From assembly GCF_006345805.1 (NCBI RefSeq), contig NC_043018.1, forward strand, positions 14,012,001 to 14,076,000: DNA of 64,000 nucleotides. Reading direction: 5' to 3'. How positions within the stretch are numbered: the stretch's first letter is position 1; the number at the start of each line of letters is the position of its first letter. The notes under the pieces are model-generated. The model saw only the letters and a list, made by a program, of their open reading frames with translations. It had not been told where the DNA came from and did no database searches. A program made the translations under genes and the position numbers. Shown in pieces: positions 1 through 64,000 of this stretch. This stretch comes from Octopus sinensis. Taxonomy: Eukaryota.

Positions 1-13071: not shown

Positions 13072-13576
13072 TGCGCCATTTTCAAGCCTAGCCAGGCTCA
13101 TGGGCCCGGTTTCTATGGCGTATGTTCCCCCCCCTCCCCCAGCTGGACGGGACGCCAGTCCATCGCAGCGTTCCTCAAGAAACAGGAAGAGAGAGTGAGA
13201 GAAAGTTGGGGCGAACGAGTACAACAGGGGTCGCCACCATCCCCTGTCGGAACCGCGCGGAGCTTTTAGGTGTTTTCGCTCAATAAACACACACAACGCC
13301 CGGTCTGGGAATCGAAACCGCGATCCTCCGACCGCGAGTCCGCTGCCCTAACCACTGGGCCATTGTGCCTCCACTGCGCCCTTTTAAAGCCTAGCCAGGC
13401 TCATGGGTCCGGTGTCCCGGTTTCAATGGCGTATGGGTTACCCAGCTGAGTGAACTGGAGCAACGTGAAATGAAGTGTTTTGCTCAAGAACACAACGCGT
13501 CCCCCGGTCCAGGAATCGAAACCACAGTCTTACGATCATGATGCTGACACCCTAACCACTAAGCCACGCGCCTCCA
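13072..13576 (-). mobile_element. two tandem SINE family C variants
   Basis: Two tRNA-like heads (ending near 13373 and 13576), each with the AGCCTAGCCAGGCTCATGGG tail. Flanked by (CTA)n and (ATT)n. Confidence 0.8.
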
Positions 13577-14703
13577 CATTATTATTATTATTATTATTAT
13601 TATTAATAATATTATTATTATTATTATTAACAGTGTATTTTCACCGGTGTAAGTGGTGAACACCACACATTATACCAGTGTACACATACACTTATATACA
13701 TTCATGTATTTGTGTGCGTGTGTGTGTGTGGGGGGGTTCGTATTTATACATAGGGAGAGAAGGAGAATGTGGAGAGAATTGGAAGAAAGACAAAAAGAAA
13801 TTGTAGTGGAGAGTGGAGATTTTCCGATGTTTCGCACAAAATCCCTTCTTTAAAGTTTAGATGACGTGGTGGTGAAGTAGTAGTAGTGATGGTGGTGGTG
13901 AGGTAGTAGTAGGAGGAGGAGAAGGAGAAGAAAAAGAAGAAAAGGAAGAAAAAGAAAAGGAAGAAGAAGAAAAAGAAGAAAAAGAAAAAGAAGAAGAAGA
14001 AGGAGAATGTTCGATTATTGAAGGGAATGGAAACGGAAGAAGGCATAAGAATTATTGTTTTGAGAAAAGTGGGAAGAAGAGAGCAGAGGAAGAATGAGTA
14101 AGAATCGTTTTATTCTAAGATAAGAATAAGAAAGCATTCGCGAATAAACGGAAATGAACGAAACTGAAATGCACGAAAGGGAAAAAGAAGGATTCACGGG
14201 GAAGGGAAAATAGCAAGGAAAAGTGGTTGAAAGAAAGTTAGCAAGTGTGGAGGAAATTACACAACGATTTGAAGAAAGGATGGAGTTGAAATGCAAAATG
14301 CGAATGTGCAGGAATGGGTACCATTAGAAGTGAAAAGTTCAAATTTAAATTCTTCAATATATTAATGGAAGCAACAGACCAAATAAGAACACGATAAGTA
14401 ATGCGATCGAATAAATGGAATCAAAGGAGATATTTTTTAATGGTAGAAGAAATGAAAAATGTCATCGAGAAATCAATTTGAAGATATATTTTTTTTAGAA
14501 ACGTGCCTAGAAATATGATAATTTGGTTCTTTAATTTAATTCATGTAAGAACTGAAATAACATTAAATTTCTTTCAGTTGAAGTCAGATTCGGCAAAATA
14601 TTCAACGAGAGAAAACATGTTGGTAGGACGAAACGTGTGCCCTGAGATGCAAATTTAGATATATACATATACATATACATACATACATACATACATACAT
14701 ACA

Positions 14704-14739
<36 letters not shown>

Positions 14740-14745
14740 TATATA

Positions 14746-14789
<44 letters not shown>

Positions 14790-14912
14790 TTTAGATTTTT
14801 TAATACAGATGGTTCAATGAAGAAATGGCGAAATACATTCAGAAAACGGAGTAAAAAAATAAGGGTTGCAATCTGCCACAGTGCAACGAATAACAAATCT
14901 TTCATACTCCGG

Positions 14913-14966
<54 letters not shown>

Positions 14967-14992
14967 TACTACTACCACTACTACTACTACTG

Positions 14993-15162
14993 ATAGATCG
15001 TTAGCCACTACACATTCTTTATTTTCGCTCCTTGTTTCTTTCTGAGGAAGAGCGTAGGCTCGAAACGTTAAAGGCTTTTTCAGTTCCCGAGCGTTAAACT
15101 AACGCATCTGTTTGTTGTCTACACCACCTTTCTTCGTCTTTTTTTTGTGAATTCTTTCCCTG
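14993..15162 (+). mobile_element. short PLE-derived element with minimal hammerhead (family H2)
   Basis: Lies between (CTA)n and (TA)n. Homologous to 58165-58390. HHR at 15038-15073: CUUU-CUGAGGA-A-GAGC-GUAG-GCUC-GAAAC-GUU/AAAG. Confidence 0.7.
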
Positions 15163-15349
15163 TATATATATATATATATACGCTTAATAAGATCAACTTT
15201 TAGTTGCTCTAGAGCAGTTCTATATTTTATCACTAATTCAGTTCTCAACCAAATTCAATGTAGTCCTTTTAGCAGTCATGGGCTGATCTTCAGCTACATT
15301 TTTAGATAGAATAATTGAAATTTGGTTCACTAAAAGACAGAAGGGTTAA

Positions 15350-16597
15350 AATATGAGGTCAAAAATGGGAGAATAAGGCGAAAAATTAATTTAATAAAAA
15401 TATCTGTTATTTTAAACGAATGTGCCCATCTAGAAGATATTTTGGTGTAAACCTCATTAAAAAGTATTAGCTACGAAGCATGTAGGGTAGCTTTAAGTGA
15501 CGAAACAAATAGTAAGTAACCCCCACTACCAATATGAGTTTGAGTCAAAATATCCCGGCTATTGTTAGCGAAAACTATACAATAGTTGTGTTCAAATGAA
15601 AGAGCTATATGAGATGAAACTTATAGGTGAAAACCTTGTCAAAATTATTAGCCACAAAGAAGTGGTGTGACTTAAGTGACGGAAAAAAGTGATCATTTTC
15701 GCAAATCAAAATATTGTCATTTTAAGATATCTAGCAGTATAAAAGAATATACTTGTCACAGAGCGTTTAACCAGAGTATGAAGGATTTGTTGTTCGTTAC
15801 GCTGTAGCAGCTTGCTACCCATATTTTTTTACTCCGTTTTTTGAGGGTATTTCGCCAATCTTCTAAGCTGTTTTCGCAGCTATTCTGCGTTCGTTATTTA
15901 CTTCAGATGAAGGAATTTCATGAGAAGAATATAATGGTGAAATATTTGTGAAGAAATATTAGTTACAAACAAAGTTGTGTGGTTTTAAGTGTAAGTGACG
16001 AAAACAGTGTCAATCTTCAGAATTCAAAAATGTTTGTCATTTTAAGAGTAAGATAATACTATTTGAAGTGAAATGAAAAAGTTTGTCGAGATGAATATTT
16101 TGGAAAACCCATTGAAAAAGCATAAACATTGTGATTTCTTATCAATTTTTATGATCTGTATATTTATTAGAATATGTACGTATTAAACATATCAAAATAA
16201 AACATTCATTCATTAAAAGACTAATTATTAATTACTTAATTAGAATACATTGTTTTATTATAAAATTTGTTTTCAAAGAATATTTCTTTTTACAGATATG
16301 CTGCTATTTACTAATCGCTAGTTAGTTTTCGATGCAAACAAAATTTCTGAGTTTCAACAAAATCATTATATGAAAAAATTACAATTATATCAGTTTCCCC
16401 AATTATAAAGTTAGATATAATTATATATATGATAGAAGCATTACCTGGAAAAATAGTCGAGTTCAATGAAAAATATGGACATAGAATCCTTGAATATTCT
16501 TAGGAATTGAACATGGAAAATTACAGAACAATCAGTAGTTAAGATTATTTTATAAATATATATGTAAATAACACAATATATATATATAATATATATT

Positions 16598-16631
<34 letters not shown>

Positions 16632-16658
16632 GTGCATATATGTATATTTATATATATA

Positions 16659-16696
<38 letters not shown>

Positions 16697-17127
16697 ATAT
16701 TCATAACTACTTCTTTTAATATATACATACATATGTGTGTGTGTTTGTGTGTATGCGCATGCGTGTATTCGTATATATATGCCTGTGGGTGCGTTTATGT
16801 GTGTACGTGTATATAAACAAAAATAGATTTTTCACATTTCTCTAACGTTACATGTATTGTTTCGTATATTCTAATTCATCGCAAATATTCTTTTGTGTTA
16901 AAGAAAATATGATAATAAAATTCGTCTATTGTTCCTTGTTCTCCCCTCATAAACATACATTTTGCTTTGCTCTCCACAAACTTACCATTCTGTGTCACTC
17001 TTTCTATCACTTTTTTACTTTTTCAGTTTTTTCATATATTTGCACATGACCCTATTTTTAACAAACATTTAGTTAGGATATTCAAAGAAATATATATATA
17101 TATATACAGACACGCACACACACACAA

Positions 17128-17158
<31 letters not shown>

Positions 17159-17433
17159 CGTATTTATATATGTATGAACTTGTATGTATAAGCATATACC
17201 ATTGGATGTGTGTCAATTTATTTGTAAAATAATGAATAAACTTGGATGCTGTAACTTCGACTGCCTGAATAACATCCATTAAATGCATAGAATTTGTTTC
17301 TGTCAAACATACATGCATACATGCATGTATTTACATATACACTTACACCCACACACACTTCGTCTTTTGTTTATTTTCGTAAACCTTCCCGTTATATATA
17401 TATATATATGTTTATGTCTATATACAAAACTGA

Positions 17434-17483
<50 letters not shown>

Positions 17484-17536
17484 GCGTGTATATTTACAGG
17501 CATATGTGCATAATATATATATATAAGAATGAATTT

Positions 17537-17570
<34 letters not shown>

Positions 17571-19912
17571 CCTGTAAGATTTTCTTTTTCTGTGTATTTA
17601 TTTTTCAGTTAAAGATTTCTAATATTTTGATTTAAATAAATGTGTCGTTTCATTTCACTTTTAGAAAAGCCATTAACGGCGTTATGTGTTTTATTGCTTA
17701 TTGGTTTTCCCATAAAGAAATATTCGCTCCCTATGTCATTCAACAGCACAACTAATTGGCCATTTGATAATGAAAAATAATATATTTAAACATACAATAA
17801 TAAAATAGCCATACATATATGTATATGTGGATTTATAAAAGTGTGTGTGGGAGCACGTTGGTACACACGTATGTCAGTGTGTCCTTGGTGGGGATGTTCA
17901 ATTTACTGCTAAATTATATATTTGTTGTTGGCGTTTCCCTGGCTACTGTTATTGTCGTTGACAATATGGTATTTATTGTCCTTTCGAAATAGGCTTAAAT
18001 CTCATTTATGTTGTGTGTGTGTATGTGTATATGTGGGAGTGTTTATGTTGTGTGTGCACGTGTTTGTATTCTTGCATGTAGCTATATATGCATTTATATA
18101 CGCATATACATACATGCATACACACATACATACATAAATACATACATACATACATACATACAAACATACATACATATATACATACATACATTCATACTTA
18201 CATGCATATATATATATATATGTATGTATGTATATACATGAAAATAGCTGTTTGCTTCAACAACCATTTTTGATTCTTTACCTTTCGTCTTCTCTTGTTG
18301 ATTTTGACATTAGGAGTGCATTGTTGATTGTAAATTTGAACTAAACACCAGGTATGACGCCATTTTGTTTTCGGTAATTTTATCTACGTGCATAAATAGA
18401 ATTATTTAATGAAATTTCATTCTTACATTTTTTGTTGCTTTTTTTTTAGTTTTTATTTCCTCATCATAAATGAGACTGCATAAACATGTCCATTTACTCG
18501 AATGAAAAATGCGGGTGCAGAATCCTAGAATATTCTTAACTATTGAACCTGGAAAAGAACAGAACAAGCGGTAATTAAGCCTGGAAGAATACAGGACAAT
18601 AAGAAAAGATGCTAAAATATTTCTGCTGAAGTTAGAATTTAAAAACTAAAATAGCAATATATGACCTTAAATATTTTTAAATTTTTATTTAAAGGTTACT
18701 TAAGAATTAGAATACTCAAGATCCTACTTATTTTATATTTTAGGAAAAAGACTATTTGCCTTGAAGTTTACCCATTCAAAATTTGATATTACAAATTTAC
18801 ATATATATTTTAAAAATAATCACGATAAGAATTTAATTAACAATTATAATCATTAAGTGTTGTAAAGCAAGCTAGACACTCATTTCTACATTTTGCATTC
18901 AATTTATTTATCAGCTTTAATTAAAAAACAATATTATTTCAATTGTAGATAGAACATACTTTTTTCATCTGATAAGGCAAACTTTAAAGAAATTAATTCA
19001 TTTGTTTCTTCAATAAAATGTTTAGTTTTACTATTCTTTACACTGTTGAATTACACATATTCTACATAAGTTTAATTTTATAACTCAAGATCTGTGATTT
19101 AATTCTTTTTTGGGTAATGAGTTTTCTTCAAGAAATTTGCAAAAACAAAAGCGAAAAATATAAAAAAACAACAACAAAATACTGCATACGCTTTTTGATG
19201 AACAATTTCAGAAATTAATTTAGCAAACTACAGCAGCAATATTTTGAAATTTGTTTTCTTCTCCTGTACTTTTCCAGACTTAATAACTGCTTGTTCTGTA
19301 CTTTTCCAGGTTCAAGACTTAAAGTATTCTAGGTTCCTGCGACTGCATTTTTCATTGTGGTCCACTTTTTACCAACGATTCTGTTATAATAATTGGTTAT
19401 ATTTACTTTTGTAATTGAGAAAATGATACCAATGTAACTATTTTTTAAATGTGGAATTTGTTCAAATTTAGAAATTTTGTTTTCACCTAAAAATAACTAA
19501 GGATTAATAGCGGCATATTTGTTACAAATAAATATATTTTTAAACAATTTTTACTGAAAAATAGTTATCTTTTAATTAAATGATTAATGATTAGTTTTTG
19601 TAATGAAGGAATTTTTTGTTCTATTCTAATTAATAAGATAATAACTTTCACTTAAAAAGACAAAATTATTTTGAATTCTTAAAATTATCATCTTTTTCTC
19701 AATCACTAAAAGCCTTGCAACATTTGTTGTAATTAATATTTCTTGACAAATATTTCACCATTATATTCTTCTCAAGGATCTCTTTCATCTGAAGCGCAGA
19801 AGAGCTGTGATAAACAGCTCAGAAGATTGGGAAAATACATTTAGAAAAGGGAGAATTAAAGTGAGCAGTGAATTGCCAGTGTATCGAACTCCGTACCTTT
19901 CATATTCTGGAT
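15350..19912. repeat. old AT-rich element with long diverged inverted repeats and sub-repeats (foldback/DNA-transposon-like)
   Basis: 15767-16055 is the reverse complement of 19645-19912. 16464-16545 and 18500-18600 are reverse complements of 19262-19355. Three sub-repeats begin GGTG(T/A)AA at about 15444, 15626 and 15936. Confidence 0.55.
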
Positions 19913-19914
19913 AA

Positions 19915-20185
19915 TGTTGCTACGTTCTGAGTTCAAATTCTACCGAGGTCGACTTTGCCTTTCATCCTCTCGGGATCGATTAAATAAATACCAAGCAAGC
20001 GCTGTGGTCTATGTAATCGACTGATTCTCACTCACCCGAAATGAATGGCTTGGTTCCTAAATTTGAAATCAGTATTATCTTTATTAAAACTGGGAGCTGG
20101 CAGAACCGTTATCACGCCGGGAAAAATGCTTAGTGGCATATGTTTCCGTTCTGAGTTCAAATACCGCCGAAATCGGCTTTATCTG
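19915..20185 (+). mobile_element. two SINE family B fragments
   Basis: Body fragment at 19915-20070 and head fragment at 20090-20185. Confidence 0.7.
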
Positions 20186-20768
20186 TAACCCTTGAAGTAT
20201 GTCCCAAACATATTTAAACTAACGTAAAGTTTGCATATAAACGATGTGTTTTATGCTGATTTGAACACCTTCCATGAAATGCAATATTATTTTTATATCT
20301 TTAAACATGCTTTATATTCTAATCCATTTATATTTACTACATGCATGGATAGAAGATGAACGAATAGAGGCATTTGAAACTAAACAATAACATACAATTT
20401 ATCTTTACATTCCGAGCGAATAAGATGAAAGAAAATGAAGAATATCTAACAATATCTTTGATGCTTCTCATTTGATTTCTTCAACATATATTGTTCCAAA
20501 ATATTCAAGAGTCAGTGGATTTGCCGCCGGAAACTATATGTATGAATGGAAATCTTAATTTTACCTCACGTCTATTGAAGTCAAAATATGGAACGATAAC
20601 GAACTAGGAGGTAACACCTGAAGATACAGTACGATGCATAAATGTATGCATATGTGTCCGTGTGTGAGTGTGTGCGTGAGTGTGTACTGTGTGTATATAT
20701 GTGTGTGCATACATACATATATATATATTAATGCATATATATGAGTGTATACCTACATGCATATTTCC

Positions 20769-20801
<33 letters not shown>

Positions 20802-20984
20802 CCATATTATTATTAATAAATGTATATGTGTAAAAATATATTCTATACATGAGTGTATATATATATATCTGTGTGTGTGTGTATACATACTTATCGCTTC
20901 ATATACTCATATACACACACATGCGCATACTGACTGTGTGTTTATACATACATATATACATATAAGTACATATAGTACATATAT

Positions 20985-21058
<74 letters not shown>

Positions 21059-21801
21059 TTTGTGTATGTGTATGTGTAAGTTAGTGTAAGCAACAATAAT
21101 CTTCCTGCCGAATGGTTCCTTAATTCCATGGTTAACATCAGAACTAATGCAGTCGCTTTTGCTTAACGAGATGTTATGACTTACAATATAAATATACTCC
21201 ACTAGTAGCAAAGTTTTATACTTTGATCATAATAGCTATTGGGAAAATTCTTGAGATTGCTAGTCTCTGAGAGGCCAATTACAGTCTATCCTTAAAGACG
21301 AGCTCGGGAGTCAGTTATCCACTCTAATATGGTAGTTCTCGACACGACACTTAATTTTCAATATCTAAAATTTACGGGTTATCATACTAATGATTTTTAC
21401 TAACGGTAACGTTGATAAAAAGAAACTACAAAGAAACGAGTCTATTACGTCAAGACCCTTCGTGTTTTTGATATTGTTTAGCCCCAGGTCGGCGTTGATT
21501 AAGAAGACCTATGAGCAGATATGTTTTAGATTTTATCACACATTTTTTTTATTATTTTCTTGTTACTGCTGATGTTGTTATTCTTGCTTTCTACGCCTAC
21601 GTTGTTTAACGAATCGTCTTCATTTTTGAATAACAGTTGCTGAAACAGTGGAAAATATTTGCGCTAAAGATCCATGTTCTTACTATTGTTGTTGGTATTT
21701 AGCTCTGACTCTGCACTGATTGAACAGATCTAGCATATGTGATAAAATAGGTTCCACATGTGACCATCTTGTTAGTCTATTATTCTTTCATATACAATTG
21801 G

Positions 21802-21956
21802 CAGAGGCGTGTGGTAGGTGGTCTGCTTCACAACTACATGTTTGTGGGTTCCGTTCCACTGCATGGCACCTTGAGCGGGTTTTTTTACTCTATAACTCCT
21901 GATTAAGCAGAATCCTCGTGAGTGAATTTGGCAGACGGAAACTGAGAGAATCCATT

Positions 21957-21958
<2 letters not shown>
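21802..21958 (+). mobile_element. diverged SINE family A 5' half
   Basis: CAACTACATG...CCACTGCATGGCACCTTG...GTGAGTGAATTTGGCAGACGGAAACTGA. Confidence 0.7.
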
Positions 21959-22049
<91 letters not shown>

Positions 22050-22174
22050 ATATGGTGGTTGTCTACTCCTCATGCAGAGTCTGACTACCTCTTGTGCTTA
22101 CACCTTAGATGCATCAGGACATCTGATGGGATTTGTCAAACCAGATGTTGTATCGAAAAAGACACCCACATAGA

Positions 22175-22272
22175 TTACTAAATCTGTATTAAACCAATAA
22201 TAATTACTAAATCTGTATTAAACCAATAATAATTACTAAATCTGTATTAAAGAAATAATAATTTGCTAAATT
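22175..22272. repeat. 29-bp minisatellite, about 3.3 copies
   Basis: Unit TTACTAAATCTGTATTAAACCAATAATAA repeated in tandem. Confidence 0.9.
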
Positions 22273-22982
22273 AGTGTCAATATTAAGTTTAAAACAAGGC
22301 GGCGATCCGGCAGAATCGTTAACACGCGGGCAAAATGCTTAGTAGAATTTCATCTGCTTTTACGGTTTGAGATCAAATTCTCTCTCTCTCAGTTTTATAT
22401 ATACAGATTGTCAGAGAGATAAATACATAGAGTGAGAGGGATGCATATATTATGTATATATGTGTGCATGTACGTATCGACTGACTCAAGTATAGTGTGA
22501 TATATGTCTGCGTTTGTGTAAGTATTTCTGGAAAGCTTTTGCTTTTTTTAAACCAGTTGAGAACTCTAGATATAAAAAATATATAAAACATCAAACATAA
22601 AATATGAGTGCATAACAGATACCTTGTTTGTTGTTAATATTCAATTCCTTAATGCCTTTAATACTCGGTGAAATAGCAGCCTTACAACATCCCCACATAA
22701 TAACATAAAAGTAGCCGAAATCTGCATTTAAATGATTGCTTGCCCTATGTACAGAAATTTGTCCTCCATTTTTTTCTCCAAATGGCAATCGAAACAGTTC
22801 GGCGTTTGGGCTGAACTGCTGTCCACTTACACATTAAAGTTCATATTACTTTGTGCATTCACCGTGCATATCCAGTTTAGCCTACCACTCTAAAATAAGT
22901 GCAGTCCACATGAAAAGGGGTCACAGTTCCTTTCAATCCGATTTTATTCATAGTAGTGAGGTTGTCCCAGCATTGCAGGGCT

Positions 22983-23424
22983 CTTTTACTCTTTTACTCT
23001 TTTACTCTTTTACTTGTTTCAGTCATTTGACAGCGGCCATGCTGGAGCTCCGCCTTTCGTCGATCAGATCGACCCCAGGACTTATTGTTTGTAAGCTTAG
23101 TACTTATTCTATCGGTCTCTTTTTGCCGAACTGCTAAGTTACAGGGACGTAAACACACCAGCATCGGTTGTCAGGCGATGTTGGGGGGGGGGCAAACACA
23201 GACACACAAACATACACAAACACACACACAAATATACACGCACAAACACTCACACACACACACACACACACGCACACACACACACATATATATATATACG
23301 ACGGGCGTATACCAAATCCATTCACAAGGCTTTGGTCGGCCCGAGGCTATAGTAGAAGACACTTCCCAAGGTGCCACCCAGTGGGAATGAACCCGGAAGC
23401 ATGTGGCGGGTAAGCAAGCTACTT
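22983..23424 (-). mobile_element. SINE family A, 3' part; its head continues at 24973-25011
   Basis: Full tail with (CTTTTA)n and an internal (CA)n/(TA)n tract. Split by the 23425-24972 insertion. Confidence 0.85.
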
Positions 23425-24972
23425 TTATTCATTAAATTTGCCATGTAGGCAGCACATAGATAAGGTAGCTTTGCGGGTTGCACATAGACATTGATGAGGC
23501 GAATGATTATGAATTAAAAATGATAAATGTCGGAAAAGACGGACAGCGCCCGCCGAAACCTCTGCTTCTCTAAAACATTGTTCTTTTAAAAACATCATAT
23601 ACAGAGGTATTAACCCTCTTACAATTTAAAATACAATATATTTGGACTAAAAAGCCCATACAATTATAAAACACAATTTATACACAAATTGGAGGCGATA
23701 AACCTCTACAATCCTTCCCCGAGTAATTTTCTTGCAACTTGCAGGCATTCCTGCAACCGCAATCCGGGGCTCCAAAAAGGAATTCTATAATTCTCGTTTT
23801 TACACGACTCAATTATGAGATGACAGTCCTTTCTTTCCAGCGCCAGAGCAGTCCCCTGCGGGAGGCCACTCTGGGCTATCAATACAAGTCGGGTCTCCTA
23901 GGACCCGATTATCCATATTATTCTCCACGAAATTGTCAATAGCACCTCCCCTGAAATAGCAGAACATATATTCTTCACCACTTTCACTGGGTGGGGACTC
24001 AACTCCCTCACTCGGTGGCACACATCCCACTGATAAGGTTATCTTCTTTCCCCCCTCCGGTGGCACACATACCTTTACGACGGGAGGGTGTAGTTCCTCC
24101 GACATCGCCGGAGGACCCTCTCCGCCCCCCACCCCCGCCGTCTCAGGATCCTTTCTCCCCCTCCAAAGGCATGCTCGCAAAATAACGAGCTTCCGCAGGG
24201 GTGTCAAAATGTTCACACACAGTTCCATACTTCGCACCCCTGCCGATAAACCTAACAGTTGGCTGATAATCTACCAACTCTTCCTCAATTTCTTCCTCAG
24301 AGAAGACCTTGATGGTGTCAAGGACCCTGTAATAGGTCCTTAACACCACCATTCTCTCCGTATAATTTTTCAACCATTCTTTGGGGCCAAAATTTACCAC
24401 TCCAATGCGGATTTCCCAGTTGTCATGTTGATAGCCAATACAAAAATAAAAATCCACAAACAAATATCAAACTGTTCAAATGAAAATCTATAAAGAAACT
24501 AAAAAAAAATCAGAAAGACAGACAGGAGAAGAAAGAGCGAAGGAAAATAATCCAAAATGGCAACACAACACAATTCTGCTACTCTGGTAATCCAAACTGG
24601 TAGTCCTTCGCAGCACAAATAGTATTCCGTCCAACCCTGGCTGTACTCCTATCATTTATGGTAAAAATCCACTTGAAGGGGTACAAAAACAGTCATAGAA
24701 AAATTCCAAATAAATTTTCGGACGGACACGCCTCTCGAAAACATACAATTCTCACTAAAATGTGAGTCTTTTAGTGCGACCTCTGGCAAAGAAATGTCTG
24801 GAACCCAGTGGAGACCCTTCTTCGAAAAAATAATAACCATACGGACAACAGACTTCCCTAAGCTCCCCCCCAAAAACAAATGCTTTAGCTGTGGTCGTGC
24901 TTCAAAAGTTAAATCTTTTACGTACGACGTGACTTCCATCGCGACGAAAAACAACACGACAACTTGATAGCA
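23425..24972 (-). mobile_element. 1.55-kb internally deleted non-LTR-type element with an ORF1-like remnant and 15-bp TSD
   Basis: GTAAGCAAGCTACTT occurs at 23410-23424 and 24973-24987. The minus strand ends in AATGAATAA adjacent to the TSD. Broken minus-strand ORFs at 23809-24463 have normal complexity. Confidence 0.7.
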
Positions 24973-25299
24973 GTAAGCAAGCTACTTACCACACAGCCAC
25001 TCCTGCGCCTAGTAGAAAATATTAGAAAACAGAAGGAAGTATTTCCTTCAGATATCATAAAGTAAGATAGAATTCAGAATTGCATGATTTTGAATTGAAT
25101 ATTGGATTTCAATCAAATATTTTTTTAATTTAATCACTTTCAAAATTCAATAATTTCCATCTGAATCACACTTTTAGATTAATCATTCACATATGATGAA
25201 GATTATTCAATTTAAGAACTGAATTACATAACACTTCTCGCTAAAGTAACGCTCTTCACTCTCTCACGTTAAGGCAATATTGACTGATAAAACAAATAG

Positions 25300-25680
25300 T
25301 GATTTCAAATTTTGGCACATGGCCAGCAATTCCGGGTGAGGGGATCGATCGATTACATCGACCCCAGTGCTTGGCTGTTACTTATTTTATCGATCCCGAA
25401 AGGAGTTGGAACTTAGAGCGCAAAGAAGGACAAAACGCTGTGAAGCATTTTGTCCGACGTAGTAACGATTCACTCAGCTCTCCGCCTTTCATAATACTAA
25501 TATTGGTTTCACATTTCGAGACAAGGCCAGCAATTTCGGAGGAGGGGAAAGTGCTCAAGTGGTACTTATTTTATCGATCCAAAAAGGACGAAAGGCAAAA
25601 TCGACCTCTGCGGAATTTAAACTCAGTGCAGACGGACGAAATACTGCTATGCATTTTGTCCGGCGTCCTAATGACCTTGC
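25300..25680 (-). mobile_element. two diverged SINE family B copies
   Basis: Reverse-complement body TACTTATTTTATCGATCC... and tail TTTCAAATTTTGGCAC, each present twice. Confidence 0.7.
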
Positions 25681-25725
25681 CTTCTTGGTAATATAAATAT
25701 TAATGAGATGAATTGACTGATAGTA

Positions 25726-26292
25726 TTGGGTTGTCCGGAAAGTTCGTGCCGATTCCTAGTAGCCTACCTTTCGACTTATTTTAGAACATGGTTGAGTCCA
25801 TAAAATAGGATTTGACTACACCTCCATTTAGAGCACAGTTTAAGCTATCTTTTCGTGGAAGAAGGTTTATGTTCCTATAACCTGGGTTAATTCTGTAACC
25901 CTTTGAAACAGAAGATAAGAAAGTTCATTTTCTGCACTTGATGCTTTGGGAACCAGACAAAATTGCTGCAGCTCGGCTAGGATGTGTTACCCCACCGTCC
26001 ATATTCACCAGATATTGCTCCTTCGGATTTCCACTTATTCAGGTCCCTGCAGAATAGTCTTAATGGTAAACATTTCAATTCCTTGGATGACGTAAAAAGA
26101 TACCATAATGAATTCTTCGTCATGAAACCACCTCAATTCTGTGAAGAGGGTATTTTTCAAGTTAAAGGGAAGATGGAGGACGCATTGTGCAACAAAATGG
26201 TTCATATTTGGTTGATTAAAAATATAATGGCAAGTATATATTGACCTTTTTCTTTCCTTTAAAAATCGGCACGAACTTTCCGGACAACCGAT
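25726..26292 (+). mobile_element. mariner deletion derivative (567 bp) with TIRs and TA TSD
   Basis: TIR TTGGGTTGTCCGGAAAGTTCGTGCCGATT and its inverse at 26263-26292, with TA on both sides. The remnant PHRPYSPDIAPSDFHLFRSLQN matches the mariner YSPDLAPSD motif. Confidence 0.92.
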
Positions 26293-26751
26293 TACAAATA
26301 GTAAGATGTCAGGTTACTAACAGCACTGAGAGCGGATGCGATCCAGCAAGGTCCAAACAAAAGGGTGGCGTTTTCGTTGTTGGAGACAAAATGAAAGCGT
26401 GTCTGTATCATTTATTTTGGAAACCGAAGCTTACTCAATGGTGTGTGGTTGCGATACAGTACGCTATTGATCAAAACGAATGAAATAAGGGAAAGAGCGC
26501 GATAATATACAAGCACAAATACTTCCCAAAACATGAAAGTATTAATCGGCTGCACATCATGATGTAATAGATCGCAAAATAGAAAATGTTCAGAATTTCA
26601 TTTAATATCCGTTTCCATTTATTCACGTAAAAAGAAATCACTAGTTATTTTCATTGCATCACTAACATGTTGCAAAACAAAAATTTAAGCACGGAAAACG
26701 GCTATTTTTGAGTTATTATTGTTAATGGAAAATATGAATGGCTTTTTCTTA

Positions 26752-26795
<44 letters not shown>

Positions 26796-26833
26796 TTTGG
26801 GCGGATAACTAAATTATGTACAGTTCTTGGTAT

Positions 26834-26891
26834 ATTTCATTGACGAAGGCAGAGTACTTTTATATAGAGCCAGAAACCCAGGGTCTGGAAT
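26834..26891 (+). ncRNA. type-I hammerhead motif (C3U)
   Basis: AUUUCA-UUGACGA-A-GGC...GCC-A-GAAAC-CCAGG-GUC/UGGAAU. Confidence 0.6.
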
Positions 26892-27336
26892 TATCCATTT
26901 TTTTAACTAGTTTATTTATTTATTTGTCTTTTCATCTTGTTCTGTACGGGATACATGCGCCGATGCTGCTTATCATCCCTAATTAGTGGTTTGAGTTTTC
27001 TGCTGCTCTTTCTAGCACAAGGCTTTCCTATTTGGAAGCCTCTTAATGTGTTTTAACATACACGATATTTTTATGTGAATAATATATAGTCTAATGACTA
27101 ATTCTTTTTTTGTGTGTGCTAGGCCACTGGTAATAATAATTTCTATAATTCTTATTACTCTAATATTTTTTATTATGTTTAAATATTTTTTGATAAATTT
27201 GTTCGAAATTTTCCCGGCATCTTCTCTGTCGCCGGAAAGAAGCTGCATCGGCGCAGTGGTTCTGAAAAGTTAGCAAATACAAGCAGCTAGTTTACGTGTA
27301 GATCTAGTTGTGTGTATATTTGAAATCTAAAGGTCC

Positions 27337-27403
27337 CCTACTGACGAAGACTAGCCTCAGTAAATATTTTTTTACTGGAGTTAGTCTGAAACCATGGTCT
27401 AGG
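27337..27403 (+). ncRNA. intact-looking type-I hammerhead ribozyme
   Basis: CCUA-CUGACGA-AGACUA...UAGUCU (stem II about 16 bp)-GAAAC-CAUG-GUC/UAGG. Canonical core; predicted cleavage after 27399. Confidence 0.85.
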
Positions 27404-27541
27404 AACAAACTGAGATGGTAAACGTTTTTAATTTTCATTCCTTTCGAGTATTTATCCCTAATTAGTGGTTTGAGTTTTCTGCTGCTCTTTCTAGCACAAG
27501 GCTTTCCTATTTGGAAGCTTCTTAATGTGTTTTAACGTACA

Positions 27542-27584
<43 letters not shown>

Positions 27585-27614
27585 ATATATACTATATTTC
27601 ACAAGAATGGTGAT

Positions 27615-27660
27615 GACAGTGACATCGATGTTTCGAACTACTATCCTTTATCGGACTGTC
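27615..27660 (-). ncRNA. degenerate type-I hammerhead motif
   Basis: GACAGU-CCGAUAA-A-GGA-UAGUAG-UUC-GAAAC-AUCGAU-GUC/ACUGUC. Stem I is 6 bp, stem III is palindromic, core has G8A. Confidence 0.6.
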
Positions 27661-27769
27661 CGATGAACGTTAGTGGGCCAGAAATTCAAAGTCCCTGTTA
27701 CTACTATTCTTTTAAATTTATGACATCTACTCTTGTATTGAGTAATTTTTAAAATTGTTTTTTTATCAT

Positions 27770-28147
27770 AATGCTGGAGTACCGCTTTTAGTCGAGCAAA
27801 TCGACCCCGGGACTTATTCTTTGTAAGCCCAGTGCTTATTCTATCGGTCTCTTTTGCTGAAGAGCTAAGTGACGGGGACGTAAACACACCGGCATCGGTT
27901 GTCAAGCAATGCTAGGGAGACTAGCACAAACACACAAACACACAAATACACACACACACATACATATATATATACATATATACGACAGGCTTCTTTCAGT
28001 TTCCGTCTACCAAATCCAATCACAAAGCATTGGTCGGCCCGGGGCTATAGCGGAAGACATTTGCCCAAGATGCCACGCAGTGGGACTGAACCCGGAACCA
28101 TGTGGTTGGTTAGCAAGCTACTTACCACACAGCCACTCCTGCGCCTA
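27770..28147 (-). mobile_element. SINE family A, near full length
   Basis: Head at 28147, internal (CA)/(TA) tract, tail to about 27770. Confidence 0.88.
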
Positions 28148-28465
28148 TAATGTGACATAAAAAGAAACAAAATTCAAAATATGCAACCGTTAGTCCAGAC
28201 AAGATCTTTTTTGCAAATCAATCAAAATTTAAAACAGATTTACAAATTTAGAAATTGCTTCAAAAGGTATTTCCCGAGAGATTTCTAAATAAAAAGAAGT
28301 TATATAGCCAAAAATAAAGACGAAACGATTAGACGGAAATTAAAGAAATTTTCGCCTGCGGTTAAATCAATCGCTGCATTATAGAATAAACCGTGCCATT
28401 GTTACTGCAGTTAACTATTGTCGCGAAAATTTCAATCTTTATCTTAACTTGGCCTCATTTCGTTT

Positions 28466-28468
<3 letters not shown>

Positions 28469-28546
<78 letters not shown>

Positions 28547-28766
28547 TTATTATTATATTATTATTATTATTATTATTATATTATTATGATTATTATTATT
28601 TTATTATTATTATTATTATATTATTATTATTATTATTATTATCGAATAAGAGAGCATATTATTATGGCATGCACTGCTCTGTCATTCGATAATAATAATA
28701 AGAAGAATAAATTATTATTATTATTATTATTATTACCATTTTTATTATTATTATGACTATTATTAT
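28469..28766. repeat. (TTA)n microsatellite; tail or target of the adjacent Dong-like LINE
   Basis: Seen directly; abuts the LINE 3' UTR. Confidence 0.9.
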
Positions 28767-29302
28767 TCTATGTTTTACTTTTGCTTTATATTTGTACAAG
28801 TTGGCTCCAAGTCTCACCCACAGACCTCAAGAGACAACAGGCTGGGAGTTCATGTTGTTGTTATGCCTAGTGTGCCATATATTTGGGTTTTTTTTTTAGT
28901 GTTGTACTAGTGAATGTCAAAAAAAAAATCTACGAAAAGTATGTTTGTTTTTATACTTGAGATTACATAGAAAGTATTTTGCGTAGGATATGAGCAGTTC
29001 CCATGTGCACTATCTTTTGAATTTCTGCCATTTTGGGGTTTCCTGGTATCTGAGTTAGGTAGCAATCAGCCCCTTTTGCTATCATTCCCAGGGCACCTAT
29101 GACAACAGGTATTGTTTTAGTCTTCAGGTTCCACATTTTGCTGATTTCTATTTCAAGATCTTTATATTTGCTCAGTTTTTGGTAGGTCTTGACAGATACG
29201 TTTATATCGATTGGGACAGTCATATCAATGAGGAGGTATGTTCTTTGTCTGACGTCTTTCAATATGATGTCTGGCCTATTTGCATCTATCTTTCTGTCAG
29301 TC
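28767..29302 (-). mobile_element. 3' end of R4/Dong-like LINE: restriction-like endonuclease domain plus 3' UTR
   Basis: Open frame TDRKIDANRPDIILKD...LLIDMTVPIDINVSVKTYQKLSKYKDL...IPVVIGALG... ends at 28963 and matches the PD-(D/E)xK RLE motif. Ends in (TAA)n. Confidence 0.9.
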
Positions 29303-29950
29303 TAAACAAAATACCAGGAACTTTAGACTACAAGAACTCAAAAACACTCTAATTGACAGACATTACCCAGTTCAACTCATAGAGGATGGGATCAGACGTG
29401 CAACAGAAATCGACATAGTAACTTTGAGAAAAGTTCAACACACAACACACCTTCCCCGAAAATACTGCCTTACATATCCACATACAACCCCAGAAACAAA
29501 GAAGCCTTCACCATCATCACCCAGAATTTACCAATGCTTCATAAGGACCCCAAATTAAAGGAAATTCTAAACATACATAAAATCATTAAAAGCTACAAAC
29601 AAGCTAAATCACTTAAAAAGATTCTCACAAAGGCAAAATTGTTTTCTGAAATTACGGATGCAAAAGTAAAAAATGTGGTAGACCAAACTGTGCAACATGC
29701 CCAAACCTTCTAGAAGGATCAGAATTCCTTTTCAAAGAGGGAAAAAAAATTCAAGATCAGATCTAATTTTACTTGTACTTCTGAAAACATAATTTATGTC
29801 ATAAGATGCTCGGGCTGCCACCAAAACTACGTGGGGTCCACGGGGCTATCACTCAGACGCCGCTGCACTCTGCATCGAAAACAGATTGCATTCCCAGAAT
29901 ACAGAATGATACCCTTTAGTGAGCATATTGAGAAATGCGCAAAGCAACTA
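29303..29950 (+). mobile_element. Penelope-like element fragment: RT thumb, Cys-rich linker and GIY-YIG endonuclease (Neptune-like)
   Basis: With frameshifts: RLQELKNTLIDRHYP...; KCGRPNCATCP; FTCTSENIIYVIRCSGCHQNYVGSTGLSLRRRCTLH...FSEHIEKC. Confidence 0.88.
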
Positions 29951-30725
29951 CTACCACAATGACTGAAACAAGTAAAAGAGAGAAAAAGAGAGTATATATA
30001 TATATATATATATATATGGATGTATTATACGTACATGCATACACATATATTTATACATATTCATATATGCATATATGTGTGTATATGCATGTATTATGCA
30101 TGTATGAATATATGCATGCGTGTATGTACGTAAGAATGAATGCATGTATGTATGTGTGTGTGTATGTATGTATGTATGTATGTATGAAACATTCAAAATA
30201 GGATACGTAAAATAACTATTTTGCAAGAATTGTGTTATTTATTACACCCATTCCCTGTCTAATGGAAGTCGAAAGTCTGCGGTTGTGCAATCATGTTTTT
30301 ATAAAGACACAGTGATAATATTTCAAGTAGATATTGTCTTTACGTGACGACAAACAGACTTCCTTGGAAATGGAGTTTTATATCTTCTCATTTTCAATTT
30401 ATAAATTCTTAATGATTTCCATCATTTCCTATATATCAAGTCGGAAATAATTAAAATCTAGAAAAATTCTAATGCGTTTGTGTGTATGTTTTTCTTTCTG
30501 CATGTAATTACACAAATGCTATCATCCAAGCACACACAATCGCACACTTATTCACGAAAATACATATCTATGTACACGCAGGCGACATGTATGTGCAACC
30601 TACGCTCCACATTTATACATAGATATATATATACATGTATATACATTTACATATACATACATACATACATACATACATACATACATACATACATACATAC
30701 ACACACATACACACACACACACACA

Positions 30726-30769
<44 letters not shown>

Positions 30770-31607
30770 CACATACACACGCATGCATACATATGCACAC
30801 ACTCACACACAGATATGTATTCAGTGATACTTACGTTTGTATATATAGGCTTACGAAAATATAAATACATCGTATGAAGCACAGGCAGAAGCGATTTGTA
30901 AATGTATATGCATATATAAGTAGTGTACGAGTATGCATAATGTGTTTACATATACAGGTGTAGAAATTAATGTTGACACACCTTCGCACACACACAGACA
31001 TATAATATATAAATTTCTTTGCACATACTTCCAAGACTCTATTTATACACAACCACTTATATGCATGCAAATTTGTATATACACACATGTAAGCACCTTG
31101 TACAAAATTGCATGTGTAGCAACAGATATGTCTGTCCACATAAACAAATATATTTTTGCACTAACCACATTCATACACATCAACAAATCTGAGAATCCAA
31201 CGATTCAGTATTGAAACAGTATGAAGACATAAATCTCAATATTATATTGTATTAACACCATTAAGACTGACAGAATCTCTGCTTGCAATTCGATACTTGA
31301 CACTTAAATGTCTTTCTAATCGACTATAATATCTGAAACTGTTAATTGTTATAGCGTTTCGTTCCGATTATGTTCGTCTTCGTTTCAGGAAATTAGAATT
31401 AAATTTCTATGAAATTGAATTTCCTTATTTTACAGCTTTTAACCATTGGATTGTGATTATGCCGAGCTTCTGACTCCAAAGGATTTTACTCGAGGATATC
31501 TATATTTTGCACCTATAATATATAATAATATAATATATAATATATAATATATAATCAGAGAAGTACCTAGTTCTAAAATCTCTAGCGAGATATAGGCAGG
31601 CAGGTAT

Positions 31608-31652
31608 CCATTACCGATGTCGGGTAAAGACCCAGAAACAATGATCTATTGG
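31608..31652 (+). ncRNA. degenerate hammerhead motif in a ~250-bp element ending in (TA)n
   Basis: CCAUUA-CCGAUGU-C-GGGU-AAAG-ACCC-A-GAAAC-AAUG-AUC/UAUUGG. Confidence 0.45.
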
Positions 31653-31805
31653 TCTTGCCAAGCTGTGGTGGGGAGTGATTCGTTTCCTTACTCACAATAT
31701 CTCGAACATAGGTTTTTTGTCGTTAACCAGCTGGAAAAGACGTTTTCCTGGGTTTAAGATTTAGTAACACAGTTCCGTATAGAACAAACATGTTATAGTG
31801 ACAAG

Positions 31806-31858
<53 letters not shown>

Positions 31859-32017
31859 CACAGACAACTCAGATAACCACTAAATCCAAGAGCTCTATAG
31901 ATTTAAACACGTAAGTGTAACCCTTCCTTTGTGACTTGTTTGAAAAATGCAAAGGAAAAAGTTTTAATAAATCGTATTTACATGCCTATGACAGGTTTCT
32001 CAAATACTGTAGAATGT

Positions 32018-32231
32018 TAGTTTCACATTTTGGCACAAGGCCAACAGGTCTGGGGGTGGAGTAAGTCAATCAGCTTAATCCCGGTGTTCAATTGGCACTT
32101 ATTTTATCGACCCCCAAGAAAGATGAAAGCAGGGTCGACCACAGCTGGTTTTGAACACAGAATGTAAAGGCGGACAAAACGACGTTAAACATTTTCCCGG
32201 TGTGCTAACGATTCTGCCAGGTCACCGCCTT
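32018..32231 (-). mobile_element. diverged SINE family B
   Basis: Reverse-complement head GTGCTAACGATTCTGCCAG..CCGCC and body CTTATTTTATCGACCCC. Confidence 0.75.
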
Positions 32232-33191
32232 ACTTTACTGTAATACGTTGATGACCCTTAAGTGATAATAGAACCCTAAGCCAAGATCGTTGATCAGCAG
32301 CAGTAGCGAACTCAGAACCACGTGATTACGAAGTCAACTTCTTAACGTCTGGAGTGGATGAAATGAAAGAAAGAATATAATAAACACATATACAAAAGTG
32401 TTGAATGTCTGTGAGTCATGAAGAGGAGGATGTGTGGGGATTGACACCAAGCGGCAGAGAATTTGGTAGGGCAGGAGGAATCTTACTGGTGACGGTTTCC
32501 ATTATTATAACCAATATTTTAAATGTAGTTGTTTCCAAGACTAGTTTCCTGATAGAAAAATTGACACGTCCATCTCATTAACGCAGAAAAGAATCGAAGT
32601 CGTTTTCAGTCTCTTTTTCATCCCCTCTCACTCCCTCTCCTTCACACACTCTTATTCTCTCTTCTATTCCATCTATTTGCCCCACCCCCGCCTGCTACAA
32701 TCTTAAAGTCTCAAACATAAAATTAGGAGAATAACATTTGCTCTTGAAGTGTAGAAACTATATTCTTTATAACGTTTATTATTAAATATTCTCTAAAGAC
32801 ATATTCTGTGTTCACTGTCATTCTTCAGTCTATTTCTTTAATGAGTATATGAAAGAACAAAACCAAATTTGGCCAAAAACAAAATACGATAAAAATCTCA
32901 AAGCACACTTTTCGTAAGTTCAAAAGAAATTTGAGTATTTTTTTTTCTGTTCATTTGTTTTAATATTTATATTTTATTTGTATATTTATTACCTTTCCTT
33001 TTTGTAGATTATAAGACAAAGTAAGAAATAATTTTAGAATTGACAGAAAGTTAGAATATCATGGAGAATTGTCAGGAGTCGTTATTTTTTTCAATAACAA
33101 CAACAACAACAACAACAACAATAATAATAATGATAATAACATCACTGAAAATAATTACAAGACAAGAGCAATATATATATATATGTGTGCG

Positions 33192-33223
<32 letters not shown>

Positions 33224-33320
33224 CAATATACACAAGTGTGTATATAAATAGCATGCATACATACATTTACCCACATAGGTTTGTGAATATATATACACAT
33301 ACATATACGAACATACATTC

Positions 33321-33362
<42 letters not shown>

Positions 33363-33413
33363 CATACATACATACATGCATATAAATACATACGTACACT
33401 CACACACATATCC

Positions 33414-33451
<38 letters not shown>

Positions 33452-34396
33452 GCACATATTTATACGCGGGATGTGTGTGGTGTAGTTAAATATATAAAGG
33501 GCCATTAAAAAAATACCTAAAGGAATATGAACGCCCATTTCTATATATATGTTATGCGTGCATGTATATATGTACGTGCTTATGTTTTTGCGTCTAGCAA
33601 AGAAAACCTATCCAAAGATATTACATATGCATCAATGAAATTATACTAACATCCTTTTACTGTTGTTTGATGTTTATGAAATTTCGGAGTTGCAAGATGG
33701 AATATCACGTTTTGGGGAGGAGGAGGAGACTTCACACTTTATGGCTAAAGATCCTTACAACTTGTAGATGCAGACGTTGTTGTTTTGGGTTGGAGTTTGT
33801 TTTTTCTTTTGTCTTGTTTTTTTTTCACATAAATCATCGCTTTTTCTCGTTAATGAATTTTGCTGTTGCTGTTGTATACTCAAGAGACCCATGATCAAAG
33901 GTGTTTTATCAATGTCCTTTCTATCTTCTCACTTAGGCAATGCATATTTCCAGCTACATTATCCAAGGTAATTTGAAATAATAAAAGAGTCAGGATTTTT
34001 TTATATACGAAAAACACCAGATGTTGGTTTGTTATAATGAATTACTTTTGTGAGGAATTATATAAAATTCTCTGTCAATGGTGTCTGTAAACCGGTTTCA
34101 AATTGAGGCATTAAATATTTCTTTCAGTAATTACACGAAGGAAAATCAAATGGATTATAAACTTTTGTCACATATCCAGATATCTACGTTATCTAAAATA
34201 TATGCATGGTTAATCCGACATTCATACTTGTTCATGTGCGTCTCCTGATGTGTTTATTCTGTATGAAAAGCATGCTGTCCAATTTTCCGACCTAGGCATT
34301 ATGTACTCTTTGCCCCTCATCAGGCTCTAACCACCCTAAAATCTTCCTGAGACGTAGCTACTCTTCCTGTGACTAAGCCGCAAAAATGTAATTTAT

Positions 34397-34714
34397 ATAT
34401 ATGAAGCTGAAGTTGTCTGTGTGTGTGTGTGTGGCAGGTTTGGTAGCCTCAACTAACATTATCTCCTCCGAGAACCTGTCGCACAAGTTGACCAAAATTG
34501 AGAGTATGATAGAAGAAAGCTTGCTCTTCATTCCGTAGAAAAAAAAAATTCAGATCGGACCATGTTAAGACCAAAAATTATTTACATCAACAGGGTGTTT
34601 TTTTTTTCTATGAAAATCCCTATTTTTTTACGATTTTATGACTGCTGTGTCGTCATTTTTCGGTGTATTTCAACCAGAAAAATGTTCACTTAAAGAGAAT
34701 AATAAGCTACATAA
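34397..34714 (+). repeat. interspersed repeat fragment, possibly a Helitron-like 5' end
   Basis: Starts ATATATATGAAGCTGAAGTTGTCTG followed by (TG)n, a layout typical of non-autonomous rolling-circle elements. No 3' CTAG hairpin seen. Confidence 0.3.
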
Positions 34715-34989
34715 TGCCTCTGATTTTCACCTCTTCCTAGCCATGAAGTTGTTTTTGAAAGGAAAGCGTTTCCCAGATGATGCAGCCTTGATTTCTGAAG
34801 TCACGTCGTGGTTGGAGGACCAAGCTAGGGCCTTCTACAAAAACGGTCTCCAGAGCTGCATCAAACGATGGGAGAAATGTGTAACTCAGGGTGGTTCCTA
34901 TGTAGAAAAAGACTAATAACTGTACCAAGTTTCGTTGCTCTACTGCTATGGGAAGGGAGTCAGGGGCATTACTTATTAAACGCCCCTCG
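34715..34989 (+). mobile_element. mariner 3' fragment with right TIR
   Basis: ASDFHLFLAMKLFLKGKRF...FYKNGLQSCIKRWEKCVTQGGSYVEKD*, ending TTACTTATTAAACGCCCCTCG-TA. Confidence 0.88.
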
Positions 34990-35333
34990 TATTTACAATT
35001 GGTATTTTTGAAATTTGCATTGACTCTTTTCCAATATTACATTCGCTAATTAAATACCCATAAATTTTCTGGATTTTTTTTTCATTCTCGTAACAAAGAA
35101 GCTTTTAAAATGAAATATAGCTGACTCTTATATCTCGAGCAATATATTTTAAAATGTTTCTGTGTTGCTTATAATGAAATTTGTATAAGATACAAATTGT
35201 TTTTATTTCCTCCTCCTTATAGACATGCTTTTAAAATGAAAGCATTTTCATCTGTTAGCAAAAAAAAAAAAATTAAAAACATAAGCGTTATTCATTTCAG
35301 TCTTACAAGTAAATCCTAATGCTTTTGTACATT

Positions 35334-35577
35334 AGCGTGGCTTTTAAATAATATGTTTGCTTCCCAACTACATGGTTCTGAGTTCAGTCCCCCTGCGTGA
35401 TACCTTAGTCTAGTGTCTTCCAGGACGACTTAAGTCTTGTGAGTGGATTTGGTAAATGGAAACTGAAATAACTCGTCGTATATTTGCATACATATATGAA
35501 TTTGTGCGTGTGTGTATATGAGTTTGCGTTTTCACCCCACTACTCCTTAACAGTTGGTGTTTATTTGCGCCTCGGTA

Positions 35578-35578
<1 letters not shown>
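35334..35578 (+). mobile_element. diverged SINE family A
   Basis: CAACTACATGGTTCTGAGTTCAGTCCC...GTGAGTGGATTTGG... Confidence 0.75.
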
Positions 35579-35629
<51 letters not shown>

Positions 35630-35633
35630 GAAA

Positions 35634-35965
35634 ATGCATGGTTCAGAGTGGTTAGAGCGTCGAGCTTACGATTGTGAGGTTGTGAGTTCGAATCCCGGAC
35701 CGGGCTGCGTGTTGTGTTCTTGAGCAAGACACTTTATTTCACGTTGCTCCAGTTCACTCAGATGTAGAAATGATATGAGATGCCATAGGTACCAAGCTGT
35801 ATTAGCCTTTGCCCTTCCCTTGAATAACACTGATAGCGTGGAGAGGGGGGCTGATATGCTTGGGCAACTGCTGGTCTTCCGTAAACAACCTTGCCCGAGC
35901 TTGTGCCTGGGAGGGTAACTTTCTAGGTGCAATCCCACGGTCAGTCATGACTGAAGTGGGTCTCA
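35634..35965 (+). mobile_element. SINE family C variant with long tail
   Basis: tRNA-like head with GAGTTCGAATCCC. Tail GGTAACTTTCTAGGTGCAATCC is shared with the inverse copy at 58785-59092. Confidence 0.8.
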
Positions 35966-36139
35966 GCATTATATGTATAAATGTTTATGCTTCCCCAAAT
36001 AAAATAAAACTGCACTTTATGTTTGAAGCGCCAATGAAGCTATAGATGATACACGAGCATTCAACTAAGAGTGCATTGCATCTTTTAACAGAATGAGCTG
36101 TAAACTAATAGAGGTCATGACTACACACACACACACACC

Positions 36140-36253
<114 letters not shown>

Positions 36254-36254
36254 A

Positions 36255-36301
<47 letters not shown>

Positions 36302-37033
36302 GTATATATATATATATATATGTATATATGATATATATTTTTTAATTCTGTAATTAGATTGTTTAATTATTACATTTTAATTATTCTAAATTTTTTTATT
36401 TATTTCTAAATTTATTCTTTATGTAAATTTATCTTAATCATTCAGAATCGTAATTAAAGTAATTTTTAAATATTTCTTCTTTTAAGGAATTGAATTTTTA
36501 AAAAGTTTTCATTAATTCAACCTGTCTTATACTTATTTTATATTCAGAATCAATACTCATCATATGGCATTTCCATCGTATCGTAAAAAATTATCTACGA
36601 AGTAGCTTGCTTCTATATACATCGACTGTATATCTGAATTGGTTAGTATTAGTTTAAACGAGGTAGGAATTTTTCCATAAACACTTCTCCAGTTGACAGG
36701 TAAGATTGAAGAAACTCAGTATCATATTACGATTCTAGCATGATCAGGTAATTCCAATTCCTAAGTAGGTCTGCTTAAATATCACCCGACGTCTTATACC
36801 GGTTAAATGTTTTTAGTTTTACTAGTGTCTCCCTTCAAATGTTCGCTGTTCCAAGCAGCGCGCAAAACTGTTTAAACATTGTCTTTCTCTCCTCTTTTGT
36901 GTTTATGTGTGTGTGTGTCTGTGTCTGCCTGTGTCTGTGTGTTTGCGTGTGCGTTTGTGTGTGTGTGTGTGTGTGTATACATACATACATACATACATTC
37001 ATACATACATACATACATACATACATACATACA

Positions 37034-37064
<31 letters not shown>

Positions 37065-37102
37065 TCAGATAAATATATATGCTAACAACATCACAGGATT
37101 GC

Positions 37103-37132
<30 letters not shown>

Positions 37133-37133
<1 letters not shown>

Positions 37134-37278
37134 GAATATCTACAGACTTAGATTCCTTAGAAGAGCAAAAGTGGAGGGTATCAAGGTAGAGTATGTAAGA
37201 TCTGCTCACAAAAAGTCAAGCAAATGGAAGCCTCCGGGAAAGGAGGCTAACTTCTGGTTGAACGCCTTCCCAGAGAGC
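37133..37278 (+). mobile_element. R4/Dong-like LINE RT N-terminal fragment after (AAT)n
   Basis: VRSAHKKSSKWKPPGKEANFWLNAFPESHELL (WKxPG..NFW motif). Confidence 0.75.
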
Positions 37279-37378
37279 CATGAACTGCTAACAACACTTT
37301 GCGTGTGTGTCTGTATGTGTGTGTATCTGTATGTGTATATTATATATATATATATATAAATATATATATCTATAATAG

Positions 37379-38008
37379 AAATATAAAATAACTAAGTCTC
37401 TCTAAAAGAGAACAGCGGCAGCGTTCCCGGAAAATAATAGTTATCGCCATACTAATATGGCATTATAAAAATAAGAAAAAAGCTGTCCGCTTATTAGCTC
37501 CATGACCTCCCTTGTTCGAAGGTTATAGGATACAGTTTGTGTATCCAAATAGCTAACTTAAGGCGATGGCCTCATGGAGCTAATAAGCGGACAGCTTTTT
37601 TCTTATTTTTATAAGAATGCCATATTAGTATGGCGATAACTATTATTTTCCGGACGCTTGCCGCTGTTCTCTTTTAGAGAGACTTAGTTATTTTAATATT
37701 TCTTTATTAACAAAACAAGTGGATGTATTCCACCGAAACTAGGTAAATAAAACCATCGAACAGAGATTGTCGGAAGCGACACCTAATGGCTGCTACGCTG
37801 CATTGAAAAGGGCAATACTCCGAAACGCGTCTGTAGCTGCCGGTCAAGTAGTGTGGAGCGACTGACCTCCCTTGTTCGAAGGTTATATGGATACAGTTTG
37901 TGTATCAAATAGCTAACTTAAGGCGATGGCCTCATGGAGCTAATAAGCGGACAGCTTTTTTCTTATTTTATAAAATGCCATATTAGTATGGCGATAACTA
38001 TTATTTTA
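37379..38008 (+). mobile_element. PLE pLTR-like element: inverted segment plus 360-bp partial tandem, with hammerhead-like motifs
   Basis: 37379-37505 is inverted relative to 37572-37700. 37503-37650 repeats directly at 37863-38008. GAAACGCGTC motif with stem I GCUACG/UGUAGC at 37792-37837. Flanked by (TA)n. Confidence 0.75.
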
Positions 38009-38019
38009 TATATATATAG

Positions 38020-38057
<38 letters not shown>

Positions 38058-38866
38058 ACACACATGCATACATACGTGCATATGTAAACTAGTGTAAATA
38101 TATGTGTTTATACGTAAATATTTATATGTGTACCAGAGATTTTTTCTTTTACGCGTGTTGGGATTTGACTATGAGCAACAGCTTAAATCGTAGTAAACTT
38201 TTCATGAATATAGAAGTTAGAGTAGAAATTTGGTCAAATAGGACACAAAAAGAGCAGAATAGTAATTAAATTCGTTGCAATATTTTTCTCCTCTGTATCG
38301 GTTTGTACTTTACTAACTTCGTTGTTTTTTTGTTTTTTTTTCTCAGTGATAATATTCAAATTTCTTCAGATAATTTCTTTACTAAAAGATATTCTGAAAA
38401 CCTAATTTTTCACCTACGACTTCTTTATTGTTTTCCTAGAAACCTTCAGGCAAAAACGGAACCAAAAATGCAAACGATTCAACGCTGACAAACGTCGAAC
38501 TTTTGTGCTGTGTTGAACGTTTCTATTTGCAAATGACAAGTGAGAAACGGCAATTCTAAATAGACAAACTCACCATTGTCTATATTGAGCATCAGTTGAA
38601 CATCTGAACAAAATAAATCAGTTTGGAATACTAATATCTAAGGACAAACAATATGCAAACATATAAACAGAAATAAAAAGAAAACCAACAAATAAAAAAT
38701 AAAAATAAAAAACTAAAGAGGAGTAAAATAACAGCACATTTGTACTAACTAAGAATATTAGTACTTCTCTCTCTTTCTGTCTCCCTCTCTCACCCCTCTT
38801 ACAATATGCAGGTACTCAGACATACAGAGAGATTCTTCCCCACCCGCACATCTACGATTATCTTTG

Positions 38867-38909
<43 letters not shown>

Positions 38910-38912
<3 letters not shown>

Positions 38913-39146
38913 GGGGTTGGCCCCAAAAAAGTCACCCAACGGTAAATCAAAATTGCTTAAATACTATCTGTAATTCTGTAATGACTCGAATGGAAAAATA
39001 TGCCGCTCAGGAAGGACTTCAGTTTGAACTATTTTCATGATGTTTCATATTTGGTTGCTTTTATTAAACCCATTCAGTTGTTAAACATAAATAAATCTTG
39101 GAAATAAATGGTTTTGATTTAATACCAGGTGACTTTTGGTCAACCT

Positions 39147-39148
<2 letters not shown>
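38910..39148. mobile_element. Tc1/mariner-type MITE inserted in (TA)n
   Basis: TIRs CACGGGGTTGGCCCCAAAAAAGTCACC and GGTGACTTTTGGTCAACCTTG, with TA flanks. Confidence 0.7.
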
Positions 39149-39187
<39 letters not shown>

Positions 39188-39235
39188 TATATTATATATA
39201 TATATATATAATATATATATATATGTATGTATATA

Positions 39236-39435
39236 ATAGAAATATTAAAATTACTAAGTCTCTCTAAAGGAGATTACGGCAGCGTTACTGGAAATTAATA
39301 GTTTTCGCCATACTTATATGGCTGTCTTATAAATATAAGACTAAAGCTGTCGCTGATTAGCTCCAAGAGGCCACCGCCTCAAGCTAGCTATTTGACACAC
39401 AACCTGCGTCCATTATAAACCTTCGAACAGGGGAT
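39236..39435 (-). mobile_element. diverged copy of the 37379-38008 family
   Basis: ACTAAGTCTCTCTAAA...CGCCATACT...AAAGCTGTC...AACCTTCGAACAGGG is homologous. Adjacent to (TA)n. Confidence 0.75.
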
Positions 39436-39800
39436 ATGTATATACTTATGTATTTATGTATTTACGTATGCTATAATTTATATGAATCCGATAAAAACAA
39501 AATAGTAAAAACAATATAGTAAAATAATGATTCAGACAGAATCAGGACCTGAAAAGATATGCACCAGGTAGGTTTGGATAAACCTGTGGTTCCAGCTTAT
39601 GGTTGGTATCAAATAGGATATTCCGGTTGTGTACTCAGAGAAAACCAACCCTATGGGTATTTAACACCTAGGGGCTGGTCCAAAGCAGTCATTACATTGA
39701 ATTGTACATTTTTGGTATACTCTAGGGTGTCCAACAAGTTGTAAATCCCCTTGGTGTATTATAATCCAATGAATAATAACAGACGATGGATAATTGTCAG

Positions 39801-39885
39801 CTCATTACAACTGTTTCTTATGCACCTTTTTAATAGAAGAATGAGAACATTACTCCGTTACGAAAATCCGTAATCATTAGATGAG
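39801..39885 (-). ncRNA. degenerate hammerhead motif (G5A) with long stem II region
   Basis: CUCAU-CUAAUGA-UUA...UAA-GAAAC-AGUU-GUA/AUGAG. Confidence 0.5.
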
Positions 39886-41329
39886 AAGTAATTTTACAAA
39901 CAAAAGAATATACCAAGAATACAGTAGAGGTTTGACTGAAGTCTGTCGAGGCCAACATTTCATAGTTGGCCTTTCAATATGGCAATAGTAGATGAACTTT
40001 TGTTTTCTCACTATGTTCAGGACATGTCGTCTTTTACCTACTTGTGGTAACACCCAATCATTTGTCAATCACGTTGTATAACTTTAGGAATATTAATAAT
40101 GAGAAATAAGAAGTGGTTTTATCAATCAATTTTGGGTATATATAATCACAAACGTAAGTTCATGTATATATGATTACGTATAAACATGACCACGTGGACA
40201 TATATATATATATATATAATATAGTCACAATTAGTGACGCCTAAGTTTGGTTTTACGTATTATGTTGCACCCATATATTTCTTTACATGACCGTCTCTCA
40301 ATTGACGAATCTAATTAAATACGCTTGTATACGTATATCAGTTCGTATTGTGTAGTATGTTTGCATTCACGTAACAGATTAGGTTATATACTGTACTTAC
40401 TTAAAGGTAATGTAAACTTAACCGTCATGTAAATCCCACGTTTATAAATCAACTTTAACAACTTTTAAACAGAAAAAGAGTTATTAACAATTACACAAAA
40501 TATGAACAATGCATCAGAGAAAAGAAAATAATCCATATATTATACGGTTCAACTATGTTTTTATTCCATTTTTCTATCATTATATAAAATATCTTCAAGA
40601 TTCATTTTTAAAATATAGTTGTTTATTTTGTTTTCACCCGTTGTTATATCAAACAAAGGCAGAAAATTTACAAACTACAATGAATTAAGGACAAAAAAGA
40701 AAACGTGGAGATTTGAATGTTTTTTTAAACTACCATTAAATTCGAAAATTTGAACAGAAAATTCACTTAACAAATAGCAAAATACAATATGACAAAGACA
40801 AATTCTTCTGCTGTCTACAAAAGTGAAGAAATATGTGTCACTTCCAACGCATTTGTTCAAATTCTGTTTATATTCTTGATATTTTATTTTATCTTTTAAT
40901 TCATATAATATACCATAAATTCAGTTTCGTGTCTTTTAATTCATTTCTAACGCTGACAAAAGACCATATTTCTTAGAAACGGTTTCGATTCTATAGGTTT
41001 CGGTTCATGACTGGTCAACTTTGCCTCCCATCTTGTGGGCTTGATAAAAAAAATTACCCGTTCGTGGTAGTGGATGGGCGAAGCTCTTAGAGCAGGGAAC
41101 CAGGTGTCTTTGGGTATCTATTCCGGCTCTGCACACCCTCTTCTCCAAATCGCGTCCTTTCTCCCAGGAGTTGCCACTGTCAGATAGTATCAGAAACTTG
41201 AAAAGCTAATGGCAACATAGTTTCCTCCTTAGTTCAATGGGGAAATCGGTCCTCACGGCCCATGAAGGGCTCATATTTTATTTTATCGATCAACACTCGT
41301 AGAATGATGAAAAGTAAAGTTGACATTTT

Positions 41330-41538
41330 TTTTTACTCTTTTCTGTTTTTTACTCTTTTTTACTTGTTTCAGCCATTTAACTGTGGCCATGCTGGAGCAC
41401 TGCCTTTAGTCGAGTAAATCGACCACAGAACTTAGTCTTTGTAGGCTTAGTACTTATTCTATCGGTCTCTTAAGCCGAACCGCTAAGTTACGAGGACGTA
41501 AACACACCAGCATCGGTTGTCAAGCGATGTTGGAGGGA

Positions 41539-41606
<68 letters not shown>

Positions 41607-41689
41607 CGACGGGCTTCTTTCAGTTTCCGTCTACCAAATCCACTCACAAGGCTTTGGTCGACCCGAGATTATTGTAGAAGACACTTTCC
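41330..41689 (-). mobile_element. SINE family A, 5'-truncated
   Basis: Tail, internal (CA)n(TA)n and the CCACTCACAAGGCTTTGGTCG segment. Confidence 0.85.
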
Positions 41690-42181
41690 ATGTACGAAAA
41701 TCCAATTTTTTATGCAACACCGTACATATTGCGCGTTTTGTTATTCCACTTTCACGAGCTGCTTGACACTTTGATTTTCGCGGGCTGCCATTAAACATTT
41801 CCCTGCACTGTTGCCACGCTTTTCACTGATCACGATGTGGTCGGACGGCCATTTCTTCTTGCATCGTTCACAGTGACCGTGGTCATCAGCTTTGCATGAC
41901 AAATTTTTATTGTCTCCAGACTTAGTGTTGCATGCTTACCTTTCCGTGTAGGCCTCCATCTCTGAACCAAAACAATGGAATTCCACACTTCATAGCGTGC
42001 TACTAATATTAACTCGCTCCTGAACGGTCAGGTGACCGGTCATCTAAGATATAAGACAATGAGAAAATAAAACATCGCCATTAATGTTGTCTGTTTAAAA
42101 CATTGTTCTCGTCGTGACTTCAGTGATACTAAAAATTTTTTTTAAGCAATCTTAATACCCAGTTACTTTCTACCGACCCTC
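41690..42181 (-). mobile_element. Tc1/mariner-superfamily 5' fragment with an N-terminal HTH (rosa/DUF4817-like)
   Basis: MTGHLTVQERV, then frameshift, LVARYEVWNSIVLVQRW...TIKICHAKLMTTVTVNDARRNGRPTTS. Terminus TA-GAGGGTCGGTAGAAAGTAAC. Confidence 0.7.
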
Positions 42182-42185
42182 TACA

Positions 42186-42520
42186 TTCTAGGTGGAAACC
42201 TTCAAATGCAAGCACTCGCTGCTCTGACGATGGGACAACTGACCAGAACTGCCATTCTGAAACAATCAAGCTAAAGGCCAAACACTCTCATCGTCTTGTA
42301 AGTGGTAGAAGGAGAGTAGAAGGATAAAAGAATCAACCCAGGCACAAATACCGTGCATGAGACTGCAGATAGTTTCTTACCGAATTGAGCCAAGTGTCAG
42401 AGAACTCCCAGGTCCCACTTCGCCAGACGAATCTCCAGCCATTCTTAACCCTTCTTGCCGCTAGATCCAGATCATCCTGGGCGGCAGGGGCGGGGGACGA
42501 CCTTACACAAGTTCTCGCCC
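42186..42520 (-). mobile_element. probable LINE (RTE-like) 5' UTR fragment beginning with an HDV-like ribozyme fold
   Basis: GC-rich island with a nested pseudoknot pattern at 42412-42503. The LINE assignment is an inference. Confidence 0.45.
42412..42503 (-). ncRNA. HDV-like ribozyme candidate
   Basis: P1 AGGUCGU/AUGAUCU; P3 CCU-GCCGCCC-AGG; GG for P1.1; P4 AUCU-AGC...GCU-GG-AGAU; J4/2 GCGAA; P2 CCCGC/GUGGG. Confidence 0.55.
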
Positions 42521-42595
42521 TTTAAAATTGGGTTATGTGCTATACATACCTGTGGACCCAACACGACGCAAGGTACTAGGAATCACAATCAGATA

Positions 42596-42660
42596 CAGTG
42601 ACCCCTCGCTACTTCGCGGTTCAACAATCGCAGATTCAAGACTTCGCGGATATATATATA

Positions 42661-42741
<81 letters not shown>

Positions 42742-43183
42742 ATATTATATATATATATATGAACGCCTAAAATCTTTTTGTTAAATCCTTTAAAATATTA
42801 ATAATAAATATTATTTCCTAGTCTAGGAACAACAAAACAAGCATAAAATAGCAAAAAACCCGATACAGGGGTATTTGAACTTAAGACGGGCTGTAATTGG
42901 TGCAATGGAGAGAGACGACAAATCACAGCTTTGTATTTTGTAATCTGGCCTGTGAAACAGTAACAATCTTTATTTTTTTAAATCTAAAGTGTTATTGCTT
43001 AACAGTTGTCCTTGTTATTAATAGAATACAATAATGGGTGGGTTGTTAACAGTACAGGGTGGGTTTTAAAATTTCAAATACACGTTAAATAAATACTGTA
43101 GATATGGTGTCCGTACTTCGCGGAAATTCAGTTATAGCGGCCAGTCACGGAACCAATCTACCGCGATAAATGAGGGATCACTG
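42596..43183. mobile_element. pogo/Tigger-like MITE with TA TSD
   Basis: TA-CAGTGACCCCTCGCTACTTCGCGG ... CCGCGATAAATGAGGGATCACTG-TA, with CTTCGCGG sub-repeats and an internal (TA)n. Confidence 0.85.
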
Positions 43184-43342
43184 TAGCAGAACTTGCGATA
43201 TGAATGTTGCGACATTATAGCTGTGCCAATGGACAACTAACTTACCTTACGTTCCTCGATTACAAGAAGACGAACAATTGGAGGAAACAGTTATTATTCA
43301 CACAGGCGCGCGCCCACATGCACACACACACACACACACACA

Positions 43343-43380
<38 letters not shown>

Positions 43381-43381
<1 letters not shown>

Positions 43382-44161
43382 TTATACTCTAGAAATATTA
43401 ATAACAAGGTTATTGGTATCTGAAGTCAATTCCAAAAGAATTAAATTTATGTCAAGTACTCTAAGATTAAAAATTCTATATACCAGTGTATAATCAGTAC
43501 TCGTAATAAAGTACGATTTTACATTGGAAGCACATCGTTAGAGTTATCTAAAAGAATTTCTATCCATTACTCAACATTTAGGGATAGAAATAAACGGAAT
43601 AGTACCGGTCTCACAAACTGATTTGGGATTTAAAAGACCACAATGAACAATTTCATTTAGAATGGTTGATCCTCTCAATTTCGATACCATATGACAAAGG
43701 CAAGAAATTCTGTCTTCTCTGCAATTCTGAGCTATTTTTCATTATTTTTTCTAAAAATACTCTAGTAAACACGGTTATAGAACGAGCATACAGATGTAAG
43801 CATTGGCAGAAACATACTTTTAGTGCATATAAGTAGTCTCTATCATTATATATAGTTTAAACTTTAATTTCCTTTATATTTAACATTCACTATTAATATC
43901 CCTACTCTTTCTGTTAGCTACTTATGACGTTATATCATATAACGTTTTTTTAAACAATATTCATAGCGTTCTGTCTATCGCTATACGAATCCATCAGTTT
44001 TTGCTAAACTGTCGTATTGACGAGTTTCGTTTTTTCACTTTCCCGAAGAGAAGATTGCATTGTTTATACCTTTTATTCTTTTGAATAGTATCAGTGGAAT
44101 TTTCGAAACATATGTAGAAAGTAAAAATACTTGTTTAAACCTGCGTTAACTCCATTTTTTA

Positions 44162-44165
<4 letters not shown>
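43381..44165 (+). mobile_element. 5'-truncated Penelope-like element: GIY-YIG C-terminus plus 3' pLTR with hammerhead, flanked by (TA)n
   Basis: IKNSIYQCIISTRNKVRFYIGSTS...KRISIHYSTF...NSTGL, then frameshift, IWDLKD...LEWLILS..PYDKGKKFCLLCNSE...RCKHWQK..* (stop at 43834-43836). HHR at 44037-44122. Confidence 0.85.
44037..44122 (+). ncRNA. intact-looking type-I hammerhead ribozyme (U4C core)
   Basis: ACUUUC-CCGAAGA-GAAGAUUGCAUUG...CAGUGGAAUUUUC-GAAAC-AUAU-GUA/GAAAGU. Predicted cleavage after 44116. Confidence 0.82.
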
Positions 44166-44199
<34 letters not shown>

Positions 44200-44240
44200 T
44201 GTGTGTCTATACACACAAATACATGTGTATAGGTGTATCC

Positions 44241-44272
<32 letters not shown>

Positions 44273-44273
44273 T

Positions 44274-44472
44274 GAGGCGCGTGGCTTAGTGGCTAGGGTG
44301 TCACCATCATGATCGTAAGATTGTGGTTTCGATTCCTGGACCGGGCGACGCGCTGTGTTCTTGAGCAAAACACTTTATTTCACGTTGCTCCAGTCCACTC
44401 AGCTGAGGAGCACATACGCCATAGAAACCGGGAAACCGAGCCCATGAGCCTGGCTAGGCTTTAAAAGGGTGC

Positions 44473-44473
<1 letters not shown>
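44274..44473 (+). mobile_element. SINE family C
   Basis: Head GAGGCGCGTGGCTTAGTGG, B box GGTTTCGATTCC, tail CCCATGAGCCTGGCTAGGCT followed by (ATT)n. Confidence 0.85.
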
Positions 44474-44516
<43 letters not shown>

Positions 44517-44659
44517 GTGTGTGTGTGTATGTATGCACATATATATACATATACAAATGCATATACATACATGCATACATATGCATGCGTAGAGTGTGGC
44601 TGGTGTGCATATATATTTAGTATGCAGTATCTTCCGTGATGGCTAGGGTGGTGTAGGCA

Positions 44660-44870
44660 GCCAGTGTTCGCTTTTGTGGATGTTCAGATCTTGCTTAGCT
44701 CTGGCTGCGAAGATTTATGACCAATAGCATTCCTTGCATGACCATCCCTTTTATTAATCAAACATAGTGCATCGATGACTGCATTATCCAAATCGTTCTT
44801 TATCTAAAACGGTGGTGAGAGTCTGTAAGATATCGGGGTTGTGATTTTCGGCCGCTACATCGACCTCACT
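44660..44870 (+). repeat. old unclassified interspersed repeat
   Basis: ATGACC...GCATTCC..CATGACCATCC...GCATTATCCAA motif. Diverged relatives at about 8925-9115, 21474-21525, 21688-21775, 55995-56195, 57420-57660 and 62730-62875. Confidence 0.5.
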
Positions 44871-45576
44871 GAGCCTCTCATCGGCTTCTTGTGACGTAAT
44901 AATGGATGTGGAAATTGCGTTACGTCATAATCACGCTGAGAACTATTCCAAGATGAATATGACGTCAGTGTGTTAGTGCGATGTTTATCAGGGAAACCTC
45001 GATAGAATGCAAGCATATTTGCATATGATATGCGTGGGAGGAGAGAACATCAACATCGCATAAATACATTTAAATAAGATATTAGAAAGATAGGGAGAGA
45101 GAGAGAAAACGAGAGGGAAAGAGCTGTCAATATAATATATATGTAGCATTTTGAACAGAGTGTGCAAAGTAGGCGGTGCCAATAGAATGAGACAATTGTT
45201 ATGCTTCTGGAAAGACAGAAGAGAAAAAGGCGTGGCGTATGTAAATGAAGTGGAAAGTGATGTCATTGTGACAGTGTCAACGTGAATGATATGAAGTGTT
45301 GAGAATATATTAATGTATGAGATACCAGTAGGGGTGGAAGCACACACAACTGGAATATTATTAATATCTATATATGGTAGTTCGTGGTACTGTGACGTAT
45401 TACCTACTTTGGTGGTGAGATAGATGTCTTGTGGTGTATATGTGTGTGTCTGTAGGTGAATGACTAGAGAAAGTACAGTGAAACGTAACCATAACACAAA
45501 ACGATACACACACACACACGATTACATACAAGCACACATACGCACACACATGCACATAAATAGGTAGGTAGGTATG

Positions 45577-45616
<40 letters not shown>

Positions 45617-45929
45617 CATATTTGTGTGTATTTATGTATAGGTCTAGCTATATGTGGATATTTGTTTTATGTACGTGTGTACATATGTACAAGCATACCT
45701 GCGTCGGTGAGGACGCATACCGCAGTGGTTATGGTGGTTGCACTCCGATCGGCAGAGCGTAATTTCCATTTTTCTCGGAGCGCCCAGTACATTGTATTCT
45801 TAAGAAAAACGCTTTATTTAACATTGTCTTGCGATCACTTCGACATCTGAGATGTGGCACGACGTACATCAATACAGGTGATATACAGGTGTAGAGAACT
45901 AATATACAACACAGACTTTTCATGACTAT

Positions 45930-46068
45930 AGGCGCAGGAGCGGCTGTATGGTTCCGGGTCCAGTCCCACTGTGTGGCATCTTGGCCAAGTGTCTTCTGCT
46001 ATAGCATCGGGCCGACCAAAGCTTTGTGAGTGGATTTGGTTGGCGGAAACTGATAGAAGCACGTCGTA
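45930..46068 (+). mobile_element. SINE family A 5' half
   Basis: Head with a small deletion; ends at the internal (TG)/(TA) tract. Confidence 0.85.
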
Positions 46069-46119
<51 letters not shown>

Positions 46120-46122
<3 letters not shown>

Positions 46123-47156
46123 TTGCCAGATCTTTCGTCTACGAAGTTTGTAAGGAGCTAGAGACTGAACATGGAAACGTATCGCCAGTATCAAAGCATA
46201 AAAAACATTCTAAACGCTCTGAAATCAAATCATCAGAACACCGGAATTTATCCAACAAATTCAACAGACCATTGTTTACAATCCCGAAAAGTCCATGAGG
46301 TCAATTGCAAAATATTTCCATGTATCAGAAAGAACAGTCAGAAATGTTGTCCACGAAGATATCAGATACAAGTCTTATATGTTGAGGAAAGTTCAATTTG
46401 TCAGAAAAGGCAAAAGAAAATCACACCATCAGATCTAAAAGGCTCTTAAACAATTTGAAAAATCCAGCTGAAGAAGATCTGGTTTGGTTTTTCTCAGAAA
46501 AACTTCGACCACAATCAAAAGTTAACCAGAGAAACGACAGATGGTTATATGCAGACCCTTCTTAAGTTATGCATACAAAATTTCCTGGAACTGTCATGGT
46601 TTTGGGGGTTGTCAGCAATGAAGGACATGTGATATACCTCCTTACTTCTTTCCACAAAGCCCTTAGAGTTAACTCTGCCGCCTACATTGAGGTCCTGGAA
46701 ATAATTGTTAAGCCCTAGATAGATAGTATATGCAATGGAAGGCCAAATGTGTATCAGTAAGACTCTATTCTATCACACACGGTTCTAGTAACACAGGAAT
46801 GAATGGCTGAATGATCACATGACCCCTAACATTTGGCCTCCTAATTCTCCAGATCTCAATCCAGTGGACTATTACATGTGGAGCTTTGTTAAGAGAGAGG
46901 TCAATGAACATGCCTACAATACCAAAAGTTCTTTGAAAGCAGCCATAATCAGAATAATGTTCAAAATGAACCCGAACAACTTGATTCGAGCATATAGAAG
47001 CAGCCGTTGAAGCTTAAGGTGGCTTGATTGAATAACATTCTAGAAAAGAAGGTTTATTTTTATCTTCAGAGCATTTTTTGATAGTTATTATCTGTTATTA
47101 TAGATTTGTTTTTTTTTATAAACATAAATCTGTCCTCAAATATCTTACGCACTCTG
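46120..47156 (+). mobile_element. decayed Tc1/mariner transposon (maT/DD37D-like transposase pseudogene)
   Basis: WFFSEKNFD...NQRNDRW...TKFPGTVMVLGVVSNEG...YIEVLEIIVKP...WPPNSPDLNPVDYYMWS. Ends ...TCTTACGCACTCTG-TA. Confidence 0.85.
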
Positions 47157-47186
47157 TATATATTGTGTGCGCGCGCGCGTGTATAA

Positions 47187-47420
47187 AGGCTCATGGCCCA
47201 GTGGTAAGGCTGTTGCACTAACGATCTCTAGATCGTGGATTCGATTCCCTGTTTGGTGGGCGTGTTGTGTTCTTGAGCAAAACAACTAATCTCACGTTGC
47301 TCCAGTTCCCCTTTCGATCAGTGGGTAATATTGGCCTGCTAGCCTAGCGAGCTGGGTGGCGTTATTTGAAGACTAAAACCAATACAAAACGCATTGTGAC
47401 CAGCGATGTGTAACAACATT
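47187..47420 (+). mobile_element. SINE family C variant
   Basis: TGGCCCAGTGG, GATTCGATTCCC and TGTGTTCTTGAGCAA; tail GCATTGTGACCAGCGATGTG. Confidence 0.8.
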
Positions 47421-48734
47421 ATATACTCTCTTTCCCTCAGTTCTATCTCCCTCCCCCTCTCTCTGTCTCTTCCTCTCTGTCTCTGAAGACCAGAATAAAT
47501 TGGAGACTCGTTTATTCGGTTTCAAAATACTTTTATTATTACATCATAAATCACATAATATTTGCACGTATTTCACGAATACTTCAAGGTAGTTGTTAGA
47601 AAGGCTGTTGCATAATCACCCTATTACGCTCGACCATCAGAAGAAAATGATAATTTATTCCGTCATTGGTTACCGACCTCCGTTGTTCGGCTGATACAGG
47701 CTCAGAACGTCGAGTACAGTCATTAGAATACTTTATGAATACTTTATGCAAATGAAGACAATTTTACTCTTTTTTTTCCCGCTGAAATGAAAAAAAATAA
47801 ATAAAGACGAAGAGAGAAGTTGGTTCAGAGTGCAGCCAGGGTGTCTGCTAGAAGAGAATAAATTCGGCGAATCAAAAGAAGTCTTTAAGTTATTAGTGAT
47901 AAATGATTAAGAGATTGGTAGCAGAAAAATTCTTGTTACACGCACACACACACACACAACACACACACACACACAGCTAATTCCGTCGTTAAAGGACTTT
48001 TCGTCAATTTACGTATCTGGAGTGAGTGTGTATTCTAGGTCATCAATAAGTTTGGCTGGCAAAACAAGTATATATATATATATATATATATACGTATACA
48101 CACGAACACACACACACACACGCATACACATACACAAGCTTTTACGCACACATGTATGTATTACTAATATTTTATAGTATAAACGAATTGTACATTTTCT
48201 CTCTTGCATCATTCGACTTTCTTCAGCGTCGGTTTTATTTCTAATTTTCTTATTTTTTTCATTTCTAGTTTTTTTTACATGTGTTTTCAAATTATTATTT
48301 TTTTCTTATGTTGTATTACTTTGATGTATTCTACAAGTTGATTTCTTCTATCATTTATTTCGATCACCACCTATTCCTGTCATTCACTCATTCTAATTTA
48401 ATTCTTCATAAGATTTTTCTTTCTTTGTTTTTCTCTTTTGGTATATCCATTAGGAATGTCAACGTTTCTGTTTGTTTTTTTAAAATTCATTTGCAAATTC
48501 TTTCAATCAATCGGTTATCGAAAGTGAAGTTCTCACACTTACATCTGGTTCGGGAACGTGACGAAAGTACTTCTAAATTATGGAGGTCAATTTACGAAAT
48601 AAAAATACATGTACCTACCTTCCTATATACATACATACTTACATACAATCATGCATACAAACACATATATATATATATTGCATATATACATACACACATG
48701 CATATATATATATATATATATATACTTTGTTGAT

Positions 48735-49029
48735 AAAACTGCAAAGGCATCACAGAAACTGTTACTCCGAGTTCCACGTAGCCGTTCGTCGGACAGTTTT
48801 GGTTGAGAATGGAACAAAAATAAGGTTGTATGTATTAATAAGGGTTATGCATATAACCTTATTTTTATTCCATTTTCAACCAAAATTGTCCGGCGAAGGG
48901 GAATGTGAAACCTTGGGCAACAGTTTTTGTGATGTCTTTGCAGCTTTAGTAATAAAGAATATTGCTCTACCTCCGGTATTCGAGTACTATTTTTTTTAGC
49001 TTGTTTCATATTTATATGCTTACTCTGGC

Positions 49030-49030
<1 letters not shown>
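48735..49030 (+). mobile_element. hairpin (inverted pLTR-like) element, family H3, with a hammerhead motif in each arm
   Basis: 48735-48832 is inverted relative to about 48846-48947. Minus strand 48756-48799 reads AACUGU-CCGACGA-ACG-GCUA-CGU-GGAAC-UCGGA-GUA/ACAGUU. Flanked by (TA)n. Confidence 0.75.
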
Positions 49031-49085
<55 letters not shown>

Positions 49086-49088
<3 letters not shown>

Positions 49089-49312
49089 CAAAATAAGCAA
49101 CAAGGATATCCAGAAGTAATTCAGTACGTTTGTTTCATTAAATTGATGTAATGATTGTATTGTTCAATTAAATGGATTGCATGAAACGATCGTACTGCAT
49201 TACCTCTGGATATCCTTGTTACTTATTTTGATTTTAATCACCTTATTTTGAAATTGTATGGTAATACCGTAATAAATTCTGGTGCTTCAACTTAAGTACC
49301 ATATTCATCTGA
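49086..49312 (+). mobile_element. hairpin element with a hammerhead 3' half
   Basis: 49086-49138 is inverted relative to 49181-49233. GAAAC-GATC-GTA at 49183-49194. Lies between (TA)n and (TCTA)n. Confidence 0.6.
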
Positions 49313-49393
<81 letters not shown>

Positions 49394-49395
<2 letters not shown>

Positions 49396-49578
49396 AAAGC
49401 AACAGAAATTCAACAAAACCTGTTCCCGTCCGTCGTCCGACGAACGGGAACGTGAAATTCAGAGTAACAGGTTTTGTTGAATTTCTGCTGCTTTGAAATA
49501 AAGCATATTACTCTACCCGTGGTATTTGAGTACTCTTTTTTTCCACCTTGTTTCACATTTATGTGTTTACTCCGGTGT
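49394..49578 (+). mobile_element. family H3 copy with short inverted 5' segment and hammerhead
   Basis: 49394-49424 is inverted relative to 49466-49496. GU-CCGACGA-ACG-GGAA-CGU-GAAA-UUCAGA-GUA/AC at 49435-49468. The 3' part is homologous to 48951-49028. Confidence 0.72.
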
Positions 49579-50353
49579 GTCTATATATATATATATACAT
49601 ATATATATACGCATACATGCATGCACATATGCATATATACATACTCAAACACTACAATATGTGTTGTGATTGAGCGCACACGTGTGTGTGTGTGTCTGGG
49701 TGTGTGTGTGCGTGTGGGGGAGAGAGCGATACTCTTGGCACACTTTAATGCATTCAATAAAAAAAAAGCCAGGGCGTTGCTCAGAAAACAAGAATTCAAT
49801 AATAAAATCAATAAATTAAATTAGAGCAATGACAGCGCCTCTGAGAAAGCCAAATGGAGGTTGAAGAATCTCAAATATATTGGCTTGACAGAAGAATTCA
49901 TTCGCTTCATTCCAATGTTATTTGATCTAATACGTAAACTATTTTTTATCGTAGTATTTTGTGGTATTTTTGTAGTTCTATTGTTACTCTAGAACTTTTG
50001 TTTATTGTTTTTGAAATCTGAGTTCAAAACTTTGTATTGAACTTTCGCTCTTATAGGATATCACAGTAGATACATGTCAGTGTACTTGGCTTCCAGCAAT
50101 TAACAAGTGTAATTTGAAGTTGAATGGTTAGCAGTTAGAAAGATGTCCAGATTTCTTAAAAATTCATTGTGCAAAATATTCTGAAAAAAAGTATCCTTTT
50201 TTTACCACAACAAAACACATTTACACACACACACAAGCTCTGTTTTATTATATAATATACATACATACATACAAATATACATACATATATATATATATAA
50301 TATATATATATATATATACACATATACATATACACATACATATATATATACAA

Positions 50354-50404
<51 letters not shown>

Positions 50405-50411
50405 ATATATA

Positions 50412-50626
50412 GTAGATGTAGGGGTTTTTTAATCAAAGCTGGACCTCTTCCTGTCGAGAGTCCCAGATGAACCTACCTCACGACAAGATGTGCAGATGAG
50501 GGTAGCTATATCAAACTCCATGCTTCACCAAGTGCCACATATTAGAGGAGGCACTTAGTAATAACAGAGTAGCAAAACGGCGGTGCATCAGCATGGCCAC
50601 AGCTCTGAGCTGAAACTAGAGAGAAA
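50412..50626 (+). mobile_element. 3' end of a CR1/L2-like LINE
   Basis: [18 protein letters not shown]...SNSMLHQ resembles a LINE ORF2 C-terminus. It is followed by the tail GGCGGTGCATCAGCATGGCCACAG...CTGAAAC. Confidence 0.7.
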
Positions 50627-51090
50627 AAGGCTGTATATATATATATATATGTGTGTGTGTGTTTGTGTGTGTGATTTCCCCAAAATAAATGGCTGTCTAT
50701 TTTCTAAAAATGGTTTCACTATAAACGTGAAGTAAGATAGGACAGTACCAGAAAATAATATTACATTGTATGGGCCGATAATAACGTATATAATACTATA
50801 CCATTAAGCTGCAATCAAGCAAAACATTCTGCTATGACTACCTCCATTATTATGCACAATAGAAATACGGTATATCCGGAAAAATCTGCTTACTGTTGCT
50901 GCTGCTCTTGTTGTTGTTGCTGTTGCTGCTGCTGCAGGTGATTATAGAAACATGTTGCTGTAGTTGCTATTGTTGTTACTGCTATTATTTGTGACATTTA
51001 GAGTCGCACTATGTGTTGTGGGGAGTCGGTAGAGATTATGCGTTTTTAAAAATATGGCTGGTATAAATTGTAGTATTAATGCTACTGCCG

Positions 51091-51188
<98 letters not shown>

Positions 51189-51221
51189 ACAACTACTCTC
51201 ATTGTAACTGTTAGTATTAAG

Positions 51222-51397
51222 ATGGCTGGATGGCAGAATCTTTAGCACACTGGGCTAACTGCTTAGCGGAATTTCGCCTACATTCACGTTGTAAGCTCAA
51301 ATTCCACCAAGGTCGACTTTGCCTTTCATCGTTTCGGATTCGATAAGAATAAGTACCAGTTGCGCACTGGGGTCGATGTGATCGACTTACCCCCTCC
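51222..51397 (+). mobile_element. SINE family B
   Basis: TGGCAGAATC...GTCGACTTTGCCTTTCATC...GCACTGGGGTCGATG. Confidence 0.8.
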
Positions 51398-51481
51398 ACT
51401 TATCTTACCGGTCTTGTTCTAAGTGAATGTTTGATCAACCAGACAACGTAACAACTACAGTCTCCCTCAAACCGTAACCTA

Positions 51482-51657
51482 GCGGAGTTTATCTTTAGTT
51501 AATTCCGTGCCATACATTGTCAGTTCTGTCATGTTGTGGTCTGAGAATATTGTCGGTGATATATTTACGTTGTGGATAAACTCCACTTTGTTTGTAAAAC
51601 AGAGGTCCGGGATATTTTTGTGCTTGGTTGGAGAGAGGATGATCTGCTCCATGAATA
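51482..51657 (-). mobile_element. LINE APE endonuclease C-terminal fragment
   Basis: MEQIILSPTKHKNIPDLCFTN...ISPTIFSDHNM matches the PT....LDL / SDH motifs. Confidence 0.8.

Positions 51658-64000: not shown

What the first reader, a model, noticed from the sequence alone, without database searches (positions are those of the whole stretch)
26793..27545. Two co-oriented hammerheads delimit a 514-nt retrozyme-like unit
Seen: predicted cleavage sites after 26885 and after 27399 on the same strand; a ~92-bp direct repeat with period about 479; an internal inverted pair GCGCCGATGCTGCTT (about 26957) and AAGCTGCATCGGCGC (about 27240); (TA)n on both sides; no ORF. The second HHR is fully canonical. 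The two HHRs differ in sequence. Established: retrozymes excise monomers between HHRs, and these monomers can circularise. Inference: this is either a candidate source of circular RNA or a chimera of two pLTR types.
Basis: partly seen in the sequence, partly recalled or inferred. Interest (0 to 1): 0.7.

Follow-up and report, generated by a model that had tools for sequence, protein, structure and literature searches.

The report
Chimeric two-ribozyme Penelope-type retroelement insertion
A 753-base non-coding insert in a TA repeat carries two different hammerhead-ribozyme motifs and a duplicated 92-base end, and is likely a one-off hybrid of two related mobile RNAs copied by a Penelope-type retrotransposon rather than a dedicated source of a 514-base circular RNA.

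Summary
Two co-oriented type I hammerhead motifs have predicted cuts after 26885 and 27399 (514 nt apart). A 92-bp repeat (90/92 identical, period 479), a 16-bp inverted pair and (TA)n flanks are all present. Corrections: HHR1 has two core-region changes (U3; A·A at the base of stem II), HHR2 is not fully canonical, and a third hammerhead of this type sits in its own (TA)n-flanked insert at 7115-7357.

The 514-nt retrozyme-monomer reading is weak. Both hammerheads lie outside the repeat, the repeat period is not 514, each ribozyme's stems fit only its own flanks, and the two pair poorly as a dimer. The anatomy fits a Penelope-like (PLE) partial tandem whose two pseudo-LTRs share a 3' end but carry different sibling ribozyme modules, probably joined by a reverse-transcriptase template switch.

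No second copy of the whole arrangement was found, no host genome or RNA data could be searched, and cleavage is untested. Verdict: a mosaic variant of known PLE-derived ribozyme elements, of moderate interest.

The parts
26755..26792 (.). Left (TA)n tract; likely half of the split target site
   Evidence: sequence
26793..26839 (+). 5' end of the insert and pre-HHR1 segment (47 nt before the core; includes stem I 5' strand 26834-26839); weakly similar to the pre-HHR2 segment at offset 484
   Evidence: (52-125 of 2000 shuffles reach the score)
26834..26891 (+). HHR1, type I hammerhead motif: 6-bp stem I, core with U3 (26840-26846), A·A at the base of stem II, stem III 9-nt near-palindrome 26876-26884, predicted cut after 26885; likely impaired
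   Evidence: stem II related to HHR3 (3 of 1000 shuffles)
26886..26974 (+). Post-HHR1 segment X (89 nt); 26905-26971 is predicted to pair with 27240-27292 as four collinear helices (8+7+7+16 bp)
   Evidence: (extension beyond the 16-bp arm: 5 of 400 shuffles, post hoc)
26956..26971 (+). Left arm of the 16-bp inverted pair, ending 3 nt before the first repeat copy
26975..27066 (+). R1, first copy of the 92-bp shared 3' module
27067..27087 (+). 21-nt AT-rich linker (likely part of the unit or a PLE-type tail; possibly a decayed TA remnant)
   Evidence: junction print; inference
27088..27170 (+). Body segment with a paralogue at 3730-3806; predicted to pair with R through two adjacent helices (7+8 bp)
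   Evidence: z -4.9, 0 of 200; 0 of 300
27240..27255 (+). Right arm of the 16-bp inverted pair
27293..27340 (+). Pre-HHR2 segment; the inferred crossover between the two sibling modules lies near its start (about 27290-27305)
   Evidence: inference
27337..27403 (+). HHR2, type I hammerhead motif: 4-bp stem I, full consensus core 27341-27347, long stem II 27348-27387, stem III 8-nt palindrome 27391-27398, predicted cut after 27399
27400..27453 (+). Post-HHR2 segment (54 nt), not alignable to X
   Evidence: 178 of 300 shuffles reach the score
27454..27545 (+). R2, second copy of the 92-bp module and 3' end of the insert
27544..27597 (.). Right (TA)n tract
7115..7357 (+). Related solo insert between two (TA)n tracts with a third hammerhead of the same design (core 7159, cut after 7207, 11-nt near-palindromic stem III; core 44 nt from the 5' end, cut 150 nt from the 3' end)
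3730..3806 (+). Short paralogue of the body segment between AT-rich microsatellites; still predicted to bind R, more weakly
   Evidence: 12 of 300

Best explanation
The 753-bp insert is a non-coding sequence in a split (TA)n tract with two different hammerhead motifs and a duplicated 92-bp end, and is likely a non-autonomous Penelope-like (PLE) partial tandem whose two pseudo-LTRs come from two sibling ribozyme modules joined by an inferred template switch. Shown: four blocks recur in the same order at offsets of 479-514 (pre-HHR 484, weak; core 501; cut 514; R 479), and only R is near-identical. Inferred: an autonomous TA-targeting PLE (GIY-YIG endonuclease plus reverse transcriptase, supplied in trans) nicked the (TA)n and began cDNA at the 3' end of R2 on an uncleaved RNA. 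It copied about 250 nt of the HHR2-type module, switched near 27290-27305 to a sibling HHR1-type RNA, copied about 500 nt and stopped. Predicted: each hammerhead is built to cut as a self-dimer through its palindromic stem III, so in this mixed copy each would have to act alone or pair with transcripts of other copies. HHR2 would cut modestly and HHR1 poorly, so a 514-nt RNA would be at most a minor by-product.
For: Geometry. HHR and period do not coincide as in a true dimer: cut spacing 514 vs repeat period 479. The downstream about 250 nt has the geometry of the solo insert at 7115-7357 (core about 48 vs 44 nt from the 5' end; cut 146 vs 150 nt from the 3' end).

Each module fits itself. Cognate stem I is 6 and 4 bp, swapped stem I 1 and 3 bp; stem III self-dimers are -11.6, -11.2 and -13.9 kcal/mol against -6.1 for HHR1:HHR2. 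The upstream about 500 nt folds as one unit: X pairs with 27240-27292 in four collinear helices, and the 484-nt circle 26822-27305 has z -5.2. The R1+linker+body domain has z -4.9, 0 of 200. The downstream 253 nt has its own closing helices (27316-27325 with 27442-27451; z -2.3). HHR1 stem II is related to HHR3 (3 of 1000).

Literature. Partial tandems, pLTRs, tails and (TA)n targeting are PLE hallmarks (PMC8557442 sections 6, 11, 15). Hydra-clade PLEs carry sense hammerheads with palindromic stem III near the 3' end: by my arithmetic on supplementary File S2 the cut is about 30-155 nt from the end in 23 of 24 sense, 3'-located rows. Uncleaved RNA is the main insertion template of a PLE in vitro (PMC11167929). 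A PLE coding remnant (RT thumb, CX4CxxC linker, GIY-YIG) lies at 29301-29965.
Against: No second copy of either full unit was seen, so the two sibling families are inferred from one locus and two fragments. The pre-HHR homology (p about 0.03-0.06) and the helix extension (5 of 400; 9 of 300 unanchored; 285 of 1000 as plain DNA similarity) are modest and post hoc. The 479-nt alternative unit also folds better than shuffles (z -3.1 to -3.8). HHR1's two core-region changes suggest an older sequence than the 2% between R1 and R2. No sequence link ties R or either hammerhead to a named PLE: of five motif searches in the PMC8557442 supplement, the two motifs from R and the body gave 0 and the hammerhead motifs hit only unrelated contexts. 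The 514-nt interval has the best folding score of all intervals tested.
Confidence: 0.55

Rival explanations
1. The real unit is 479 nt (R + linker + body + HHR2 + 54 nt), inserted as a 1.19-mer at 26975-27545. The 16-bp arm is a fold-back made at the 5' truncation point, and 26793-26955 is an older or captured HHR1 fragment of the 7115-type family.
For: 479 is the exact repeat period and R1/R2 differ at only two positions, as expected from one template. The arm ends 3 nt from the R1 start. Inverted pieces at PLE 5' junctions are common (PMC8557442 section 6). The 479-nt circle has z -3.1 to -3.5 and 27088-27545 alone about -3.8. HHR1 looks older than the R duplication.
Against: It leaves the further 22 predicted base pairs in register with the arm to chance (5 of 400), and likewise the position of HHR1 one period upstream of HHR2 and the weak pre-HHR similarity. 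In the 479-nt folds the GC-rich arm has no helix of 6 bp or more.
Confidence: 0.2
2. One reading: the whole insert is a recurring composite whose two different hammerheads excise a structured 514-nt RNA that is circularised by an RtcB-type ligase and reverse-transcribed like a retrozyme.
For: Both motifs are co-oriented. The 514-nt interval has z -6.7 linear (0 of 100) and -6.0 circular, against a minimum of -3.85 in 21 microsatellite-free control windows. The long X:arm helix is predicted to close the domain that holds both ends. Animal retrozyme monomers are ligated mostly by RtcB in vitro (PMC7229834). A natural U3 core variant is described as slower but presumably functional (PMC7151607 passage).
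Against: A circle-derived insertion should repeat with period 514 and carry the same ribozyme twice; it does neither. The rebuilt junction ribozyme has a 3-bp stem I and costs 10.8 kcal/mol to form, against 7.4-7.9 for the cognate ones. Mixed dimerisation is poor. 514 nt is above the 170-400 nt reported for expressed animal retrozymes (PMC7229834), though predicted families reach 972 bp (bioRxiv 10.64898/2026.07.22.740005). In that preprint 8 of 9 tested true dimers gave no cleavage product.
Confidence: 0.15
3. Two separate short elements (26793-27066 and 27088-27545) that share a 3' end inserted one after the other into the same (TA)n tract, the linker being a decayed TA remnant.
For: The paralogue at 3730 starts at the same base as 27088, after an AT run. 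PLEs are reported to insert next to earlier copies (PMC6765202 passage), and the window shows such neighbours (6800-7076 and 7115-7357 separated by (TA)n).
Against: The linker has only three to four AT repeats and would need many changes, while R1/R2 differ by two. Independent inserts would not be expected to share a 16-bp complement. The shared start at 3730 can be explained by microhomology of the linker's ATATAT with the target (inference).
Confidence: 0.08
4. Chance motifs or an assembly join.
For: The window is repeat-rich and Rfam finds no hammerhead.
Against: 0 strict descriptor hits in 30 shuffled windows; three motifs share one design, with palindromic stem III and (TA)n flanks; R1 and R2 differ at two positions and have different flanks.
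Confidence: 0.02

Closest known systems
pLTR / 3' end of HHR-bearing Penelope-like elements, closest in design to the Hydra clade (PMC8557442; PMC4209133)
   Same: Sense type I hammerhead near the 3' end, palindromic stem III, long stem II with an extra nucleotide after A9, (TA)n target with no discernible target-site duplication, partial-tandem layout.
   Different: No ORF. The two pLTR-like halves share only the last 92 bp and carry different ribozymes. Stem II is 26-40 nt, longer than most rows of the Hydra table seen. No sequence match to the cephalopod Hydra or Naiad consensus ends I could read by eye.
Animal non-LTR retrozymes (PMC7229834; bioRxiv 10.64898/2026.07.22.740005)
   Same: Non-coding, low GC, type I hammerheads, strongly self-paired predicted fold, few-hundred-nt scale, likely PLE-mobilised; known in molluscs (mussel).
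   Different: Retrozymes are tandem repeats with the same hammerhead in each unit, so cut spacing equals period. Here the ribozymes differ, lie outside the near-identical repeat, and spacing (514) differs from period (479). Expression and circles untested.
Non-autonomous PLE derivatives such as Chlamys MRC1 (PMC8557442 passage)
   Same: Non-coding elements that form pLTRs or head-to-tail copies and share a 3' end with a partner family.
   Different: Those lack canonical hammerheads and have an identified autonomous partner; none is identified here.
Plant LTR retrozymes (as described in the two retrozyme papers read)
   Same: Two hammerheads flanking a non-coding body, direct repeats at the ends.
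   Different: Those have type III hammerheads inside identical LTRs, with PBS, PPT and 4-bp target duplications; here type I, outside the repeat, in (TA)n.

Membership tests
Type I hammerhead ribozyme | Core C3UGANGA...GAAA...UH with three stems | tested here: met
   HHR2 and HHR3 have all consensus core bases and three stems; HHR1 has all but C3
Type I hammerhead ribozyme | C3 (pairs with G8) in HHR1 | tested here: not met
   U at 26840; in a PLE hammerhead C3G or G8C abolish cleavage (PMC11167929); a natural U3 variant is described as slower (PMC7151607)
Type I hammerhead ribozyme | Match to an Rfam hammerhead model | tested here: not met
   no hammerhead family at gathering score or E<=10; long stem II variants may escape the models (inference)
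Type I hammerhead ribozyme | Self-cleavage at the predicted site | not testable with these tools
   catalytic folds cost 6.4 (HHR1) and 8.2 (HHR2) kcal/mol in the 753-nt RNA, tertiary contacts not modelled
Animal non-LTR retrozyme | Tandem repeat with the hammerhead inside each unit (cut spacing equals period) | tested here: not met
   period 479 vs spacing 514; hammerheads outside the 92-bp repeat; post-cut segments unalignable
Animal non-LTR retrozyme | Non-coding, low GC, highly self-paired unit | tested here: met
   GC 0.33-0.35; z -3.1 to -6.7
Animal non-LTR retrozyme | Monomer regenerates a complete hammerhead on circularisation | tested here: not met
   junction stem I 3 bp; forming cost 10.8 vs 7.4-7.9 kcal/mol
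Animal non-LTR retrozyme | Expressed as linear and circular monomers; many genomic copies | not testable with these tools
   no host genome or RNA collection available
PLE-derived non-autonomous element (pLTR type) | Sense type I hammerhead with palindromic stem III near the 3' end | tested here: met
   cuts 146 (HHR2) and 150 nt (HHR3) before the 3' (TA)n, HHR1 181 nt before the end of R1; palindromes in all three
PLE-derived non-autonomous element (pLTR type) | Insertion into (TA)n | tested here: met
   both flanks, also for 7115-7357
PLE-derived non-autonomous element (pLTR type) | Partial tandem with a duplicated 3' end | tested here: met
   R1/R2; duplication limited to 92 bp
PLE-derived non-autonomous element (pLTR type) | Sequence shared with the pLTR of an autonomous PLE | tested here: inconclusive
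   no match in five motif searches and three consensus ends read from one supplement; the PLE remnant at 29301-29965 lacks its 3' UTR
Autonomous PLE | ORF with RT and GIY-YIG endonuclease between the pLTRs | tested here: not met
   longest frame 85 codons, no Pfam or protein-library match
Plant LTR retrozyme | Type III hammerhead within identical LTRs | tested here: not met
   type I topology, outside the repeat

The most novel reading that the evidence does not exclude
This genome holds a population of small PLE-parasite RNAs that keep a conserved 92-nt 3' module for recruiting the reverse transcriptase and swap ribozyme modules. This locus is a recombinant caught in the act: two different hammerheads release a well-folded 514-nt RNA that circularises with a hybrid ribozyme at the junction and can found a new retrozyme family. 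It would be a direct snapshot of how retrozymes arise from pLTRs and why PLE hammerheads are so variable within one genome.
Probability: 0.15. Interest if true: 0.7.

Novelty: new variant of a known kind. Interest (0 to 1): 0.38.

Why it matters
Hammerheads in PLE ends and PLE-derived retrozymes are known and abundant in invertebrates, so the parts are ordinary. The unusual point is one near-identical 3' module joined to two different ribozyme modules, each fitted to its own flanks. If that pattern recurs in the genome, it would mark the 92-nt module as the likely cis signal for PLE mobilisation in trans and show ribozyme modules being exchanged by recombination. That bears on two open questions named in the papers read: why PLE hammerheads are so variable within a genome (PMC4209133), and how retrozymes derive from pLTRs (bioRxiv 10.64898/2026.07.22.740005). 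The locus also gives a ready natural test of monomer, self-dimer and mixed-dimer cleavage. If it is single-copy and silent, it is a curiosity of retrotransposon debris.

Tried and rejected
LOOKING FOR OTHER COPIES. Rfam: no hammerhead match. Prokaryotic genome scan with a 24-nt piece of R: 0 matches. The same collection with a gapped HHR2 pattern: 2 matches, about 2 expected by my rough estimate, and by eye neither has a hammerhead stem I, so rejected as chance. Non-coding reading frames of the insert used as protein queries to catch other copies: 0 candidates and 0 hits at E<=0.001 among 1.84 billion representatives. These negatives say little, since such frames are rarely predicted as proteins. 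BLAST of 12 modules against the window found only R2, the 3730 fragment and the 7115 element as relatives of the insert. Metagenome and viral contig collections and any eukaryotic genome or RNA-seq set stayed unchecked.

IDEAS TESTED AND DROPPED. That the post-cut segments of HHR1 or HHR2 are homologous to each other or to that of HHR3: 178 of 300, 342 of 1000, 802 of 1000. That the 5' body is a decayed inverted copy of R at DNA level: 556 of 1000; only RNA pairing is significant. That 3730-3806 is a minus-strand relative of the 7115 element's end: 22 of 1000 among 13 comparisons, not accepted. That the three insert types share the pre-HHR3 sequence: not significant. The ESM Atlas gave no usable hit for the PLE linker. 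The sigma-70 promoter scan is not meaningful for a eukaryote and was at chance level.

LITERATURE. Nine searches listed no paper whose title or abstract opening describes a two-different-hammerhead PLE derivative or a cephalopod retrozyme. Only listings were seen for most, and subscription papers are not covered. PMC5785218 (PLE hammerhead dimers) was not held and the supplement of PMC7229834 could not be read; either may hold similar motifs, as may the preprint's supplements, which were not seen.

Full report
CONTEXT. The window is AT-rich (GC 0.25-0.41) and dense in microsatellites (142 rows). It has no Rfam match at gathering score. Of 149 reading frames sent to Pfam (drawn mostly from the 216 listed), 2 matched, both DNA-transposon domains; 12 longer frames scanned gave nothing at a curated cut-off. 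It is repeat-rich eukaryotic DNA. From recalled repeat sequences it looks like an octopus genome; that label comes from memory and from no call.

OBSERVATION. The coordinates are right. A type I hammerhead descriptor found three motifs, all on the + strand: cores at 7159, 26840 and 27341, with predicted cuts after 7207, 26885 and 27399. In 30 block-shuffled windows the loose descriptor gave 10 hits in all and the strict one 0. The descriptor was written after seeing the motifs. The 92-bp repeat has period 479 and two substitutions. The 16-bp inverted pair is matched in 2 of 200 shuffles. (TA)n flanks both ends. The longest frame is 85 codons, without Pfam or library match.

THE RIBOZYMES. All three share CUGACGA or UUGACGA, then A, a stem II region of 26-40 nt, GAAA, and a self-complementary stem III. 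HHR2 has the full consensus core, but a 4-bp core-adjacent stem I, an A-U pair opening stem II and a 2-bp stem III, so 'fully canonical' overstates it; Rfam misses it even at E<=10. HHR1 has U3 and an A·A mismatch where the other two have C3 and A-U, which suggests decay (inference). Stem III strands dimerise with themselves at -11.6, -11.2 and -13.9 kcal/mol, and HHR1 with HHR2 at only -6.1. Core-adjacent stem I is 6 and 4 bp for the cognate pairs, 1 and 3 bp for the swapped pairs that a mixed double hammerhead or a 514-nt circle would need. The catalytic folds are not the predicted ground state in the 753-nt RNA (cost 6.4 and 8.2 kcal/mol); this ignores tertiary contacts and protein help. 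PLE hammerheads are reported to work as dimers with low activity (PMC4209133, parts 1-2 of 4 read; PMC6765202, passages) and, in one case, only with the element's protein (PMC11167929, parts 1-2 of 4 read).

ANATOMY. The order is (TA)n - pre-HHR1 - HHR1 - X (89 nt) - R1 - linker - body - arm - pre-HHR2 - HHR2 - 54 nt - R2 - (TA)n. Offsets between like blocks are 484 (pre-HHR; 52-125 of 2000 shuffles, weak), 501 (core), 514 (cut) and 479 (R). X and the 54-nt segment do not align (178 of 300). HHR1's stem II is closer to HHR3's (3 of 1000). The last about 250 nt mirror the solo insert at 7115-7357 in size and hammerhead position. The fragment at 3730-3806 is a paralogue of the body start (82% over 57 nt).

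STRUCTURE. The 514-nt interval folds well: z -6.7 linear (0 of 100) and -6.0 circular, against -3.85 at best in 21 control windows scored with 10 shuffles each. Other intervals do too: the 479-nt circles z -3.1 and -3.5, the 484-nt circle 26822-27305 z -5.2, and 26975-27135 z -4.9. 26793-27066 alone does not (z -0.7). Two long-range pairings drive this. R pairs with the body start (0 of 300; the 3730 paralogue 12 of 300). X pairs with 27240-27292 in four collinear helices; the part beyond the 16-bp arm is reached by 5 of 400 anchored shuffles and 9 of 300 unanchored, but is not significant as DNA similarity (285 of 1000). These last tests are post hoc. Both pairings lie wholly within the upstream about 500 nt, and the downstream 253 nt has its own closing helices.

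MECHANISM. Shown: the layout, the offsets, the stem fits and the (TA)n site. From the literature: PLEs insert in microsatellites, form partial tandems with pLTRs, tails and inverted pieces, and the Hydra clade has sense, palindromic-stem-III hammerheads near the 3' end and (TA)n targets, including a family from an octopus (PMC8557442: passages, sections 6, 11, 15, supplement parts 2, 24 and 52 of 59 and four term searches). Inferred: a PLE enzyme acting in trans primed at the (TA)n, copied an uncleaved HHR2-type RNA from R2, switched near 27290-27305 to a sibling HHR1-type RNA and truncated at 26793. A frameshifted PLE remnant with RT thumb, CX4CxxC linker and GIY-YIG (Pfam E 0.0014, below the curated cut-off) lies at 29301-29965, 93-94% identical over matched stretches to library protein P0001. 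It shows that such elements exist in this genome, not that this family moved the insert. I put 0.55 on this reading, 0.2 on a 479-nt unit with a fold-back and captured HHR1 piece, 0.15 on a recurring 514-nt circle producer, 0.08 on two separate insertions and 0.02 on artefact.

AGAINST THE 514-NT MONOMER. Retrozymes are tandem repeats with the same hammerhead in every unit (PMC7229834, parts 2-4 of 6 read; bioRxiv 10.64898/2026.07.22.740005, parts 1-3 of 5 read), so cut spacing equals period and the circle rebuilds the ribozyme. Neither holds here. In its favour: the folding score, the fact that RtcB ligation needs only the cut ends (PMC7229834), and a natural U3 variant described as slower but presumably functional (PMC7151607, two passages).

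LIMITS. No other full copy could be sought in a eukaryotic collection. The prokaryotic scans and protein-frame searches were negative or chance. Nothing here shows transcription or cleavage. PMC5785218 and the supplement of PMC7229834 could not be read. PMC6431247 was seen in passages only.

VERDICT. It works like a PLE-derived non-autonomous hammerhead element. It fails the retrozyme membership test on tandem identity. The mosaic of two ribozyme modules on one shared end was not described in the listings of nine literature searches, but rests on a single locus. New variant of a known kind; interest 0.38.

Noticed in passing
window 7115-7357 +: Solo (TA)n-flanked 243-bp insert with a third long-stem-II type I hammerhead, full consensus core, predicted cut after A7207; probably the cleanest member of this type in the window for an activity test.
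   Followed up: yes
window 29301-29965 +: Frameshifted Penelope-like coding remnant (RT thumb, CX4CxxC linker, GIY-YIG), Neptune/Nematis-like by the linker motif described in PMC8557442; ends shortly before the (TA)n at 29993 without a 3' UTR.
   Followed up: partly
window 15042-15070 +: Minimal PLE-type hammerhead (4-bp stem II, no real stem III) about 95 nt before a (TA)n; the element has a 76% paralogue at 58168-58323.
   Followed up: partly
window 6954-6985 + and 4672-4855 -: Degenerate minimal hammerhead in a repeat ending at (TA)n just upstream of the 7115 insert; an 87% paralogue lies at 4672-4855 on the minus strand.
   Followed up: partly
window 2068-2035 -: Another hammerhead-like core about 125 nt before a (TA)n tract; stems not checked.
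   Followed up: no
window 27274-27322 +: Strong local hairpin just upstream of HHR2 that competes with the X pairing for 27274-27292; a possible conformational switch.
   Followed up: partly
window 26905-26927 with 27273-27292: Departures from perfect complementarity in the outer X helices seen by eye are G opposite U, which keeps pairing; fits selection on RNA pairing or A-to-I editing before reverse transcription (speculative, three positions).
   Followed up: no
window 46223-47007 +: DNA-transposon remnant: Pfam HTH_Tnp_ISL3 (E 3.5e-5) and DDE_3 (E 1.1e-4), both below curated cut-offs.
   Followed up: no
window 23700-24990: GC-richer stretch with several 100-150-codon frames and folding z -3.85 at 23801; no Pfam match; probably another retroelement remnant.
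   Followed up: no
window 52701-53093 -: Weak endonuclease-reverse-transcriptase domain match (Exo_endo_phos_2, E 0.015), likely a LINE remnant.
   Followed up: no
window 27720-28150: Two SINE-like repeats directly downstream of the insert, resembling octopus repeats as recalled; not tested.
   Followed up: no
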